NCBI RefSeq assembly: GCF_003018255.1
Contig: NZ_CP027440.1
Length of the DNA: 64,000 nt
Reading direction: 5' to 3' (one strand)
From: Escherichia coli
GTDB lineage: Bacteria > Pseudomonadota > Gammaproteobacteria > Enterobacterales > Enterobacteriaceae
Part shown: positions 1 to 64,000 of the stretch, piece after piece
Position numbering within the stretch: the stretch's first letter is position 1
Layout of the letters: the number at the start of each line of letters is the position of its first letter
Notes under the pieces: generated by a model
Database searches by the model: none
Seen by the model: the letters and a program-made list of their open reading frames with translations, nothing else
What the model was told of the DNA's origin: nothing
Program-made: the position numbers and the translations under genes

Positions 1-445
1 TTTCAAGCTGTGCCACAAGCTGACGTAAGCCTTGCTCGTCCTCGTCTGTAAAGCGACCGAAGACGGTACTATCGATGTCGAGAACACCAATAATCTGATT
101 TTTCACCACCAGCGGCAGAACAATTTCAGAATTACTCGTCGCATCACAGGCAATATGCCCGTCAAACGCATGAACATCCTCGATACGCTGCACTTGATTG
201 CGGGCAACCGCAGTGCCGCACACGCCGCGCCCGACGGGTATCCGGACACAGGCAATTTTGCCCTGAAATGGTCCGAGCACCAGTGTATCGTCCTCAAGCA
301 AATAAAAACCTGCCCAGTTTACGTCAGTGAGACGCTCATATAACAACGCACTGGTGTTCGCAAGCGTTGCCAGAAAACTGGTTTCTCCTGCCATCAGCGC
401 GTTAAAGTCGCGATTTAAATCCGCGTAAAATTCTGTTTTGTTCAT
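1..445 (-). CDS. msrC: Free methionine-(R)-sulfoxide reductase, GAF domain (5' part of gene; ATG at 445, C-terminus beyond window edge)
   Basis: Reverse-strand translation from ATG at 443-445 reads MNKTEFYADLNRDFNALMAGETSFLATLANTSALLYERL..., recognised as the YebR/MsrC GAF protein. Not in the ORF track because there is no stop inside the window. Confidence 0.7.
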   Translation of the reverse strand, partial: MNKTEFYADLNRDFNALMAGETSFLATLANTSALLYERLTDVNWAGFYLLEDDTLVLGPFQGKIACVRIPVGRGVCGTAVARNQVQRIEDVHAFDGHIACDATSNSEIVLPLVVKNQIIGVLDIDSTVFGRFTDEDEQGLRQLVAQLE

Positions 446-574
446 TATATAATCACTTGGTTGTCTTACCAGGAACTGCCAGCCTATTAAAATAAGCATT
501 AAATGCGTTAATGCTCAAGATCATTCCCATCATGGGTTAAGATTAATGTTAATTCTTATTACATTTGGCACGTC

Positions 575-1858
575 ATGGCTCTTAACACACCACAAATTAC
601 GCCGACAAAAAAGATAACAGTGAGGGCTATCGGTGAGGAACTGCCGCGTGGTGATTACCAACGTTGCCCGCAATGTGACATGCTGTTTAGCCTGCCCGAG
701 ATAAATTCTCATCAAAGTGCCTATTGTCCGCGCTGTCAGGCAAAAATTCGTGACGGGCGCGACTGGTCGCTAACGCGCCTGGCGGCAATGGCCTTCACCA
801 TGCTGTTGCTGATGCCGTTTGCCTGGGGCGAACCGCTGTTGCATATCTGGCTGTTAGGCATTCGTATTGACGCCAACGTCATGCAAGGCATCTGGCAAAT
901 GACCAAACAGGGCGATGCGATAACGGGATCAATGGTCTTTTTTTGCGTTATTGGTGCCCCCCTCATTCTGGTGACCTCCATAGCTTATTTATGGTTTGGT
1001 AACCGACTGGGAATGAATCTACGTCCGGTACTGCTGATGCTTGAGCGACTGAAAGAGTGGGTAATGCTCGATATCTACCTGGTCGGCATTGGCGTTGCTT
1101 CTATAAAGGTACAGGATTATGCCCATATCCAGGCGGGTGTCGGCTTGTTCTCTTTTGTGGCGTTAGTGATTTTAACGACGGTGACGTTGTCACATCTCAA
1201 TGTCGAAGAACTGTGGGAGCGATTTTATCCACAGCGCCCCGCTACGTGTAGAGACGAGAAACTCCGTGTCTGTCTTGGGTGCCATTTTACCGGCTATCCT
1301 GATCAGCGTGGTCGCTGCCCGCGTTGCCATATCCCGCTACGCCTGCGTCGCCGTCATAGTCTGCAAAAATGCTGGGCGGCGCTGTTAGCGTCAATCGTTT
1401 TATTGTTACCTGCCAACCTGTTGCCTATTTCTATCATTTATCTGAATGGTGGCCGGCAGGAAGATACAATTCTTTCCGGGATTATGTCGCTGGCAAGTAG
1501 CAACATTGCGGTCGCCGGAATCGTGTTTATCGCCAGTATTCTGGTACCGTTTACTAAAGTGATCGTCATGTTCACTTTACTGTTGAGTATTCATTTTAAA
1601 TGCCAGCAAGGTTTACGCACACGCATTCTGTTACTGCGGATGGTGACCTGGATTGGTCGCTGGTCGATGCTCGACCTGTTTGTCATATCTTTAACCATGT
1701 CGCTGATTAATCGCGATCAGATCCTCGCTTTTACTATGGGACCGGCTGCGTTTTATTTCGGCGCAGCGGTAATTTTGACTATTCTTGCTGTGGAATGGCT
1801 GGACAGCCGCTTACTTTGGGATGCACATGAGTCAGGAAACGCCCGCTTCGACGACTGA
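575..1858 (+). CDS. letA: Inner-membrane PqiA-family protein of the LetAB envelope lipid-transport system
   Basis: 427 aa ORF with two CxxC...CxxC zinc-ribbon-like motifs and multiple hydrophobic segments. Lies immediately upstream of and overlaps the MCE protein gene. Matches YebS. Confidence 0.9.
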
Positions 1859-4460
1859 AGCGCAGATTAAAAATAAACGCCGTATCTCACCTTTCTGGCT
1901 GCTGCCGTTCATCGCGCTAATGATTGCCGGTTGGCTGATTTGGGATAGTTATCAGGACCGGGGTAATACCGTCACCATCGACTTTATGTCGGCGGATGGT
2001 ATTGTCCCGGGCCGCACCCCTGTTCGTTATCAGGGCGTTGAAGTCGGAACTGTGCAGGATATCAGCCTGAGCGACGATCTTCGTAAGATTGAAGTCAAGG
2101 TCAGCATCAAGTCTGATATGAAAGATGCGCTGCGCGAAGAGACACAGTTCTGGCTGGTGACGCCAAAGGCCTCACTGGCAGGTGTCTCCGGGCTGGATGC
2201 CCTCGTCGGTGGTAACTATATCGGCATGATGCCAGGTAAAGGTAAAGAGCAGGATCACTTTGTCGCACTCGATACCCAACCGAAGTATCGGCTGGATAAT
2301 GGCGATCTGATGATCCACCTGCAAGCCCCCGATCTCGGTTCACTGAACAGCGGTTCATTGGTCTATTTCCGTAAGATCCCGGTGGGTAAAGTCTACGACT
2401 ATGCCATCAATCCCAATAAGCAAGGCGTGGTGATTGATGTCCTGATCGAGCGGCGTTTTACCGACCTGGTGAAAAAAGGTAGCCGTTTCTGGAACGTTTC
2501 CGGCGTTGATGCCAACGTCAGTATCAGTGGCGCGAAGGTGAAACTGGAAAGTCTGGCGGCACTGGTTAACGGTGCGATTGCCTTCGATTCACCTGAAGAG
2601 TCGAAACCTGCCGAGGCGGAAGATACCTTTGGTCTGTATGAAGATCTCGCCCACAGCCAGCGTGGCGTAATAATAAAACTGGAACTGCCGAGTGGGGCCG
2701 GATTAACCGCCGACTCGACGCCGTTAATGTATCAGGGGCTGGAAGTCGGACAGCTGACTAAACTGGATTTAAATCCTGGTGGTAAAGTCACCGGAGAAAT
2801 GACCGTTGATCCCAGCGTCGTTACGCTGTTACGGGAAAATACCCGCATCGAATTACGTAATCCGAAATTATCCCTTAGCGATGCCAATCTCAGCGCCCTG
2901 CTGACCGGAAAAACCTTTGAGTTGGTGCCCGGCGATGGTGAGCCACGCAAAGAGTTCGTTGTTGTGCCAGGCGAAAAAGCCCTGCTACAAGAGCCGGATG
3001 TTCTGACACTGACCCTGACAGCACCAGAAAGTTACGGTATTGATGCTGGTCAGCCGCTCATTCTCCACGGTGTGCAAGTAGGCCAGGTTATTGATCGTAA
3101 ACTCACCAGCAAAGGCGTTACCTTTACCGTCGCCATCGAGCCTCAGCATCGCGAACTGGTAAAAGGCGATAGCAAATTTGTCGTCAACAGCCGTGTCGAC
3201 GTGAAGGTGGGGCTGGATGGCGTTGAGTTTCTCGGTGCCAGCGCCTCAGAATGGATTAACGGCGGGATACGTATTCTGCCGGGCGATAAAGGCGAGATGA
3301 AAGCCAGCTATCCACTGTATGCCAATCTGGAAAAAGCGCTGGAGAACAGCCTTAGCGATTTACCCACCACAACCGTAAGTTTGAGTGCAGAGACGCTGCC
3401 GGATGTGCAGGCAGGATCGGTAGTGCTGTACCGTAAATTTGAAGTTGGTGAAGTTATTACTGTGCGTCCGCGAGCTAACGCGTTTGATATCGATCTGCAT
3501 ATTAAGCCGGAGTATCGCAACCTTCTGACCAGCAACAGCGTGTTCTGGGCAGAAGGTGGGGCGAAAGTTCAGCTAAATGGTAGTGGTCTGACCGTACAGG
3601 CATCCCCGCTCTCCAGAGCATTAAAGGGGGCTATTAGCTTCGATAACCTCAGCGGTGCCAGCGCCAGTCAGCGTAAAGGCGACAAGCGTATTCTGTATGC
3701 TTCCGAAACAGCGGCCCGTGCGGTTGGCGGGCAAATTACGCTTCACGCTTTCGATGCCGGAAAACTGGCGGTCGGGATGCCAATTCGCTATCTCGGTATT
3801 GATATCGGGCAAATCCAGACGCTGGATCTGATTACCGCGCGCAATGAAGTACAGGCAAAGGCGGTACTTTACCCGGAATATGTCCAGACCTTTGCACGCG
3901 GTGGTACACGCTTCTCAGTGGTCACACCGCAAATTTCGGCAGCTGGCGTTGAGCATCTTGATACTATCCTCCAGCCGTATATCAACGTCGAACCAGGCCG
4001 GGGCAATCCTCGGCGCGACTTTGAATTACAAGAGGCTACCATAACTGATTCGCGTTACCTGGATGGCTTAAGCATTATTGTTGAAGCGCCGGAAGCCGGT
4101 TCGTTAGGCATCGGTACGCCTGTGCTGTTCCGTGGTCTGGAAGTCGGTACGGTTACCGGAATGACGCTGGGGACATTGTCAGATCGCGTGATGATTGCGA
4201 TGCGCATCAGTAAACGCTATCAACACCTGGTGCGTAACAATTCCGTCTTCTGGTTGGCATCGGGTTACAGTCTGGACTTTGGTCTGACGGGCGGCGTAGT
4301 GAAAACCGGCACCTTTAACCAGTTTATCCGTGGCGGCATCGCCTTCGCCACGCCTCCGGGTACGCCACTGGCACCGAAAGCCCAGGAAGGCAAGCACTTC
4401 CTGTTGCAGGAAAGTGAACCGAAAGAGTGGCGTGAATGGGGAACTGCGCTTCCCAAATAA
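1827..4460 (+). CDS. letB: Multi-MCE-domain periplasm-spanning tunnel protein LetB
   Basis: 877 aa from [27 protein letters not shown] (ORF track starts 14 codons earlier). Repeated MCE-like modules and an N-terminal TM anchor; overlaps the letA 3' end by 32 nt. Matches YebT. Confidence 0.9.
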
Positions 4461-4533
4461 TGCCCACTGCTCCGGCGTGCCTGCGCCGGAGCGTTTATGC
4501 TAAACTGCGCGCCTGTTTTTTTGCCAGTGGTAT

Positions 4534-5979
4534 ATGCTCGTGGCCCAACACACCGTTTATTTCCCGGACGCCTTTCTGACACAAATGCGCGAAGCGATGC
4601 CTTCGACGCTCTCTTTTGATGATTTTCTTGCCGCCTGTCAGCGCCCGTTGCGCCGCAGCATTCGCGTTAATACGCTGAAAACCTCCGTTGCTGATTTCCT
4701 GCAATTAACTGCTCCTTATGGCTGGACGCTTACGCCAATTCCGTGGTGTGAAGAAGGTTTCTGGATTGAACGCGACAGTGAAGATGCATTGCCGTTGGGT
4801 AGTACCGCCGAGCATTTAAGCGGCCTGTTTTATATTCAGGAAGCCAGTTCAATGTTGCCTGTTGCCGCCTTGTTTGCTGACGGTAATGCACCACAGCGGG
4901 TGATGGATGTCGCTGCCGCGCCCGGCTCCAAAACGACGCAAATTGCCGCGCGGATGAATAACGAAGGGGCAATCCTTGCCAATGAGTTTTCCGCCAGTCG
5001 GGTAAAAGTGTTACATGCCAATATCAGCCGCTGTGGCATCAGTAATGTTGCGCTCACGCATTTTGATGGCCGCGTATTTGGTGCGGCAGTGCCAGAAATG
5101 TTCGATGCCATTTTGCTGGACGCTCCCTGCTCCGGCGAAGGCGTGGTGCGTAAAGATCCCGATGCGCTAAAAAACTGGTCACCAGAAAGCAATCAGGAAA
5201 TCGCAGCGACCCAACGGGAACTGATCGACAGCGCCTTTCATGCATTACGTCCTGGCGGTACGCTGGTTTACTCGACCTGTACCTTAAACCGGGAAGAAAA
5301 CGAAGCCGTTTGCCTGTGGCTGAAAGAGACTTATCCCGACGCAGTAGAGTTTTTACCGCTTGGCGATCTCTTCCCTGGTGCAAACAAGGCGCTGACCGAG
5401 GAAGGCTTTTTGCATGTTTTCCCACAAATTTACGACTGCGAAGGCTTCTTCGTTGCTCGTCTGCGTAAAACTCAGGCGATTCCCGCCTTACCCACCCCAA
5501 AATACAAAGTGGGCAATTTCCCGTTCAGCCCGGTGAAAGATCGCGAAGCCGGACAAATTCGTCAGGCGGCTGCAAGTGTTGGCTTAAACTGGGATGAAAA
5601 CCTGCGACTCTGGCAGCGTGACAAAGAACTGTGGTTGTTCCCGGTGGGCATTGAAGCCCTGATCGGTAAAGTCCGATTTTCTCGCTTGGGGATTAAACTT
5701 GCCGAAACGCACAACAAAGGTTATCGCTGGCAGCATGAAGCCGTTATTGCCCTTGCCTCCCCCGACAATGTGAACGCTTTTGAACTGACACCGCAGGAAG
5801 CGGAAGAGTGGTATCGCGGGCGCGATGTTTACCCGCAAGCCGCGCCAGTAGCGGATGATGTATTGGTTACTTTCCAGCATCAGCCGATTGGTTTAGCCAA
5901 ACGGATTGGTTCGCGACTGAAAAACAGCTACCCGCGTGAACTGGTGCGCGATGGGAAACTTTTTACCGGTAACGCCTGA
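4534..5979 (+). CDS. rsmF: 16S rRNA m5C1407 methyltransferase
   Basis: 481 aa ORF with SAM-binding motif ([11 protein letters not shown]) and Sun/NOL1-type catalytic region (DAPCSGEG). Matches RsmF/YebU. Confidence 0.9.
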
Positions 5980-6096
5980 CAGCGCACAAAAAAAGCGCAC
6001 TTTTTGACTGGCACATTCGGCTGCCTCAACTAGGCTGAAAAATGGTGCGATCGGACTGGTCGTACCACAACCGGCAGCTAAATGGAGAGCACGAAG

Positions 6097-6333
6097 ATGA
6101 AAACCAGTGTGCGCATAGGCGCTTTTGAAATCGACGACGGCGAATTACACGGCGAATCGCCGGGTGATCGAACGTTAACCATTCCTTGTAAATCAGACCC
6201 CGATTTATGTATGCAACTGGATGCCTGGGATGCTGAAACCAGTATTCCTGCCCTGCTAAATGGCGAACACTCTGTCCTTTACCGTACCCGTTACGATCAA
6301 CAATCTGATGCCTGGATTATGCGTCTTGCCTGA
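6097..6333 (+). CDS. yebV: Small uncharacterised protein YebV
   Basis: 78 aa from MKTSVRIGAFEIDDGELHG; position between rsmF and pphA as in E. coli. Confidence 0.7.
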   Translation: MKTSVRIGAFEIDDGELHGESPGDRTLTIPCKSDPDLCMQLDAWDAETSIPALLNGEHSVLYRTRYDQQSDAWIMRLA

Positions 6334-6437
6334 TCCAAAAAGAACCCGTCGGCATGGCGGGTTATTTGTCCTGGTTATTTCCCCGTTGTAAAATCTCTCC
6401 TAAACTTAACGGTACGGCACCACACTTCGGGGATGAA

Positions 6438-6629
6438 ATGTTCGCGCTGGTACTTTTTGTTTGCTACCTGGATGGCGGTTGTGAAGATATTGTTGTGGAT
6501 GTCTACAACACGGAACAGCAGTGTCTTTATTCTATGAGCGATCAACGGATCCGCCATGGCGGTTGTTTTCCAATCGAGGATTTTATTGATGGTTTCTGGC
6601 GACCAGCACAGGAGTACGGTGATTTTTAA
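6438..6629 (+). CDS. yebW: Small uncharacterised protein YebW
   Basis: 63 aa from MFALVLFVCYLDGGCEDIVVDVYNTEQQC; conserved small ORF, start chosen by recollection of YebW. Confidence 0.6.
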   Translation: MFALVLFVCYLDGGCEDIVVDVYNTEQQCLYSMSDQRIRHGGCFPIEDFIDGFWRPAQEYGDF

Positions 6630-7289
6630 TTATTGCAATTGCACAAGAGTCAGTTCGCCCCCAAAGACAGCACCGGTATCAATATAATGCAGGTTGCCAA
6701 TATCCACGCGATGTCGCAACGGTGTATGACCAAACCAGAAATGATCAGCACCTTTAATTCCCTGCCCTTTTGGGCGTTCACCTAATCGCGAGCGGCTCCA
6801 CAAGACCTGATGCAAATCAACGTCCTTTTGCCATTCATAAACATCATCCGGATAATCGGCATGGGCAATAACATGTTTGCCGGTGCGACTGTGTACTTCA
6901 AGAATAAAGGGCAAATGCTGACATTTTTCCAGCGCCGTTTTCGCTTGTTTCTGTTGATTATCTGCCAGCGCAATAAACCAGTCGCCGCCATTCATGAACC
7001 ACAAAGACATCTGCTGGGATGCCAGCGCATCCATCGCCATCTGTTCATGATTGCCTCTTACCGCACGAACCCAATGTTGTTCCAGTAACTGCAGGCAACG
7101 TAAACTTTGCGGCCCACGATCGATAACGTCTCCCACTGAGATAAGTAAATCTCGCCACGGATCAAAACGACAATGCCATAATTTGCGGCGCAACTGCTCA
7201 AGACAACCGTGTATATCGCCTGAAAGCCAGATATGTCGCCATTGATGACCCGCAATTCTCTGATAAACGGGCGCAGGCTGTTTCATCAA
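6630..7289 (-). CDS. pphA: Serine/threonine protein phosphatase 1 (lambda-phosphatase-like metallophosphoesterase)
   Basis: 219 aa with metallophosphatase motifs GDIHG, GDVIDRG, GNHE. Matches PphA/PrpA. Confidence 0.85.
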   Translation of the reverse strand: MMKQPAPVYQRIAGHQWRHIWLSGDIHGCLEQLRRKLWHCRFDPWRDLLISVGDVIDRGPQSLRCLQLLEQHWVRAVRGNHEQMAMDALASQQMSLWFMNGGDWFIALADNQQKQAKTALEKCQHLPFILEVHSRTGKHVIAHADYPDDVYEWQKDVDLHQVLWSRSRLGERPKGQGIKGADHFWFGHTPLRHRVDIGNLHYIDTGAVFGGELTLVQLQ

Positions 7290-7384
7290 TATTTTCCTCC
7301 CGCGCTAAAGATCACATAATCTTAACAAGAATGTTAAAAAACGCTGGACGCAGACAGTAGAGTGTGTGTTATGGTTGACTATAA

Positions 7385-7652
7385 AGTCAGCGAAGGGAAT
7401 GCTTCTGGCTTTTAACAGATAAAAAGAGACCGAACACGATTCCTGTATTCGGTCCAGGGAAATGGCTCTTGGGAGAGAGCCGTGCGCTAAAAGTTGGCAT
7501 TAATGCAGGCTTAGTTGCCTTGCTCTTTAAGAATAGATGACGACGCCAGGTTTTCCAGTTTGCGTGCAAAATGGTCAATAAAAAGCGTGGTGGTCATCAG
7601 CTTAAATGTTAAAAACCGCCCGTTCTGGTGAAAGAACTGAGGCGGTTTTTTA
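7385..7652 (+). ncRNA. ryeA: RyeA (SraC) small RNA, antisense to and fully overlapping SdsR
   Basis: Established locus organisation (RyeA encoded opposite SdsR between pphA and yebY). A plus-strand hairpin plus T-tract at about 7613-7651 can serve as its terminator. The 5' end is not determinable from sequence. Confidence 0.45.
7420..7523 (-). ncRNA. sdsR: SdsR (RyeB) sigmaS-dependent small RNA
   Basis: Minus strand reads GCAAGGCAACTAAGCCTGCATTAATGCCAACTTTTAGCGCACGGCTCTCTCCCAAGAGCCATTTCCCTGGACCGAATACAGGAATCGTGTTCGGTCTCTTTTT, which matches SdsR as I recall it. A CTATTCT -10-like element lies just upstream on that strand and a GGTCTC-T-tract terminator at the 3' end. Confidence 0.7.
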
Positions 7653-7680
7653 TTGGAAATCAAAAGGCTATTTTAGGTAA

Positions 7681-8022
7681 TTAACAGAGTTTTTCAGCTC
7701 GCTCTATAAACGGTGCCAGACTCATTTTTTCGCCGGGATTGTTAGGATCATCAATCTGAATCACCGAAATGGGTTGGGCTTTAGTCTTCCCACTGGCAAC
7801 TTCCTTTTGTGCGATATCGTTTAACGGATACTGCACGAGGGTACTTGGGTTGATGACATACAAAGCATTACCCGGTCGGCAAGTCAGCATCACCTCTTCG
7901 CGATTAAACGCCCATTTGTCTTTACCCACTTCAAAACGGCTGACGGTAATCACCTGCGGTGCCGCCAGCGCCGCTGCAGAACTGGTGAGTAACAGAAACG
8001 CCAGAATACTTTTTTTCATCAT
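7681..8022 (-). CDS. yebY: Secreted DUF2511-type protein YebY
   Basis: 113 aa with N-terminal signal peptide ([20 protein letters not shown]); last gene of the yobA-yebZ-yebY cluster. Confidence 0.8.
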
Positions 8023-8034
8023 TTTCGTAATCCA

Positions 8035-8907
8035 TCAAAAAGGTTCGAGAGTCGCAAGCAGGCTGATGATCACCAGCACTACCGCACCTATCGCCCATTC
8101 GAGTTTAGTCATCCACACAAACCAGGGAGCCGCACGATCTTCATCCTGCCTCATGCGCGGTACAAGAACATAACGATTAGCCAGCGCGATGACCACCATA
8201 ATCATCACCAGGATGGCTTTGAGCATTAAGAGTTGGCCCCAGTAAGTCGTAAGCGTGGGGGGAAATCCGGTAATCAACAATGCATTAAGCACGCCGCTTG
8301 CCAGTACGCCGATCACCGCAAAATGCCCGCACCAGGAAAAACGCATCAGCGCCTGAATAGCCTGGTGTCGCCAACGGCCTTTGATGAGTTGCATACACCA
8401 GAGCACCGGCAGTAATCCCCCAAACCACGCCGCCGCACAGATCAGGTGAATTGCGTGATTAGTCTGATGGATTTTCGCCGTTACCCCTTCATTCAGCGTC
8501 GCATGCCCGACTCCCGCCAGCAGAATAAATTGCGCGGTAGTGAGCATAAATAGCAAACGTGGCATATTCTGCGGTTGCATAAGGGCAACGATCAACGTTA
8601 CGAGGGCGAGAACAATTTGCCATAACCAGATGCCACCAAACTGCGTTTGCAAAACAGCCAGCCAAATGTTTGGCGAAAATACATCTGACCATCCCGTTCC
8701 CATCAACCCGCCCTGAACGGCGAGCATTGCAGTGGCACTGATCAAACTCCAGACGGCAGCGTGCTGTTGTAAACGCAGAAAACGCTTCGTCAGCAAGCGA
8801 CGAATCGTTAAGGGGGCCAGCCAGGCACCGTACATTGCGAAGCCAAAAACCAGCATCAACGAGGTGAAATGGATAAATCGCAGCGCGATCCAGGTAAACG
8901 CCAGCAT
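8035..8907 (-). CDS. yebZ: CopD-family inner membrane protein
   Basis: 290 aa polytopic membrane protein recognised as YebZ (CopD homologue), directly downstream of the CopC-like gene. Confidence 0.85.
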   Translation of the reverse strand: MLAFTWIALRFIHFTSLMLVFGFAMYGAWLAPLTIRRLLTKRFLRLQQHAAVWSLISATAMLAVQGGLMGTGWSDVFSPNIWLAVLQTQFGGIWLWQIVLALVTLIVALMQPQNMPRLLFMLTTAQFILLAGVGHATLNEGVTAKIHQTNHAIHLICAAAWFGGLLPVLWCMQLIKGRWRHQAIQALMRFSWCGHFAVIGVLASGVLNALLITGFPPTLTTYWGQLLMLKAILVMIMVVIALANRYVLVPRMRQDEDRAAPWFVWMTKLEWAIGAVVLVIISLLATLEPF

Positions 8908-8910
8908 GAT

Positions 8911-9285
8911 TTATTTCACGCTAAAGGTGTAGTGTCCTTTCGTTTTATGCCCGTCCACCGAAACAACATGCCAGTCAACGGTGTAGGTTCCGGGTTTCAG
9001 CGAATCGGCCAGTGGAACAATCAGTTGCTTTTGGTCCTGCTCATTCCGCTTCGCCGGTAATGTTTTAATATTTTCGTTTTTTGGCCCCGTGATTTTTGCA
9101 CCACTGAATCCTGTTTCAACGCCTTCCGAGAAGTTTAAAGTGATTGCCTGCGGGGCAGCTGTCACTTGCGCATTTGCCGCAGGATACTGATGCGTTAAAT
9201 GCGCATGTGCCCAGACGGAAGGTGTCACCAACGAAGTGGTCAGGATTGCCAGCGCGTAGCGAAGGGAGCGTGCAGTTGAAGCCAT
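8911..9285 (-). CDS. yobA: CopC-family periplasmic copper-binding protein
   Basis: 124 aa with signal peptide and N-terminal His motif after cleavage (AHAHL...). Matches YobA. Confidence 0.85.
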   Translation of the reverse strand: MASTARSLRYALAILTTSLVTPSVWAHAHLTHQYPAANAQVTAAPQAITLNFSEGVETGFSGAKITGPKNENIKTLPAKRNEQDQKQLIVPLADSLKPGTYTVDWHVVSVDGHKTKGHYTFSVK

Positions 9286-9423
9286 ATTATCTATTCCTTT
9301 TTGTAATAACTTTTTTACAGAGCATAACCTTGTCTAATGTCTGAGTCGAGGATCATCAATTCCGGCTTGCCATCCAGGCTCACTCTTAGTAACTTTTGCC
9401 CGCGAATGATGAGGAGATTAAGA

Positions 9424-9654
9424 ATGCTGAAGAATCTGGCTAAACTGGATCAAACAGAAATGGATAAAGTGAATGTCGATTTGGCGGCGGCCGGGGTGGC
9501 ATTTAAAGAACGCTACAATATGCCGGTGATCGCTGAAGCGGTTGAACGTGAACAGCCTGAACATTTGCGCAGCTGGTTTCGCGAGCGGCTTATCGCCCAC
9601 CGTTTGGCTTCGGTCAATCTGTCACGTTTACCTTACGAGCCCAAACTTAAATAA
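9424..9654 (+). CDS. holE: DNA polymerase III theta subunit
   Basis: 76 aa from [38 protein letters not shown]; the ORF track has a 29-codon upstream extension. Confidence 0.85.
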
Positions 9655-9755
9655 AACTTATACAGAGTTACACTTTCTTACATAACGCCTGCTAAATTAT
9701 GAGTATTTTCTAAACCGCACCCATAATTTGCAGTCATTTTGAAAAGGAAGTCATT

Positions 9756-10412
9756 ATGTCGTTCTGGAAAGTTGCAGCAGCGCAATATGAGCCTCGTAAA
9801 ACCTCACTGACCGAACAGGTAGCTCATCATCTGGAGTTTGTGAGTGCCGCCGCCAGGCAACAATGTCAGCTATTAGTTTTTCCATCGCTTTCTTTACTGG
9901 GGTGTGATTATTCGCGACGTGCCCTTCCTGCCCCACCCGATCTCTCGCTGTTAGACCCGCTTTGTTATGCTGCAACGACCTGGCGAATGACCATCATTGC
10001 CGGCCTTCCCGTTGAATATAACGATCGCTTTATTCGTGGAATTGCGGTGTTCGCACCGTGGCGAAAAACACCAGGGATCTACCATCAGAGTCATGGTGCA
10101 TGTCTGGGCCGTCGTTCCAGAACCATCACGGTGGTCGATGAACAACCGGAAGGTATGGATATGGACCCGACCTGTTCACTGTTTACGACAGGGCAATGTC
10201 TGGGGGAACCCGACCTACTGGCATCTACCCGCCGCTTACAATTTTTTTCACATCAGTACTCAATTGCCGTGCTGATGGCAAATGCCCGTGGTAACAGTGC
10301 ACTATGGGATGAACATGGTCGTCTCATCGTTCGCGCCGATCGTGGTTCATTATTGTTAGTCGGTCAGCGTTCATCACAGGGTTGGCAAGGCGATATCATT
10401 CCATTACGCTAG
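9756..10412 (+). CDS. yobB: Carbon-nitrogen hydrolase (nitrilase-superfamily) protein YobB
   Basis: 218 aa ORF at the YobB position between holE and exoX. Confidence 0.75.
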   Translation: MSFWKVAAAQYEPRKTSLTEQVAHHLEFVSAAARQQCQLLVFPSLSLLGCDYSRRALPAPPDLSLLDPLCYAATTWRMTIIAGLPVEYNDRFIRGIAVFAPWRKTPGIYHQSHGACLGRRSRTITVVDEQPEGMDMDPTCSLFTTGQCLGEPDLLASTRRLQFFSHQYSIAVLMANARGNSALWDEHGRLIVRADRGSLLLVGQRSSQGWQGDIIPLR

Positions 10413-10435
10413 GCTTTTTCGGCCTGGAGCATGCC

Positions 10436-13182
<2,747 letters not shown>

Positions 13183-13363
13183 TTATAAGGGTGGCAAAAC
13201 TCACCGGGGATGCAAGCGAAACAGGGTAGTCATTGCTTAGATGATGACAGGTAATGGCGCGGATATCGAATGTTATGCAGACAGAGAAAATCAGCCTGCT
13301 CAAATGGCTGTGCGGTTCTGGATAACCCGAAATAATCAGCTTCAGGCTATCCAGAGAGCGGAA

Positions 13364-14023
13364 TTACTCCGCCAAAGTACGTTTTTGCTGTTCGAGATCG
13401 CGTTCAATGCCTTCACGAACATCCTGGGGGATTTTCAGCGCATCACCCAGTGCATTCAGGTAACTGCGTTCCATAAAATGGTCAATATCAATAGCCGCGC
13501 AGCTCAGGAAATAGATTTCCAGCGCCTCTTCTTCATTGCGGACCCCGGTAGCCAGGCGTTGTGGATCCAGCGGTTGTTCGATTGCCTGCTCAATGAGTAC
13601 ACGCCCCTTCTCTTCCACACCGGCTTCTCGCAATTGCTGGTCGATTGCCGCACGTTCTTTGGCATCAATATGGCCATCACTTTTAGCGGCAAAGACCAGC
13701 GCAAGGATCAAACGTTCCGTACGCTCATCCAGCGGCGTACTTTGCGCGCCAAACTGCGGTTCATCCTGATGCGCCGCGCGAATTTTATCTTTGTATTTAT
13801 TCCACAGCACCGTACCCGCTACCGCTCCGCCGCCAACCAGTAACGCGTTTGTGCCATATTTCGTAAGAAGTTTACGTGCTGATTTATTTGCGACCAGCAG
13901 CCCAGCCAGTCCGCCTAATGCGCCAGGCACTAAAAGTTTGCCCAATCCCTGATCCGCAGACGAGGAGGTAGAAGAACGGCTTTGCCCAAGCAGGGATTGC
14001 AGTTGATTTAACCAGTTAGCCAT
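13364..14023 (-). CDS. yebE: Inner membrane protein YebE (DUF533)
   Basis: 219 aa ORF matching YebE. Confidence 0.8.
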
Positions 14024-14349
14024 ATTTGCTCCTCAATAACCATTTTTAGTGCCTGTAGCATAGCGGATGAGGATGTCAGAAAATGTATATTGAGACAAAA
14101 GATGCGCAAATAAGCGGGGCGGTAGGCCGTTATTCAAAGAAATTCGCGCCAGGTAAGGTGTTCACTGTATATAAGGTGATAAGGGTATTTTAGGTGAAAG
14201 TAGTTTGACGTTTTGAGTGGAACTGTTTGATGCTGATTGCCCGGTTCGACGCTGCTGCGTCTTCTCAGGACTACGATTGTGTTGCGTTGTAGGGCGGACA
14301 AGGCACTCGCGCCGTATCCGCCAACGGTCAATCGAATTATCAGAAGCCA

Positions 14350-14754
<405 letters not shown>

Positions 14755-14772
14755 TCAGGAGCGCAAGTTGCT

Positions 14773-15063
14773 TCAGGCCGCGTGTGAGGCATCTTCCTCT
14801 TCGGATTCAGCACCGACGACCTGTGGGGACGGTAATTTGCCGGTTTTCAGAATGGTGCTCAGCACATCTTTTTGTTCTGCCAGCCATAGCGAAAGGGCTT
14901 CACGTTGCTCGTCTTCCATTTGCACTGGAGAATTTGTCAGCCAGGTGTCAAGCAGATCCGCCGTATCAAGCATTTTGTCATAAGCATCGGCTTCCTTTTT
15001 GCTGGTAAACGACATTTTCTCTTCGCCCTCACGAATGACTACGTATTTAACTTCAACCGCCAT
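14773..15063 (-). CDS. yebG: DNA-damage-inducible protein YebG
   Basis: 96 aa MAVEVKYVVIREGEEKMSFTSKKEADAYDKML...; a LexA box sits immediately upstream. Confidence 0.85.
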   Translation of the reverse strand: MAVEVKYVVIREGEEKMSFTSKKEADAYDKMLDTADLLDTWLTNSPVQMEDEQREALSLWLAEQKDVLSTILKTGKLPSPQVVGAESEEEDASHAA

Positions 15064-15082
15064 TTGCAGCCTCTCATAATAA

Positions 15083-15098
15083 CTGTGATTTTATACAG
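15083..15098. promoter_or_regulatory. LexA (SOS) box upstream of yebG
   Basis: Plus strand aaCTGtgattttataCAGta, a CTG-N10-CAG palindrome; reverse complement TACTGTATAAAATCACAGTT. Confidence 0.7.
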
Positions 15099-15143
15099 TA
15101 TATTTCTTCTCGATTGGGAAATCAACATCAACAATAAAGACAC

Positions 15144-15159
15144 GCGCAAACGTTTTCGT
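15144..15159. promoter_or_regulatory. PurR operator (PUR box) upstream of purT
   Basis: GCGCAAACGTTTTCGT closely matches the PUR box consensus aCGCAAACGTTTTCtT, about 40 bp upstream of the purT start. Confidence 0.6.
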
Positions 15160-15196
15160 TTATACTGCGCGCGGAATAAATCAGGGGATATTCGTT

Positions 15197-16375
15197 ATGA
15201 CGTTATTAGGCACTGCGCTGCGTCCGGCAGCAACTCGCGTGATGTTATTAGGCTCCGGTGAACTGGGTAAAGAAGTGGCAATCGAGTGTCAGCGTCTCGG
15301 CGTAGAGGTGATTGCCGTCGATCGCTATGCCGACGCACCAGCCATGCATGTCGCGCATCGCTCCCATGTCATTAATATGCTTGATGGTGATGCATTACGC
15401 CGTGTGGTTGAACTGGAAAAACCACATTATATCGTGCCGGAGATCGAAGCTATTGCCACCGATATGCTGATCCAACTTGAAGAGGAAGGACTGAATGTTG
15501 TCCCCTGCGCTCGCGCAACGAAATTAACGATGAATCGCGAGGGTATCCGTCGCCTGGCAGCAGAAGAGCTGCAGCTGCCCACTTCCACTTATCGTTTTGC
15601 CGATAACGAAAACCTTTTCCGCGAGGCGGTTGCTGAAATCGGCTATCCCTGCATTGTTAAACCGGTGATGAGTTCCTCCGGCAAGGGGCAGACGTTTATT
15701 CGTTCTGCAGAGCAACTTGCTCATGCATGGGAGTACGCTCAGCAAGGCGGTCGCGCCGGAGCGGGCCGCGTAATTGTTGAAGGCGTCGTTAAGTTTGACT
15801 TCGAAATTACCCTGCTAACCGTCAGCGCGGTGGATGGCGTCCATTTCTGTGCACCGGTAGGTCATCGCCAGGAAGATGGCGACTATCGTGAATCCTGGCA
15901 ACCACAGCAAATGAGCCAGCTGGCTTTGGAACGTGCGCAAGAGATTGCCCGTAAAGTGGTGCTGGCACTGGGCGGTTATGGGCTGTTTGGTGTCGAGCTG
16001 TTTGTCTGTGGTGATGAGGTGATTTTCAGTGAGGTCTCCCCTCGCCCACATGATACCGGGATGGTGACGTTAATTTCTCAGGATCTCTCGGAGTTTGCCC
16101 TGCATGTGCGAGCCTTTCTCGGACTTCCGGTTGGCGGGATCCGTCAGTATGGTCCTGCAGCTTCTGCCGTTATCCTGCCACAACTGACCAGTCAGAATGT
16201 CACGTTTGATAATGTGCAGAATGCCGTAGGCGCAGGCATACAGATTCGTTTATTTGGTAAGCCGGAAATTGATGGCAGCCGTCGTCTGGGTGTTGCGCTG
16301 GCGACCGCTGAGAGTGTTGATGAAGCGATTGAGCGCGCAAAGCACGCCGCCGGACAGGTAAAAGTACAGGGTTAA
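15197..16375 (+). CDS. purT: Formate-dependent phosphoribosylglycinamide formyltransferase (GAR transformylase T)
   Basis: 392 aa ATP-grasp protein beginning [27 protein letters not shown]. Matches PurT. Confidence 0.9.
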
Positions 16376-16400
16376 ACCCGGCAAAAAAACGCTACAAAAA

Positions 16401-16425
16401 TGCCCGATCCTCGATCGGGCATTTT
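16401..16425. terminator. Hairpin plus T-tract between convergent purT and eda
   Basis: TGCCCGATCCTCGATCGGGCATTTT; a perfect stem with flanking A and T runs, so potentially bidirectional. Confidence 0.5.
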
Positions 16426-16430
16426 GACTT

Positions 16431-17072
16431 TTACAGCTTAGCGCCTTCTACAGCTTCACGCGCCAGCTTAGTAATGCGGTCGTAATCGCCCGCTTCCAGC
16501 GCATCTGCCGGAACCAGCCAGGAACCACCGATGCACAGCACGCTTTTCAGCGCCAGGTAGTCACGGTAGTTAGCCGGAGAAATACCACCTGTCGGGCAGA
16601 AACGGACCTGGGAGAACGGACCCGCGATCGCCTGCAGGGCTTTCACACCGCCGTTAGCTTCAGCCGGGAAGAATTTGAACTCTTTCAAACCGTAGTCCAT
16701 ACCCAGCATCAGTTCGGAAACAGTGCTGATCCCCGGAATCAGAGGAATAGTCCCTTCGGTAGCAGCTTTCAGCAGCGGCTCGGTCAGACCCGGGCTAATT
16801 GCAAACTGTGCACCCGCTTCAGTGACTTCTGCCAGCTGCTGTGGATTCAGCACCGTACCGGCACCCACAATCGCTTCAGGCACTTCTTTGGCGATAGCAC
16901 GGATAGCGTCAACTGCGCACTCGGTACGCAGAGTCACTTCCAGAACGCGCACCCCACCAGCAACCAACGCTTTTGCCATCGGCACCGCGTGTTCCAGTTT
17001 TTTTACCACGATAACCGGTACAACCGGGCCGGTGGTCAGGATTGATTCTGCACTTGTTTTCCAGTTTTTCAT
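16431..17072 (-). CDS. eda: KDPG / KHG aldolase
   Basis: 213 aa. Matches Eda. Confidence 0.9.
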
Positions 17073-17108
17073 CAGAGTTTTCTCTCGCCTGATTACAAAT
17101 TTGTCGTC

Positions 17109-18920
17109 TTAAAAAGTGATACAGGTTGCGCCCTGTTCGGCACCGGACAGTTTTTCACGCAAGGCGCTGAATAATTCACGTCCTGTTCCCACGCGTGACG
17201 CGCTCAGGTCAGGAATGTGTGGTTCGCGAGCAGCCAGTTCCGCTTCGTCTACCAGCAGCGTCAGTTCGCCTGTCTGTCCATTCACACGAATGATGTCCCC
17301 GTCGCGCACTTTTGCCAGCAGCCCGCCATCGTAGGCTTCTGGTGTTACGTGGATAGCTGACGGCACTTTACCTGAAGCGCCGGAGAGTCGTCCATCAGTA
17401 ACTAACGCAATTTTGAAACACCGGTCCAATAATACACCAAGTGGCGGCATGAGTTTATGTAATTCTGGCATTCCGTTCGCTTTTGGCCCCTGATGACGGA
17501 CAACAACGACACAATCGCGGTCCAGCAAACCCGCTTCAAAGGCCGGCATAACGTCATGCTGGCTTTCAAAAACAACCGCAGGCGCTTCAATCACCTGGTT
17601 CTCTACCGGCACGGCAGAGGTTTTCATAACCGCACGGCCCAGGTTACCGCTTAACACTTTTGTCCCACCATGATGAGAGAAAGGTTGTTCGAAGGAAGCG
17701 ATCACATTGCTGTCGAGTGATTTTTCCGCCCCTTCCCGCCAGTCCAGTTCACCATTATTCAGCCATGGTTCAAGGGTATAACGAGACAGACCAAAGCCTG
17801 CCACCGTATTGACATCTTCATGCAGCAGGCCTGCTTTGAGCAGTTCACGCACCAGAACCGGTACGCCACCTGCCGCCTGGAAGTGGTTAATATCGGCCGG
17901 ACCGTTCGGGTAGAGACGTGCCATCAGCGGTACAACATCAGAAAGGTCAGAGAAGTCATCCCAGTTAATCTGAATACCGGCTGCGCGCGCCATCGCCACC
18001 AGGTGCATGGTGTGGTTAGTGGAACCACCGGTCGCCAGCAGTGCAACGATACCGTTCACCACCACTTTCTCATCGATCATCTTACCGATCGGCATCCATT
18101 CATTACCATTACCGGTCATGCGCGTAACCTGGCGCGCAGCTGCAGCGGTCAAAGCATCGCGCAGCGGAGAATCCGGATGAACAAAAGAAGAGCCTGGCAA
18201 CTGCATCCCCATAAACTCCACCACCATCTGGTTGGTGTTGGCAGTACCGTAGAAAGTACATGTTCCCGGCGCATGATAAGACGCGGCTTCTGACTCCAGT
18301 AGTGCCATGCGGTCCACTTTACCTTCGGCATAAAGCTGGCGAATACGCACTTTTTCTTTATTTGGCAAACCGCTTGCCATCGGTCCAGACGGCACAAACA
18401 CCGCAGGCAAATGCCCAAACGACAGGGCTGCCATCGTCAGACCCGGGACAATCTTGTCGCACACACCGAGGAACAGAGCACCATCAAACATGTTATGGGA
18501 CAGCCCCACCGCCGCAGACATCGCAATCACTTCGCGGCTTAACAGCGACAATTCCATTCCATCCTGCCCCTGGGTGACACCATCACACATCGCCGGAACA
18601 CCGCCTGCAACCTGACCAACCGCATTTGCTTCATGCAGGGCTTTACGAATGATTTCTGGATAGTGTTCATAAGGCTGGTGCGCGGAGAGCATGTCGTTAT
18701 AGGAGGTGATGATGGCGATATTGTTACGCAACATGCTTTTCAAAGAGGCTTTGTCTTCTGGCTGGCAGGCAGCGAAACCGTGTGCCAGGTTACCGCATGC
18801 CAACTGCGAACGATGAACGGTCGAAGTTTTCGCTTGTTCTATCCGGGCGAGGTAAGCAGAGCGAGTCTCGCGCGAACGTTCAATGATTCGATTTGTTACA
18901 CGTAACAATTGTGGATTCAT
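17109..18920 (-). CDS. edd: Phosphogluconate dehydratase (Entner-Doudoroff)
   Basis: 603 aa from [16 protein letters not shown]; IlvD/Edd family; the ORF track has a 22-codon extension. Confidence 0.9.
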
Positions 18921-19114
18921 AAAGGCTCCTGAAATTGAGTTGTCAGAGCAGGATGATTCACAACACGTTTCATTCAGAGGATTCATGACTGAAACGCCTG
19001 TAACCGGAGCTCATAGGGCAAAAACGTTTCAGTCAGTGTAATAAAAAAAGCCTCGTGGGTGAATCCGCACGAGGCCTGAAAGTGTAAAAATTGTTCTACA
19101 ATCTGTGCAAGATC

Positions 19115-19130
19115 ATGTTACCGGTAAAAT
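19115..19130. promoter_or_regulatory. Candidate GntR operator upstream of edd
   Basis: ATGTTACCGGTAAAAT, a near-palindrome resembling the GntR site ATGTTACCGGTAACAT, about 195 bp upstream of the edd start. Confidence 0.4.
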
Positions 19131-19154
19131 AACCATAAAGGATGAGCGCAGATA

Positions 19155-20630
19155 TTACTCAAACTCATTCCAGGAACGACCATCACGGGTAATCATCGCC
19201 ACTGAGGCAACGGGTCCCCAGGTTCCGGCCTGATACGGTTTCGGCGCATCATTGTCCATCGCCCACGCCTCAGTAATGGAGTCTACCCATTTCCAGGCTT
19301 CTTCCACTTCATCGCGACGTACGAACAGTGCCTGAATACCACGCATGGTTTCCAGCAGCAGACGTTCATAGGCATCTGCCAGATGCGTTTGATTAAAGGT
19401 TTCTGAATAGCTCAGATCCAGCTTGGTGATTTGCAGGTTATGTTTATGGTCAAGGCCAGGAACTTTATTTAGTACCTGGATATCCACGCCTTCATCAGGT
19501 TGCAGACGGATAGTCAGTTTATTCTGCGGCAGATCCTGCCACGACTCTTTAAACAGATTCAGTTCAGGTGTTTTGAAATAGACCACGACTTCAGAACATT
19601 TGGTCGGCAGACGTTTACCAGTACGCAGGTAGAATGGCACACCGGCCCAGCGCCAGTTATCAATGTCGACGCGGATCGCCACGAAGGTTTCTGTATTGCT
19701 GCTCTTGTTCGCGCCCTCTTCTTCCAGATATCCCGGCACTTTTTTGCCCTGGGCGAAGCCCGCAGTATATTGCCCGCGTACGGTTTTTTCGCGCACGTTG
19801 GAGCGGTCAATGCGGCGCAGAGACTTCAGTACTTTCACTTTTTCATCGCGGATGCTGTCTGCACTCAGGTCAGACGGCGGAGACATCGCAATCATGCAAA
19901 GAATTTGCAGCAGGTGGTTCTGGATCATGTCGCGCATCTGACCGGCTTTATCAAAATAGCCCCAGCGCCCTTCGATCCCCACTTCTTCTGCCACGGTAAT
20001 CTCAACATGATCAATGGTGCGATTGTCCCAGTTATTCACAAACAGGGAGTTAGCAAAACGCAGCGCCAACAGGTTCAGCACCGTTTCTTTACCAAGATAG
20101 TGGTCGATACGGTAAACCTGGCACTCCTCGAAGTATTCGCCAACCTGATCGTTGATTTCCTGCGAGGTCGCCAGCGACGTCCCCAGCGGTTTCTCCATGA
20201 CTACGCGTGCCGGTTTAGCATTCAGTTTTGCCTCACCAAGCCCTTTGCAAATTGCGCCAAAAGTGCTGGGCGGCATGGCAAAGTAGTTAATGGTGATACG
20301 ATTTTTTTGATCCAGCATCGCGCCGAGACGGCTGAATGCAGCAGTGTCATTGACATCGAGATTACAAAAATCCAGACGTGCACTCAGGGTGTCCCATAAA
20401 CCTTCATCAATGGTTTCTTTCATGAAAGTTTCGAGCGCCTCGCGGACAACTTTGGTATAAGCCGCTTTATCCCAGTCAGCACGCCCTACGCCGATAATCC
20501 GGGTGTCCGGGTTGAGCTGACCGGCTTTTTCCAGTTGATACAGGGAAGGCAGCAATTTACGACGCGCAAGGTCGCCTTTCGCGCCGAAAATGACCAGGTC
20601 ACAGGCCTGGGCTGTTTGCGTTACCGCCAT
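19155..20630 (-). CDS. zwf: Glucose-6-phosphate 1-dehydrogenase
   Basis: 491 aa [33 protein letters not shown] with the RIDHYLGKE active-site motif. Confidence 0.95.
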
Positions 20631-20967
20631 GTCATTCTCCTTAAGTTAACTATCCCGGTACTTAAGCCAGGGTATACTTGTAATTTTCTTACGGTGCACT
20701 GTACTGCTTTTACGAGCTTGCGAAAACTGTAAACGCTTATCCACCCGTGCGATTACGGTAAAAGCGCGCAAAGTGCGGCAAAACTGATAAAAAAATCATC
20801 GTTTTCCATTGGGTAAAAATCTGACACTGATCATGTTATGAAAAAAAATAACAACTTTTTTATCTGCTTTTGTCATTAACACAGCACACAGGCGTAATAT
20901 CTGACAAAACTGCATTTCGATTTCTTTCAGAGCGGAAATCGTCATTACCCGTGAGTCTCTTTACATC

Positions 20968-21837
20968 ATGAATATGCTGGAAAAAATCCAGTCTCAGCTG
21001 GAACATTTGAGCAAATCTGAGCGCAAAGTTGCCGAGGTCATTCTGGCTTCGCCCGATAACGCGATCCATTCGAGTATTGCTGCTCTGGCGCTGGAAGCCA
21101 ATGTTAGCGAACCGACGGTGAATCGTTTCTGTCGCAGCATGGACACTCGCGGTTTTCCTGATTTTAAACTTCATCTGGCACAAAGTCTGGCGAATGGCAC
21201 TCCCTATGTTAATCGCAACGTCAATGAAGATGACAGCGTTGAATCATACACGGGGAAAATATTTGAGTCCGCAATGGCAACGCTCGATCATGTCCGTCAT
21301 TCACTGGATAAATCTGCCATCAACCGCGCCGTCGATTTGCTCACTCAGGCAAAAAAAATCGCCTTTTTCGGATTAGGCTCTTCAGCCGCCGTTGCCCACG
21401 ATGCGATGAATAAGTTCTTTCGTTTTAATGTTCCGGTGGTGTACTCCGATGATATCGTGCTGCAACGCATGAGTTGTATGAATTGTAGCGACGGAGACGT
21501 GGTGGTGCTGATTTCTCACACGGGAAGAACAAAAAATCTGGTCGAGCTGGCGCAGCTGGCACGCGAAAACGACGCCATAGTGATTGCCCTCACCTCTGCG
21601 GGTACCCCGCTCGCCCGGGAAGCAACGCTGGCAATTACCCTCGACGTACCGGAAGATACTGACATTTATATGCCCATGGTTTCTCGACTTGCGCAGCTGA
21701 CCGTGATAGATGTGCTGGCGACAGGATTTACTTTGCGACGCGGTGCAAAATTCAGAGATAACTTGAAGCGGGTCAAGGAAGCGCTGAAGGAATCGCGTTT
21801 TGATAAGCAGCTACTTAATTTAAGTGACGATCGCTAA
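20968..21837 (+). CDS. hexR: RpiR/HexR-family transcriptional regulator (HTH plus SIS domain)
   Basis: 289 aa; divergent from zwf. Matches YebK/HexR. Confidence 0.85.
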
Positions 21838-21964
21838 AAACGACTGTCACTGTCCTAATCTTATACGACATCCGAATGAGATTAATTTATCGCCATCGCG
21901 GCGTTATTTCATTCGGATTTCATGTTCAAGCAACACCTGGTTGTTTCAGTCAACGGAGTATTAC

Positions 21965-23407
21965 ATGTCCAGAAGGCTTCGCAGAACAAAAATCGTTACC
22001 ACGTTAGGCCCAGCAACAGATCGCGATAATAACCTTGAAAAAGTTATCGCAGCGGGTGCCAACGTTGTACGTATGAACTTTTCTCACGGCTCGCCTGAAG
22101 ATCACAAAATGCGCGCGGATAAAGTTCGTGAAATTGCCGCAAAACTGGGGCGTCATGTGGCTATTCTGGGTGACCTCCAGGGGCCCAAAATTCGTGTATC
22201 CACCTTTAAAGAAGGCAAAGTTTTCCTCAATATTGGGGATAAATTCCTGCTCGACGCCAACCTGGGTAAAGGTGAAGGCGACAAAGAAAAAGTCGGTATC
22301 GACTACAAAGGCCTGCCTGCTGACGTCGTGCCTGGTGACATCCTGCTGCTGGACGATGGTCGCGTTCAGTTAAAAGTACTGGAAGTTCAGGGCATGAAAG
22401 TGTTCACCGAAGTGACCGTCGGTGGTCCCCTCTCCAACAATAAAGGTATCAACAAACTTGGCGGCGGTTTGTCGGCTGAAGCGCTGACCGAAAAAGACAA
22501 AGCAGACATTAAGACTGCAGCGTTAATTGGCGTAGATTACCTGGCTGTCTCCTTCCCACGCTGCGGCGAAGATCTGAACTATGCCCGTCGGCTGGCACGC
22601 GATGCAGGATGTGATGCGAAAATTGTTGCCAAGGTTGAACGTGCGGAAGCCGTTTGCAGCCAGGATGCAATGGATGACATCATCCTCGCCTCTGACGTGG
22701 TAATGGTTGCTCGCGGCGACCTCGGTGTGGAAATTGGCGATCCGGAACTGGTCGGCATTCAGAAAGCGTTGATCCGTCGTGCGCGTCAGCTTAACCGCGC
22801 AGTAATCACGGCGACCCAGATGATGGAGTCAATGATTACTAACCCGATGCCGACGCGTGCAGAAGTCATGGACGTAGCAAACGCCGTTCTGGATGGTACT
22901 GACGCTGTGATGCTTTCTGCAGAAACTGCTGCTGGTCAGTATCCGTCAGAAACCGTTGCAGCCATGGCACGCGTTTGCCTGGGCGCGGAAAAAATCCCGA
23001 GCATCAACGTTTCTAAACACCGTCTGGACGTTCAGTTCGACAATGTGGAAGAAGCCATTGCCATGTCAGCAATGTACGCGGCTAACCACCTGAAAGGCGT
23101 TACGGCGATCATCACCATGACCGAATCGGGTCGTACCGCGCTGATGACCTCCCGTATCAGCTCTGGTCTGCCAATTTTCGCCATGTCACGCCATGAACGT
23201 ACGCTGAACCTGACTGCTCTCTATCGCGGCGTTACGCCGGTGCACTTTGATAGCGCTAATGACGGCGTAGCGGCTGCCAGCGAAGCGGTTAATCTGCTGC
23301 GCGATAAAGGTTACTTGATGTCTGGTGACCTGGTGATTGTCACCCAGGGCGACGTGATGAGTACCGTGGGTTCTACTAATACCACGCGTATTTTAACGGT
23401 AGAGTAA
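21965..23407 (+). CDS. pykA: Pyruvate kinase II
   Basis: 480 aa from [20 protein letters not shown]; the ORF track has a 47-codon upstream extension that is unlikely to be real. Confidence 0.9.
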
Positions 23408-23411
23408 GTAC

Positions 23412-23450
23412 GTTGCCGGATGCGGCGAAAACGCCTCATCCGGCCTACAG
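23412..23450. repeat. REP element downstream of pykA
   Basis: GTTGCCGGATGCGGCGAAAACGCCTCATCCGGCCTACAG matches the REP consensus family GCCGGATGCGGCGTAAACGCCTTATCCGGCCTAC. Confidence 0.6.
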
Positions 23451-23538
23451 TTCAATGATAATTCAACAGATTTCGAATCTTCTGAAGCAAACTTGAACTT
23501 ATCACCAGTCGAAGGCCTCTCCTCGCGAGAGGCATTTT

Positions 23539-24510
23539 TTATTTGATGGGATAAAGATCTTTGCGCTTATACGGTTGGATTTCGCCCGGTTTGCGAGTTT
23601 TCAGCAATTTTAATATCCAGGTGTATTGTTCTGGTCGCGGACCAACAAAAATCTCGACTTCTTCATTCATCCGCCGCGCAATCGTATGATCATCCGCCTC
23701 TAACAGATCATCCATCGGTGGGCGCACCTGAATCGTCAAACGATGCGTTTTGCCATCATAAATCGGAAACAGCGGTACAACGCGCGCACGGCACACTTTC
23801 ATCAAACGACCAATCGCAGGCAACGTCGCTTTATAGGTGGCAAAGAAATCAACAAATTCGCTGTGCTCTGGGCCATGATCCTGATCGGGTAAATAATATC
23901 CCCAGTAGCCCTGACGTACCGACTGGATGAATGGTTTAATACCATCATTTCTCGCATGCAGACGACCGCCAAAGCGACGACGCACCGTGTTCCAGACATA
24001 ATCAAAAACCGGGTTGCCCTGATTATGGAACATCGCTGCCATTTTCTGCCCTTGCGAGGCCATCAGCATGGCAGGAATATCGACGGCCCAACCGTGCGGC
24101 ACCAGAAAAATCACTTTCTCGTTATTACGCCGCATCTCTTCGATAATCTCCAGCCCTTGCCAGTCAACGCGCGGCTGAATTTTCTCCGGCCCGCGTATTG
24201 CCAACTCAGCCATCATTGCCATCGCTTGCGGCGCGGTGGCAAACATCTCATCTACAATCGCTTCGCGTTCAGCTTCACTACGTTCTGGAAAGCAGAGCGA
24301 CAGATTGATTAACGCACGACGGCGTGAGCTTTTTCCCAGTCGTCCGGCAAAACGTCCCAGCCGTGCCAGAATGGGATCACGGAACTTTGGCGGCGTTAAA
24401 GCGATACCCGCCATCGCGGCTACGCCCAGCCATGCTCCCCAGTAGCGCGGGTGGCGAAAGGATTTATCAAACTCAGGAATGTATTCGCTATTATTTTTTT
24501 TCGTTTCCAT
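23539..24510 (-). CDS. lpxM: Lipid A myristoyltransferase (late acyltransferase)
   Basis: 323 aa. Matches LpxM/MsbB. Confidence 0.9.
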
Positions 24511-24629
24511 GCTTTTCCAGTTTCGGATAAGGCAAAAATCAATCTGGTGATAGTGTAGCGGCGCAACTTGCCCCGCACCAAATAAAAAAAGCCGGTACTG
24601 ACTGCGTACCGGCTGCGAATGGATGTTAA

Positions 24630-25952
24630 TTAATCAAACCGTAGCTGCGGCACAATCTCTTTGGCCTGCGCCAGGAATTCGCGACGATCGGAGCCGGTCA
24701 GCCCTTCGGTACGCGGCAGTTTTGCCGTCAGCGGGTTTACGGCCTGCTGGTTTATCCATACTTCATAGTGCAGATGCGGCCCGGTTGAACGTCCGGTATT
24801 ACCGGAAAGCGCGATACGGTCGCCACGTTTCACCTTCTGTCCCGGTTTCACCAGGATCTTGCGCAAGTGCATATAACGCGTGGTGTAGCTGCGACCATGA
24901 CGAATAGCCACATAATAACCTGCTGCGCCACTGCGTTTGGCAACCACCACTTCACCGTCACCCACTGAAAGCACTGGCGTACCTTGTGGCATGGCAAAAT
25001 CAACACCTCTGTGTGGCGCAACGCGACCGGTCACCGGATTAGTACGACGCGGGTTAAAGTTAGATGAGATACGGAACTGTTTCGCCGTCGGGAATCGCAA
25101 GAATCCTTTCGCCAGACCAGTACCGTTACGATCGTAGAATTTGCCATCTTCAGCGCGGATTGCGTAATAATCTTTACCTTCTGAACGCAAACGTACGCCC
25201 AGCAGCTGGCTTTGCTCACGTTTACCATCAAGCATTTCTCGTGACATTAACACCGCAAATTCATCGCCTTTTTTCAGTTTGCGGAAATCCATTTGCCACT
25301 GCATGGCTTTAATCACTGCGCTCACTTCGGCGCTGGTTAAACCGGCGTTTCTGGCGCTGGCAACAAAGCTTCCCCCGACGGTACCTTTCAGCAGATTGTT
25401 GACCCACTCTCCTTGCTGCATTTCGCTGGTCATTTTAAAACCGTTAGCGGCAGTACGGTCATAGGTTCGGGTTTCACGACGAGACACTTCCCAGGTGAGG
25501 CGCTGCAGTTCGCCGTCCGCGGTTAATGTCCAGGAGAGTTGTTGACCGATTTTCAGGTTACGCAATTCTTTGTCGGCAGCAGCCAGTTGGGTGATATCAC
25601 CCATATCAATACCATACTGATTGAGAATGCTGCTTAGCGTATCGCCAGTGGAAACAACATATTCATGCACGCCCGCTTCACCGGCGATTTTGTCATCCAG
25701 TTCATCCTGGGGAATGGCTTCATCTTCTTGTGCAGCTTGATCAATCGGCTCACTGGCTTCAGGTAAGAGCGAACGAATTTCGTTCTGTTCCAGCTCAATG
25801 GTTTTGACAATTGGCGTGGCATCGCGGTGATAAACATAGGGCCGCCAGACAGCGACGGCCAGAGTAAGAACGGTGAGCGACCCTAACATAACGCGGTGTG
25901 GTCGCGGTAAATTATTAAACGCCAGGGCGACAGAGCGGGCTATCTGTTGCAC
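24630..25952 (-). CDS. mepM: Murein DD-endopeptidase, LysM plus M23 peptidase
   Basis: 440 aa with LysM segment and C-terminal M23 zinc-peptidase motifs (HRGVDFA...HLHYEV). Matches YebA/MepM. Confidence 0.9.
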
Positions 25953-25967
25953 GTAATCACTTCCTCA

Positions 25968-26900
25968 TTAATCTCCTTTCAGGCAGCTCGCATACTGGTT
26001 GGCTAATTGATTCAGGAATTCTGAATAGCTTGTTTTACCCAGTTTGATATTCGTCCCCAGGGGATCCAACGTTCCCATACGAACGGATGTCCCTCGTGCG
26101 ACGCTCTCAACGACCGCTGGCCTGAACTGTGGCTCAGCAAAAACGCAGGTTGCTTTTTGCTCAACCAACTGTGTTCTTATTTCATGTAAACGCTGCGCGC
26201 CAGGTTGAATCTCAGGGTTAACGGTAAAATGACCAAGCGGTGTCAGTCCGAACTGTTTTTCGAAGTAGCCGTAAGCATCGTGAAAAACGAAATAACCTTT
26301 CCCCTTGAGCGGCGCGAGCTCGTTACCAACCTGCGTTTCGGTTGAGGCTAATTGTGCCTCAAAATCCTTCAGGTTGGCGTCAAGTTTGGCTCGACTTTGC
26401 GGCATAAGTTCCACTAATTTTCCATGGATTGCAACCGCTGTAGCCCGCGCTATCTCTGGGGAAAGCCAAAGATGCATGTTGAAATCGCCGTGATGGTGAT
26501 CTTCGTCACTTTTTTCCGCGTGGTCGTGATCATCATCATCGTCGTGAATACTTTTCATCAGCAGCGGTTTCACATCTTCTAGCTGCGCAATCGTTACCTG
26601 TTTCGCTTCTGGTAATTTACTTACCGGTTTTTGCATGAACGCTTCCATCTCCGGGCCAACCCAAACGACTAAGTCCGCGTTCTGTAAGCGTTTTACATCC
26701 GATGGACGCAGTGAATAATCATGTTCTGAAGCGCCGTCAGGCAGTAAAACCTGCGTTTCTGTTACCCCATCAGCAATGGCAGAAGCGATGAACCCAACGG
26801 GTTTAAGCGAAGCGACAACGGCGGCATCTGCGGCCTGTGTTGCACCGCCCCAGAGAGCGGCGGATAATGCTGCGAAAAGAAGCGTTTTTTTATGTAACAT
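25968..26900 (-). CDS. znuA: Periplasmic zinc-binding protein of ZnuABC
   Basis: 310 aa from [23 protein letters not shown] (signal peptide) with the His/Asp/Glu-rich loop ([20 protein letters not shown]); the ORF track has a 42-codon extension. Confidence 0.9.
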
Positions 26901-26934
26901 AATGCGACCAATCATCGTAATGAATATGAGAACT

Positions 26935-26953
26935 GTGATATTATAACATTTCA
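26935..26953. promoter_or_regulatory. Zur box in the divergent znuA / znuCB promoter region
   Basis: TGTGATATTATAACATTTC, reverse complement GAAATGTTATAATATCACA, a Zur-type palindrome between znuA (start 26900) and znuC (start 26979). Confidence 0.65.
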
Positions 26954-26978
26954 TGACTACTGCAAGACTAAAATTAAC

Positions 26979-27734
26979 ATGACAAGTCTGGTTTCCCTGG
27001 AAAATGTCTCGGTTTCTTTTGGCCAACGCCGCGTCCTCTCTGATGTGTCGCTGGAACTTAAACCTGGAAAAATTTTGACTTTACTTGGGCCAAACGGCGC
27101 AGGTAAGTCGACACTGGTACGGGTAGTGCTCGGGCTGGTAACACCCGATGAAGGGGTTATCAAGCGCAACGGAAAACTGCGCATCGGCTATGTACCGCAG
27201 AAGCTGTATCTCGACACCACGTTGCCACTGACCGTAAACCGTTTTTTACGCTTACGCCCTGGCACACATAAAGAAGATATTTTGCCTGCACTGAAACGTG
27301 TCCAGGCCGGGCATCTGATTAACGCACCGATGCAAAAGCTCTCGGGTGGCGAAACGCAGCGTGTACTGTTAGCGCGAGCATTGTTAAATCGACCGCAATT
27401 ATTAGTGCTGGATGAACCCACTCAGGGCGTGGATGTGAATGGTCAGGTGGCGTTATATGACCTTATTGACCAACTGCGTCACGAACTGGATTGTGGCGTT
27501 TTAATGGTATCTCACGATCTGCATCTGGTAATGGCAAAAACCGATGAAGTGCTTTGCCTGAATCACCACATTTGTTGTTCCGGTACACCGGAAGTTGTTT
27601 CCCTGCATCCGGAGTTTATTTCTATGTTTGGTCCTCGTGGTGCTGAACAACTGGGTATCTATCGCCATCATCATAATCATCGTCACGATTTACAGGGACG
27701 AATTGTTTTGCGTCGGGGAAATGATCGCTCATGA
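26979..27734 (+). CDS. znuC: Zinc ABC transporter ATPase
   Basis: 251 aa with Walker A (GPNGAGKST) and ABC signature (LSGGETQR). Confidence 0.9.
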
Positions 27735-28516
27735 TTGAATTATTATTTCCCGGTTGGTTAGCCGGGATCATGCTCGCCTGTGCCGCGGGTCCGCTGGGTT
27801 CGTTTGTGGTCTGGCGTCGTATGTCTTATTTCGGTGATACGCTGGCTCATGCCTCATTACTTGGCGTCGCGTTTGGTTTGTTGCTGGACGTGAATCCATT
27901 CTATGCGGTGATTGCAGTTACGCTGTTGTTGGCGGGCGGTCTGGTATGGCTGGAGAAGCGCCCACAGCTGGCGATCGACACATTATTAGGGATTATGGCG
28001 CACAGTGCCCTGTCGCTGGGCCTGGTGGTCGTTAGTCTGATGTCTAACATTCGTGTTGATTTGATGGCTTATCTGTTCGGTGATTTGCTGGCAGTGACGC
28101 CAGAAGATCTCATCTCTATTGCGATTGGCGTGGTCATCGTGTTGGCGATTCTGTTCTGGCAATGGCGCAATTTGCTGTCAATGACGATTAGCCCGGATCT
28201 GGCGTTTGTTGATGGTGTGAAATTACAGCGCGTGAAATTGTTGTTGATGCTGGTGACAGCATTGACAATTGGTGTAGCGATGAAATTTGTCGGCGCGTTG
28301 ATTATTACTTCGCTGCTGATTATTCCTGCAGCTACAGCGCGTCGCTTTGCCCGCACGCCGGAACAGATGGCCGGTGTCGCTGTTTTGGTGGGAATGGTGG
28401 CAGTAACTGGCGGTTTAACCTTTTCCGCATTTTACGATACGCCGGCGGGTCCGTCGGTAGTGCTATGTGCGGCACTGTTATTTATTATCAGTATGATGAA
28501 AAAGCAGGCCAGCTAA
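27731..28516 (+). CDS. znuB: Zinc ABC transporter permease
   Basis: 261 aa polytopic membrane protein; 4-nt overlap with znuC. Confidence 0.9.
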
Positions 28517-28535
28517 TCTGTCGCTGAACACATTT

Positions 28536-29677
<1,142 letters not shown>

Positions 29678-29682
29678 TTACC

Positions 29683-30294
29683 TCATAACGCGGCGCGTAG
29701 GGCTTCGCGAATTAATGTTTCACTGCTGGCGTCAGGGCGAGCGATTTTGCTCACCATACGGCTTGCTTCTTGTGGTTTATAGCCCAGCGCCACCAGCGCA
29801 GCAACCGCTTCCTGTTCAGCATCGTCGGTCGCCGGGCTGGCAGGTGACGTGAGTACCAGGTCGGCGGCTGGCGTAAAGAGATCGCCATGCAAACCTTTAA
29901 ATCGGTCTTTCATTTCGACAATCAAGCGTTCGGCGGTTTTTTTGCCAATACCCGGCAGTTTCACCAGTGCCCCCACTTCTTCACGCTCAACGGCATTAAC
30001 GAACTGCTGCGCTGACATTCCGGAGAGGATCGCCAGCGCCAACTTCGGGCCGACGCCGTTGGTTTTGATCAACTCTTTGAACAACGTGCGCTCTTGTTTA
30101 TTGTTAAAACCGTACAGCAGTTGCGCGTCTTCACGCACCACAAAGTGGGTGAAAACGATCGCTTCCTGACCCGCTTCAGGGAGTTCATAAAAACAGGTCA
30201 TCGGCATATGCACTTCATAGCCTACGCCGCCCACTTCAATTAACACCAGCGGGGGTTGTTTTTCAATGATGATGCCTCTGAGTCTGCCTATCAC
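29683..30294 (-). CDS. ruvA: Holliday junction DNA-binding protein RuvA
   Basis: 203 aa [28 protein letters not shown]... Confidence 0.95.
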
Positions 30295-30346
30295 ATGACG
30301 CTCCTGCGTAATGAATCAAAGATAATGCTGTATGATAAAAAAATGC

Positions 30347-30362
30347 TGGATAGATATCCAGC
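30347..30362. promoter_or_regulatory. LexA (SOS) box of the ruvAB promoter
   Basis: CTGGATAGATATCCAG, a CTG-N10-CAG perfect palindrome about 55 bp upstream of ruvA; the 20-mer context CGCTGGATATCTATCCAGCA matches the ruvAB SOS box as I recall it. Confidence 0.75.
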
Positions 30363-30568
30363 GAAGGATGAAGAAAACTTGCGAGGTGTCCCGATGATCT
30401 GAAAAATGGCGCAGTATAATTTATTCTACAGATTATATTGGAAGCAAATATTTAAATATTACATATTCAGCGAAGAAATGTGTAATAAAAATACACATCG
30501 CGACCCCTGAAAAAATAAATTTTTTATGCTATTACGTATATTCATATCTATTTCAATGGAATGACAAC

Positions 30569-31171
30569 GTGAATATTAATTATCCTGCTGAATATGAAAT
30601 TGGTGATATCGTCTTTACATGTATAGGTGCTACCTTATTTGGTCAAATATCAGCTGCATCAAATTGCTGGAGTAATCACGTCGGGATCATTATCGGTCAT
30701 AACGGTGAAGACTTCCTGGTTGCAGAAAGCCGGGTTCCCCTTTCAACCATCACCACGCTATCTCGTTTTATTAAACGTTCGTCTAATCAACGCTATGCTA
30801 TAAAGCGATTAGACGCTGGGCTGACAGAACAACAAAAACAACGAATTGTTGAACAGGTTCCCTCCCGGCTACGCAAACTTTACCACACCGGTTTTAAATA
30901 CGAATCTTCGCGCCAGTTCTGTTCAAAATTTGTTTTTGATATTTATAAAGAAGCGCTATGTATTCCGGTGGGTGAAATAGAGACGTTTGGAGAATTGTTA
31001 AATAGCAATCCGAATGCAAAACTCACTTTCTGGAAATTCTGGTTCTTAGGTTCTATTCCGTGGGAGCGTAAAACCGTCACGCCAGCCAGTTTGTGGCATC
31101 ATCCGGGTTTGGTGTTGATTCATGCGGAGGGAGTGGAAACGCCTCAGCCGGAACTGACCGAGGCGGTATAA
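30569..31171 (+). CDS. yebB: Uncharacterised YebB; probable permuted papain-fold (DUF830, YiiX/YaeF-like) hydrolase
   Basis: 200 aa from a GTG start; His motif ([11 protein letters not shown]) precedes the Cys motif ([10 protein letters not shown]), the permuted order typical of the family. The gene is markedly AT-rich compared with the flanking ruv genes. Confidence 0.7.
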
Positions 31172-31172
31172 C

Positions 31173-31694
31173 TTAACGCAGTCGCCCTCTCGCCAGGTTC
31201 AGCCGCGATTCGCTCATCTGCATCGCATTCTGACTGACGTGACAATGGGTAATCGCGATAGCTAATGCATCGGCAGCATCCGCCTGTGGATTAGCGGGCA
31301 GTTTCAGCAAGGTGCGGACCATATGCTGCACCTGGCTTTTTTCGGCACTACCAATACCTACCACCGTTTGCTTTACCTGACGTGCCGCATATTCAAATAC
31401 CGGCAATTCCTGATTCACCGCTGCCACAATCGCCACGCCGCGCGCCTGACCCAGTTTCAGGGCTGAGTCAGCGTTCTTCGCCATAAAGACTTGTTCAATG
31501 GCGAAATAATCAGGCTGGAACTGGGTGATGATTTCCGTCACGCCCGCATAGATGAGCTTCAGACGAGACGGTAAATCATCCACTTTGGTGCGTATGCATC
31601 CGCTACCCAGGTAGGACAGTTGCCTGCCTACCTGGCGGATGACGCCATAGCCGGTCACGCGCGAACCCGGGTCAATGCCGAGAATAATAGCCAT
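31173..31694 (-). CDS. ruvC: Holliday junction resolvase RuvC
   Basis: 173 aa from [18 protein letters not shown] (RNase H-fold resolvase). Confidence 0.9.
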
Positions 31695-31728
31695 CACGCG
31701 TCTCCGTTTTGCTGTTTAGCAGGCCTCA

Positions 31729-32469
31729 TCAGAGAGTCGCTGCAACCTCATCAGAGATTTCACCGTTATGGTAAACTTCCTGCACGTCGTCGCAATCTTC
31801 CAGCATATCGATCAGACGCATCAGTTTCGGTGCGGTTTCTGCATCCATATCAGCTTTGGTGGACGGGATCATGGAAACTTCCGCGCTGTCTGCTTTCAGA
31901 CCTGCCGCTTCCAGAGCGTCGCGTACTTTGCCCATTTCTTCCCATGCAGTGTAGACATCAATCGCGCCGTCATCATAGGTCACAACGTCTTCAGCACCGG
32001 CTTCCAGGGCTGCTTCCATGATGGTGTCTTCATCGCCTTTCTCGAAGGAGATCACGCCTTTTTTGCTGAACAGATAAGCTACGGAACCATCAGTACCGAG
32101 GTTACCGCCACATTTACTGAATGCATGGCGCACTTCAGCAACGGTACGGTTGCGGTTGTCAGACAGACATTCAATCATGATTGCCGTGCCGCCAGGACCG
32201 TAACCTTCGTAGATGATGGTTTCCATGTTTGCATCATCATCACCGCCCACACCTCGTGCAATTGCGCGGTTCAGAGTGTCACGGGTCATGTTGTTAGACA
32301 GTGCTTTATCAATTGCTGCACGCAGACGCGGGTTAGCGTCCGGATCACCACCGCCCAGCTTAGCCGCGGTTACCAGCTCACGAATGATTTTAGTGAAGAT
32401 TTTACCGCGCTTAGCATCCTGCGCAGCTTTACGATGTCTGGTGTTGGCCCATTTACTATGACCTGCCAT
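31729..32469 (-). CDS. yebC: YebC/PmpR-family transcriptional regulator
   Basis: 246 aa [27 protein letters not shown]..., the family signature. Confidence 0.9.
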
Positions 32470-32497
32470 AAAAATATCTCCAGATAGCCCTGCCTGT

Positions 32498-32941
32498 TCA
32501 GGCAGCGTTAATTACAAACTGTTCAATCGCCTGCCGGTTGCTCCAGGACTTAGTGAGCGCCGCAGCAGCAGGCGCGTCAAGCCACTTGTAAGCCAGATGT
32601 TCAGTGAAAACGATCTGGCGCTCGTGCGGGAGCGCAAGACAGAACCATGATTCCGTATTACGCGTCACGCCCGGCGCATAGCGATGACGTAAATGTGAAA
32701 AAATTTCAAACTCTACCGTGCGCTGACAGTCAATTAAGGTCAGTTGTTCAGCGACAACATCAATGGTGACCTCTTCCTTTACTTCGCGCATGGCAGCTTG
32801 CGGCGCGGTTTCACCCTCTTCCACGCTGCCGGTTACCGACTGCCAGAAATCGGGATCGTCACGCCGCTGCAACATCAGCACCCGTTTCGTATCTTGTGCG
32901 TAGATGACCACTAAGATCGAAACGGGACGCTTATAAGCCAT
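32498..32941 (-). CDS. nudB: Dihydroneopterin triphosphate pyrophosphatase (Nudix)
   Basis: 147 aa with Nudix box ([21 protein letters not shown]). Confidence 0.85.
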
Positions 32942-32942
32942 A

Positions 32943-34715
32943 TCAGTTATTCTCAGCCTTCTTCACAACCTGAATGCTCAGCTCAGCCAGTGCAGTCGGG
33001 TTAGCAAAGCTCGGTGCTTCAGTCATCAGACACGCTGCCGCCGTGGTTTTCGGGAAGGCGATAACGTCACGGATATTGTCGGTGCCGGTCAGCAGCATGG
33101 TCAGACGGTCAAGACCGAATGCCAGACCTGCGTGCGGCGGAGTACCGTATTTCAGGGCGTCGAGCAGGAAGCCGAATTTCTCGCGCTGTTCCTCTTCGTT
33201 GATACCCAGAATACCAAACACCGTCTGCTGCATATCACCATTATGGATACGCACAGAACCACCGCCCACTTCGTAACCATTGATGACCATATCGTAAGCG
33301 TTCGCCACCGCATTTTCTGGTGCAGCTTTCAGTTCTGCAGCAGTCATGTCTTTCGGTGAGGTGAACGGATGGTGCATTGCCGTCAGGCCGCCTTCACCGT
33401 CGTCTTCAAACATCGGGAAATCGATAACCCACAGCGGTGCCCATTTGCTTTCGTCGGTCAGACCAAGGTCTTTACCCACTTTCAGGCGCAGTGCGCCCAT
33501 CGCGTCGGCAACAATTTTCTTATTGTCGGCACCGAAGAAAATCATATCGCCATCTTGCGCGGCAGTACGATCCAGGATGGCTTCGATGATTTCTGCATTA
33601 AGGAACTTAGCTACCGGGCTGTTGATACCTTCCAGACCTTTCGCGCGTTCGTTAACTTTGATGTAAGCCAGACCTTTCGCGCCGTAGATTTTAACGAAGT
33701 TACCGTATTCGTCGATCTGCTTACGGGTCAGCGATGCGCCACCCGGAACACGCAGAGCGGCAACGCGACCTTTCGGATCGTTCGCCGGACCTGCAAATAC
33801 TGCAAACTCAACAGATTTCAGCAGATCGGCAACGTCGGTGAGTTCCATCGGGTTACGCAGATCCGGTTTATCAGAACCATAACGGCGTTCTGCTTCTGCA
33901 AAGGTCATTACCGGGAAATCGCCCAGATCCACGCCCTTCACTTCCAGCCACAGATGACGCACCAGCGCTTCCATCACTTCACGCACTTGCGGCGCGGTCA
34001 TGAAAGAGGTTTCCACATCGATCTGAGTAAATTCAGGTTGACGATCAGCGCGCAGGTCTTCGTCACGGAAGCATTTAACGATCTGATAGTAGCGGTCAAA
34101 ACCGGACATCATCAGCAGCTGTTTGAACAACTGCGGGGATTGCGGCAGCGCGTAGAATTTACCTTTGTGCACACGAGAAGGCACCAGGTAGTCACGCGCG
34201 CCTTCCGGCGTGGCTTTAGTCAGCATCGGAGTTTCGATGTCGAGGAAGCCGTGGTCATCCATAAAACGACGTACCAGGCTGGTGATTTTAGCGCGGGTTT
34301 TCAGGCGCTGAGCCATTTCCGGGCGACGCAGGTCAAGATAGCGGTACTTCAGACGCGCTTCTTCGGTGTTGACGTGGTTAGAGTCAAGCGGCAGAACGTC
34401 TGCGCGGTTGATGATGGTCAGCGAGGACGCCAGCACTTCGATTTCGCCGGTCGCCATATCGCGGTTAATATTTTTTTCGTCACGCGCACGTACGGTGCCC
34501 GTGACCTGAATGCAGAACTCATTACGCAGTTCAGAGGCCAGCTTTAACGCGTCCGCACGATCCGGATCGAAAAATACCTGCACGATACCTTCGCGGTCGC
34601 GCATATCGATGAAGATCAGGCTACCAAGATCACGACGACGGTTGACCCAACCACACAGAGTCACCTGCTGCCCCACGTGGGACAAACGGAGCTGTCCACA
34701 ATATTCTGTACGCAT
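32943..34715 (-). CDS. aspS: Aspartate--tRNA ligase
   Basis: 590 aa [31 protein letters not shown]..., class II aaRS. Confidence 0.95.
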
Positions 34716-35024
34716 GAGATATCCCTTAACTTAGCTGCCGGCGGATGCCCCCTGCTGCGCAGGTGACCAAGTCGCAGCGTTAGCTGTATGTCACAACTGA
34801 ATGAAAAAAGGCGGCTATTATACTGGAAATTCTGCCGCACCGTAAGAGCCTGGCCCGCGCTGGAACGCCTCGTTACCACTTTATATCGGGCCTGAAATCA
34901 GACTCTACGCCAGTTTGCTATAAAGGTGTTGCCCGAACTCATAAAAATTAACAAAATTTGTCGTTCCGCCATCGGCTAATCGCATTAAGGTGAGAGGCAC
35001 GATTTTGTTTTGTCAGGAGTCATC

Positions 35025-35591
35025 ATGCTTGAACTTAATGCTAAAACCACCGCGCTGGTGGTGATTGATTTACAAGAAGGCATCTTACCTTTTGCCGGTG
35101 GCCCGCATACTGCCGATGAGGTGGTTAATCGCGCCGGGAAGCTGGCGGCGAAATTTCGCGCGAGTGGTCAGCCCGTGTTTCTGGTGCGCGTTGGCTGGTC
35201 TGCCGATTATGCCGAAGCATTAAAACAGCCGGTTGATGCCCCTTCCCCCGCTAAAGTGTTACCCGAAAACTGGTGGCAACATCCTGCTGCATTAGGTGCA
35301 ACCGACAGCGATATCGAAATCATCAAACGTCAATGGGGTGCGTTTTACGGTACGGATCTGGAGTTGCAATTACGCCGCCGGGGTATCGATACAATAGTAT
35401 TATGTGGGATCTCGACCAATATCGGTGTTGAATCCACCGCCCGCAATGCCTGGGAACTCGGTTTTAATCTGGTGATTGCCGAAGACGCCTGCAGCGCCGC
35501 CAGCGCCGAGCAGCACAATAACAGCATCAACCATATCTACCCACGCATCGCCCGTGTGCGCAGTGTGGAAGAGATCCTCAACGCATTATGA
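35025..35591 (+). CDS. yecD: Isochorismatase-family hydrolase YecD
   Basis: 188 aa from [19 protein letters not shown] (isochorismatase/CSHase fold motif with downstream Cys: [14 protein letters not shown]). Confidence 0.8.
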
Positions 35592-36406
35592 TTTACATCG
35601 GTCTGCCGCAATGGTCGCATCCTAAATGGGTGCGGTTGGGGATCACCAGCCTTGAAGAGTATGCCCGCCACTTTAACTGTGTGGAGGGTAACACCACGCT
35701 TTATGCCCTGCCGAAACCCGAGGTTGTCCTGCGCTGGCGTGAGCAGACCACAGATGACTTCCGCTTCTGTTTTAAGTTTCCGGCGACCATTTCGCATCAG
35801 GCAGCATTACGGCATTGCGATGATTTAGTGACTGAATTTTTGACCCGCATATCACCGTTGGCTCCGCGCATTGGACAATACTGGCTGCAACTGCCTGCCA
35901 CATTCGGCCCACGGGAGCTGCCTGCGCTTTGGCATTTTCTCGATTCTCTTCCCGGCGAATTTAATTATGGTGTGGAAGTCCGCCATCCACAGTTTTTCGC
36001 CAAAGGGGAAGAGGAACAAACGCTTAATCGCGGTTTACATCAGCGCGGCGTTAATCGGGTGATTTTAGACAGCCGCCCGGTTCATGCAGCACGTCCACAC
36101 AGTGAAGCTATTCGCGACGCTCAACGAAAAAAACCTAAAGTTCCGGTACATGCTGTACTGACGGCGAAAAATCCACTGATCCGTTTTATCGGTAGTGATG
36201 ATATGACGCAAAACCGGGAATTATTTCAGGTCTGGTTACAAAAATTAGCGCAGTGGCATCAGACCACTACGCCTTATCTTTTTTTACATACGCCAGATAT
36301 TGCCCAGGCCCCGGAACTGGTACATACCCTGTGGGAAGACTTACGTAAAACGCTTCCAGAGATCGGAGCAGTTCCGGCTATTCCACAGCAATCTTCTCTT
36401 TTCTGA
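35588..36406 (+). CDS. yecE: DUF72-family protein YecE
   Basis: 272 aa [15 protein letters not shown]...; 4-nt overlap with yecD. Confidence 0.8.
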
Positions 36407-36458
36407 ATTTGCCACCTATCATAGACAGGTGCCATCGGCCATTTTAAAGGGAGTTTGT

Positions 36459-38606
<2,148 letters not shown>

Positions 38607-38618
38607 AGGTCTGGTATT

Positions 38619-38721
38619 ACTGCCGGATGCGGCGTGAACGCCTTATCCGGCCTACAAAACCTTGCTAATTCAATATATTGCAGGGACTATGTAGGCCTTA
38701 TAAGCATAGCGCATCAGGCAG
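38619..38721. repeat. REP pair (BIME) between cmoB and torZ
   Basis: TGCCGGATGCGGCGTGAACGCCTTATCCGGCCTAC, then an inverted copy (GTAGGCCTTATAAGCATAGCGCATCAGGCA); followed by a GC hairpin plus T-tract at about 38731-38758. Confidence 0.6.
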
Positions 38722-38770
38722 TTTTACGTTTGCATAACCTCAGCGCCCGTTTCCGGGCGCTTTTCACGTC

Positions 38771-41200
38771 TTATGCCTGAACAGCTGGCTGATCAAACGC
38801 CGTTAACTTCGGTGCATTGCCCGTATATTTTTCGATATACACCAGCGCAGAGTTACCGGCACAGGCATTTGCCAGCTGAGAGCTGGGGATATCCGCCGTT
38901 AACACGTTCGCACTGCCGTTTTTACACAAGCCATTTTCCAGATCTGGCCATGCACCTTCATGCACGCATACCACGCCTTTTTTGATCCCGTCAGTCACCA
39001 CCGCGCCTGTCAGAATCTGACCACGTTTGTTCCAGACACGCACCAGATCGCCATTCGCAATACCAAAGCGAGCAGCATCTTCGGTGTGAATAGTGATCGG
39101 TTCACGATCGGCAACCGCATATTTTTTACGCAGTTCCGCATAGTTAAGCTGACTGTGTAAACGGTGTGCCGGATGTGCGGTCAGAAGCTGCAACTGCTTC
39201 TCGTCGGCGGAACCTTTCCACTCATCAGGCGCAAGCCAGGTTGGGTGTGCCGGGCAATCCTTATAGCCAAATTTTTCCAGCGTTTTGGAGTAAATCTCAA
39301 TTTTGCCGCTTGGCGTACCCAGCGCATTTTTCACCGGATCGGCGCGGAAATCACCATAACGAACGTATTGTTCGTTCTTCTCACTGCGGCGCATTTCGAT
39401 CAGTTTATTTTGCTGCCAGAAAGCATTAAACATCGGCATAGTCACGCGTTGCGCACGGGCACCTTTCTGAGCGGCATCATAGAAAAATTTCAGCCACGCC
39501 ATTTCATCTTTACCTTCGGTATAGATCTCTTTTCCGCCAGGTTTGAGTAATTCAGCAAGATCGGCAAACACGTCAAAATCGTTGCGCGCTTCAAATTGCG
39601 CAGCGACAGCCTGCTTCATCGGCACAATATGCTGGTTGCTGTAATCACCGGTCATCGTCAGGTCATTGCGCTCAAACGATGTGGTGATCGGTAATACGAT
39701 ATCTGCATGTTTAGCAGCTGCGGTCCAGTAGCATTCAGAAACGACGATCATCTCCGGTTTCTGCCATGCTTTAATCAGACGATTAGTATCCTGGTGATGG
39801 GTAAAGTTACCGCCACCCGCCCACCAGATCATTTTGATATTTGGGTACGTTTGCTCTTTACCGTTATGCTGATATTTGCCGCCAGGATTTTCCAGCGCAT
39901 CGACAATACGGGCGACCGGAATCGCGGTCATTCCGCCATCATCAGCTTCCTCACTTGCCTGTCCGGCAATCGCCGCAGACATTTCTGGCAGTACGCCGCC
40001 AACTCGCGTCGGATTGCCACCGTTGGAGTAATGATAAGAGAATCCAAAACCGCCGCCCGGTGTACCAATTTGCCCTAACATCGCCGCCAGCGTCACCAGC
40101 ATCCAGTGTTTCTGTTCACCGTATTGCTGGCGTTGGATCCCCCAGCCTGCCATCAGCATCGTGCGATTCGCCGCCATCAGTTCTGCAAGTTTGACAATCT
40201 GCGCTTCCGGTACGCCAGTAATTTCCGCCGCCCAGGCCGCGCTCTTCGGCGTATTATCGCTCTTACCTGTCAGATACTCTTCAAACTGCGGATACCCGGT
40301 AGTGTATTTTTCAAGGAACACTTTATCGTGTTTGCCTTGTGTCATCAGGGTATGCGCAATCCCTAACATCAGTGCCACGTCGGTGCCCATATTCGGTGCG
40401 ATCCAGGTGGCATTATCGCCAAAGAATTCGATGGTTTCGGAGCAGATAGGATCAATGGCAATCACTGGTTTGCCAGATTTTTTCAGCTGATGGAAGTATT
40501 CCAGCCCTTGCTCATCGGTACTGCTCCAGGCAATTTTGAGCGTGTTCAGCGGGTTCATCCCCCACAGCACCACAACCTGGCTGTTTTCCAGAATCAGCGG
40601 CCAGGAGGTCTGCTGTTCATACACCTCCACGGAACCCACCACATGCGGCATGATCACCTGTGCCGCCCCGGTTGAATAATCGCCGCTATGCCCGGAATAA
40701 CCGCCCGCAAGGTTCATATAACGTTGCAGTAAGGTTTGCGCTTTATGCAACACGCCAGAAGATCGCCAGCCGTAAGATCCGGCAAAAATGGCCGATGGTC
40801 CGTTAGATTTACGAATACGATCGTGTTGCTCATGAATCAGTTTTAATGCTTGTTCCCAGCTCACCTGTACATAGGTATCTTCGCCACGACCTTTCACCGG
40901 TTGCAGTGGATTATCGAGATAGCTTTTTCTCACCATCGGATGCTGAATACGCGCCGTGGTGTGTACCTGATCTGCCGCCGTAGACTGTAAGGAGTTCGGT
41001 ATGGTCTTCGCCAGCGCGCCTGTCGAAGAAACAATCTTGCCGTCCTTCACTTCTACGTTCATCGCTCCCCAACGGCCTGCGGTGAGAATTTTGCCGCCCT
41101 TCTCTTCTGCCCATGCGGGTAGCGGTGCAGCCGATGTCACCACCAGCGTCCCAGCGGCAATACCGCTGTGTTTAATAAATTCACGTCTTGTTAATGTCAT
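38771..41200 (-). CDS. torZ: TMAO / S- and N-oxide reductase, molybdopterin catalytic subunit
   Basis: 809 aa from [21 protein letters not shown] (Tat signal). Matches TorZ/BisZ. Confidence 0.9.
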
Positions 41201-41224
41201 AACTTCCTCCCTGATCAACGAGGA

Positions 41225-42325
41225 TCACTGTTTCTCGGTAATATCTTTGGCGTTGTACTGGAAGTACCGCGTCAAAATGTCCAGTTCGTTTTCGCTCATG
41301 CTGGTTCGCGCACCCATTCCTTTGGCAATGGACGGCCATGTATTGACGGTGTAATGGTCGGCGGCAATAGGGGCATGGCAGCCAGCGCAATAGGTATCGT
41401 CAAGTTTTTCAGCGTATTGCCATAGCGGTTTACGGTCCGCTAATGCGGGATCGATAAGCGCCCCCTGCAAAGACGCCTGACGCCATTGATTGCCGTATTC
41501 GTCAGCCTGCCATTCCCCGTTTACCGTTAGCGCCTTGATACCTTCTTCACTTAATGTGGCGAGCGCCAGCCGTTGACCTGCCGCCAGGTAGAGCGTGTTT
41601 TCACTGCCCTGCATTTGATAACCCTGCAACAGAACGATCGGCTGTTTGCCACTGGCATCAACGACGGTGAGATCGGTACCAGGATTCACGGTAGCCAGTT
41701 CGCCTATGCGAGAAGTTTTGAAAGGATAAATATGTGCGCCATTAGTAACTGAAGTAGCGGCCTGACTTTCCAGCTCATGCGCCGCGTTGTCATCCATTTT
41801 TATTTCTGGCGGAAAATGGGCAATGCCTTTATGGCAATCGATACAGGTTTCGCCGTCCTTTTGCGCTTTATTATGCATTTTCTGCGCAGATTCACTTTGC
41901 GAGGCAATATCCATGGCATCAAAAGAATGGCAACTACGGCAGGTTGCAGAGTCAGTGGCTTTTAATTCTTTCCATACTGTTTCGGCCATTTCCTGGCGAT
42001 GAGCTTCGAACTTATCATCACTGTCTATTTTGCCGCTAACAAATTCATGATAAATATCTTTAGATGCTTTTAATTTAGCAAATAAATAATCCATCCCTGA
42101 CTTTGGAATATGGCAATCGGCACATTCCGCACGTATCCCTTTCTGGTTTGAAAAGTGGACAGTTCCCTGATATTCCTCAAAAGGTTTACTCATCGAGTGG
42201 CAGGAAAGGCAAAATGCGGTATCCGACGTTTTATGTAAGGCTTTTTGCGCCAGTAATAACCCGCCGCCACCAACCACAACCGCTATCAGCAAAAACAATA
42301 ACCCAATGCGTTTTTTCCCTCGCAT
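41225..42325 (-). CDS. torY: Membrane-anchored pentahaem c-type cytochrome (NapC/NirT family)
   Basis: 366 aa with multiple CxxCH haem-binding motifs (CLSCH, CADCH, CRSCH, CIDCH, CAGCH). Confidence 0.9.
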
Positions 42326-42632
42326 AGATTCCTCTAATTAAATTCCAGGACACCGATACCATTGTATAAATAAATACACAACGAATTGACTACTTGCTTA
42401 ATTCGGCACAACACTGCCTGAAATAATCGATAAAGAATATGATTTATTACAATGTAATCATTAATTGCTAAGGAATAACCCAGTTGTTATTTAGAATATA
42501 TATTTGTCAGTTTTGTCAATTTAAATCACATAATGAATGTGAATATATAAAATATTTTTAGCACAACGCTATGCGCACTGTCACCCGCTCAACAGATCAC
42601 GGCAATCGTTCGTTTTTTATACTGCTCAGAGA

Positions 42633-43468
<836 letters not shown>

Positions 43469-43472
43469 TTAA

Positions 43473-44039
43473 TTACGCCGACTGCTCGCTGGCAACGATC
43501 TCTTCAATGGACCACGGATGAAATTTAATGGTCGTTTTGCCATCGGTGACCGCCAGCGTCGGATTCGGTAATCGCTCATGCTCACCTTTTGGCGAACTGG
43601 TTTTAACTGAGATCCCCGGCAGGCTGAGTCCTTCATCAGAAAGCAATGCCAGCGCACGGGCATTCAGCGTTTCTGGATCGCCCGGCAGAACGATTTCAAT
43701 ATGTTCCCAACCTTCGTGCGGGTAACGTTTTTCCCCGGGCCACGGTAGCTCCACAATGGAAAACTGCCAGTGAGCAACCTGTACCGGTTCATGCAATTTA
43801 AACAGACAAATCGGCCTGCCATTGATCATATTTTCTGACAAAAGCTCGCCGCACTGTTCAAACCCGCGACGCCAGCGCTCAGCAGTGGCGTTTTGATGGC
43901 AACGCAAGGAAATGTGATCGGCAGTCAGCGGAGTGATATCCAACCCCAGACGGCGGGAAAGTTCATCTAATGCGTGGGTAAATCGCGGTAAATCCGATGC
44001 AATATCCTGCAACTCGTTGATAGATTGCCAGTTCGCCAT
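43473..44039 (-). CDS. yecM: Uncharacterised glyoxalase-fold protein YecM
   Basis: 188 aa from MANWQSINELQDIASDLPRF; the ORF track has a 2-codon extension. Confidence 0.8.
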   Translation of the reverse strand: MANWQSINELQDIASDLPRFTHALDELSRRLGLDITPLTADHISLRCHQNATAERWRRGFEQCGELLSENMINGRPICLFKLHEPVQVAHWQFSIVELPWPGEKRYPHEGWEHIEIVLPGDPETLNARALALLSDEGLSLPGISVKTSSPKGEHERLPNPTLAVTDGKTTIKFHPWSIEEIVASEQSA

Positions 44040-44254
44040 AATCACTCTTCGTCGTTCAATAAAAGCGTTAATTTACCCTGTTGCCCTGCGCCAACCAACC
44101 GCTGATTGCACGCCGCTTCTGATGCAATAGTGAAAACGGCAATACGCCACGCGCACGTTGCTGACGAAAACAGCCATTTGCAGTATACTCCCGCCCTAAT
44201 TTCTTTAACTGGTGCGGGCAAATTTTGCTCGCTTCATCAATGTAAGGTATTCCG

Positions 44255-45988
44255 GTGAATATTCAGGCTCTTCTCTCAGAAAAAGTCCGTCAGGCCATGA
44301 TTGCGGCAGGCGCGCCTGCGGATTGCGAACCGCAGGTTCGTCAGTCAGCAAAAGTTCAGTTCGGCGACTATCAGGCTAACGGCATGATGGCAGTTGCTAA
44401 AAAACTGGGTATGGCACCGCGACAATTAGCAGAGCAGGTGCTGACTCATCTGGATCTTAACGGTATCGCCAGCAAAGTTGAGATCGCGGGTCCTGGCTTT
44501 ATCAACATTTTCCTTGATCCGGCATTCCTGGCTGAACATGTTCAGCAGGCGCTGGCGTCCGATCGTCTCGGTGTTGCTACGCCAGAAAAACAGACCATTG
44601 TGGTTGACTACTCTGCGCCAAACGTGGCGAAAGAGATGCACGTTGGTCACCTGCGCTCTACCATTATTGGTGACGCAGCAGTTCGTACTCTGGAGTTCCT
44701 CGGTCACAAAGTGATTCGCGCAAACCACGTCGGCGACTGGGGCACTCAGTTCGGTATGCTGATTGCATGGCTGGAAAAGCAGCAGCAGGAAAACGCTGGT
44801 GAAATGGAGCTGGCTGACCTTGAAGGTTTCTACCGCGATGCGAAAAAGCATTACGACGAAGATGAAGAGTTTGCCGAGCGTGCACGTAACTACGTGGTAA
44901 AACTGCAAAGCGGTGACGAATATTTCCGCGAGATGTGGCGCAAACTGGTCGACATCACCATGACGCAGAACCAGATCACCTACGATCGTCTCAACGTGAC
45001 GCTGACCCGTGATGACGTGATGGGTGAAAGCCTCTACAACCCAATGCTGCCGGGTATCGTGGCGGACCTGAAAGCCAAAGGTCTGGCGGTAGAAAGTGAA
45101 GGCGCGACCGTCGTATTCCTTGATGAGTTCAAAAACAAGGAAGGCGAACCGATGGGCGTGATCATTCAGAAGAAAGATGGTGGCTATCTCTACACCACCA
45201 CTGATATCGCCTGTGCGAAATATCGTTATGAAACACTGCATGCCGATCGCGTGCTGTATTACATCGACTCCCGTCAGCATCAACACCTGATGCAGGCGTG
45301 GGCTATCGTCCGTAAAGCAGGCTATGTACCGGAATCCGTACCGCTGGAACACCACATGTTCGGCATGATGCTGGGCAAAGACGGCAAACCGTTCAAAACC
45401 CGCGCGGGTGGTACAGTGAAACTGGCCGATCTGCTGGATGAAGCCCTGGAACGTGCACGCCGTCTGGTGGCAGAAAAGAACCCGGATATGCCAGCCGACG
45501 AGCTGGAAAAACTGGCTAACGCGGTTGGTATTGGTGCGGTGAAATATGCGGATCTCTCCAAAAACCGCACCACGGACTACATCTTCGACTGGGACAACAT
45601 GCTGGCGTTTGAGGGTAATACCGCGCCATACATGCAGTATGCATACACGCGTGTATTGTCCGTGTTCCGTAAAGCAGAAATTGACGAAGAGCAACTGGCT
45701 GCAGCTCCGGTTATCATCCGTGAAGATCGTGAAGCGCAACTGGCAGCTCGCCTGCTGCAGTTTGAAGAAACCCTCACCGTGGTTGCCCGTGAAGGCACGC
45801 CGCATGTAATGTGTGCTTACCTGTACGATCTGGCCGGTCTGTTCTCTGGTTTCTACGAGCACTGCCCGATCCTCAGCGCAGAAAACGAAGAAGTGCGTAA
45901 CAGCCGTCTGAAACTGGCACAACTGACGGCGAAGACGCTGAAACTGGGTCTGGATACGCTGGGTATTGAGACAGTAGAGCGTATGTAA
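44255..45988 (+). CDS. argS: Arginine--tRNA ligase
   Basis: 577 aa [21 protein letters not shown]... with the class I HVGH motif ([13 protein letters not shown]). Confidence 0.95.
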
Positions 45989-46002
45989 TCGCGTTATACG
46001 GC

Positions 46003-46036
46003 AAAAGCCGATGTCATGGCAGACATCGGCTTTTTT
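46003..46036. terminator. Bidirectional intrinsic terminator between convergent argS and flhE
   Basis: AAAAGCCGATGTCATGGCAGACATCGGCTTTTTT, a perfect hairpin flanked by A and T runs. Confidence 0.6.
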
Positions 46037-46040
46037 ATCA

Positions 46041-46433
46041 TTAACGATAATTCACAATCACTTCATTCCGTTGTACCTTTAGCGGCGGAATTAACCGCCC
46101 ACCGCCAGACACTTCCCAGATAAATCGCAACGGTTCTATCGCCGGTATACCGGAAAAGGCCACGGTGGTTCCACTCTGCCCTTCTAATTCGACACAACGA
46201 GATTGTGAACACAAGCGAACCCGCAGTCCTGCAGGTGTCGGGCCGATAAGCTGATAACGCCACGCCACCAGCGTCATCAATCCTGCAGCAGGTTGTCGAG
46301 TAGAAAGAGGCGCTGACGACATCGACTCACCACGGTGATTCAGCGTAACGCCCACACTACTCGCCTGCCACATCCCCTCCCCCGCGGCTTGCACCAGCAG
46401 CGGAAACAATAATATTGCTAATAAGGTTCTCAT
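46041..46433 (-). CDS. flhE: Flagellar protein FlhE
   Basis: 130 aa from MRTLLAILLFPLLVQA (signal peptide); its start overlaps the flhA stop. Confidence 0.85.
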   Translation of the reverse strand: MRTLLAILLFPLLVQAAGEGMWQASSVGVTLNHRGESMSSAPLSTRQPAAGLMTLVAWRYQLIGPTPAGLRVRLCSQSRCVELEGQSGTTVAFSGIPAIEPLRFIWEVSGGGRLIPPLKVQRNEVIVNYR

Positions 46434-48511
46434 CATTTACCGCCAATTGTCGCCGTCATGCGGATATGTCGGTTATCAGATAGTTCCAGATTCGACAGCA
46501 CCACTAACTGCGGCAGGCTGCGGCGCAGGAAACGAGACAATAATGGTCGCAGCGCGTGGTTCACCAACAATACAGACGGCGCACCCAACATCTCCTGACG
46601 GGATAGCGCTTCCTGAGTTTGCGCCAGCAAACGATCCGCCAGCCCTGGCTCCAGTCCGCCCCCACCCTGCAACGCCTGTAGTAACAAACGTTCCAGCGGC
46701 GTATCAAGGCCAATAACATGGACTTCATCTTTGCCAGGAAACCACTGCTGGGTAATCGCCCGTCCCAACGCCACGCGCACGACGGCGGTTAATTCATGTG
46801 GATCGCTCTGAATGGGCGCATGTTCTGCCAGCGTTTCGAGAATGGTGCGCATATCGCGAATCGGCACTTTTTCATCGAGCAGATTTTGCAGCACTTTATG
46901 CAGTGTGGTGAGCGTGACGACGCCAGGAACGAGATCTTCCGTCAGCTTTGGCATCTCCTGGGCGACGCGATCCAGCAACTGTTGCGCCTCCTGACGACCA
47001 AACAGCTCTGCGGCATGCTGGCTAATGAGGTGGTTAAGATGCGTTGCCACCACCGTGCTGGCCTCAACCACGGTGTACCCCTGAATCTGCGCCTGTTCTT
47101 TAAGCGCACTTTCAATCCAGATAGCATTCAGGCCAAACGCCGGATCGACGGTCGCCTCACCAGGTAACGTCCCGGCAGCGGTACCAGGGTTAATCGCCAA
47201 CCAACGCCCCGGATAAGCATCACCACTGCCTATCTCCACGCCTTTCATCAAAATGCGATAGCGGGCAGGTTGCAGATCCATATTGTCGCGAATGTGCACC
47301 ACCGGCGGCAGAAACCCCATCTCCTGGGCAAATTTCTTGCGAATACTGCGTATACGGCCCAGCAACTCACCATCCTGCTGGAAATCGACCATCGGGATCA
47401 GGCGATAACCCACTTCCATTCCCAGAGAATCTTCCAGTTGTACATCGTTCCACGTTGCTTCGATTACCGAATTATTCTCTGCCATTTTTACCGGTTTTGG
47501 TTCGGCAGGCGCTTTTTGTTCACGTCCGCGGATCCACCAGGCCAGTCCCAGCAATCCGGCAGTGAACAGCAAAAATACCAGGTTCGGCATTCCAGGCACC
47601 AGGCCGAGTAAACCGAGCACGGCGGCGCTTAACAACATAACGCTTGGGTTACTGAAAAGCTGATTCACCATCTGCTCGCCAACATCCTGATCGGTGCTGA
47701 CACGCGTAACGATGACCCCGGCGGCGGTAGAAATCACCAGCGCCGGAATTTGTGCCACAAGACCGTCGCCAATGGTCAATAGCGTATAACTTTCCGCCGC
47801 GTGTCCCATGCTCATGCCATGTTGCAGCACGCCGACCAGCAACCCGCCGACAACGTTAATGACCATGATGAGGATCCCGGCGATGGCATCGCCGCGGACA
47901 AACTTACTTGCCCCGTCCATTGAGCCGTAAAAATCGGCTTCCTGAGTCACTTCGGAGCGGCGTTTTTTCGCCTCATCTTCACCAATCAATCCGGCGTTAA
48001 GGTCGGCGTCAACCGCCATCTGCTTACCCGGCATACCATCGAGAACAAAGCGCGCGCCCACTTCCGCAATACGCCCGGCACCTTTGGTGATAACCATAAA
48101 GTTGATGATCACGAGAATGACGAACACCACGATACCGATAGCGAAATTGCCACCAACGAGGAAGTGACCGAACGCTTCGACCACCTTTCCAGCCGCCGCC
48201 GCGCCGGTATGCCCTTCCATCAAAATGATACGGGTTGAAGCCACATTAAGTGCCAGACGCAACAACGTGGTAAACAACAGAATCGTCGGAAACGCAGCAA
48301 ACTCAAGCGTGCGTTGGGTAAACATCGCCACCAGCAACACCATGATCGACAAGGCAATATTGAAGGTAAACAGCAGGTCGAGTATGAATGCGGGCAGTGG
48401 CAGTACCATCATCGACAAGATCAACAGGATCAAAATCGGTCCGGCAAGGATCTGCCAGTGTGTCGATTTCAGGTTTGCGGGCAGGCGCAGCATCGCGGCC
48501 AGATTACTCAT
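46433..48511 (-). CDS. flhA: Flagellar export apparatus protein FlhA
   Basis: 692 aa from MSNLAAMLRLPANLKSTHWQILAGPILILL; the ORF track has a 25-codon extension. Confidence 0.95.
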   Translation of the reverse strand: MSNLAAMLRLPANLKSTHWQILAGPILILLILSMMVLPLPAFILDLLFTFNIALSIMVLLVAMFTQRTLEFAAFPTILLFTTLLRLALNVASTRIILMEGHTGAAAAGKVVEAFGHFLVGGNFAIGIVVFVILVIINFMVITKGAGRIAEVGARFVLDGMPGKQMAVDADLNAGLIGEDEAKKRRSEVTQEADFYGSMDGASKFVRGDAIAGILIMVINVVGGLLVGVLQHGMSMGHAAESYTLLTIGDGLVAQIPALVISTAAGVIVTRVSTDQDVGEQMVNQLFSNPSVMLLSAAVLGLLGLVPGMPNLVFLLFTAGLLGLAWWIRGREQKAPAEPKPVKMAENNSVIEATWNDVQLEDSLGMEVGYRLIPMVDFQQDGELLGRIRSIRKKFAQEMGFLPPVVHIRDNMDLQPARYRILMKGVEIGSGDAYPGRWLAINPGTAAGTLPGEATVDPAFGLNAIWIESALKEQAQIQGYTVVEASTVVATHLNHLISQHAAELFGRQEAQQLLDRVAQEMPKLTEDLVPGVVTLTTLHKVLQNLLDEKVPIRDMRTILETLAEHAPIQSDPHELTAVVRVALGRAITQQWFPGKDEVHVIGLDTPLERLLLQALQGGGGLEPGLADRLLAQTQEALSRQEMLGAPSVLLVNHALRPLLSRFLRRSLPQLVVLSNLELSDNRHIRMTATIGGK

Positions 48512-49652
48512 GGGTCGGTTTCTCGTTAATAAAATCCAGGGCTTCCGGCACCGGAAGATGAGTAGGTTGTACAGGGCGCTGTCCACCAGCCAGACGCCAG
48601 CGTTTCAGTTGCCAGACCCAGGCCAGCACTTCCGCCACCGCGGCGTACAGTTGACCCGGGATTTGTTGACCGATCTCCGCATGTCGATACAGCGCACGCG
48701 CCAGCGGCGGCGCTTCAAGCGTCGGGACGTTATTTTCAGCGCCAATTTCACGAATGCGCAGCGCGACCAGCCCTGCACCTTTAGCGACCACTTTCGGTGC
48801 GCTCATTTTGTTTTCGTCATACTGCAAAGCCACTGAGTAGTGAGTTGGGTTATTGACGATAACGTCCGCTTTCGGCACATCGGCCATCATCCGCCGCCGC
48901 GCCGCAGCTCGCTGCATCTGACGGATTCGCCCTTTGACATGAGGGTCGCCTTCGCTTTGTTTGAACTCATCACGAATATCCTGCCGTGACATACGCAGCT
49001 TTTTCAGGTGGCTGAAGATTTGGAAAAAGACGTCAAATCCCACCATCGGAATGACACCAAGCACCACCAGCAATGCGCACAGCCCTACCAGATCCATCGC
49101 ATTACCCATGGCGGTAATGGGGGACTCCGCCATTAAGCGCATCATTTGCGGCCAGTGGTGCCAGAGATAAAACCCCGTCACACTGCCGACCAGGATGGAT
49201 TTCAAAATCGCTTTAAGCAACTCCGCACCGGTTTGTGCCGAAAACATCCGTTTAATGCCCGGTAGCGGGTTGAGTTTGGAAAACTTCGGCTGCAAGGATT
49301 TGCCGCTAAATACCAGGCCACCCAACATAACCGGAGAAATAAGCGCCACCAGCACCACACCGCTAATCAGCGGCAGCAGCGCCAGCATGGCTTCTCTGAT
49401 CAGCAGAATAATTTGCCCGAGGATCAGATTCGGGTCATTGATAATACTGTGATCAAAATGCAGCCCAGCGGAGAGCATGCCCGACAATCGACGGGCCAGC
49501 GACACACCGCCAAACCAGATAACACACACGCCCACTAACAAAATCAGCAGTGACGTTAATTCACGTGAACGCGGGATTTGCCCCTCTTCCCGCGCTTTTT
49601 CTAGTCGGTGAGGTGTGGGGGCTTCTGTTTTGTCGTCGCTCTCGTCAGACAC
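48504..49652 (-). CDS. flhB: Flagellar export apparatus substrate-specificity switch FlhB
   Basis: 382 aa with the NPTH autocleavage motif (VIVNNPTHYSVAL). Confidence 0.95.
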   Translation of the reverse strand: MSDESDDKTEAPTPHRLEKAREEGQIPRSRELTSLLILLVGVCVIWFGGVSLARRLSGMLSAGLHFDHSIINDPNLILGQIILLIREAMLALLPLISGVVLVALISPVMLGGLVFSGKSLQPKFSKLNPLPGIKRMFSAQTGAELLKAILKSILVGSVTGFYLWHHWPQMMRLMAESPITAMGNAMDLVGLCALLVVLGVIPMVGFDVFFQIFSHLKKLRMSRQDIRDEFKQSEGDPHVKGRIRQMQRAAARRRMMADVPKADVIVNNPTHYSVALQYDENKMSAPKVVAKGAGLVALRIREIGAENNVPTLEAPPLARALYRHAEIGQQIPGQLYAAVAEVLAWVWQLKRWRLAGGQRPVQPTHLPVPEALDFINEKPTHE

Positions 49653-49782
49653 GTCGCCAATCCTGGAAAGAGTATTAAGCGTAAATGATGCCAGAGCGCA
49701 AAGCGTTCAATGGTTTGAGTAAGGGGCAAAACAGGCGGGATTTAGGGCTTTTACTGCCACACATCAAGCATAGTATGCGTTT

Positions 49783-49835
49783 GTCGGATGCGGCGTCATC
49801 GCCTGATATGACGTGGTCACGCCACATCAGGCAAT
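49783..49835. repeat. REP element between flhB and cheZ
   Basis: TTGTCGGATGCGGCGTCATCGCCTGATATGACG...CACATCAGGCAA, a REP-like palindromic unit. Confidence 0.55.
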
Positions 49836-49840
49836 ACAAA

Positions 49841-50485
49841 TCAAAATCCAAGACTATCCAACAAATCGTCCACCTGATCCTGACTGGCTACCACACCGGC
49901 TTTGCTGGTATCGACCTGAGGTCCATTAAGCAAACTCTGGTTTTCACGTTTTGGACGCGACTCCTGTTCCGGGATGTTTTCCAACAGCACCATCAACAAC
50001 TGGCGTTCGATCTCCTGAATGACATCCATCATCCGCTTAATAACCTGCCCGGTGAGATCCTGAAAATCCTGCGCCATCATGATTTCCAGCAGTTGCGCGT
50101 TAGTAAAGCTGGTATGCGCGGGGACATCTGCCAGAAATTGCCGCGTATCTGTTACCAGTTCTCGGGCGTCGGCAAGGTCAATCGGATCGGCAAACCAGTC
50201 ATCCCAACGTTGGGTTAACGCTTTTGCTGATTTCTCCATTTGATCCTGATGCGGTTGTGACGCCTCAACACTGTTCAGCGCCCGCTCCGCAGCCTGGGCG
50301 GTCATCTGCACAACATAGTACAAACGATCGCGCGCATCGGGGATGGCTTCCGCCGCTTCGGCAATGGCCTGATCCAGCCCCAGTTCCCGCAAACTGTCGC
50401 GCAGCATACGCGTCAGGCTGCCGATGCGCGCAATGATATCGCCAGCTGAATGCTCGTCAGCAGGTTTGATTGATGGTTGCATCAT
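49841..50485 (-). CDS. cheZ: CheY-P phosphatase CheZ
   Basis: 214 aa from [32 protein letters not shown]. Confidence 0.9.
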
Positions 50486-50495
50486 AGTCGCATCC

Positions 50496-51949
<1,454 letters not shown>

Positions 51950-51951
51950 CG

Positions 51952-52812
51952 TTAATCCTTACTTAGCGCATACACCGTCTGACCACGCAGCGTGAAGCGG
52001 CGCTCAAGGTGGCTAAAGTTTTCAGAGTGACCCGCAAACAGCAATCCGTCGGGTTTAAGGAGCGGAACAAAGCGGCGCAAAATCTCCTGCTGGGTAGTTT
52101 GATCGAAGTAGATCATGACGTTACGACAGAAGATCGCATCAAACGGCCCCGGCACGGTGTACTGTTTCGCCAGTAAATTCAGCGGGGCAAAATCAACATA
52201 GTTCGCCAGCTCCTGACGCACGCGTACCAGCCCTTCATGCGGTCCCGTCCCTCGCATGAAATACCGTTGCAGTTGCTGCGGCGTCAGGTTTTTCAACTCT
52301 TCATGGCGATAAATACCGCTTCTGGCTTTTTCCAGCACTTCGGTGTCGATATCGCTGGCAAACACTTTCCAGCGTCCGGGCACGGTGCCCAATGTGTCAG
52401 CCAGCGTCATCGCAATGCTGTACGGCTCTTCGCCGGTCGAAGCCGCCGCGCTCCATACGCGATACTCGCCAGAACGGCGACGTGCGTGATCCGCGAGCAG
52501 AGGAAAATGATGCGCCTCACGGAAAAATGCCGTCAGATTCGTGGTCAGCGAATTGATAAACGCCTGCCACTCACCGCTGTGCAGATTAGATTCCAGCAAG
52601 TTCAGGTAATGACCGAAATCCGTCAGTCCCAGCGAACGCAAACGACGAACCAGTCGGTTGTAAACCATGTCGCGTTTATGGTCGGCCAGGACGATCCCGG
52701 CTCGTTGATAGATCAATTGACTTATCCGCCGAAAATGCGCGTCGGAAAGCGCCAGGCGCTCGGTCATCTGTAACAATAAAGACGTTTGCCCACAGGGCAG
52801 AGATGAAGTCAT
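51952..52812 (-). CDS. cheR: Chemotaxis receptor methyltransferase CheR
   Basis: 286 aa. Matches CheR. Confidence 0.95.
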
Positions 52813-52830
52813 AGCGCCTTCTCAATCACT

Positions 52831-54432
52831 TCAGGATACCACTGGCGCAATTTGTAACTGCGCCGACTCATGTCGTGCTACTTCATGCTCTTCAAGGGTA
52901 AATACCGCCACGCGCGACGAAAGATGGTCGGCCTGATTCGCCAGTTGTTCTGTTGCCACCGCCGCTTCTTCTACCAGGGAGGCGTTCTGCTGTGTCACCT
53001 GATCCATCTGGCTGACAGCCTGTGCAACCTGCTCAATCCCCCGCCGTTGTTCTTCCGAGGCCGAAGCAATTTCTCCCATAATGTCGTTCACGCGGGTCAC
53101 CGAACTGACAATATCAGTCATGGTCGCGGCGGCGTTATTCACCAGTTTCGAACCCTGCTGGACACGATTGACTGACTCTTCGATCAGCCCTTTGATCTCT
53201 TTTGCTGCCTGGGCGCTACGGCTGGCAAGATTGCGCACTTCACCTGCCACTACCGCAAAACCACGCCCCTGCTCTCCGGCGCGAGCCGCTTCCACTGCCG
53301 CATTCAGGGCCAGAATATTGGTCTGGAAAGCAATGCCGTCGATAACGCTGATAATGTCGCCAATTTTTTGCGAGCTGGTAGCGATCTCCTGCATGGTGTG
53401 AGTCATGGTACTGACCTGAACACCGCCCGCCTGCGCCGTTGTCGCGGCATTTTTTGCCAGTTCCGACGCCTGTCGTGCGTTATCGGCGTTTTGCCCTACC
53501 GTGGCGGTTAATTGCTCCATACTGGCGGCCGTTTGTGCCAGCGATGCCGCCTGCTGTTCGGTGCGACTTGAGAGATCGTTATTGCCTGCGACAATCTCCG
53601 CGATACCAATGTGCATCTCCTGGCTTCCCTTACGCACATCACTTACCGTCCCACGCAAAGCCTGCTGCATGGTCTTCAGGCTGGCAAAAATGGCGGTGAT
53701 CTCATTGCGACCATACACCGCAATCGGACGTGCCAGATTACCCGCAGCAATGCTGTCAAAATGGCTACCGATAATGGCCAGTGGTTGAACAATCATCTTG
53801 CGCGTCCACCACAGCGCACTGCTGATGTAGATCGCCGCAACAATAATCATGCTGATAAACACCAGCGCCGAAATGTGATAGTTACGCTGGCTTTGCGCAC
53901 TGGCACTTTCCAGCACATGGTTGATCTCCAGCTGCCAGGCCTCAAAGTTAACGTCAAACGCATTCTGTGATTCCTGCACCGGCGCAGTGAGGAAATCCGA
54001 AAGTTGATTACTTTCAAGCCAGGTCGCCTGATGTTCGAGATCGTTGTGCCAGCGGGCAAAACTTTTCTCCGTCTCTTTTTGCAACGCCCTGACGTGCTCG
54101 TTGCCCGCAGTCATCGCCATAAAACTTTTAAACAGCGTGGTGGATTGCGTCAGACTGGCGCGCGCCGTCGTCATCAACGTTTTAATGTCATCCGCCGGAT
54201 AGCTAAGCGCCGTCAGAGTGCCCGCTTTGTTCAGCGCGGTACTGGCCTGTAACATTACCGCCCGAGTTTGCGCTAATGCCGCACGTTGCTGATTGCTCTG
54301 CTCGACCTGATTCAGTCGTTGCAAATCGTCGCGAAATGCCCAAAAAGACATGCCGTTACTGCCAATCTGCAAGATCCCGCAGAGAATCAAAATTAAAAAC
54401 AGCGTGGTCGAAATTCGAATACGATTAAACAT
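52831..54432 (-). CDS. tap: Methyl-accepting chemotaxis protein IV (dipeptide / pyrimidine sensor)
   Basis: 533 aa from MFNRIRISTTLFLILILCG; MCP signalling domain; position downstream of tar. Confidence 0.9.
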   Translation of the reverse strand: MFNRIRISTTLFLILILCGILQIGSNGMSFWAFRDDLQRLNQVEQSNQQRAALAQTRAVMLQASTALNKAGTLTALSYPADDIKTLMTTARASLTQSTTLFKSFMAMTAGNEHVRALQKETEKSFARWHNDLEHQATWLESNQLSDFLTAPVQESQNAFDVNFEAWQLEINHVLESASAQSQRNYHISALVFISMIIVAAIYISSALWWTRKMIVQPLAIIGSHFDSIAAGNLARPIAVYGRNEITAIFASLKTMQQALRGTVSDVRKGSQEMHIGIAEIVAGNNDLSSRTEQQAASLAQTAASMEQLTATVGQNADNARQASELAKNAATTAQAGGVQVSTMTHTMQEIATSSQKIGDIISVIDGIAFQTNILALNAAVEAARAGEQGRGFAVVAGEVRNLASRSAQAAKEIKGLIEESVNRVQQGSKLVNNAAATMTDIVSSVTRVNDIMGEIASASEEQRRGIEQVAQAVSQMDQVTQQNASLVEEAAVATEQLANQADHLSSRVAVFTLEEHEVARHESAQLQIAPVVS

Positions 54433-54477
54433 CAACGCTCCCCATCAGGCGGCAATGACCGCGTTAGTAAATACTCG

Positions 54478-56139
54478 TCAAAATGTTTCCCAGTTTGGAT
54501 CTTGTTCAGCAATTCGCAGTCGTGGCTGTGCCGGTGGTTGCTCACTGGCAGGACGGGATGGTGTTTGCGGTTTATTGGTGAGTGGGCTGGCTGCCAGACG
54601 GAACGCGGAAACCGCTTGCGTTAAACGACTCGCCTGTTCTTCCAGCGCAGCTGCGGCGGCAGCTGATTCCTGCACCAGCGATGCGTTCTGTTGCGTGACG
54701 CGATCCATTTCCGAAACCGCCAATGCGACTTGATCGATGCCACGGCTCTGTTCATCCGATGCCGATGCAATCTCGCCCATAATGTCAGTCACGCGAGTGA
54801 CAGCATTGACGATATTGTTCATTGTTTCCCCGGCGCTTTCGACCAGCACCGAACCGGTATCAACGCGCGAGACGGAGTCTTCAATGAGGGCTTTGATCTC
54901 TTTTGCCGCCTGGGCGCTGCGACTGGCAAGATTACGCACTTCGCCCGCCACCACGGCAAAACCACGGCCCTGTTCACCCGCTCGTGCGGCTTCAACAGCG
55001 GCATTCAGCGCGAGGATATTAGTCTGGAAGGCAATACCATCGATAACGCTGATAATGTCGGCAATTTTCTTCGAACTATCGGCGATCTCATGCATCGTTT
55101 TCACTACGCCATCCACCACTTTGCCGCCGTGCTGGGCGGTGTCGGAGGCACTTTGCGCCAGTTGCGAGGCCTGGCGGGCGTTATCGGCGTTTTGCTTCAC
55201 TGTCGCGGTGAGCTGCTCCATGCTGGCGGCAGTTTCTTCCAGCGCGGATGCCTGCTGTTCCGTACGGGAGGAAAGATCGGTGTTGCCCGCCGCAATTTCA
55301 CGGGTACCGGCATAGATGGCATCTGAACCTTCACGCACATGAGTGACGGTGTCAGTCAAAGAGCGTTGCATATGTGAAACGCTCTGCGCCAGGTCGCCCA
55401 TTTCACTGCGCCCGTCAATGGTCAGGGTATTCGCCAGGTTACCACCGGCGATTTCGCGAATGTGAGCAATAATTTTTGCCAGCGGTGTAAGCAACATACG
55501 GCGAATGCCGTACCACGCCACCAGCAGAATCAATACCACCACCAGCGCGATAACCGCCAGTTGCCACTGGGCAAATCGGTAATCATCTGCGTTGTCAGTG
55601 ACGATATCGCGATACAGTTTTTCACTGCTGAGGGCGTACTGAGCAAACGCTTCGCCCATTGCATTTTGCATTCCCTGGGTTGGCTGAGCGAAATAAGCTC
55701 CAGTATTGCCATAATCAAGATAATCAATCAGTTCAGTTAACGCTGTGTGATAGTTTTTATATTTTTCATCAATATTACGACTGGTAGCGACCATTTCAGG
55801 TAACGGTGCCATGCTTTTGAATTTTTTATAATGAGTCGCTGCCTGGGCCAATGTTTTCCTGGCGCTATCGAGCAATTCAACTTTGGCATTACTTTGCTGA
55901 TTGGATGAATCCATCATCATCCGCACCGCTGAACGACTCAGGTTAATGCGCGTTTGCAGCATTAAATCCCATGTTGACGTCAGCTCGCCCTGCTGTTCCC
56001 GTAATTGATTGGAAACCACAAAGCTCTTCTGGCTATGGTGAAGGGAAGAAAAAAACAGACTGCCGGAAATAAGCTGTAACAGTGCGAATACCCCCAGCAC
56101 CATTACCAACAGCGTGACTACGCGGATACGGTTAATCAT
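54478..56139 (-). CDS. tar: Methyl-accepting chemotaxis protein II (aspartate / maltose sensor)
   Basis: 553 aa from [23 protein letters not shown]; ends with the NWETF pentapeptide. Confidence 0.9.
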
Positions 56140-56170
56140 AAGGCACCTTCCTGAAAACAAGTTGATCTCG

Positions 56171-56197
56171 TTATCGGCAAGGAAGGGGGAAACTTTA
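56171..56197 (-). promoter_or_regulatory. sigma28 (FliA) class 3 promoter of the tar-tap-cheRBYZ operon
   Basis: Minus strand TAAAGTTT, 11-nt spacer (cccccttcctt), GCCGATAA; a perfect match to the sigma28 consensus about 30 nt upstream of the tar start. Confidence 0.7.
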
Positions 56198-56228
56198 TTG
56201 CTGATGCCACCCGCCGCGAAACTGAAAT

Positions 56229-56257
56229 AAAAAACCCGATGCGCAGATCATCGGGTT
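56229..56257 (-). terminator. Intrinsic terminator downstream of cheW
   Basis: Minus strand AACCCGATGATCTGCGCATCGGGTTTTTT. Confidence 0.55.
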
Positions 56258-56283
56258 CATTGCAATTGAGGAAATCGGGAGAA

Positions 56284-56787
56284 TTACGCCACTTCTGACG
56301 CCGCGCTATCTAACAGCGCCATCTCTTCGCTGTTCAGCAGTTTTTCGATGTTCACCAGAATCAACATACGGTCGCCCAGTGCACCCAGTCCAGTGAGATA
56401 TTCTGTTGAAAGCGTCACGGCAAATTCCGGTGCCGGACGAATTTGCTCCGCCGTCAATGAAAGCACGTCTGAGACGCCGTCAACCACGATGCCGACCACC
56501 CGCTGTCCGAGATTCAGGACGATAACTACCGTGTTGTCGTTATAGTCCACATCCACCTGGCTGAACTTAATTCGTAAGTCCACAATCGGCACAATAACAC
56601 CGCGCAGATTCGTGACGCCTTTGATAAACGCTGGCGTGTTCGCAATCCGTGTTACCTGATCGTAGCCACGGATCTCCTGCACTTTCAGAATATCAATACC
56701 GTACTCTTCATCACCAAGGGTAAATACCAGAAATTCCTGGCCTGACGGCTCGCTGGCCAGCTTTGTTACATTCGTCATACCGGTCAT
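56284..56787 (-). CDS. cheW: Chemotaxis coupling protein CheW
   Basis: 167 aa. Matches CheW. Confidence 0.95.
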
Positions 56788-56807
56788 ATTGTTACCTTTT
56801 TACTCAT

Positions 56808-59699
<2,892 letters not shown>

Positions 59700-59703
<4 letters not shown>

Positions 59704-60587
59704 GCTTCCTCGGTTGTCGTCTGTTGTTGCGGATTTTTCACCGCACGCACATGCTCTTCCAGTTCAATAAACGACGGACGTTCGCTGGAATAGAGCGTTT
59801 TGCGACCAAACTCAACGGCGATAGGCGGTGCGTAACCGTTCAGATTAGATAGCAGTGTGACTTTGACGCACTGCATCATTTTGCTGGTTTCGGCGCTTTT
59901 CTGACGTAAAACACTCGCTAATGGGGAAATAAATCCGTAAGCCAATAAAATACCGAGGAAAGTCCCCACCATCGCATGTGCGATAAGCGCCCCCAGCTCG
60001 GCGGCAGGACGATCGGCTGAACCTAACGCGTGAACGACCCCCATTACAGCCGCAACAATACCAAACGCCGGAAGTGAGTCCCCGACCAGCGCCAGACTGT
60101 TCGCCGGGACTTCTGCCTCGCTTTCGTGCGTCTCAATCTCTTCATCCATCAGAGCTTCGATTTCGAAGGTGTTCATGTGACCGCTGATAATCAGGCGCAG
60201 ATAATCGACGATAAATTCAAGCATGACGCTATCCGCAAGGATGCGTGGGTAGCTGGCGAAGATCTCGCTCTCACGGGGATTTTCAATATCACGTTCCAGC
60301 GAAAACATCCCCATCTGCCGCGATTTCGCCATCAACCGATAAAGCAGAGCCAGCAGATCCATATACATTGCTTTGGTGTATTTGGAGCGACGAAACAGCA
60401 ACGGCAGCGCCTTCAGCGTGCCTTTAATCGCTTTGCCATTATTGCCGACGATAAACGACCCAATCCCTGCACCGGCAATAATCACCAGTTCAGCGGGTTG
60501 ATAGAGTGCTCCAAGGCTTCCACCGGTCATCAAATAACCGCCGAAAACTGTACCGAGAACAACCAGGTAACCTAATAAGATAAGCAC
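59700..60587 (-). CDS. motA: Flagellar stator protein MotA
   Basis: 295 aa; 4-nt overlap with motB. Confidence 0.95.
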
Positions 60588-60655
60588 GACATCATCCTTC
60601 CACTGTTGACCATGACAGGATGTTCAGTCGTCAGGCGTTAACACGCGATAGGGGC

Positions 60656-60749
60656 AAAAAAAAGCAGCGGTACGTCGTTACCGCTGCTGGAATGTTTCGC
60701 CACACCGTATCAGTTAAACAGCCTGTACTCTCTGTTCATCCAGCAGTTG
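60656..60749 (-). ncRNA. motR: Candidate MotR-like sigma28-dependent small RNA (motA leader transcript ending at an intrinsic terminator)
   Basis: A sigma28 promoter lies inside the flhC 3' coding region, followed about 60 nt downstream by a strong hairpin (GCAGCGGTAACGACGTACCGCTGC) and a run of 8 T before motA. The predicted RNA is about 94 nt. Confidence 0.45.
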
Positions 60750-61292
60750 TGGGATAATATCGGCAGGATTCTGGGAAAGTTTACGTCTTTTTACTGCCCG
60801 GGATGGCGGCTGACATAAGCTGCAGGCAAAGCTGCCAACAGGCTGGTGAGCGTGGGTAATAAAATTGCCGCCGCAGCAGTTGCAGCTGGAAAGTTGCAGT
60901 AATCCACTTTCAACAAACCGCACCAATGTCCAGGCACGGGTTAATGCCAGCAGCGGTCCCTCTTCTGCTTGCGGGCACTGTTCAAGGTATAAACGGTAGG
61001 CTTTGATCACCGCATCGACGCCATTACACAAACCGGTTTTCAGTAAAAACTGCCATGCGTTACAGAACATCGAAGCATGAACGTTTTGTTCCCAGGTCAT
61101 AAACCAGTCGGTTGAGAATGGCAGCATGCCTTTCGGCGGTGGGCTTCCGCGCAGTTCTTTATAGAGTTTTATCAGGCGTCCGCGACTTAACTGTGTTTCG
61201 CTTTCCAGCATCTGCAAACGAGCGCCCAGGGTGATCAATTCCATTGCCAGCTGAATATCCCGCGCTTCCTGAACAATGCTTTTTTCACTCAT
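60714..61292 (-). CDS. flhC: Flagellar master regulator subunit FlhC
   Basis: 192 aa with the C-terminal Cys4 zinc site (CNCCGGNF...CSLC). Confidence 0.95.
60757..60784 (-). promoter_or_regulatory. sigma28 promoter within the flhC 3' end (motAB-cheAW and MotR promoter)
   Basis: Minus strand TAAACTTT, 11-nt spacer (cccagaatcct), GCCGATAT; two mismatches to the sigma28 consensus. Confidence 0.6.
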
Positions 61293-61294
61293 GA

Positions 61295-61654
61295 TCAGGC
61301 CCTTTTCTTGCGCAGCGCTTCTTCAGGCTGATTAACATCATTCAGCAAGCGTGTTGAGAGCATGATGCCGGTATGAATTTGCTGGAGATCGTCAACGCGG
61401 GAATCTTGCGTCAACTGAGTAATCGTCTGGTGACTGTCAAAACGGAAGTGACAAACCAGTTGATTGGTTTCTGCCAGCTTAACCATTTGCGGAAGAGTCA
61501 GTGCCGCTAACGTTGTCGCCATTTCTTCATTTATGCCGAGACGAAACATAGCGGACGCTTTGTCCTGAACAATCAGACGCTGTGCAAGTAGTAAATATGA
61601 CAAGTTGATGTCATAAATGTGTTTCAGCAACTCGGAGGTATGCATTATTCCCAC
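61295..61654 (-). CDS. flhD: Flagellar master regulator subunit FlhD
   Basis: 119 aa as drawn ([28 protein letters not shown]); the true start may be the internal MHTSELL (116 aa). Confidence 0.95.
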
Positions 61655-62425
61655 CCAGAATAACCAACTTTATTTTTATGCGGTCTCACCGCACCCCGTG
61701 ATGTCGCCGGGAAGCCCCGGTAAAAAATAATTAGCATTAGAATAGTTGCGATAAGCTGCAATAGGCAGAGCCCCTTTGTGGGATTTAATAAGTCCTTACA
61801 AATAGAAGGGGTTCTTTACACTTATCTAAGATTTTTCCTAAATCGACGCAACTTTACTCGTCACTACACGCACATACAACGGAGGGGGGCTGCGATTTTC
61901 AATAATGTGTGATGCAGATCACACAAAACGCTCAATTACTTAACATAAATGTATAAGTCATACTTTTGTTTTGGGTGTATTTCAATCTGTTAAAAAGTTT
62001 TTCGCGACGCTAGCAAGCAAAAATGAAACAGGAATAATAGAAATGGGATGTTGCGCACAGTTAAAATAACTCACCGTAAATAATCATCTGCTATAAATAA
62101 TTGCTTTAATGCAATACCAGATAAGCTATTTTTAAACAGACACTTACTGCACAACAAACTAATTAAATACAAAGAAAGGCAACAATCAACTTAATGTTGA
62201 TAAAATGTTTTACATATATTAACCACTTGTTTAATATGGAGAATCAGTACATTATTTTCTTATAATTACAGTTGAAATCATATGATCACCGAGAGTGATT
62301 GATTAATTGTATTTACTAATAATCACGCTAATATTTACCTGTTTGACTGAGTTGGGATTGCGTCGTTTCTCCATTAGGAGTAAAGCTTTAATGTCACCTG
62401 AAGTTCACAGAATAAGGAACAGGTT
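61655..62425. promoter_or_regulatory. AT-rich divergent regulatory region of flhDC and uspC, with no IS insertion
   Basis: 771 bp noncoding and visibly AT-rich; flhD and uspC diverge from it. No transposase ORF or IS terminal inverted repeats are visible. Confidence 0.6.
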
Positions 62426-62854
62426 ATGAGCTATAGCAATATTCTTGTCGCTGTTGCGGTTACACCGGAAAGTCAGCAACTGCTGGCAAAAGCGGTATCT
62501 ATCGCCAGGCCAGTAAAGGGACACATCAGTTTAATTACTCTCGCTTCCGACCCGGAAATGTACAATCAATTAGCTGCGCCGATGCTTGAAGATTTACGCA
62601 GCGTGATGCAGGAAGAAACGCAAAGCTTTCTTGATAAGTTAATTCAGGATGCGGGGTATCCCGTTGACAAGACGTTTATTGCCTACGGTGAGTTAAGCGA
62701 ACATATTCTGGAAGTTTGTCGCAAATATCATTTCGATTTGGTGATTTGCGGTAATCACAATCACAGTTTCTTTTCGCGAGCATCCTGCTCGGCGAAAAGA
62801 GTGATTGCCTCAAGTGAGGTCGATGTGCTGTTAGTTCCACTTACGGGAGATTAA
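62426..62854 (+). CDS. uspC: Universal stress protein C
   Basis: 142 aa MSYSNILVAVAVTPESQQLLAKAVSIARP..., UspA fold. Confidence 0.85.
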   Translation: MSYSNILVAVAVTPESQQLLAKAVSIARPVKGHISLITLASDPEMYNQLAAPMLEDLRSVMQEETQSFLDKLIQDAGYPVDKTFIAYGELSEHILEVCRKYHFDLVICGNHNHSFFSRASCSAKRVIASSEVDVLLVPLTGD

Positions 62855-62860
62855 CCGCTC

Positions 62861-64000
62861 CTACGCAAGCTTAGGAAAGGTAGCAACTTTATCGCGCTGC
62901 TGGCTTTCCGCGCTTCGCGGAACTATCTGCTTTAGGTCGCTAATGAAGCACTCCTGCCAGTGGTTAATATCGTTTTTCACGATAACGTCCAGCATTTCTG
63001 CATGACGGGAAATACGTTCCGCCAGCGACATAGTCAATGCACGATCCAGCGCAGCTGCAACTTCGTCACGATCGTAGGGATTAACAATTAACGCCGACGT
63101 TAACTCGTTTGCTGCTCCCGCAAATTGCGAAAGAACAAGTACGCCCGGGTTGGCTGGGTCCTGAGCGGCAACATACTCTTTTGCCACCAGGTTCATCCCG
63201 TCACGCAGTGGCGTCACTAAGCCCACGTCAGAGTAGCGGAATATTTTCATCAGTAATTTACGGTCAAAATGCTGATTCAAATAATAAAGCGGCGTCCAGC
63301 CTAATTGCCCGTATTTACCATTAATTCGTCCAGCTTCATTTTCGAGCTGATGACGAATATCCTGATAGGCTTGCACATCACCACGCGACGTTGGTGCAAT
63401 CTGGGTATAACGAATTTTACCATGATGCTGCGGATATTTTTCCAGCAACGCTTCATAGGCGAGAAAACGCTCCGGCAAACCTTTGGAATAATCCAGCCGT
63501 TCGACAGAAAAGATATTTTGTACGTTTTTCAGTTCCGCTTTAAGTTGCGCCAGTTTTGGCGGCAGTGGTCCGGCAGCCTGTTTCGCTATTTCTTTCGGTT
63601 CAATGCCGATCGGGTAAACTTCCGTTCGAAACGCTTTGCCGCAGGCCGTATGGCTTTTTGCGCTACGTGTCGTGACGCGGGTCAGGTTAGAAAGGCAATC
63701 CAGGAACGCCAGACGATCGTTCTCCGTCTGGAAACCCAGCAAATCATAATCACAAAGCTGTTCAAGCAAGGTGTCATATGTCGGCAGCGCGTTGAAGATT
63801 TCCGGCGTCGGGAAAGGAATATGCAGAAAGAAACCAATGCGATTATTCACTCCCCGTTTGCGTAATTCATGCGCAAAGGGCAACAGGTGATAATCGTGGA
63901 TCCAGATAATGTCATCGTCTTGCAACAGCGGCAGTAATTTATCTGCCAGCAACGCATTTACGCGTAGATAGCCATCCCAGGCAGGACGCTGAAATTGCAC
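62861..64000 (-). CDS. otsA: Trehalose-6-phosphate synthase (3' part of gene; N-terminus beyond window edge)
   Basis: 379 aa C-terminal fragment ending ...DLKQIVPRSAESQQRDKVATFPKLA; GT20 family. Confidence 0.9.
   Translation of the reverse strand: MQFQRPAWDGYLRVNALLADKLLPLLQDDDIIWIHDYHLLPFAHELRKRGVNNRIGFFLHIPFPTPEIFNALPTYDTLLEQLCDYDLLGFQTENDRLAFLDCLSNLTRVTTRSAKSHTACGKAFRTEVYPIGIEPKEIAKQAAGPLPPKLAQLKAELKNVQNIFSVERLDYSKGLPERFLAYEALLEKYPQHHGKIRYTQIAPTSRGDVQAYQDIRHQLENEAGRINGKYGQLGWTPLYYLNQHFDRKLLMKIFRYSDVGLVTPLRDGMNLVAKEYVAAQDPANPGVLVLSQFAGAANELTSALIVNPYDRDEVAAALDRALTMSLAERISRHAEMLDVIVKNDINHWQECFISDLKQIVPRSAESQQRDKVATFPKLA

Follow-up and report, generated by a model that had tools for sequence, protein, structure and literature searches.

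yebB of Escherichia coli encodes a permuted papain-like enzyme within a putative old insertion between ruvC and the LexA operator of ruvAB

The window analyzed here comprises 64,000 nucleotides of one strand of Escherichia coli contig NZ_CP027440.1 (RefSeq assembly GCF_003018255.1). Within it, the genes ruvA (29683..30294) and ruvC (31173..31694), both identified by open reading frame and annotation and both located on the minus strand, are separated by yebB, a plus-strand coding sequence (30569..31171) that begins with GTG, ends with TAA, and encodes 200 amino acids. The GTG is the first possible start after an in-frame stop at 30515, and RefSeq annotates yebB at identical coordinates, so that the reading frame and the public record agree on the GTG start given in the initial annotation. 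The yebB orthologues of other genera carry an ATG at the aligned start position, and no strong Shine-Dalgarno match is present at the E. coli gene. With a GC content of 43.3% (z = -3.3) and a GC3 of 38.8% (z = -2.9), yebB is the minimum for both measures among the 57 long ORFs of the 64-kb window, compared to 53.4% GC for ruvA and 54.7% for ruvC, which bears out its earlier description as AT-rich relative to these two neighbors. Copies from Salmonella, Citrobacter, and Kluyvera have 48-50% GC versus 43% in Escherichia; the persistence of this low value in Escherichia is a point against the overall explanation that we favor below and is left unaccounted for.

yebB and ruvC are convergent, and their stop codons lie 1 nt apart. 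A 10-bp hairpin on the ruvC-sense, i.e., minus, strand (31140..31165; MFE -22.1 kcal/mol, z = -3.2) starts 8 nt after the ruvC stop codon and is situated inside the last yebB codons. Its helix is kept in eight yebB-bearing genomes, whereby two pairs are changed on both sides, and it possibly constitutes a ruvC 3'-end or terminator structure.

On the other side of yebB, the spacer toward ruvA (30295-30568) is 274 bp long and has 32% GC, a value that two short intergenic regions of 51 and 101 bp match or undercut. The initial annotation had described an AT-rich spacer of about 270 bp containing the ruvAB LexA box, which was accurate in these respects but overlooked the annotated small protein gene yobI (30433..30498, minus strand, 21 amino acids; NCBIfam NF038179, 61 bits). 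yobI is divergent from yebB, and its detection was limited to the two E. coli records and to a divergent genome labeled as E. coli, where its form is diverged. A candidate sigma-70 promoter of yebB occupies 30507..30535 on the plus strand (CTGAAA, 17-nt spacer, TATTAC); its hexamers are those of a study in which RNA polymerase holoenzyme bound the yobI/yebB spacer in vitro, and the promoter was predicted from a genomic SELEX peak rather than placed by mapping of a transcription start (PMC3946193).

The LexA (SOS) box of ruvAB was located by its palindrome at 30345..30362, where it reads GCTGGATATCTATCCAGC on the minus strand, with the LexA-type palindrome CTGGATAGATATCCAG at 30346-30361. It has the form CTG-N10-CAG with an AT-rich center and is placed at a promoter, overlapping the -35-like hexamer of a ruvA-directed promoter-like site. 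Together with the T-run that follows, the box is also scored as a hairpin resembling a terminator for transcription from ruvC toward ruvA. Binding of LexA at the ruvAB operator is well established. The same box was found upstream of ruvA in nearly all of the related species read, in a few of them with one or two base changes, and an intact box is missing in one species. The ruvA-proximal 70 bp (30295..30364, minus strand) are the only part of the spacer that is common to other genera (78-90% DNA identity), and this cross-genus identity, together with a by-eye alignment with empty sites, marks them as the ancestral ruvA leader and promoter segment. The alignment places the LexA box in this ancestral leader and not in the inserted DNA.

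The adjoining region up to ruvC (30365..31172), delimited by means of empty sites and gap sizes, is an AT-rich islet of about 0.8 kb that carries yebB and yobI together with the region upstream of yebB. Among 80 species of Enterobacteriaceae and Erwiniaceae, the site is empty in about 60, where a gap of about 84 bp separates the adjacent genes ruvC and ruvA, and all insertions larger than about 250 bp in this gap are situated between the LexA palindrome and the stop codon of ruvC. yebB is patchily distributed within the Enterobacteriaceae, and even sister taxa of yebB carriers differ in the presence of the islet. The signs of horizontal acquisition are thus the deviating GC content (z = -3.3) and an empty site in relatives, sister taxa included. 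In Proteus, Providencia, and Budvicia, yebB is found at three unrelated loci, where its GC content is close to that of the surroundings. These comparisons support the view that the yebB islet is an old insertion between the ruvC stop codon and the LexA operator of ruvAB, and they sustain the suggestion of an old horizontal insertion splitting ruvAB from ruvC that had been made from composition and placement. The Enterobacteriaceae YebB sequences form one clade, and the synonymous divergence of yebB is similar to or somewhat above that of the flanks, with saturation in more distant pairs. Most likely, the islet would have entered an ancestor of the Escherichia-Salmonella-Citrobacter-Klebsiella group and would afterward have undergone loss or erosion on many occasions. 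If the insertion was a single ancient event, a clean 84-bp junction must have been restored by many later losses, and homologous recombination through the conserved ruvC and ruvA flanks, be it by spreading or by removing the islet, would give an identical pattern.

Neither direct or inverted repeats nor a second copy of the LexA palindrome were found at the islet boundaries, no integrase or transposase ORF occurs in any islet version examined, and an Rfam scan of 29600-31800 gave no real family match, hence no tRNA detectable with the Rfam models. Searches for yebB copies yielded no matches on phages and none on true plasmids, whereby the "plasmid" matches turned out to be mislabeled chromosomes, chromids, very large non-mobilizable records, or distant YiiX-type genes. 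A classification as a mobile genomic island was rejected on these grounds, with no mobility genes, boundary repeats, or tRNA detected. In its atypical GC content, patchy presence, and alternative cargo the islet resembles small non-mobile islets at conserved junctions. The only named organisms among the nearest relatives outside the Enterobacterales are Burkholderia and Cupriavidus (43-44% identity); the cluster look-ups otherwise gave metagenome proteins only, and no donor taxon can be named.

Within E. coli, 5425 of 5426 complete genomes carry the islet, 5390 of them with at least 80% coverage, and the dN/dS of yebB amounts to 0.03-0.15 in Escherichia, Salmonella, and Providencia. yebB belongs to the core genome of E. 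coli and evolves under purifying selection. These values bear on the idea that yebB might be left over from foreign DNA, decaying, silenced, and without present function, to which its AT-richness, GTG start, lack of a strong Shine-Dalgarno match, and patchy distribution would fit, as would a yebB pseudogene in Klebsiella spallanzanii. We regard such decay as highly improbable, since the dN/dS is low and all four catalytic residues (see below) are kept, the gene is full-length and intact in the orthologues examined and occurs in more than 99% of E. coli genomes, and the in vitro binding of the holoenzyme to the yobI/yebB spacer speaks against silencing.

The neighborhood of ruvA could also suggest a functional link of yebB with the SOS response or with recombination by RuvABC, and co-regulation by the LexA box. 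The ruvA-yebB intergenic region with this box is common to both genes, yebB was predicted to be a LexA target in a network reconstruction from expression data (PMC2689187), and a long lag phase was reported for a single yebB::Tn isolate (PMC5996734). Against this, the LexA box and the ruvA leader are older than the insertion and are found beside ruvA in genomes without yebB, and yobI and a distance of about 145 bp separate the box from the downstream candidate promoter of yebB (-35 at 30507), with the yebB start codon about 205 bp away from the box. Moreover, unrelated genes are carried at the same junction in Kosakonia, Phytobacter, and Intestinirhabdus, in Morganellaceae and Budvicia yebB is not in the vicinity of ruv, and the YebB fold has no known link to nucleic acids. 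We therefore consider a functional tie to SOS or recombination very unlikely; the position of yebB beside ruv would most likely be an accident of the landing place and not the sign of a role in recombination.

The encoded protein matches the YebB equivalog model NCBIfam NF008547 with 405 bits (E = 5e-122; cut-off 227) over residues 1-199 of 200, and Pfam PF05708 (Peptidase_C92, formerly DUF830) with E = 1.4e-45 over model positions 3-165 of 166. YebB is a stand-alone 200-amino-acid member of the YaeF/YiiX clade of circularly permuted NlpC/P60 papain-like enzymes. Alignment to YiiX (PDB 2IF6), with residue roles as described in PMC3142127, identifies His37 (codon 30677..30679, plus strand as for all four codons; YiiX His49) as the catalytic histidine, Glu53 (30725..30727; YiiX Glu64) as the third triad residue that orients the histidine, Tyr105 (30881..30883; YiiX Tyr115) as the NlpC/P60 signature tyrosine, which in these enzymes holds the P1 carbonyl (PMC3142127), and Cys118 (30920..30922; YiiX Cys128) as the catalytic nucleophile. 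His37 lies within the motif NHVGIIIGH, and Cys118 within CSKFVFDIY at the start of helix 118-130, so that His37 and Glu53 precede Cys118 in the same permuted order as in YiiX. Among 56 homologues, His37, Tyr105, and Cys118 are each conserved in 55 and Glu53 in 54; one deviant homologue has lost three of the four residues (His, Tyr, and Cys). G12 and D13 of the GD motif of the family are invariant among the YebB homologues. The fold of YebB is the papain-like alpha+beta fold known from solved members of the family, and the predicted model of YebB superposes on YiiX over 178 residues, at 1.6 A; the geometry of the catalytic triad and a hydrophobic S1 pocket are only implied by this superposition. 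The HMM matches and the YiiX alignment uphold the initial annotation in its reading of a His motif followed by a Cys motif in a permuted papain fold (DUF830, YiiX/YaeF-like). They also agree with the permuted papain-like family to which its "hydrolase" was assigned, but the label itself is not settled because the characterized relatives with known activity are mostly acyl-transferases or phospholipases. yebB, its family, and its fold are already part of the public annotation.

The likeness to YiiX has its limits. YiiX of E. coli (PDB 2IF6, NCBIfam NF007458) is only 26-28% identical to YebB, and since YebB reaches 79 bits on the YiiX model, below the cut-off of 216, it represents an equivalog separate from YiiX. 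On the YiiX profile, YebB begins only after about 15 residues, and it lacks an N-terminal leader; a Trp/Phe-rich motif at the C-terminus, FWxxWFLGxIPWxRxTVTPxS (residues 154-174), is common to the relatives of YebB but missing in YiiX, and YiiX itself has no assigned reaction. BcPPNE from Bacillus cereus (BCE_A0238, PDB 3KW0), with 16-18% identity to YebB, was crystallized with lysine in a closed state and, like YiiX, has no assigned substrate. The PLAAT/HRASLS and LRAT acyl-transferases and phospholipases A1/2 belong to another, LRAT-like and mostly eukaryotic family; only 92 residues of PLAAT4 (PDB 7ZOT) align with YebB at 16% identity, and YebB is not to be filed there. Tox-Act1 and TseH are secreted type VI effectors that come with immunity genes and secretion systems, whereas YebB has no such context or domains. 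LnsA from Staphylococcus aureus is a YiiX-like permuted enzyme of about 190 amino acids that is implicated in the transfer of fatty-acyl groups and is required for lipoprotein N-acylation (PMC7387801), but it differs by its own signal peptide and its need for LnsB, and its 18% identity refers to YiiX and not to YebB.

No signal peptide, lipobox, or transmembrane segment was recognized in YebB by simple measures; the Kyte-Doolittle mean over 19 residues peaks at 1.44, and the N-terminus is acidic. YebB is probably cytoplasmic, judging from these sequence features. Several homologues with 40-50% identity carry lipoprotein or signal-type N-termini. The features matter for the proposal that YebB is a peptidoglycan endopeptidase or amidase like MepS/Spr, LytE, and CwlO, which are canonical NlpC/P60 enzymes. 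Because YebB has neither a signal peptide nor a lipobox, it would not reach the cell wall; in addition, the solved members of the permuted clade have a hydrophobic instead of a hydrophilic S1 pocket and bind fatty acid (PMC3142127), and only about 55 YebB residues superpose on canonical NlpC/P60 compared to the 178 on YiiX. A peptidoglycan-cleaving role has next to no likelihood in our judgment. An assignment as a canonical NlpC/P60 hydrolase (P60-like, AcmB/LytN-like), in which Cys comes before His and the protein is exported, was discarded, as the order in YebB is permuted.

By analogy to YiiX, LnsA, and Tox-Act1, we infer as the best reading that YebB would be a thiol acyl-hydrolase or acyl-transferase whose substrate is lipid-like. 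In the YiiX crystal, a fatty acid lies beside the catalytic Cys128 in a hydrophobic S1 pocket (PMC3142127), and Tox-Act1 cleaves phosphatidylglycerol and phosphatidylethanolamine, an activity for which its His and Cys are needed (PMC12994826). In the proposed reaction, His37 and Glu53 would activate Cys118, which would attack a fatty-acyl amide or ester at its carbonyl, with the substrate held against Tyr105. An acyl-thioester intermediate would then form on Cys118 and would be resolved by water if YebB is a hydrolase, or by an acceptor if it is an acyl-transferase. As substrate, a lipid-like molecule at the cytoplasmic face of the membrane is envisaged, with N-acyl amino acids or peptides, lysophospholipids, phospholipids, and acylated proteins as candidates. 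The gene of one 44%-identical homologue is located directly downstream of a PlsC-type acyltransferase/AMP-binding fusion and near an LpxK-domain gene, a lipid-metabolism neighborhood that is a single case and suggestive only. No conserved pathway partner was found in the neighborhoods of the YebB orthologues and of three distant homologues. A literature search retrieved no paper that establishes the function of YebB and no biochemical or genetic test, in agreement with the earlier remark that the gene has no established function. Taking the enzyme identity, the acyl chemistry, the old insertion of the islet, and the chance position beside ruv as one explanation, we consider it likely to be correct.

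What else accompanies yebB at the junction leads to two further readings. In E. albertii, Salmonella enterica, and Citrobacter amalonaticus, yebB adjoins a divergently transcribed gene for an orphan membrane protein of 224-231 amino acids with hydrophobic N-terminal segments and a Cys-rich C-terminal part (40-60% identity among the three). The Salmonella gene might be STM1896, a locus tag for which papers mention motility and macrophage phenotypes and which was not used as evidence. yebB could therefore be half of a toxin/immunity or enzyme/membrane-partner pair whose divergent membrane-protein partner was lost from E. coli. Such a partner-like membrane protein is found next to yebB in three genera, the AT-rich and patchily distributed islet can be counted in favor of a two-gene pair, and there is precedent in Tox-Act1, a permuted NlpC/P60 toxin with a membrane-associated immunity protein (PMC12994826), and in LnsA, which needs the membrane protein LnsB (PMC7387801). 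The pairing is not kept, however: E. coli, Pseudocitrobacter, and a Klebsiella species have yebB without a partner, a different, unrelated second gene takes this place in Superficieibacter and Kluyvera georgiana, and the orthologues of Proteus, Providencia, and Budvicia have no such membrane-protein neighbor. YebB has no secretion or trafficking domain, and the PADLOC defense-system models gave no match for YebB and only noise for the E. albertii partner, just as none of the four cargo proteins tested fell into an NCBIfam family and the Salmonella partner, the only one compared with Pfam, had no match there. A permissive tblastn search for partner-gene remnants in the E. coli spacer yielded nothing above noise, so that the idea of yobI as a relic of the Salmonella/E. 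albertii membrane-protein gene is unsupported as well. We judge a lost two-gene pair unlikely. A similarly small chance is given to the wider reading that the ruvC-ruvA junction would be a recurrent landing site for small cargo, bounded by the LexA-operator/terminator-like hairpin, that the islet would be what erosion has left of a larger module of yebB, the orphan multi-pass membrane protein with its Cys-rich domain, and a DUF4034-like protein, and that YebB and the membrane protein would form an LnsA/LnsB-like pair for lipid acyl transfer or removal, of which E. coli keeps the enzyme only.

The explanation that we favor, a cytoplasmic acyl enzyme whose gene landed beside ruv by chance, leaves the initial observation on yebB correct yet ordinary, and none of these results changes the current understanding. 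The islet is a tidy example of how the conserved operon ruvC-ruvA-ruvB became split in E. coli, in which ruvC is not under SOS control because the LexA operator stayed with ruvA. yebB itself is among the core genes of E. coli that are still annotated without a function. The characterized permuted NlpC/P60 members act on membrane lipids, which they remodel or destroy, or attach acyl groups to lipoproteins or host proteins, and a cytoplasmic, housekeeping-like member could reveal an unrecognized step in lipid or lipopeptide turnover.

The region shares 100% identity with the chromosome of Escherichia coli strain 104 and 97.6% with that of K-12 MG1655. The RefSeq gene order along the window is ruvB, ruvA, yobI, yebB, ruvC, yebC, nudB, and the feature under study is the already named gene yebB. 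It occupies an ORF at 30569–31171 (plus strand, 200 aa) between ruvA and ruvC, whereby the stop codons of yebB and ruvC are separated by 1 nt. The GTG start proposed in the initial annotation was confirmed, as no earlier start codon follows the in-frame TAA at 30515; at the aligned position, ATG is used by orthologues of other genera and GTG by the Escherichia copies. The gene had also been described as AT-rich compared with its neighbors, which the analysis of GC content and codon positions bore out: with 43.3% GC (ruvA, 53.4%; ruvC, 54.7%) and 38.8% GC3, yebB has the lowest value of both among the 57 non-overlapping long ORFs of the window (mean GC 51.4%, sd 2.5), corresponding to z-scores of -3.3 and -2.9, respectively. 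The ruvA–yebB interval, described as an AT-rich spacer holding the ruvAB LexA box, is indeed 274 bp long with 32% GC and contains the box at 30346–30361, but it also holds the annotated gene yobI, which had been overlooked. yobI (30433–30498, minus strand, 21 codons) is divergent from yebB, is annotated as "stress response small protein", and matches NCBIfam NF038179 with 61 bits. Strain 104 and K-12 differ in 3 of the 21 residues of its product, which is present in a diverged form in L004, a divergent genome labeled as E. coli; beyond the E. coli records and L004, yobI was not detected in the other fetched loci. Thus, yobI looks like a young gene that has arisen on inserted DNA.

In order to place yebB in its genomic context, RuvC was used as an anchor in 80 species from the GTDB genome set, and YebC, RuvC, YebB, RuvA, and RuvB were located in each of them. 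In about 60 of the 80 species ruvC and ruvA are adjacent, with a gap of 72–128 bp (84 bp as the typical value). Among them are Salmonella enterica subsp. arizonae, Enterobacter, Klebsiella michiganensis, Raoultella, Buttiauxella, Cedecea, Erwinia, and Mixta, as well as most Citrobacter. yebB lies at the junction in Escherichia, Pseudocitrobacter, one Klebsiella species, Kluyvera georgiana, Superficieibacter, S. enterica subsp. enterica, and one Citrobacter amalonaticus strain. In Klebsiella spallanzanii yebB is a pseudogene (866–1469 of locus L034) with a broken alignment and only an 80-aa C-terminal ORF remaining; it is intact in a related Klebsiella species. Homology of the E. coli interval to the ancestral ruvA leader is limited to 30295–30364, and the segment from about 30365 to 31172 is extra. 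This empty site in most species and the patchy carriers support the earlier suggestion of an old horizontal insertion.

At the empty sites, a few nucleotides (up to about 12) separate the ruvC stop codon from GGCTGGATATCTATCCAGCC, behind which come a T-run, the -10 region, and ruvA. The LexA palindrome immediately behind ruvC is terminator-like as well as operator-like (e.g., 5535–5560 of the islet-free locus L005), and this single element may combine the roles of ruvC terminator and ruvAB operator. In E. coli the palindrome CTGGATAGATATCCAG (30346–30361) overlaps the -35-like hexamer of a promoter-like site pointing to ruvA, and the LexA box of ruvAB (30345–30372, minus strand) forms a perfect hairpin followed by a T-run. 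The LexA operator is part of the ancestral ruvA leader, which is a modest addition by this analysis. ruvC of E. coli is known not to be SOS-regulated. The LexA box would control ruvAB but not ruvC in this species because the old insertion separated ruvC from the operator. A 16-nt direct repeat with 88% identity (30351–30366, TAGATATCCAGCGAAG; 30460–30475, TACATATTCAGCGAAG) connects a site within yobI with the right half of the LexA box plus adjoining sequence and could be chance or a vestige of local duplication. Between the LexA box and yobI, the pattern CTG-N10-CAG is matched once more at 30399–30414 (CTGAAAAATGGCGCAG). The window contains 28 such matches versus 13.5 expected from shuffles, an excess that is probably due to CTG and CAG being common codons, and this match is likely to be chance.

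A 10-bp hairpin in ruvC sense (31140–31165, minus strand) starts 8 nt past the ruvC stop codon within the last yebB codons (MFE -22.1 kcal/mol, z = -3.2) and is followed by UUUC. Its helix is kept in eight yebB-bearing genomes, with two pairs altered on both sides, and the yebB codons beneath it encode a tail predicted with low confidence (residues 191–200, mean pLDDT 70). This hairpin may act as ruvC terminator in place of the ancestral palindrome. While the yebB gene, its family, its fold, and a family-specific annotation model were all already known, the exact islet boundaries, the conserved hairpin inside the yebB tail, the recognition of yobI, and the evidence for a variable ruvC–ruvA junction with alternative cargo are modest additions by this analysis.

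Extra DNA exceeding about 250 bp is always located on the ruvC side of the palindrome, after the ruvC stop codon, and neither palindrome duplication nor boundary repeats were found at these loci; two shorter expansions of about 205–215 bp (L024, L067) are located between the palindrome region and ruvA instead. In a neighbor-joining tree of the concatenated flanking proteins, the carriers fall mostly into the Escherichia–Salmonella–Citrobacter–Kluyvera–Pseudocitrobacter group and one into the Klebsiella clade, whereby sister taxa differ in yebB presence (the two S. enterica subspecies, the two C. amalonaticus genomes, and the two species each of Kluyvera and Klebsiella). YebB of the Enterobacteriaceae forms one clade apart from Proteus, Providencia, and Budvicia, where yebB resides at three unrelated loci with a GC content close to that of the surroundings (36% vs. 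35%, 38% vs. 39%, and 49% vs. 52%, respectively). Compared with its flanks, yebB shows a similar or somewhat higher synonymous divergence relative to E. coli (pS vs. E. albertii 0.49, flanks 0.29–0.44; vs. Salmonella 0.70, which is saturated, flanks 0.49–0.64). No yebB copies were found on phages or genuine plasmids. Most simply, these data are read as a single old insertion in an ancestor of this Enterobacteriaceae group followed by repeated loss and erosion; the same pattern would result if yebB had been gained or lost by homologous recombination via the ruvC and ruvA flanks, which are highly conserved. At this same site, GC3 of yebB is 37–40% in Escherichia and Pseudocitrobacter versus 50–58% in Salmonella, Citrobacter, Kluyvera, and Superficieibacter.

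The junction also holds other genes. Kosakonia and Phytobacter carry a divergent pair (about 5523–7445 in L018, L031, L039, L049, L051, L052, and L056) of a putative regulator gene (272–277 aa, judged by eye to be MmyB-like) and a putative short-chain-dehydrogenase-like gene (289–293 aa), of which L053 retains a deleted remnant. Intestinirhabdus has a DUF4034-like gene (L045, 5523–7064). The ruvC–ruvA junction behaves as a small variable hotspot with alternative cargo and without mobility genes. In E. albertii, S. enterica, and C. amalonaticus, yebB adjoins an orphan membrane protein gene (L003, 6438–7124; L083, 4100–4774; L087, 4105–4800), whose 224–231-aa product is hydrophobic in its N-terminal half, rich in Cys in its C-terminal part, and 40–60% identical between genera; C. 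amalonaticus has a DUF4034-like gene in addition. The Salmonella gene might correspond to the locus tag STM1896, for which motility and macrophage phenotypes have been reported. NCBIfam assigned no family to four cargo or neighbor proteins (including the E. albertii and Salmonella partners), Pfam none to the Salmonella partner, and PADLOC gave no match for two partners (including the E. albertii copy). That YebB and its neighbor form a toxin–immunity pair or a two-component system is unlikely, since several lineages retain yebB alone and others have a different gene beside it: Superficieibacter and K. georgiana carry an unrelated orphan (228 and 155 aa, 30% mutual identity; L035, 1619–2305; L040, 6719–7186), and therefore the second islet gene is not constant.

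dN/dS of yebB is 0.03–0.11 versus E. albertii, Salmonella, Pseudocitrobacter, Kluyvera, and Providencia and 0.15 within E. coli, and all but one of the 5426 complete E. coli genomes carry the inserted segment (5425, of which 5390 with at least 80% coverage). These selection and conservation data make it highly improbable that yebB is a dead remnant; it is a maintained gene. Binding of sigma-70 and sigma-S holoenzymes to the yobI/yebB spacer in genomic SELEX (PMC3946193, PMC5493296) fits an expressed yebB. A tie to SOS or recombination appears very unlikely, even though yebB was predicted to be a LexA target by a network study based on expression data (PMC2689187) and a single yebB transposon isolate showed a long lag phase (PMC5996734): the LexA operator is older than the insertion, about 145 bp of DNA including yobI separate it from the candidate yebB promoter downstream, and in other families yebB is located elsewhere.

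With regard to the protein, a His motif followed by a Cys motif had been taken to indicate a permuted papain-fold (DUF830) enzyme, and HMM searches agree with this. YebB scores 405 bits with NCBIfam NF008547 ("YebB family permuted papain-like enzyme", cut-off 227) and matches Pfam Peptidase_C92 (PF05708, formerly DUF830) end to end (1.4e-45), whereas it remains below the cut-offs of the YiiX (79 bits) and YaeF (11 bits) NCBIfam models. YiiX (2IF6) is the sole solved relative found by sequence (8.5e-18). A search of 1.84 billion representative proteins yielded 672 matches at E ≤ 1e-3, the source of the relatives (27–47% identity) that were aligned with YebB orthologues (56 sequences). The AlphaFold2 model predicted from this alignment (pLDDT 95.4, pTM 0.90) retrieved 2IF6 (E 1.8e-17, TM 0.82–0.90) and 3KW0 in Foldseek. 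The catalytic residues His49, Glu64, Tyr115, and Cys128 of YiiX (Xu et al., 2011, PMC3142127) align by HMMER to His37, Glu53, Tyr105, and Cys118 of YebB, in the anticipated His-before-Cys order, and the two motifs pointed out initially are therefore the correct ones. Each of these positions is conserved in 54–55 of the 56 homologues, and G12-D13, the GD motif, is invariant throughout. The only deviant sequence, P0260 (27% identical, alignment A1), has Gln, Asn, and Gly in place of the catalytic His, Tyr, and Cys, which suggests a putative pseudo-enzyme branch within the family. A Trp/Phe-rich motif at residues 154–174 is conserved across YebB relatives but missing in YiiX; speculatively, it might touch the membrane or the substrate. 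The N-terminus of YebB lacks a positively charged N-region and starts about 15 residues into the YiiX profile, and the peak 19-residue Kyte–Doolittle mean (1.44) falls within the folded core. Among the 40–50% relatives, several have lipoprotein or signal-type N-termini and others do not. From these sequence features we infer that YebB is probably cytoplasmic. A role as cell-wall hydrolase is extremely improbable, given the missing export signal, the placement of YebB in the permuted clade, and its poor overlap with canonical enzymes.

As anticipated by the initial annotation, no experiment on YebB was found in the literature searched, and our proposal for its function derives from the chemistry of its relatives. 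The YiiX crystal contains a bound fatty acid in a hydrophobic tunnel beside Cys128, with its head group hydrogen-bonded to Tyr115, and the authors proposed an amidase acting on a lipid–amino-acid linkage (PMC3142127). Lipoprotein N-acylation in S. aureus requires the YiiX-like LnsA (PMC7387801), the toxicity of the phospholipase Tox-Act1 depends on its His and Cys, and the LRAT/PLAAT enzymes comprise acyl-transferases and phospholipases that form a thioester (PMC12994826). By analogy, Cys118, activated by His37 and Glu53, would form an acyl-thioester from a fatty-acyl amide or ester positioned by Tyr105, which would be resolved by water or an acceptor at the cytoplasmic side of the membrane. 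In locus L092 (1507–6772), a 44% YebB homologue without signal peptide is encoded directly downstream of a 768-aa PlsC-type acyltransferase/AMP-binding fusion of Aas-like architecture, and an LpxK-domain gene follows two genes later, about 1.4 kb farther downstream. This lipid-metabolism neighborhood was seen once and supports a lipid-directed role as a single anecdote.

Follow-up and report, generated by a model that had tools for sequence, protein, structure and literature searches.

The 52-bp argS–flhE junction of an Escherichia coli genome: very probably the short allele of an old two-state Escherichia polymorphism

Introduction

Bidirectional intrinsic terminators between convergent genes are a described class, pervasive in E. 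coli and documented by 3'-end mapping. In the genome record of E. coli K-12 MG1655 (NC_000913.3), argS (1960062–1961795) and flhE (1962580–1962972, minus strand) flank yecV (1961837–1961881, minus strand, 14 codons) and yecT (1961972–1962460, plus strand, 162 codons). Expression of yecT increases moderately without H-NS/StpA and strongly with BglJ–RcsB (PMC3950696). These were the only functional data retrieved by our literature search for yecT, and the search found no paper on a presence/absence polymorphism of the gene. Proteins of the DUF1311/LprI type have been reported as immunity proteins of the T6SS (PMC12135965), and Etsi4 (Z0245) of EHEC is a DUF1311/LprI T6SS immunity protein (PMC12981562).

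Here, we describe the argS–flhE junction in a 64-kb stretch of E. coli DNA, the whole of which is called the window below. The original prediction, made from the sequence and from the K-12 gene order, had placed a single shared terminator between the two genes and had noted that yecT is missing.

Results

In the window, argS (arginine–tRNA ligase; 44255–45988, plus strand) is listed as an ORF of 577 aa with the stop codon TAA at 45986–45988, and is 100% identical to the annotated argS of strain 200164 (tblastn, 100% over 577 aa). On the minus strand it is faced by flhE, the terminal gene of flhBAE (46041–46433, 130 aa, stop codon TAA at 46041–46043), identified from its translation and from the annotation of an identical RefSeq record; the product scores 210 bits against the NCBIfam FlhE equivalog, with the cutoff at 150. 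These ORF coordinates agree with the original prediction, which had put the argS stop at 45988, the flhE stop at 46041, and 52 bp between them. The spacer (45989–46040), whose junction is also seen in other genomes, comprises 14 nt, the palindrome AAAAGCCGATGTC-ATGGCA-GACATCGGCTTTT (46003–46034), TT, and 4 nt preceding the flhE stop. The absence of yecT was also seen correctly, as a tblastn search with YecT yielded a best E-value of 7 over the 64 kb, and neither a YecT-like sequence nor a PF07007 match was found in the window. An Rfam scan of positions 45400–46700 gave no match at E ≤ 1.

The terminator scan, which called the palindrome on the plus strand only, and the RNA folds both predict that it forms the intrinsic terminator of argS. 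The predicted hairpin has 13 pairs, six of them G–C, and a 6-nt loop, with the stem beginning 14 nt beyond the argS TAA. Its G+C-rich core, GCCGATGTC/GACATCGGC (46007–46015 and 46022–46030), is a 9-bp stem, and the T6 tract at 46031–46036 on the plus strand, which passes the scan criterion, completes the terminator. The folding energies are −25.7 kcal/mol (z = −4.3) on the plus strand and −25.4 kcal/mol (z = −5.7) on the minus strand, and in both cases none of the 200 shuffles was as good. The 9-bp core stem and T6 are unchanged in five aligned short (yecT-less) alleles from three lineages, while the loop and the lead-in vary. Judged by these features, the hairpin with U6 reads as a canonical Rho-independent terminator for argS, conserved across species.

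On the minus strand, the flhE stop is followed after 6 nt by the same palindrome, and A4 at 46003–46006 becomes U4 after the hairpin in the flhE transcript, a weak tail. The scan did not call a minus-strand terminator at the hairpin: the tail, UUUUGCCG, has four U in eight, and UUUUG is below the criterion. In E2348/69 and PA45B the equivalent of A4 reads AACA, and in the divergent lineage L004 it reads AAAG, corresponding to U-tracts UGUU and CUUU, respectively. On the flhE side, the hairpin lacks the U-rich tract expected of a bidirectional terminator, and the U4 tail is not conserved among short alleles. Since U4 of the window is replaced by UGUU or CUUU in other short alleles, the terminator that selection visibly keeps appears to be one for argS, not one that is symmetrical for both genes. 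From the sequence, flhBAE transcription may plausibly end in part at the hairpin. Hence, the bidirectional terminator shared by argS and flhBAE, as originally proposed, is supported in the argS direction only.

The K-12 segment had been described as a yecT of some 160 codons with about 700 bp of extra DNA, and this was right. In MG1655, the gene has 162 codons and the spacer is 784 bp, that is, 732 bp above the 52 bp of the window; this spacing of 52 bp is not the K-12 one. The K-12-like strain used for comparison has the same layout as MG1655. The extra DNA is therefore real, but it does not constitute a simple indel. In the alignment of the two alleles, identity extends through argS to TAATCG, 3 nt past the stop codon, is then lost, and comes back at GATAATTCAC, in the last sense codons of flhE; the flhE stop codon itself is TAA in the window and TGA in K-12. 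The argS terminators, AAGCCTGATC...GATCAGGCTTTTTT in K-12 and AAAAGCCGATGTC...GACATCGGCTTTTTT in the window, have in common only a generic AAGCC...GGCTTTTTTAT frame. By this alignment, the whole spacer appears to have been replaced, the argS terminator included, with no clean insertion or deletion, and, as the entire spacer sequence differs, neither present-day allele would be derivable from the other by one insertion or deletion. It is possible that the common frame of the two terminators reflects very old orthology instead of replacement.

The window and the K-12-like strain are ~97.5% identical over the 38 kb that were compared, which lie beyond position 25612 of the window. For genes within these 38 kb, yecT is indeed the clearest gene-content difference, as had been claimed for the whole window. 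The only other differences observed there were an IS5 upstream of flhD in the K-12-like strain gb37 (L067:37199–38391), missing from the window (~61936–61943), and an intergenic segment of ~125 bp in the K-12-like strain (L067:7323–7447) without a counterpart at position 32935/32936 of the window, between nudB and aspS. The most diverged 500-bp bin in the comparison with K-12 is flhE, with 93.4% identity against ~97.5% regionally. We considered a divergence peak around the indel as a mark of a long-term linked polymorphism, and found it unconvincing, as flhE is fast-evolving in every comparison and argS adjoining the indel is 99.2% identical between the window and the K-12-like strain. The flhE gene of Escherichia sp. 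E1V33 is faintly closer to that of long-allele E. coli (93.8–94.4% versus 91.3–92.1%). We also searched the window for traces of yecT or the K-12 spacer, and 55 non-Escherichia loci for traces of either allele, with blastn-short, blastn, tblastx, and tblastn; the matches obtained were short and at chance level. The best candidate, a 16-nt hairpin-arm match in the flhB region of other genera, had an E-value of ~0.003–0.01 in a tiny database and was judged to be due to chance.

The original prediction had suggested atypical G+C content and flanking direct repeats of yecT as points to check, and these came out differently. The yecT cassette has 38.5–40.5% G+C compared to 51–57.5% in the flanks, and no direct repeats were found at the cassette ends. 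A perfect 11-nt direct repeat, GATAATTCACA, does occur in the K-12-like strain, with one copy at the stop of yecT and the other at the 3' end of flhE (L002:4161–4171 and 4290–4300). We rejected it as an insertion signature, as it brackets only the gap between yecT and flhE and as 13% of Markov-1 random sequences of the same size and composition contain such a repeat by chance. The copy at the flhE 3' end coincides with the right-hand homology breakpoint between the alleles, and the repeat is kept in MG1655, O157, and E. whittamii. The cassette contains no mobility genes. As for plasmids, yecT was found in four "plasmid" records only, two of them megabase-sized (1.4 and 4.8 Mb), and we read all four as chromosomal material rather than true carriage. 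Except for its atypical G+C content, the cassette does not look like a genomic island or a mobile element. Many Shigella flexneri records have truncated or partial yecT products (clusters P0003, P0006, P0008, and P0021–P0023), consistent with a dispensable gene.

The argS/flhE flanks are present in 5425 of the 5426 complete E. coli genomes. An 81-bp junction probe detected the short allele, at 95–100% identity, in 1781 genomes (33%), with 679 matches at ≥99% and 1102 at 95–99%. The 784-bp K-12 spacer, representing the long allele, matches 3642 of the 5426 genomes (67%) and is covered over at least 80% of its length in 3554; the two classes sum to essentially all genomes. Carriers of the short allele include E2348/69 and PA45B, while K-12, O111:H8, O103:H2, O157:H7, and O55:H7 are among the carriers of the long one, a division that we take to correspond to phylogroups B2 and A/B1/E, respectively. 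One genome (H71) has an IS1 within the long segment. The short allele is thus not private to the window genome and constitutes an ordinary strain-to-strain difference. It also follows that the 52-bp junction has practically no chance of being an artefact of assembly or sequence collapse, as 1781 complete genomes, sequenced in many laboratories and on many platforms, have it in identical or near-identical form, and the locus is without collapsible repeats.

Strain 200164 (human stool, Mali) and one other genome match the window at 100% identity, and only a handful of genomes reach 99%; the next-nearest group, at 98.3%, contains many avian isolates, e.g., APEC O78:H4. In all 60 best-matching genomes, yecT is absent under the match. 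The window flhE is only 94–95% identical to the B2-type short-allele flhE. From this value and the ~97.5% identity to the K-12-like strain, we infer that the window belongs to a lineage that is neither K-12 nor B2; the identities also suggest that it is not of the A/B1/E type. The non-K-12 origin envisaged by the original prediction is hence upheld.

A scan for FlhE with one genome per species yielded 59 loci, including those of four Escherichia lineages other than typical E. coli; neither E. fergusonii nor any genome named E. marmotae was recovered. The short allele is found in E. albertii (L006) and in L004, a divergent lineage that carries the name E. coli in its record, and the long allele in E. 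whittamii (L005; YecT 96% identical, 771-bp spacer) and Escherichia sp. E1V33 (L003; YecT 97% identical, 787-bp spacer). In E. albertii and L004, flhE has an extra Gln codon before the stop, because the allele breakpoint falls at the stop codon; with that codon counted as coding, their spacers are 52 bp. The short alleles are plainly homologous across the lineages. Between species, the long spacers are 91.8–94.5% identical and the short ones 82.7–90.9%, compared to 86–94% for the adjacent argS and flhE/flhA, and argS sequences cluster by species rather than by allele. As divergence of the spacer within each allele is about that of the flanks, the two-state dimorphism appears to be old, each allele having diverged over a time comparable to the age of the species. 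Neither the spacer and flank divergence nor the grouping of argS shows any sign of recent transfer or recent deletion.

These comparisons bear on the possibility that the strain of the window, or its immediate lineage, lost yecT and yecV from a K-12-like long allele. Such a loss would be tolerable for the cell if yecT is dispensable, and its truncated forms, frequent in Shigella flexneri, as well as the IS1 in the segment of H71 speak for that. However, 46 nt of the short spacer, including the hairpin GCCGATGTC...GACATCGGC, are peculiar to it and missing from the long allele, so that no deletion from the long allele can yield the short spacer. Moreover, the same spacer is shared with E2348/69, PA45B, and the rest of the 1781 genomes, and also with E. 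albertii, where its divergence is like that of the flanks. We consider a recent deletion very improbable; both alleles being present in several Escherichia species with flank-like divergence, the state of the window is very likely to be inherited. The choice between a genome that never acquired the segment and one that lost it, as put by the original prediction, does not concern this genome in particular, as the short state is shared with 1781 of the 5426 E. coli genomes and E. albertii; the question moves to the deep history of Escherichia.

In Citrobacter, Enterobacter, Leclercia, Kosakonia, Pseudescherichia, and other genera, the interval between argS and flhE is ~2–3.4 kb long and filled with unrelated genes. 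Intervals of this variable kind are exemplified by L007:3880–6910 and L011:3880–7390; the former contains, with labels read from the translation, a membrane transporter-like ORF of 530 aa and another ORF, of 379 aa, ending with EYLRKYF. The Salmonella interval carries the same 379-aa gene and a 623-aa ORF that, also by its translation, resembles a penicillin-binding protein (PBP2). By these gene contents, the interval seems to be a long-standing variable spot in Enterobacteriaceae. None of the 55 non-Escherichia loci has yecT at the argS–flhE site, and no remnant of the outgroup cargo was found in either Escherichia allele. As the outgroup cargo is unrelated and has left no remnants in Escherichia, the outgroups are unable to polarise or root the allele change.

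YecT matches the Pfam domain LprI (DUF1311) at 1.4e-17, and its N-terminus is signal-peptide-like, so by its sequence it is a putative periplasmic LprI/DUF1311 protein. The closest relatives found outside Escherichia/Shigella are 59–62% identical. In two of the three contigs of these relatives that were read (Logan contigs L063:2755–6380 and L062:917–6818), the gene lies inside type VI secretion clusters. Both homologues directly follow a large effector, which has a pesticin-like lysozyme domain in L063 and a CHAP domain in L062, and both are just ahead of a PAAR gene and tssM. The L063 module forms a patch of 36–44% G+C in a contig with roughly 55–63% G+C. The third homologue (L068:6001–6585) is beside flgE/flgD. 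In addition, K-12 YecT (L002:3677–4165) has a sub-threshold similarity to the NCBIfam UmoC family of flagellar biogenesis regulators (E = 5.5e-9, 36 bits with a cutoff of 120). Given the effector/immunity context of its nearest relatives, YecT may be an orphan T6SS immunity protein or a lysozyme inhibitor.

Discussion

We conclude that the argS–flhE region of Escherichia very probably has an old polymorphism with two states, of which the window has the short one: 52 bp that are essentially one Rho-independent terminator. In the short allele, a G+C-rich 9-bp core stem extended by A/T pairs and followed by U6 would end argS transcripts. On the opposite strand, the same hairpin is followed by U4 only, and flhBAE transcription would probably be stopped less efficiently. 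In the long allele of K-12 and other A/B1/E-type strains, this place would be taken by a 784-bp low-G+C cassette with its own argS terminator, yecV, and yecT.

Gain versus loss has to be read from four non-typical Escherichia lineages and from outgroups with unrelated cargo. We somewhat favour a gain of the yecT cassette by an early Escherichia lineage: horizontal acquisition is the likelier origin because the cassette is low in G+C and its nearest relatives are in T6SS effector/immunity modules of high-G+C bacteria. Both alleles would then have spread by lineage sorting or by homologous recombination via the conserved flanks. Conversely, the long allele could be ancestral to Escherichia, the short one having arisen once, early, by replacement or by deletion with remodelling of the terminator, that is, by a loss of yecT in deep time. 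An ancestral long allele agrees with the finding of yecT at exactly this place in E. whittamii and Escherichia sp. E1V33 as well as in two thirds of E. coli, and the common AAGCC...GGCTTTTTTAT frame, together with the following TGCC in E. albertii, could be diverged orthology. On the other hand, the low G+C content of the cassette, the lack of yecT at the site in 55 non-Escherichia loci, and the placement of its closest relatives in T6SS modules of unrelated bacteria all fit a gain better. We therefore regard the ancestral long allele as possible but the less likely of the two histories.

A bolder interpretation concerns the maintenance of the two states. The dimorphism could be an ancient trans-species polymorphism of an orphan T6SS immunity gene, where YecT would inhibit lysozyme-like or amidase effectors in the periplasm, fluctuating selection would come from host lysozyme or from competitors armed with a T6SS, and strains with the short allele would be specifically sensitive. 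At present we would call this improbable. In a weaker variant, YecT, like the distantly similar UmoC family, would feed into flagellar regulation and its adjacency to flhBAE would be non-accidental; this is possible, although the adjacency could be a coincidence.

Both alleles are routinely annotated in RefSeq, so the feature is already visible in public annotation and is an ordinary accessory-gene difference. The site in the window is an intact compact junction of convergent genes, common to a third of the sequenced E. coli; its value is chiefly that of a lineage marker, and it also shows once more that the K-12 gene order is not universal. Should YecT be an orphan immunity protein or an inhibitor of lysozyme, strains with and without it would be expected to differ in survival when facing T6SS attackers or lysozyme, and the existence of two clean natural alleles would make this easy to test.

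Compared with the Etsi4-type immunity proteins, YecT has the same Pfam domain, and its ~60% identical homologues directly follow T6SS effectors of the peptidoglycan-hydrolase type, whereas yecT of Escherichia is solitary beside flagellar genes, with no adjacent effector or T6SS gene. As in the class of bidirectional terminators, two convergent stop codons of the window enclose one palindromic hairpin with an A-tract on one side and a T-tract on the other, but for its putative action on flhE the hairpin has only a U4 tail, which is not conserved. The corresponding region of MG1655 (b1876–b1878, b4778) has the same order and orientation of cutC-yecM-argS ... flhE-flhA-flhB, with flanks that are ~97.5% identical, and differs in having a 784-bp spacer with yecV and yecT, unrelated to the 52-bp spacer of the window, and a different argS terminator hairpin. 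The closest counterparts are the short alleles of E2348/69, PA45B, and E. albertii: while they depart slightly from the window in the A-tract upstream and in the loop, both in its sequence and in its length (6 versus 9 nt), they have the same 52-bp architecture, the same 9-bp core stem, and the same T6.

Follow-up and report, generated by a model that had tools for sequence, protein, structure and literature searches.

Genes and features of the tar-tap locus

The window analysed here, a stretch of 64,000 nucleotides of Escherichia coli DNA, contains the canonical tar-tap locus of this species, whose anatomy is already known. Two chemoreceptor genes, tar and tap, lie next to each other in the same orientation, separated by a spacer of 45 nt (Table 1). 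They head an operon that reads tar-tap-cheR-cheB in the window, with cheA-cheW upstream of it; tar directly follows cheW, and tap is placed between tar and cheR. In E. coli, tar-tap-cheR-cheB-cheY-cheZ is a flagellar class-3 operon. Upstream of tar we find a perfect match to the sigma-28 (FliA) consensus, and from what is established for the tar-tap-cheRBYZ operon this site presumably acts as the promoter.

The K-12 chromosome carries the same genes in the same order, with the same spacing and operon context. By domain, tar is 98.5-99% identical to K-12 tar (b1886) and tap 97-99% identical to K-12 tap (b1885) at the nucleotide level. The differences are strain-level SNPs only; the longest tract that tar and tap have in common measures 24 nt in K-12 and 21 nt in the window. 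Strain JNE23-011 is 99.9% identical to the window over 3.6 kb, and the identity of tar agrees with the RefSeq annotation of a 99.9% identical genome. Tar ends with the pentapeptide NWETF, and Tap has a short tail without it, ending in QIAPVVS. Identity to K-12, the position after cheW and the C-terminal NWETF identify tar as the MCP-II ortholog, just as identity to K-12, the position between tar and cheR and the short NWETF-less tail identify tap as the MCP-IV ortholog. Ligand specificity is taken solely from the orthologous K-12 genes: Tar would sense aspartate and maltose, and Tap dipeptides via DppA. TarH, HAMP and MCPsignal domains are found by Pfam, in that order and above the gathering score, in Tar, in Tap and in a natural fusion of both that is described below, and all three are transmembrane methyl-accepting chemotaxis proteins of the four-helix-bundle sensor class.

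Table 1. Coordinates of genes, domains, shared tracts and other features at the tar-tap locus (window positions).
Feature	Position	Strand	Remarks and basis
tar, aspartate/maltose chemoreceptor (MCP-II)	54478-56139	-	553 aa; ORF, translation, Pfam, K-12 identity
tap, dipeptide chemoreceptor (MCP-IV)	52831-54432	-	533 aa, intact; ORF, Pfam, K-12 identity
NWETF codons, C-terminal end of tar	54481-54495	-	translation
sigma-28 (FliA) consensus upstream of tar, TAAAGTTT-N11-GCCGATAA	56171-56197	-	pattern match only
Signalling/adaptation domain, tar copy	54595-55344	-	Tar residues 266-515; codon alignment; blastn core 54674-55299
Signalling/adaptation domain, tap copy	52894-53643	-	Tap residues 264-513; blastn core 52973-53598
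Longest identical tract, CGACATTATCAGCGTTATCGA	tar copy 55040-55060, tap copy 53339-53359	-	21 nt; in-register comparison
Second-longest identical tract, GCAAAACGCCGATAACGC	tar copy 55178-55195, tap copy 53477-53494	-	18 nt; in-register comparison
Crossover tract, hybrid allele 1 (WP_096259879.1)	55040-55060/53339-53359	-	21-24 nt; junction mapping
Crossover tract, hybrid allele 2 (WP_098723133.1)	55178-55195/53477-53494	-	18 nt; junction mapping
Antisense ORF in tap	53081-53401	+	106 aa; by-product, not gene
Antisense ORF in tar	54737-55315	+	192 aa; same relative frame as in tap; by-product, not gene

Resemblance and age of the two receptor genes

The original prediction described tar and tap as tandem paralogs that share a signalling domain about 1.7 kb apart. 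This is correct: the copies are direct and in frame, offset by exactly 1701 nt (567 codons), and the repeat interval proposed at the time, 52995-55275, agrees with the blastn match between the two cores (74.0% identity over 634 aligned positions, E = 4e-108). The DNA similarity is far beyond chance. That the encoded domains are near-identical holds for a part of them. The hairpin core (Tar residues 350-420) is 93% identical to Tap, Tar residues 360-417 show a single mismatch, and the 49-residue peptide cited as an example occurs in both proteins; the rest of the domain is less alike, so that the whole signalling and adaptation region reaches 72%.

The claim of near-identical or highly similar DNA has to be given up. 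Codon alignment of the signalling domains (250 codons, 750 nt) gives 68.9% nucleotide and 71.6% amino acid identity with pS 0.68 and dS 1.79, compared with 39% and 21% identity, respectively, for the ligand-binding domains. Ungapped and in register, identity amounts to 70% across a stretch of 300 nt and 73% across one of 185 nt. In 90-nt windows it peaks at 0.81-0.84, and third-position identity is only 0.30-0.60 in such windows across the signalling domain. The longest identical tracts in the window are 21, 18 and 16 nt, and megablast returns no match between the two genes. With 69-74% identity and a longest tract of 21 nt, the DNA falls on the wrong side of the limit that the prediction had set itself, namely less than about 75% identity and no long identical tracts. 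A recombinogenic direct repeat would be expected to have uninterrupted identity over tens to hundreds of nt; here the window has no more than 21 nt of it and other strains have 24-28 nt, the longest tract being 24 nt in most sampled E. coli and 28 nt in one O157-like genome of a 12-genome sample. A conserved peptide in tandem paralogs is thus not equivalent to near-identical DNA or to active gene conversion.

The antisense ORFs that mirror each other in both copies do exist, yet they are nothing special. Their length (106 and 192 aa), common relative frame and similar translations could be taken as signs of real overlapping genes conserved in both copies, an idea to which we give practically no credence. 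When synonymous codons were resampled with the protein held fixed, two of the three frames on the opposite strand had stop-free runs of 120-140 codons on average, and the observed runs lie in or near this range in tar and tap as well as in tsr and trg, which are unlinked. Tyr occurs 0-1 times and His 3 times in the signalling domains, and it is the codons of Tyr, His and Gln that make the stops of that antisense frame. The two ORFs resemble each other because their sense strands do, and they are a by-product of amino acid composition.

How old the duplication is can be judged from comparison with other receptors and other genera. In E. coli, tar and the unlinked tsr are more alike (75.9% nucleotide and 83% amino acid identity, a 28-nt identical tract) than tar and tap, hence linkage adds no similarity; Aer shares 83.6% over 122 nt with the tap hairpin. 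The order cheW-tar-tap-cheR-cheB is kept in Citrobacter werkmanii and Enterobacter sp. Ag1, and Yersinia, Acerihabitans and Photorhabdus have a two-MCP tandem in the same slot. In a protein tree of the signalling domains, the upstream genes (NWETF) and the downstream ones (tap-like) fall into distinct clades that each span several genera, with the orthologs of Escherichia, Citrobacter, Enterobacter and Yersinia grouping by gene. Within E. coli, Tar and Tap are 72% identical in amino acids and 69% in nucleotides, which is below both ortholog comparisons between E. coli and Citrobacter (Tar 96% and 81%, Tap 83% and 74%); under concerted evolution, the two copies of one genome should resemble each other more closely than each resembles its ortholog in another species. 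This dating rests on few genera, as the Tap-based scan of genome contigs gave about six usable enterobacterial loci among the matches listed, which were mostly distant Burkholderiales MCPs.

Population variants likewise give no sign of the gene conversion that had been proposed between tar and tap. In 12 E. coli genomes with about 30 SNPs per gene, a sample in which rare short tracts would escape, minor alleles of tar carry the tap base at 9 sites (10.3 expected), those of tap the tar base at 4 sites (5.4 expected), and no convincing runs of adjacent paralog-matching sites are seen, as concerted evolution would leave them. The identity between tar and tap is 68.5-69.3% in all 12 genomes.

A recent duplication or ongoing conversion has some points in its favor, among them the tandem direct orientation with its in-frame 1701-nt register and the drifting of sites by which the 21-nt tract becomes 24 nt in most genomes and an O157-like genome has a 28-nt tract. 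Moreover, in the nucleotide tree, though not in the protein tree, the gene pairs of Acerihabitans and Photorhabdus group by species, possibly as a result of base composition or of conversion in these two genera. For E. coli, however, this explanation is largely refuted and we regard it as very improbable: dS is saturated at about 1.8, third positions are poorly conserved, tar is nearer to tsr, orthologs cluster by gene in four or more genera, and minor alleles match the paralog at the expected rate. Since tar is closer to tsr, orthologs group by gene and conversion shows no excess, the duplication is best regarded as ancient, and the sequences indicate that it predates the divergence of the enterobacterial genera.

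The cytoplasmic signalling and adaptation domain is the four-helix hairpin of the receptor; it contacts CheA and CheW, is modified by CheR and CheB and takes part in mixed trimers of dimers. Purifying selection on the protein has kept these domains alike, while the ligand-binding halves diverged past DNA recognition. The remaining DNA resemblance of 69-74% is only what protein constraint forces, with synonymous sites saturated and copies that are not homogenised. We put the probability at roughly 0.9 that tar and tap are ancient paralogs whose signalling domains are similar through selection on the protein and which give rise to rare in-register fusions at short identical tracts.

Natural tar-tap fusions and their formation

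Deletions creating tar-tap hybrid receptors had been suggested as a consequence of the repeat, and such hybrid alleles are indeed found in population genomes. Three of 5,426 complete E. coli genomes (ET474, PEC389 and ETEC4088; ~0.06%) have an in-frame tar-tap fusion, an intact ORF of 1608 nt between cheW and cheR, as do many draft assemblies, so that in-register deletion products, as expected of a recombinogenic repeat, are present in real genomes. The parental sequence switches cleanly at the 21-nt tract in ET474 and PEC389 and at the 18-nt tract in ETEC4088; the crossovers sit in the two longest identical tracts, and the fusions stem from at least two events. Of the two fusion proteins, WP_096259879.1 and WP_098723133.1, both of 535 aa, the first occurs on 71 contigs and in 140 collection blocks, the second on 28 contigs and in 58 blocks. 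Among 24 contigs read per fusion protein, the context was always cheA-cheW-fusion-cheR-cheB. The carriers were isolated in the wild, with pig and frog among the sources. Annotation pipelines label the chimeras simply 'tar', and the literature that could be searched yielded no mention of tar-tap fusions in wild strains.

Fusions were searched for by megablast with a synthetic tar5'-tap3' query. Coverage did not discriminate, with 5,375 genomes at at least 80%, since megablast ran on through the similar domain and pieces were then joined; when ranked by identity, the three genuine one-piece fusions came first. Of the 5,386 complete genomes that have tar, about 5 at most can carry an in-register fusion. 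A reciprocal tap5'-tar3' hybrid gave no one-piece, high-identity match in the 5,426 complete genomes. About 1,060 of these genomes, at 62% coverage, had been suspected as hybrids and turned out to lack 1374 nt within tap (window 52940-54298), deleted at 8-11 nt of microhomology, with tar intact. Three further candidates have a 222-nt internal deletion of tar at a repeat of ~19 nt.

All evidence for the fusions comes from assembled sequence, and repeats can collapse during assembly. An origin of the fusions as artefacts, by collapse of the similar domains, is nevertheless extremely improbable: the copies are about 70% identical without any identical tract longer than 28 nt and hence too divergent to collapse, the junctions are clean single switches in intact ORFs, and complete genomes of independent origin, from China and Korea, carry identical fusions, as do many separate assemblies at NCBI, ENA and Logan.

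Because the copies share orientation and reading frame at a distance of 1701 nt, a deletion between them leaves an in-frame gene. Rare exchange or slippage inside an identical tract of 18-24 nt would delete exactly 1701 nt and join the sensor, HAMP domain and first methylation helix of Tar to the part of Tap that comprises the tip of the hairpin, the second methylation helix and the tail without NWETF, in a gene that would be driven from the tar promoter. The sequences directly show the anatomy of the locus, the divergence, the lack of a conversion signal and the natural fusions with their breakpoints; the route of the deletion, RecA-dependent exchange or RecA-independent slippage, and the phenotype of the fusions are inferred. 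The minimal pairing length for RecA-dependent exchange in E. coli is about 23-27 bp, and as the longest tract in the window, 21 nt, is at or below this length, the route is uncertain. We give slightly less than even odds to replication slippage or template switching at short direct repeats in place of RecA-mediated unequal exchange. The tracts used (18 and 21-24 nt) are around or below the RecA minimum, and the other deletions at this locus, within tap and within tar, likewise use short imperfect repeats. Unequal sister exchange should also yield the reciprocal product. That none was found in the 5,426 genomes fits slippage as well, but it is weak evidence since duplications are unstable and probably costly, and a preference for the longest tracts suits both routes.

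Comparison with known hybrids and receptor classes

The NWETF pentapeptide is a tether for CheR and CheB. By sequence, Tap and Trg lack it. Tsr and Tar are the high-abundance, NWETF-bearing receptors, and Tap and Trg the low-abundance receptors with a shorter C-terminus (PMC4692393). The Tar of the window carries the tail of the high-abundance class and Tap does not, and the natural fusions place a Tar sensor on a Tap-type, NWETF-less tail, so their adaptation would probably need help in trans from Tsr. It is conceivable, though in our view rather unlikely, that commensal and livestock lineages of E. coli maintain both fusion alleles as receptor variants, and that these are not just neutral debris. 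If so, such cells would sense aspartate and maltose through an NWETF-less Tap-type module expressed from the tar promoter, with retuned kinase bias and adaptation, and would have discarded dipeptide taxis.

Loss of tap has been described for uropathogenic/B2-type E. coli (Lane et al., 2006, J Bacteriol 188:5618, as cited in PMC3559539). Like the fusions, it is a structural change at this locus through which Tap function is lost, and a common one. It differs in being a deletion inside tap with tar intact and not a tar-tap exchange, and in its frequency, with ~1,060 genomes against three.

Tar-Tap fusions as such are also known already. Laboratory Tar-Tap hybrid transducers were reportedly described by Slocum, Halden and Parkinson in 1987 and by Weerasuriya, Schneider and Manson in 1998, and spontaneous tar-tap deletions via the homologous 3' regions are said to have yielded proteins with N-terminal Tar and C-terminal Tap. 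The natural 535-aa fusions have the same architecture. The former, however, are laboratory isolates or engineered constructs, whereas the natural alleles circulate in wild isolates. The addition made here is therefore modest and lies at the population level: fusions known from the laboratory also occur in nature, with breakpoints in the longest tracts of 18-24 nt, and provide a natural example of how deletion at short homology leads to a chimeric, domain-swapped receptor.

Similarity of tar and tap in protein and in DNA

The chemotaxis cluster cheA, cheW, tar, tap, cheR and cheB lies with every gene on the minus strand, and RefSeq names the genes of matching genomes tar, tap, cheR and cheW. 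Over 3.6 kb, E. coli JNE23-011 is 99.9% identical to the window, and K-12-type strains are 98.5% identical across the same stretch. Tar and Tap, by orthology to the K-12 genes the aspartate/maltose and dipeptide receptors, share the Pfam order TarH, HAMP, MCPsignal, and a spacer of only 45 nt separates their genes. Just past cheW, upstream of the predicted sigma-28 site, a GC-rich hairpin followed by a T-run (AACCCGATGATCTGCGCATCGGGTTTTTT; ~56206-56245, minus strand) looks like an intrinsic terminator.

Features of the tar-tap locus and of related loci (window coordinates unless a locus is named)
Feature	Position	Strand	Basis or remark
cheA	56808-58826	-	ORF listing; start possibly over-extended
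cheW	56284-56787	-	ORF listing
sigma-28 (FliA) predicted promoter, perfect consensus	56171-56197	-	pattern TAAAGTTT-N11-GCCGATAA, upstream of tar
tar	54478-56139	-	ORF and translation
tap	52831-54432	-	ORF and translation; intact in window
cheR	51952-52812	-	ORF listing
cheB	50900-51949	-	ORF listing
antisense ORF in tar	54737-55315	+	six-frame ORF listing
antisense ORF in tap	53081-53401	+	six-frame ORF listing
repeats bounding the 222-nt tar deletion	54740-54758, 54962-54980		two hairpin arms
tandem MCP genes, loci L012 and L013	~2250-3950 and 4001-5600

The 49-residue peptide that the original prediction had placed in both receptors was found in Tar and Tap alike, and Tar residues 360-417 differ from Tap by a single mismatch. 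The two DNA copies line up in register when shifted by exactly 1701 nt (567 codons), and blastn matched tar 54674-55299 to tap 52973-53598 at 74.0% identity across 634 aligned positions (E = 4e-108), consistent with the coordinates proposed for a DNA repeat. Near-identity of the DNA, which had also been claimed, was not found: identity is 68.9% across the signalling/adaptation domain of 250 codons, 70% and 73% in ungapped stretches of 300 and 185 nt, and 0.81-0.84 in the highest-scoring 90-nt windows, the three longest identical tracts in the window measure 21, 18 and 16 nt, and megablast of tar against tap returned no match. With identity below about 75% and no long identical tracts, the outcome that the original prediction had itself named as refuting, the claim does not hold at the DNA level.

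Protein constraint and age of the duplication

By Nei-Gojobori counting, the signalling domains of tar and tap gave a pS of 0.68, a dS of 1.79 and a dN of 0.22, and the hairpin core (Tar residues 350-420) is 93% identical in protein, yet has a dS of 1.3. Silent sites are thus saturated, and constraint on the protein accounts for the resemblance of the DNA. Comparison of tar 54595-55344 with the unlinked K-12 tsr (locus L003, 1158-2813) gave 75.9% nucleotide and 83% amino acid identity in the signalling domain, with an identical tract of 28 nt; aer matches the tap hairpin at 83.6% across 122 nt. Judged by sequence comparison, tsr is nearer to tar than tap is, and physical linkage contributes nothing to the tar/tap similarity. 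Ectopic exchange between tar and tsr would delete or invert large chromosome segments.

Mirrored antisense ORFs are present in both copies, as predicted, and share a relative frame because 1701 is divisible by three. When the protein was kept fixed and synonymous codons were resampled, two antisense frames out of three had stop-free runs of 120-140 codons on average, and the actual runs in tar and tap, as well as in tsr and trg, which are unlinked, lie in or near the simulated range. The signalling domains contain 0-1 Tyr and 3 His, and it is Tyr, His and Gln codons that can give rise to stops in that antisense frame. On these codon-level grounds, the antisense ORFs are a by-product.

Among the matches listed, the order cheW-tar-tap-cheR-cheB also occurs in Citrobacter werkmanii (79% identity to E. 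coli for Tar, 78% for Tap) and Enterobacter sp. Ag1, and in Yersinia aldovae, Acerihabitans arboris and Photorhabdus cinerea this position is taken by two MCP genes. A protein tree of the signalling domains from these genera places the upstream genes, encoding the C-terminal pentapeptide NWETF, in one clade and the tap-like downstream genes in another. Within this domain, amino acid identity between E. coli and Citrobacter is 96% for Tar and 83% for Tap, and Tar and Tap of E. coli share 72%. In a nucleotide tree, the tandem pairs of A. arboris (L012) and P. cinerea (L013) group by species rather than with the genes in the matching position of other genomes, with 75% and 69% nucleotide identity within the pair, which could reflect convergence in base composition or gene conversion there. 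Gene conversion between tar and tap, as had been proposed, left no sign among 12 diverse E. coli genomes: minor alleles equal to the paralogous base were not above expectation in tar (9 observed, 10.3 expected) or tap (4 and 5.4), and tar/tap identity is 68.5-69.3% in all twelve.

Deletions and decay elsewhere at the locus

About 1,060 of the 5,426 complete E. coli genomes, ATCC 25922 'Seattle 1946', NCTC9022 and an O18 strain among them, have lost 1374 nt from within tap (window 52940-54298). The direct microhomology TCG(G/A)CCTGATTC borders this deletion on both sides (repeats at 52928-52939 and 54302-54313), and an annotated tap remnant of 152 nt is left. These genomes keep tar intact, and the deletion is no tar-tap exchange. 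Published work describes loss of Tap in uropathogenic strains (PMC3559539, citing Lane et al. 2006), and the deletion seen here fits it. In strains 472, 673 and PI24 (locus L009, 1501-2940), an in-frame tar deletion of 222 nt lies between the imperfect direct repeats GG(G/A)TGAACAG(G/A)GCCGTGG, encoding EQGRG and EQSRG; it removes about 74 residues round the hairpin tip and probably inactivates the receptor.

In JNE23-011, the genome closest to the window, the tap gene (locus L002, 1632-3233) is annotated as a pseudogene, and its sole difference from the window, a C-to-T change at tap nt 286 (window 54147), creates a stop at codon 96. Frameshifts among the sampled genomes affect tap in VL40 and cheR in CUPF12 and in one fusion carrier (L099); together with the stop codon, they suggest frequent decay of chemotaxis genes. 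Several genomes have a tar-3'/tap-5' span of 2019 or 1761-1784 nt versus the expected 1701, with the annotation changed to 'Tar ligand binding domain-containing protein' or to tap lacking the 'IV', and may represent further structural variants of the locus.

Natural tar-tap fusions

The repeat was also predicted to be a substrate for deletions that create hybrid receptors, and this is borne out by natural isolates. A synthetic tar5'-tap3' fusion, used as query against 5,426 complete E. coli genomes, gave one-piece, full-length, top-ranked matches in three, all in register: ET474 (frog faeces, China), PEC389 (pig faeces, Korea) and ETEC4088 (pig faeces, Belgium). Each carries one intact 1608-nt ORF, flanked by cheW and cheR and annotated merely as tar. 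Site-by-site parental assignment revealed a single clean switch in each fusion. ET474 and PEC389 share one sequence (WP_096259879.1), with the switch within a 21-nt tract (55040-55060 / 53339-53359; 24 nt in most sampled E. coli), and ETEC4088 (WP_098723133.1) switches within an 18-nt tract (55178-55195 / 53477-53494). These are the two longest tar/tap identical tracts; assuming uniform breakpoints over the ~765-nt alignable region, we calculate a chance of about 1-2 in 1,000 that both would fall there. The nearest parents are K-12-like alleles, with 0-2 mismatches per part.

WP_096259879.1 was found in 71 contigs and 140 collection blocks, WP_098723133.1 in 28 contigs and 58 blocks, and the order cheA-cheW-fusion-cheR-cheB-cheY-cheZ was present in 24 of 24 contigs read per protein. 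One carrier is 12 SNPs apart over 6.6 kb, chiefly in cheA, so the first fusion either persisted and diversified or arose more than once. Of the 5,426 genomes, unique-sequence queries recovered 5,386 with the tar sensor region and 5,381 with the tar-3'/spacer/tap-5' junction, which limits in-register fusions to about five genomes.

In L096, the locus of the O157-type strain VTEC+, the longest in-register identical tract is 28 nt (tar nt 1222) and sits elsewhere than the 24-nt tract of most strains, thus the favoured crossover site may vary by lineage. Plasmid-classed records gave two to five tar/tap matches, including to the unique tar sensor and junction queries.

As to the route of deletion, RecA-mediated unequal exchange may account for the fusions, but we lean slightly, and not decisively, towards RecA-independent slippage between short direct repeats: the crossover tracts are just 18-24 nt, a reciprocal tap5'-tar3' gene was not found among the 5,426 genomes, and other deletions at the locus also use short repeats.

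The fusions retain the sensor, transmembrane segments, HAMP domain and first methylation helix of Tar, and gain the hairpin tip, second methylation helix and NWETF-less tail of Tap. NWETF is a tether for CheR and CheB that also works in trans from neighbouring receptors (PMC4692393). Hence, adaptation of the fusions is expected to depend on Tsr, and they should sense aspartate and maltose with a changed kinase bias, with dipeptide taxis lost. Spontaneous laboratory tar-tap fusions, described by Slocum et al. in 1987, reportedly had lowered aspartate sensitivity, one being locked counter-clockwise, and Weerasuriya et al. are said to have found in 1998 that the Tap cytoplasmic domain is poor at generating a clockwise signal. 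The paralogy of tar and tap, their conserved signalling domain and the capacity for Tar-Tap hybrids have been known for a long time; that fusions occur in wild isolates, joined within the longest identical tracts, is a small and possibly unreported addition.

Follow-up and report, generated by a model that had tools for sequence, protein, structure and literature searches.

The window analyzed here, a stretch of 64,000 nucleotides of Escherichia coli DNA, carries at 60750..60656 of its minus strand a region that is almost certainly motR, which encodes the already described and annotated E. coli small RNA MotR. An earlier note on this DNA had called a MotR-type, sigma28-dependent small RNA derived from the motA leader. 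This call was correct, as indicated by the 93/95 identity to the published MotR and by a span equal to that of the RefSeq feature b4828, and fliA dependence has been published; but motR had already been described and annotated, so that, as submitted, the finding is a rediscovery. Beyond the known motR, the new leads are a candidate cis-acting antiterminator in the motA leader and a series of natural alleles of the MotR seed region.

The locus would work as follows. RNA polymerase with sigma28 (FliA) would initiate at A60750, within the 3' end of flhC, and a share of the transcripts would end at an intrinsic terminator 95 nt downstream, generating the Hfq-binding MotR. The remaining transcripts would pass the terminator and become the motAB-cheAW mRNA, and the class-1 flhDC transcript would be ended by the same hairpin, 26 nt past the flhC stop codon. 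We infer that the window strain behaves like K-12 in these respects and, from the analyses below, how the read-through may be set.

The motR locus and its promoter inside flhC

The minus strand of the window holds, in this order, flhD, flhC, a 126-nt spacer, motA, motB and cheA. The features of the locus that frame motR are the following:

61292..60714, minus strand: flhC, with its stop codon at 60716..60714
60783..60776, minus strand: sigma28 (FliA) -35-type element TAAACTTT, in flhC codons R170-K171-L172-S173, identical to the K-12 motif bound by FliA in ChIP-seq
60764..60757, minus strand: sigma28 -10-type element GCCGATAT, in flhC codons A177-D178-I179
60656..60750, minus strand: motR small RNA, 95 nt, with +1 at A60750 and the last U of the 3' end at 60656
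60588..60655, minus strand: rest of the motA 5' leader, present in read-through transcripts only, up to the motA GTG
60587..60585, minus strand: motA start codon GTG

The published MotR, taken from the in vitro transcription sequence in the supplement of PMC10578931, aligned with 60750..60656 without gaps and with 93/95 identical positions. The promoter, the +1, the terminator and the U-tract were identical between the window and K-12. In agreement, RefSeq annotates the ncRNA motR (b4828) of MG1655 at 1977208..1977302 on the minus strand of NC_000913.3, with a length of 95 nt and an overlap with the last 37 nt of flhC; in the window, MotR nt 1-37 likewise overlap the 3' end of flhC, stop codon included. 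Counted from the published +1 to the last U, the predicted transcript has 95 nt, close to the approximately 94 nt that had been proposed for it. A 241-nt query spanning the flhC-motA junction found matches in 5376/5426 complete E. coli genomes, with features annotated as flhC and motA, and MotR was present at at least 95% identity in 5376/5426 of these genomes. The synteny of flhC and motA was thus confirmed for the window locus, and the window must be part of the E. coli chromosome. The identity of the locus is established at the sequence level, and no result spoke against it.

Searched against Rfam 15, which holds no MotR model, the region matched no family, whether the cutoff was E<=1 or the gathering score; moreover, motR is not annotated in PGAP-annotated genomes. 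Both facts together probably explain why motR looked like a discovery. The equilibrium fold of the whole 98-nt stretch gave z = -2.5, a value dominated by the terminator and uninformative on alternative folds. We also considered a leader peptide starting from the AUG at MotR nt 12-14. This candidate was rejected, because it lacks a Shine-Dalgarno sequence and because other genera do not conserve its stop position.

The promoter TAAACTTT-N11-GCCGATAT (60783..60757) has two mismatches to TAAAGTTT-N11-GCCGATAA, with a spacing of 11, and exactly 70 nt separate the beginning of its motif from the end of the flhC stop codon. The claim of a near-consensus sigma28 promoter inside the final 70 nt of flhC was therefore borne out. 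When matches with up to three mismatches were allowed, the 64-kb window contained three, compared with 0.49 expected, and 0/100 shuffles reached this number. Another of these matches is perfect and lies at 56197..56171 on the minus strand, where we would expect the tar promoter. The third, at 22216..22242 on the plus strand, has three mismatches, including some in the -10 core, and is probably a chance occurrence. Between the terminator and motA, the scan of the minus strand detected no other sigma70- or sigma28-like promoter, and on these grounds we rejected the idea that motA has a further promoter past the hairpin. By its motif and position, the promoter is a sigma28 class-3 flagellar promoter upstream of the late flagellar operon motAB-cheAW.

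Experiments in K-12 have shown that MotR is sigma28-dependent and that motA depends on this promoter. The MotR promoter was placed within the flhC coding sequence, where it also serves motAB-cheAW (Melamed et al., eLife 2023, PMC10578931), and the MotR level was lower in a fliA deletion (PMC10578931). A FliA ChIP-seq site with exactly this promoter motif was reported by Fitzgerald et al. 2014 (PMC4183435), and the window promoter is the same sequence as that bound K-12 site, TAAACTTTCCCAGAATCCTGCCGATATT. In the same study, the normalized expression values given as (flhC)motAB-cheAW were (107)1 when fliA was deleted, compared with (320)302 in the wild type (PMC4183435). The fall from 302 to 1 indicates that motA is wholly dependent on this promoter. 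Moreover, a flhC deletion complemented from a plasmid was non-motile, as the motA promoter was lost with the gene (PMC4183435). A later study described the intragenic motA promoter as a bacterial 'duon': no other FliA promoter is as conserved, and its -10 element constrains Ala177-Asp178 of FlhC (Fitzgerald et al., bioRxiv 10.1101/188474 / Mol Microbiol 2018).

For comparison across Enterobacterales, 80 flhC loci were fetched from different species and 79 of them were usable; these loci are phylogenetically related, and counts over them overstate independent support. The adjacency of flhC and motA, a spacer of about 115-145 nt and the GTG start of motA were general. The sigma28 motif was found at exactly -70 from the flhC end in 79/79 loci, with one to three mismatches. 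We then turned to synonymous sites in 70 ungapped flhC genes, one per species, restricting the analysis to codons with a conserved residue. Such codons had a mean entropy of 1.30 bits and only 3% of them were frozen. The -35 codons CGT-AAA-CTT and the -10 codons GCC-GAT had zero entropy in 70/70 species, underlining the conservation of the promoter.

The terminator and the end of flhDC transcripts

Two elements make up the 3' module of MotR:

60688..60663, minus strand: terminator hairpin AGCAGCGGUA / loop ACGACG / UACCGCUGCU, MotR nt 63-88
60656..60663, minus strand: terminator U-tract of 8 U, of which the first closes the stem; forms the expected Hfq-binding 3' module together with the hairpin

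The stem comprises 10 pairs, six of them G:C, if it is taken to include the initial U of the tract; otherwise it has 9 pairs and the tract 8 U. This is the 9-bp hairpin with 8 T that the earlier note had placed in the flhC-motA spacer, here located at 60688..60656. It starts 26 nt past the flhC stop codon and is the sole terminator-like element of the spacer. In the 3 kb scanned, there were 10 terminator-like sites, compared with 3.1 +/- 2.0 in shuffles, and this stem was the longest and the most G+C-rich of them.

A hairpin with a T-tract, giving a predicted RNA of 88-100 nt, was present in 75/79 of the compared loci, and one more (L067) gave 115 nt; in the remaining three, all from Serratia, no convincing terminator was found. 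The stem AGCAGCG...CGCUGCU is common to Enterobacteriaceae and Erwiniaceae, and Pectobacterium and Brenneria have a different hairpin in the same place. Among 65 distinct sequences, the lower 7 bp of the stem were invariant and compensatory changes were found at depths 8-10, namely G:C<->A:U, U:A<->C:G<->A:U and A:U<->U:A<->C:G. The comparative analysis hence identifies the hairpin and its U-tract as an intrinsic terminator, with a stem supported by these compensatory changes.

The proposal that transcripts from the sigma28 promoter either stop at this hairpin or read into motAB-cheAW agrees with the K-12 data: a band of about 95 nt is accompanied by longer bands attributed to read-through of the MotR terminator, and MotR arises from the motA 5' UTR, from the promoter shared with the operon (PMC10578931). 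In K-12, MotR co-immunoprecipitated with Hfq as a band of about 95 nt, and Hfq co-immunoprecipitation and RIL-seq data for MotR have been published for K-12, EPEC and Salmonella (PMC10578931). The window MotR has the 3' hairpin and U-tract typical of Hfq-binding small RNAs, and Hfq binding is thus predicted for it.

The further suggestion that the same hairpin also terminates flhDC was supported by the published values of 107 for flhC and 1 for motAB-cheAW in the fliA deletion. These values suggest that RNA initiated upstream of flhDC does not usefully reach motA, although in such expression data RNA decay is inseparable from termination.

A candidate antiterminator in the motA leader

Of the reading given in the earlier note, the terminator/antiterminator decision is the one part that is still an inference, although some read-through must occur. 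If the hairpin stops flhDC transcripts, the passage of sigma28 transcripts into motA calls for an account. The account that we favor, tentatively, is a cis antiterminator, which would refine the main explanation and not replace it. Its two strands are candidates:

60739..60746, minus strand: candidate antiterminator 5' strand CUGCUGGA, MotR nt 5-12, in flhC codons L183-L184-D185 (hypothesis)
60684..60691, minus strand: candidate antiterminator 3' strand UCCAGCAG, MotR nt 60-67, overlapping the first 5 nt of the terminator 5' arm

Once transcribed, nt 60-67 (UCCAGCAG) would pair with nt 5-12 (CUGCUGGA), and half of the terminator 5' arm would be occupied by this helix. Untranslated sigma28 transcripts would in this way partly escape into motA, and on flhDC transcripts the ribosomes translating flhC would occupy or separate the strands, so that these transcripts would stop. 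As the 5' strand is translated on the flhDC mRNA and untranslated on the sigma28 RNA, one hairpin could stop class-1 and pass class-3 transcripts. This would fit the asymmetry found in vivo, where sigma28 RNA reaches motA and flhDC RNA does not (PMC4183435).

The folding of the nascent RNA was consistent with such a helix. When the RNA was folded as nt 1-71 or 1-77, the nt 5-12:60-67 helix was part of the minimum-free-energy fold in both the K-12 and the window alleles, and 63/64 distinct sequences had it in their nascent fold. When the complete hairpin was available, the terminator state was predicted to be better than the antiterminator state by just 2.9-3.5 kcal/mol in E. coli, by -0.9 to +5.8 kcal/mol in 15 other loci from other genera, and by 12.9 kcal/mol in MotR*. 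The last is a derivative with nt 6-8 changed from UGC to GAG, which was found by chance and described as 'more abundant', with no explanation given (PMC10578931). The MotR* change removes the helix, taking the nascent fold from -19.9 to -9.8 kcal/mol, and a greater abundance is what would be expected if the helix normally lowers termination; MotR* could, on the other hand, merely be more stable. Folding alone is weak evidence for the antiterminator: when nt 1-59 were shuffled, the arm was still paired upstream with a mean probability of 0.65, and 1.6-1.8% of the shuffles matched the observed value.

Conservation adds further support. Perfect complementarity of at least 7 nt was present in 65/67 loci with this terminator type, reaching 10-11 nt in Erwiniaceae, counts that overstate independent support for the antiterminator since the loci are related by descent. 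Both strands are invariant, and hence no covariation supports the helix. The UCC at nt 60-62, which lies outside the stem and outside the pattern used for selection, was invariant beside the hypervariable nt 57-59 (0.95-1.7 bits). At the other strand, flhC codons 182-187 (CAA CTG CTG GAT GAA CAG; MotR nt 2-19) had zero entropy except for 0.11 bits at GAA, and no other run of synonymously frozen codons in flhC is as long. When all 10-nt segments of the last 240 nt of flhC were compared for complementarity to the spacer, nt 5-14 gave the unique peak, with 7.94 versus 4.82 +/- 0.55. In Pectobacterium and Brenneria, whose terminator is different, 5/6 loci showed a weaker pairing of the same 5' segment with the 5' arm of that terminator.

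The frozen 5' segment can also be read in another way. The terminator might be constitutively leaky, with a fixed fraction of transcripts passing and no decision involved, and the conserved 5' segment would then have another role, such as in promoter escape, in contacts with Hfq or RNase, in stabilizing the 5' end of the motA mRNA or as a second site for target pairing. In favor of this account, the segment is just as frozen in clades without the CCAGCAG partner, which counts against the antiterminator as the sole reason and indicates that the segment is also under another constraint. Moreover, there is evidence for a second MotR pairing region on fliC and rpsJ (PMC10578931), and the shuffle control described above is only modestly significant. 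A constitutive leak predicts, however, neither the invariant UCC nor the positional peak of complementarity. Efficient termination would be expected of a 10-bp stem with 6 G:C and 8 U after it. As flhDC transcripts are stopped almost completely in vivo (107 to 1), a substantial sigma28-driven expression of motA needs explaining, and we regard a plain leak as rather unlikely.

A third account places the control in trans: MotR would raise S10 (rpsJ), and S10-NusB would then promote antitermination at the motR terminator and in long flagellar operons. Classically, antitermination by S10-NusB concerns Rho-dependent termination and not a strong intrinsic hairpin, and the motR terminator, unlike that classical case, is a hairpin of the latter kind. 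In addition, the MotR-rpsJ duplex of the window allele is predicted to be 7 kcal/mol weaker, yet motAB-cheAW must be expressed in such strains. The autoregulatory loop through S10-NusB was stated explicitly, as speculation, by the authors who described MotR (PMC10578931), and the parts of their paper that bear on it report no boxA-like element at the motR terminator and no direct test there. We consider this control in trans improbable.

The cis antiterminator also has to accommodate an observation from the 'duon' study, in which cells were motile when a thyA cassette under a constitutive promoter took the place of flhC (bioRxiv 10.1101/188474). This suggests that the 5' strand is not strictly required under strong upstream transcription. 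No description of a motA-leader antiterminator was found in the searchable literature, outside of which most subscription-journal papers fall. Collectively, these data allow us to put forward, as a possibility short of an even chance, that the motR terminator is a conserved bistable switch, in which the frozen first 12 nt of the sigma28 transcript (flhC codons 182-185) would set the proportion of motAB-cheAW mRNA versus MotR. If this is true, it would provide a simple, testable mechanism for the expression of stator and chemotaxis genes through a strong terminator, and it would account for the transcriptional insulation between flhDC and motA and for the unexplained MotR* phenotype. Furthermore, the flhC 'duon' would be extended from a promoter to an RNA switch.

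Seed alleles, rpsJ pairing and relation to known systems

In K-12, MotR pairs inside the fliC and rpsJ coding sequences, raising the flagella number (PMC10578931). MotR thus links flagellar late-gene transcription to the expression of a ribosomal protein (S10) and to the number of flagella. The element involved in rpsJ pairing is the following:

60697..60708, minus strand: MotR seed region ACGGUGUGGCGA, nt 43-54, pairing with rpsJ 5'-GCGCUUCACUGU in K-12

The function of this seed has been shown experimentally in K-12: the M1 seed mutant abolished S10 up-regulation, and chromosomal M1 lowered the flagella number (PMC10578931). The M1 mutations, at MotR nt 46-48 and, in rpsJ, from UUCACUG to UUGUGUG, define a duplex of MotR 43-ACGGUGAGGCGC-54 with rpsJ 5'-GCGCUUCACUGU. 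Compared with the K-12 seed, the window has nt 49 changed from A to U (60702) and nt 54 from C to A (60697), and the M1 nucleotides GUG (nt 46-48) are intact. Both changes lie inside the published MotR-rpsJ duplex. The predicted energies of the rpsJ duplex were as follows:

K-12 MotR: -22.4 kcal/mol
A49U alone: -18.7 kcal/mol
C54A alone: -18.8 kcal/mol
window allele: -15.1 kcal/mol
M1 (loss of function): -11.2 kcal/mol

The rpsJ segment was identical in 5299/5425 genomes, indicating that the target does not compensate for the seed changes. The other published target, fliC, lies outside the window in this strain. Among 5376 E. coli genomes, an allele identical to that of the window was counted in 567 and the K-12 allele in 2897; the intermediate allele (U49, C54) also occurs, for example in O157:H7. 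The combination of U49 and A54 was found in other Escherichia, in Citrobacter and in Salmonella, and among 65 distinct sequences A49 was present only in the K-12-type sequence. With these outgroups carrying U49 and A54, the window allele is apparently the ancestral one, and the K-12 allele seems to have arisen in two derived steps, each adding a pair with rpsJ. The stepwise seed differences among natural E. coli alleles thus each change the predicted rpsJ pairing. According to the duplex energies, the rpsJ arm of MotR function may be weaker in the window strain, and the link to S10 known from K-12 may be stronger than in many wild strains, that of the window included.

When the locus is compared with K-12 MotR (b4828), the position, the promoter sequence, the +1, the terminator and the 95-nt length are all common to both, and the difference lies in the two substitutions within the published rpsJ seed duplex. 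The promoter is also the one of the motA 'duon' study (bioRxiv 10.1101/188474), and our synonymous-site analysis agrees with the constraint reported there. That study concerns the promoter; the frozen codons 182-187 are downstream of it and do not appear in the relevant passages of the study.

The arrangement resembles that of 5'-leader small RNAs generated by premature intrinsic termination and that of attenuators of the trp leader type, as a terminator lies between the promoter and the operon, stopping gives a short RNA and read-through gives the mRNA. The likeness may extend to a mutually exclusive upstream helix, for which we have a candidate: according to the computed folds, the nt 5-12:60-67 helix could form first and would exclude the terminator, and translation of flhC could bias the choice. 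The motR antiterminator differs in being predicted only, and the leader differs in overlapping the 3' end of the upstream gene and in encoding no leader peptide.

Finally, MotR belongs with UhpU, FliX and FlgO, which, like MotR, are FliA-dependent, Hfq-binding RNAs that originate from mRNA UTRs and affect flagellar synthesis (PMC10578931). The other three come from 3' UTRs, where UhpU has an internal promoter and FliX and FlgO arise by processing, whereas MotR is derived from a 5' UTR by premature termination and has its promoter in common with the downstream operon.

MotR seed alleles and the flhC codons above the motA promoter

Within the MotR seed (nt 43-54), which pairs with rpsJ in K-12, the allele comparison revealed two variable positions.

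60697 (nt 54) and 60702 (nt 49), minus strand: variable MotR seed positions

The E. coli allele samples (loci L083-L086) formed a stepwise series, from U49/A54, the allele of the window, through U49/C54 to A49/C54, the K-12 allele, and at each step the predicted duplex with rpsJ, whose target site is invariant, gained one base pair. Besides this series, the sole MotR variant in the sampled genomes was found at nt 77, in the terminator loop. Further upstream, the synonymous sites of flhC codons V167-K168 (GTA AAA; window 60789..60794, minus strand), which sit just upstream of the -35 element, were invariant in 70 of 70 species; possibly the promoter extends into these frozen codons, or has a UP-like element there. 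When scanned in 10-nt windows, the A-run of the same codons stood out as a smaller, second maximum in complementarity with the spacer, and this was attributed to a putative pairing with the terminator U-tract.

Exceptional loci among relatives

The flhC-motA spacer of three Serratia loci (L071, L077 and L081) contained no MotR-type terminator with a U-tract. This spacer was longer in the three loci, at 144-218 nt, and a strong hairpin was observed directly 3' of the flhC stop codon, followed in L071 and L081 by a UCCAG motif. From these sequences, a MotR-like short RNA may be absent in Serratia, or made differently. In Escherichia albertii (L002), the complementarity between nt 5-12 and nt 60-67, the candidate antiterminator helix, was broken, making it one of only two such loci with an AGCAGCG-type terminator; its A63>C change also abolishes the terminator closing pair. 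The flhC 3' end of Enterobacter cloacae DSM 26481 (L069) was different and longer: the gene has 203 codons, of which the flhC match covers only residues 1-173. Measured from the promoter, its stop codon is displaced downstream by 34 nt, so that the last 10 nt of the ORF already belong to the hairpin. A frameshift or an error in the assembly may account for this aberrant end.

The flhD-uspC region

61655..62425: flhD-uspC intergenic region, about 770 bp

When compared with the MG1655 annotation, where IS1H lies upstream of flhDC, this region of the window lacked the element and is thus uninterrupted. From the coordinate offset, AsflhD, an antisense RNA (b4839 in MG1655), is predicted to lie at about 61624..61843 (plus strand).

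Other small RNAs and the tar-side sigma28 promoter

Elsewhere in the window, Rfam matches were taken at the gathering score, and those listed here are already known E. coli sRNAs.

42634..42941, minus strand: MicL
7417..7561, plus and minus strands: SraC/RyeA and SdsR/RyeB pair
38656..38698, plus strand: ES036

The motif scan also detected a sigma28 promoter of perfect consensus.

56171..56197, minus strand: sigma28 promoter, TAAAGTTT-N11-GCCGATAA

Rfam C0465 (56187..56264, plus strand) overlaps this site in antisense orientation. The site corresponds to the published FliA promoter of tar-tap-cheRBYZ, and it differs by one spacer base from the K-12 promoter listed in Fitzgerald et al. 2014 (PMC4183435).

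Follow-up and report, generated by a model that had tools for sequence, protein, structure and literature searches.

The stretch of E. coli DNA analysed here, referred to as the window (64,000 nucleotides), almost certainly carries the normal, uninterrupted divergent control region between flhDC and uspC of a natural, non-K-12 E. coli. The IS-free state of this region is already known and ordinary. Gene order (motB-motA-flhC-flhD, then the spacer, then uspC-otsA) agrees with the annotation of MG1655 and of natural isolates. The spacer between flhD and uspC is intact and free of IS1 and IS5, as had been stated in a preliminary description made from the sequence: it shows no homology to these elements and no IS ends, and is colinear with IS-free strains. 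Both FlhD and FlhC are intact.

The AT-rich character attributed to the spacer is borne out by its GC content of 35.0%, compared with 51.0% for the 64-kb window; the part upstream of the transcription start site (TSS) and promoter is lower still, at 32.9%. The region had been delimited as 771 bp, from 61655 to 62425. The region itself is real, but its length is 780 bp and it begins at 61646, a boundary shift of 9 bp that stems from a GTG-extended ORF. Position 61655 is the base after this 119-aa version of flhD (which ends at 61654), whereas the RefSeq flhD of every strain compared is 351 nt long, which puts its ATG at 61645 in the window. The FlhD protein is identical to that of K-12, and FlhC has 6 nucleotide differences but no amino acid differences from MG1655. 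All flagellar region-II and chemotaxis ORFs in the window are full length. One of these, tap (52831-54432), is annotated as a pseudogene with an internal stop in the nearest relative, strain JNE23-011; the two copies differ there by a single base. The regulatory landmarks listed in Table 1 were placed by carrying the MG1655 annotation over through alignment.

Table 1. Coordinates of genes, regulatory landmarks, unoccupied insertion targets and census tiles in the window.
Feature	Position	Strand	Details	Basis
motB	58777-59703	minus		ORF list
motA	59700-60587	minus		ORF list
MotR sRNA homologue	60656-60750	minus	flhC 3' end / motA 5' UTR	MG1655 annotation transfer
flhC	60714-61292	minus	192 aa; protein as MG1655 FlhC	ORF list
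flhD	61295-61645	minus	116 aa; ATG at 61645; protein as MG1655 FlhD	ORF list and annotation
AsflhD antisense RNA homologue	61624-61844	plus	overlaps leader	MG1655 annotation transfer; PMC9600491
flhD-uspC spacer	61646-62425		non-coding, 780 bp	
flhDC 5' leader	61646-61844	minus	199 nt (K-12, 198)	
Putative flhDC TSS (+1)	61844	minus	G on mRNA strand	homologous to K-12 TSS, record position 1978395
AT-rich upstream region	61845-62425		shared by divergent flhDC and uspC promoters; 32.9% GC; 16 YTAR tetranucleotides	
-10 hexamer	61851-61856	minus	TAAAGT, -12 to -7	homology
-35 hexamer	61874-61879	minus	TTGTAT, -35 to -30; 17-nt spacer to -10	homology
CRP site	61908-61923		TGTGATGCAGATCACA; centred at -71.5; perfect TGTGA-N6-TCACA palindrome	homology
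IS5 target TTAA, unoccupied	61940-61943		-96 to -99; single copy	PMC5100188
8-bp target of MG1655 IS1H, unoccupied	61944-61951		CATAAATG; single copy	alignment with MG1655
IS5 target CTAG, unoccupied	62010-62013		-166 to -169; single copy	PMC5100188
IS5 target CTAA, unoccupied	62159-62162		about -315; single copy	PMC5100188
TTAA, unoccupied	62191-62194		IS5-occupied in T159A (CV601 derivative); single copy	
uspC	62426-62854	plus	142 aa	ORF list; comparison with JNE23-011 and K-12
otsA	from 62861	minus		ORF list
Census tile 1	61646-62045		uninterrupted in 5268/5426 (97.1%)	
Census tile 2	61846-62245		uninterrupted in 5247/5426 (96.7%)	
Census tile 3	62026-62425		uninterrupted in 5370/5426 (99.0%)	

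The region upstream of flhD was rightly called a known insertion hotspot, which is documented in K-12 laboratory strains (PMC5100188, PMC5493358); MG1655 itself carries IS1H. Reported insertion points in such strains, counted from the TSS, are -96/-99, -166, -303, -315 and positions as far as -476 (PMC5100188); the spacer has also been treated as an IS5 target (PMC5493358). Insertion of an IS in the AT-rich upstream zone raises flhDC expression in K-12 (PMC5100188, PMC5493358). It is in K-12 laboratory strains that both the hotspot and its effect of raising motility have been observed (PMC5100188, PMC5493358, PMC11836070).

The whole 64-kb window was searched by blastn (word size 7, E≤10) with IS1H from MG1655 and IS5 from T159A. 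These searches returned just chance matches of 12-26 nt, with zero within 61646-62425. A fuzzy search of the spacer (at most 5 or 4 mismatches) found no sequence resembling the terminal repeats of IS1 or IS5, and the inverted repeats located there by a repeat finder are short and imperfect, the top one being 22 nt at 73%. An IS-activated allele, that is, an element with terminal repeats and a duplicated target lying between about -96 and -476, was not found in the window. IS30 (approximately 1.2 kb) is excluded from the spacer by its 780-bp length and its colinearity, and the same grounds exclude ISEc33.

For comparison with the flhD upstream sequence of MG1655, that sequence was first stripped of IS1H and of one of the two copies of the duplicated 8-bp target. 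The two spacers then correspond along their whole length: 744 positions match, 34 are substituted, and a single genuine indel of 1 bp separates them; the CRP site and TSS were mapped by homology and the landmarks are intact. The spacer is likewise colinear with those of 19 E. coli of diverse lineages that lack an IS there, with lengths of 778-782 bp. The first panel of 11 strains beyond MG1655 included O157:H7, O103, ATCC 8739, Nissle 1917, BW25113 and the divergent strain 2013C-4282. Insertions or deletions relative to IS-free wild-type regions were specifically looked for, and the only ones present are of 1-3 bp. Because diverse lineages share this colinear spacer, the IS-free state is ancestral, in agreement with the preliminary description.

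The same data bear on the idea that an IS was once present and was then lost by excision, so that the window would be a revertant rather than ancestral. There is a precedent for such loss: the parental IS5 in the flhD promoter of MC1000 was lost in the biofilm isolate JS111 (PMC5100188). In the window, however, there is no duplicated target or footprint, and the known target tetranucleotides and the IS1H 8-mer are each present in single copy. Moreover, only one indel, a single base pair in the leader, separates the window from its relatives; it is common to the whole allele family, and the closest relatives are IS-free too. A perfectly precise excision would leave no trace in the sequence; even so, we regard a revertant as extremely unlikely.

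Chance cannot serve as a test for the absence of an element, and what matters is how the window compares with the population. Three overlapping 400-bp tiles of the spacer were therefore compared with 5,426 complete E. coli genomes, a tile being scored as uninterrupted if one place in the genome covered at least 80% of it. Tiles of this size were chosen since a 1.1-kb query would bridge IS1-sized insertions under the joining rule of the search. Bounds derived from the three tiles place the proportion of genomes with any spacer interruption between 3.3% and at most 7.2%. The IS-free spacer is the species default, present in about 93-97% or more of complete genomes. For this reason, its absence of IS is nearly uninformative on strain background, and the use suggested for it in this respect does not survive the census, in which individual tiles were uninterrupted in 96.7-99.0% of genomes.

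The exact IS1H junction of MG1655 is found in 55 genomes, approximately one third of the interruptions in the hotspot tiles. Among the matches listed, low coverage was seen for ER1709, 5A, T159A and CV601gfp, plus the clinical strain TUM13881. The first four look like K-12 derivatives, judging by their strain names and by the 100% identity of T159A to BW25113 around IS5. In TUM13881 (NZ_CP128907.1), yecH and tyrP lie directly next to an IS1 located upstream of flhD, which implies that a deletion associated with this IS1 has removed the uspC side of the spacer together with the genes beyond. Strain background is indicated instead by the SNP allele of the spacer, which is why earlier work used the spacer to mark strains (PMC5007776). 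In agreement with the census, IS30 at the uspC-flhDC spacer was found in that study in 0/845 animal and human isolates, and IS at this position marked a specific wastewater clade. In wastewater-adapted E. coli of phylogroup A, the uspC-IS30-flhDC marker (PMC5007776) occupies the locus described here, which served in that study as a polymorphic strain marker; the window carries no insertion at all.

The preliminary description compared the window with laboratory K-12 stocks. This comparison is inapplicable because the window is not K-12: its spacer is 95.6% identical to those of BW25113 and MG1655, and the complete genomes closest to it come from natural isolates. The closest spacers are those of strains 104 (NZ_CP029164.1) and JNE23-011 (NZ_AP045067.1), to which it is 99.7% identical (778/780 bases). 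Between 124 and 169 complete genomes reach 99% identity in the spacer region. Locally, natural isolates come closest, at 99.7-99.8%, the best-matching complete genomes come from human, chicken and pig isolates, and no K-12 genome is among the best matches listed. The combination of a K-12 spacer allele with K-12 flanking genes, which would denote membership of that lineage, was not found. The sequence comparisons point to a natural, non-K-12 E. coli lineage as the source of the window.

Origin of the window from an ancestral, pre-insertion K-12 stock, either BW25113-like or an IS-free isolate of MG1655, would also account for an empty hotspot, and such stocks do exist, BW25113 having an IS-free spacer of 779 bp. 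Against this stand the 34 substitutions and the 1-bp indel that separate the 780-bp spacer from both BW25113 and MG1655, its near identity to strains 104 and JNE23-011 instead, and three differing residues in UspC. We consider a K-12 origin to have a negligible probability. The UspC residues concerned are Q62, R99 and Y101 in the window, with His at each position in K-12. The uspC gene shows no nucleotide differences from the copy in JNE23-011 (annotated as WP_000122432.1). The same protein is annotated in O157:H7 Gim1-1, E1, MEW and strain 104, and the K-12 allele of UspC may be the unusual one.

The relationship of the natural lineage to JNE23-011 is not uniform along the DNA. Over 40000-64000 divergence is blocky, reaching 0.9-1.6% in torZ-yecM, 2.0% in flhA and 1.1% in motB, and the stretches flhB-cheA and motA-otsA are almost free of differences. 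This pattern is the usual recombination mosaic. Across these 24 kb the closest complete genome is 99.5% identical, and no complete RefSeq genome is close to the window along the full length of the comparison. Identity to K-12 is 95.6% in the spacer, compared with 98.6-99.4% in the flanking genes: the spacer evolves several times faster than the genes on either side.

Overall, the window resembles the IS-free strains 104, JNE23-011 and BW25113 in gene order, in a spacer of approximately 780 bp, and in its promoter, CRP site, leader and AsflhD promoter. It differs from K-12 in the 34 substitutions, an extra base in the leader, TAAAGT in place of TACAGT at the -10 position, and a consensus rather than a near-consensus CRP half-site. 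With the IS-activated K-12 alleles (IS1H at -100 to -107 in MG1655, IS5 at -96 to -99 in RP437/MC1000-type strains, and IS5 at about -350 in T159A/CV601) it has the underlying regulatory DNA and the target sites in common; unlike them, it contains no IS, its targets are in single copy, and the AT-rich zone is continuous with the promoter.

The -35 hexamer is identical in 20/20 panel strains. The -10 hexamer varies at its third position (61854): the window shares TAAAGT with strains 104, JNE23-011, E1, EE72d and 300033, and the remaining 14/20, including K-12, have TACAGT. The polymorphism is clade-specific. The CRP half-site at 61908 reads CGTGA in K-12 (BW25113 and MG1655) and TGTGA in the window and in 10/11 other strains of the first panel. 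By this comparison, the atypical CRP site is that of the reference strain K-12, which alone in the panel has C at 61908. Strains EE72d and 300033 have a further variant of the site. In the literature the CRP site is located 72 nt upstream of the flhDC start (PMC9600491), in agreement with the transferred position of -71.5. This site was found together with homologous -35 and -10 elements, and the TSS position to which they refer is assigned by homology only.

A scan of the spacer with the sigma-70 consensus yielded 3 promoter-like sites, compared with 3.7 ± 2.1 in shuffled sequence, and did not list the flhDC promoter itself. Its omission from a consensus scan agrees with a weak, activator-dependent promoter. 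No uspC promoter was assigned, since promoter-like sites are no commoner in the spacer than in shuffled sequence. A consensus scan for terminators found 0 in the spacer.

The flhDC leader is longer than that of K-12 because the allele carries one extra base. Positions +1 to +31 do not vary among 14 aligned leaders, which represent 13 distinct alleles, and neither do the GGA motifs at +7 to +9 and +50 to +52. Two CsrA sites close to the 5' end protect the transcript from RNase E (PMC7652899), and the conserved GGA motifs fit these described protection sites. Between +31 and +80 (61764-61813) lies a hypervariable patch that includes indels of 1-3 bp. The promoter and 5' end of AsflhD (61581-61630, 50 nt) are identical to those of K-12, and the MotR homologue has 2 substitutions relative to K-12. 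The window has the leader features expected of a wild-type flhDC control region: a length close to 198 nt, conserved 5'-proximal elements, and an AsflhD promoter inside flhD. An Rfam scan of 60400-63000 (E≤1) matched no family, MotR and AsflhD included.

A hairpin predicted from +19 to +95 has the variable patch on both arms and a conserved GUAAGGAC near its apex, and some of the changes in its arms seemed compensatory. This candidate was rejected. RNAalifold applied to the 14 leaders did not recover the hairpin (covariation term, +0.11), and when the arms of natural variants were swapped in a 6 x 8 design, natural combinations proved no more stable than chimeras (-18.2 and -17.6 kcal/mol, respectively; permutation p = 0.28).

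The window differs from strains 104 and JNE23-011 by two private substitutions in the spacer, 62148 T (C>T, at -304) and 62199 G (A>G, at -355), neither of which occurs in any of the 19 panel strains. The tile that contains them is matched at no more than 99.5% identity by any complete genome. Over the 4.3 kb from motA to otsA only 3 positions differ from JNE23-011, and these two are among them. With G at 62199, the inverted repeat ATCAAC-TTAAT-GTTGAT (62185-62201) becomes perfect, with arms of 6 bp; at its centre is the TTAA that serves as the IS5 site of T159A. An excess of private SNPs in the spacer was considered and rejected: two such SNPs are not significant given that the spacer evolves several times faster than the flanking genes.

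The preliminary description had also called the control region unselected. The absence of an IS cannot show a lack of selection, and the region carries both the clade-specific -10 variant and the two private upstream SNPs. The region might accordingly be IS-free and yet not regulatorily neutral, with TAAAGT at -10 or the SNPs at 62148 and 62199 altering expression of flhDC or uspC. This reading is compatible with a normal, uninterrupted control region, and draws on the split at 61854 that sets 6/20 panel strains apart from the rest, on the two SNPs shared with no panel strain or complete genome, and on the inverted repeat completed by 62199 G. It is weakened by the fast evolution of the spacer, within which two SNPs are no significant excess. 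The third position of the sigma-70 -10 hexamer is weakly constrained, and no mapped binding site at -304 or -355 of flhDC is known to us. On balance, an effect of these variants on expression seems unlikely. A stronger version, in which 62148 C>T and 62199 A>G are adaptive cis-regulatory mutations that retune flhDC or uspC, as a point-mutation counterpart of IS activation in a natural lineage, is less probable again and we give it little credence. Nevertheless, output may differ quantitatively from that of K-12, given the -10 variant and the SNPs at -304 and -355.

For a normal, uninterrupted control region, the start of transcription, the binding of regulatory factors and the level of expression can be projected from K-12 by homology. 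A weak sigma-70 promoter (TTGTAT, 17 nt, TAAAGT) would initiate flhDC at 61844 on the minus strand, and would depend on cAMP-CRP bound at the consensus palindrome centred at -71.5. Post-transcriptional control would be exerted through the 199-nt leader, by means of its two GGA motifs, target regions for small RNAs, and the overlapping antisense AsflhD. The approximately 580 bp of AT-rich DNA upstream, which is common to uspC, would be a zone of negative control by H-NS and other repressors, as in K-12, where it binds H-NS, LrhA, OmpR, RcsAB, Fur, IHF, MatA and YjjQ (listed in PMC5493358). Since no IS separates this zone from the promoter, flhDC is expected to be under native, conditional control and not derepressed as in IS-carrying laboratory strains.

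The suggestion that the region would be informative on native motility fares less well. The motility of natural isolates was found to correlate with class III (PfliC) activity and not with PflhD activity (PMC5289928), and the region alone is for that reason a poor predictor of motility.

An flhDC hotspot empty of IS carries information only inside K-12 laboratory pedigrees. Elsewhere it is the default and should not serve as a marker, and it matters little. Outside these pedigrees, the lineage signal lies in the SNP haplotype of the fast-evolving spacer. The flagellar master operon of the window has a species-typical control region, and FlhD, FlhC and the downstream motility and chemotaxis genes are intact.
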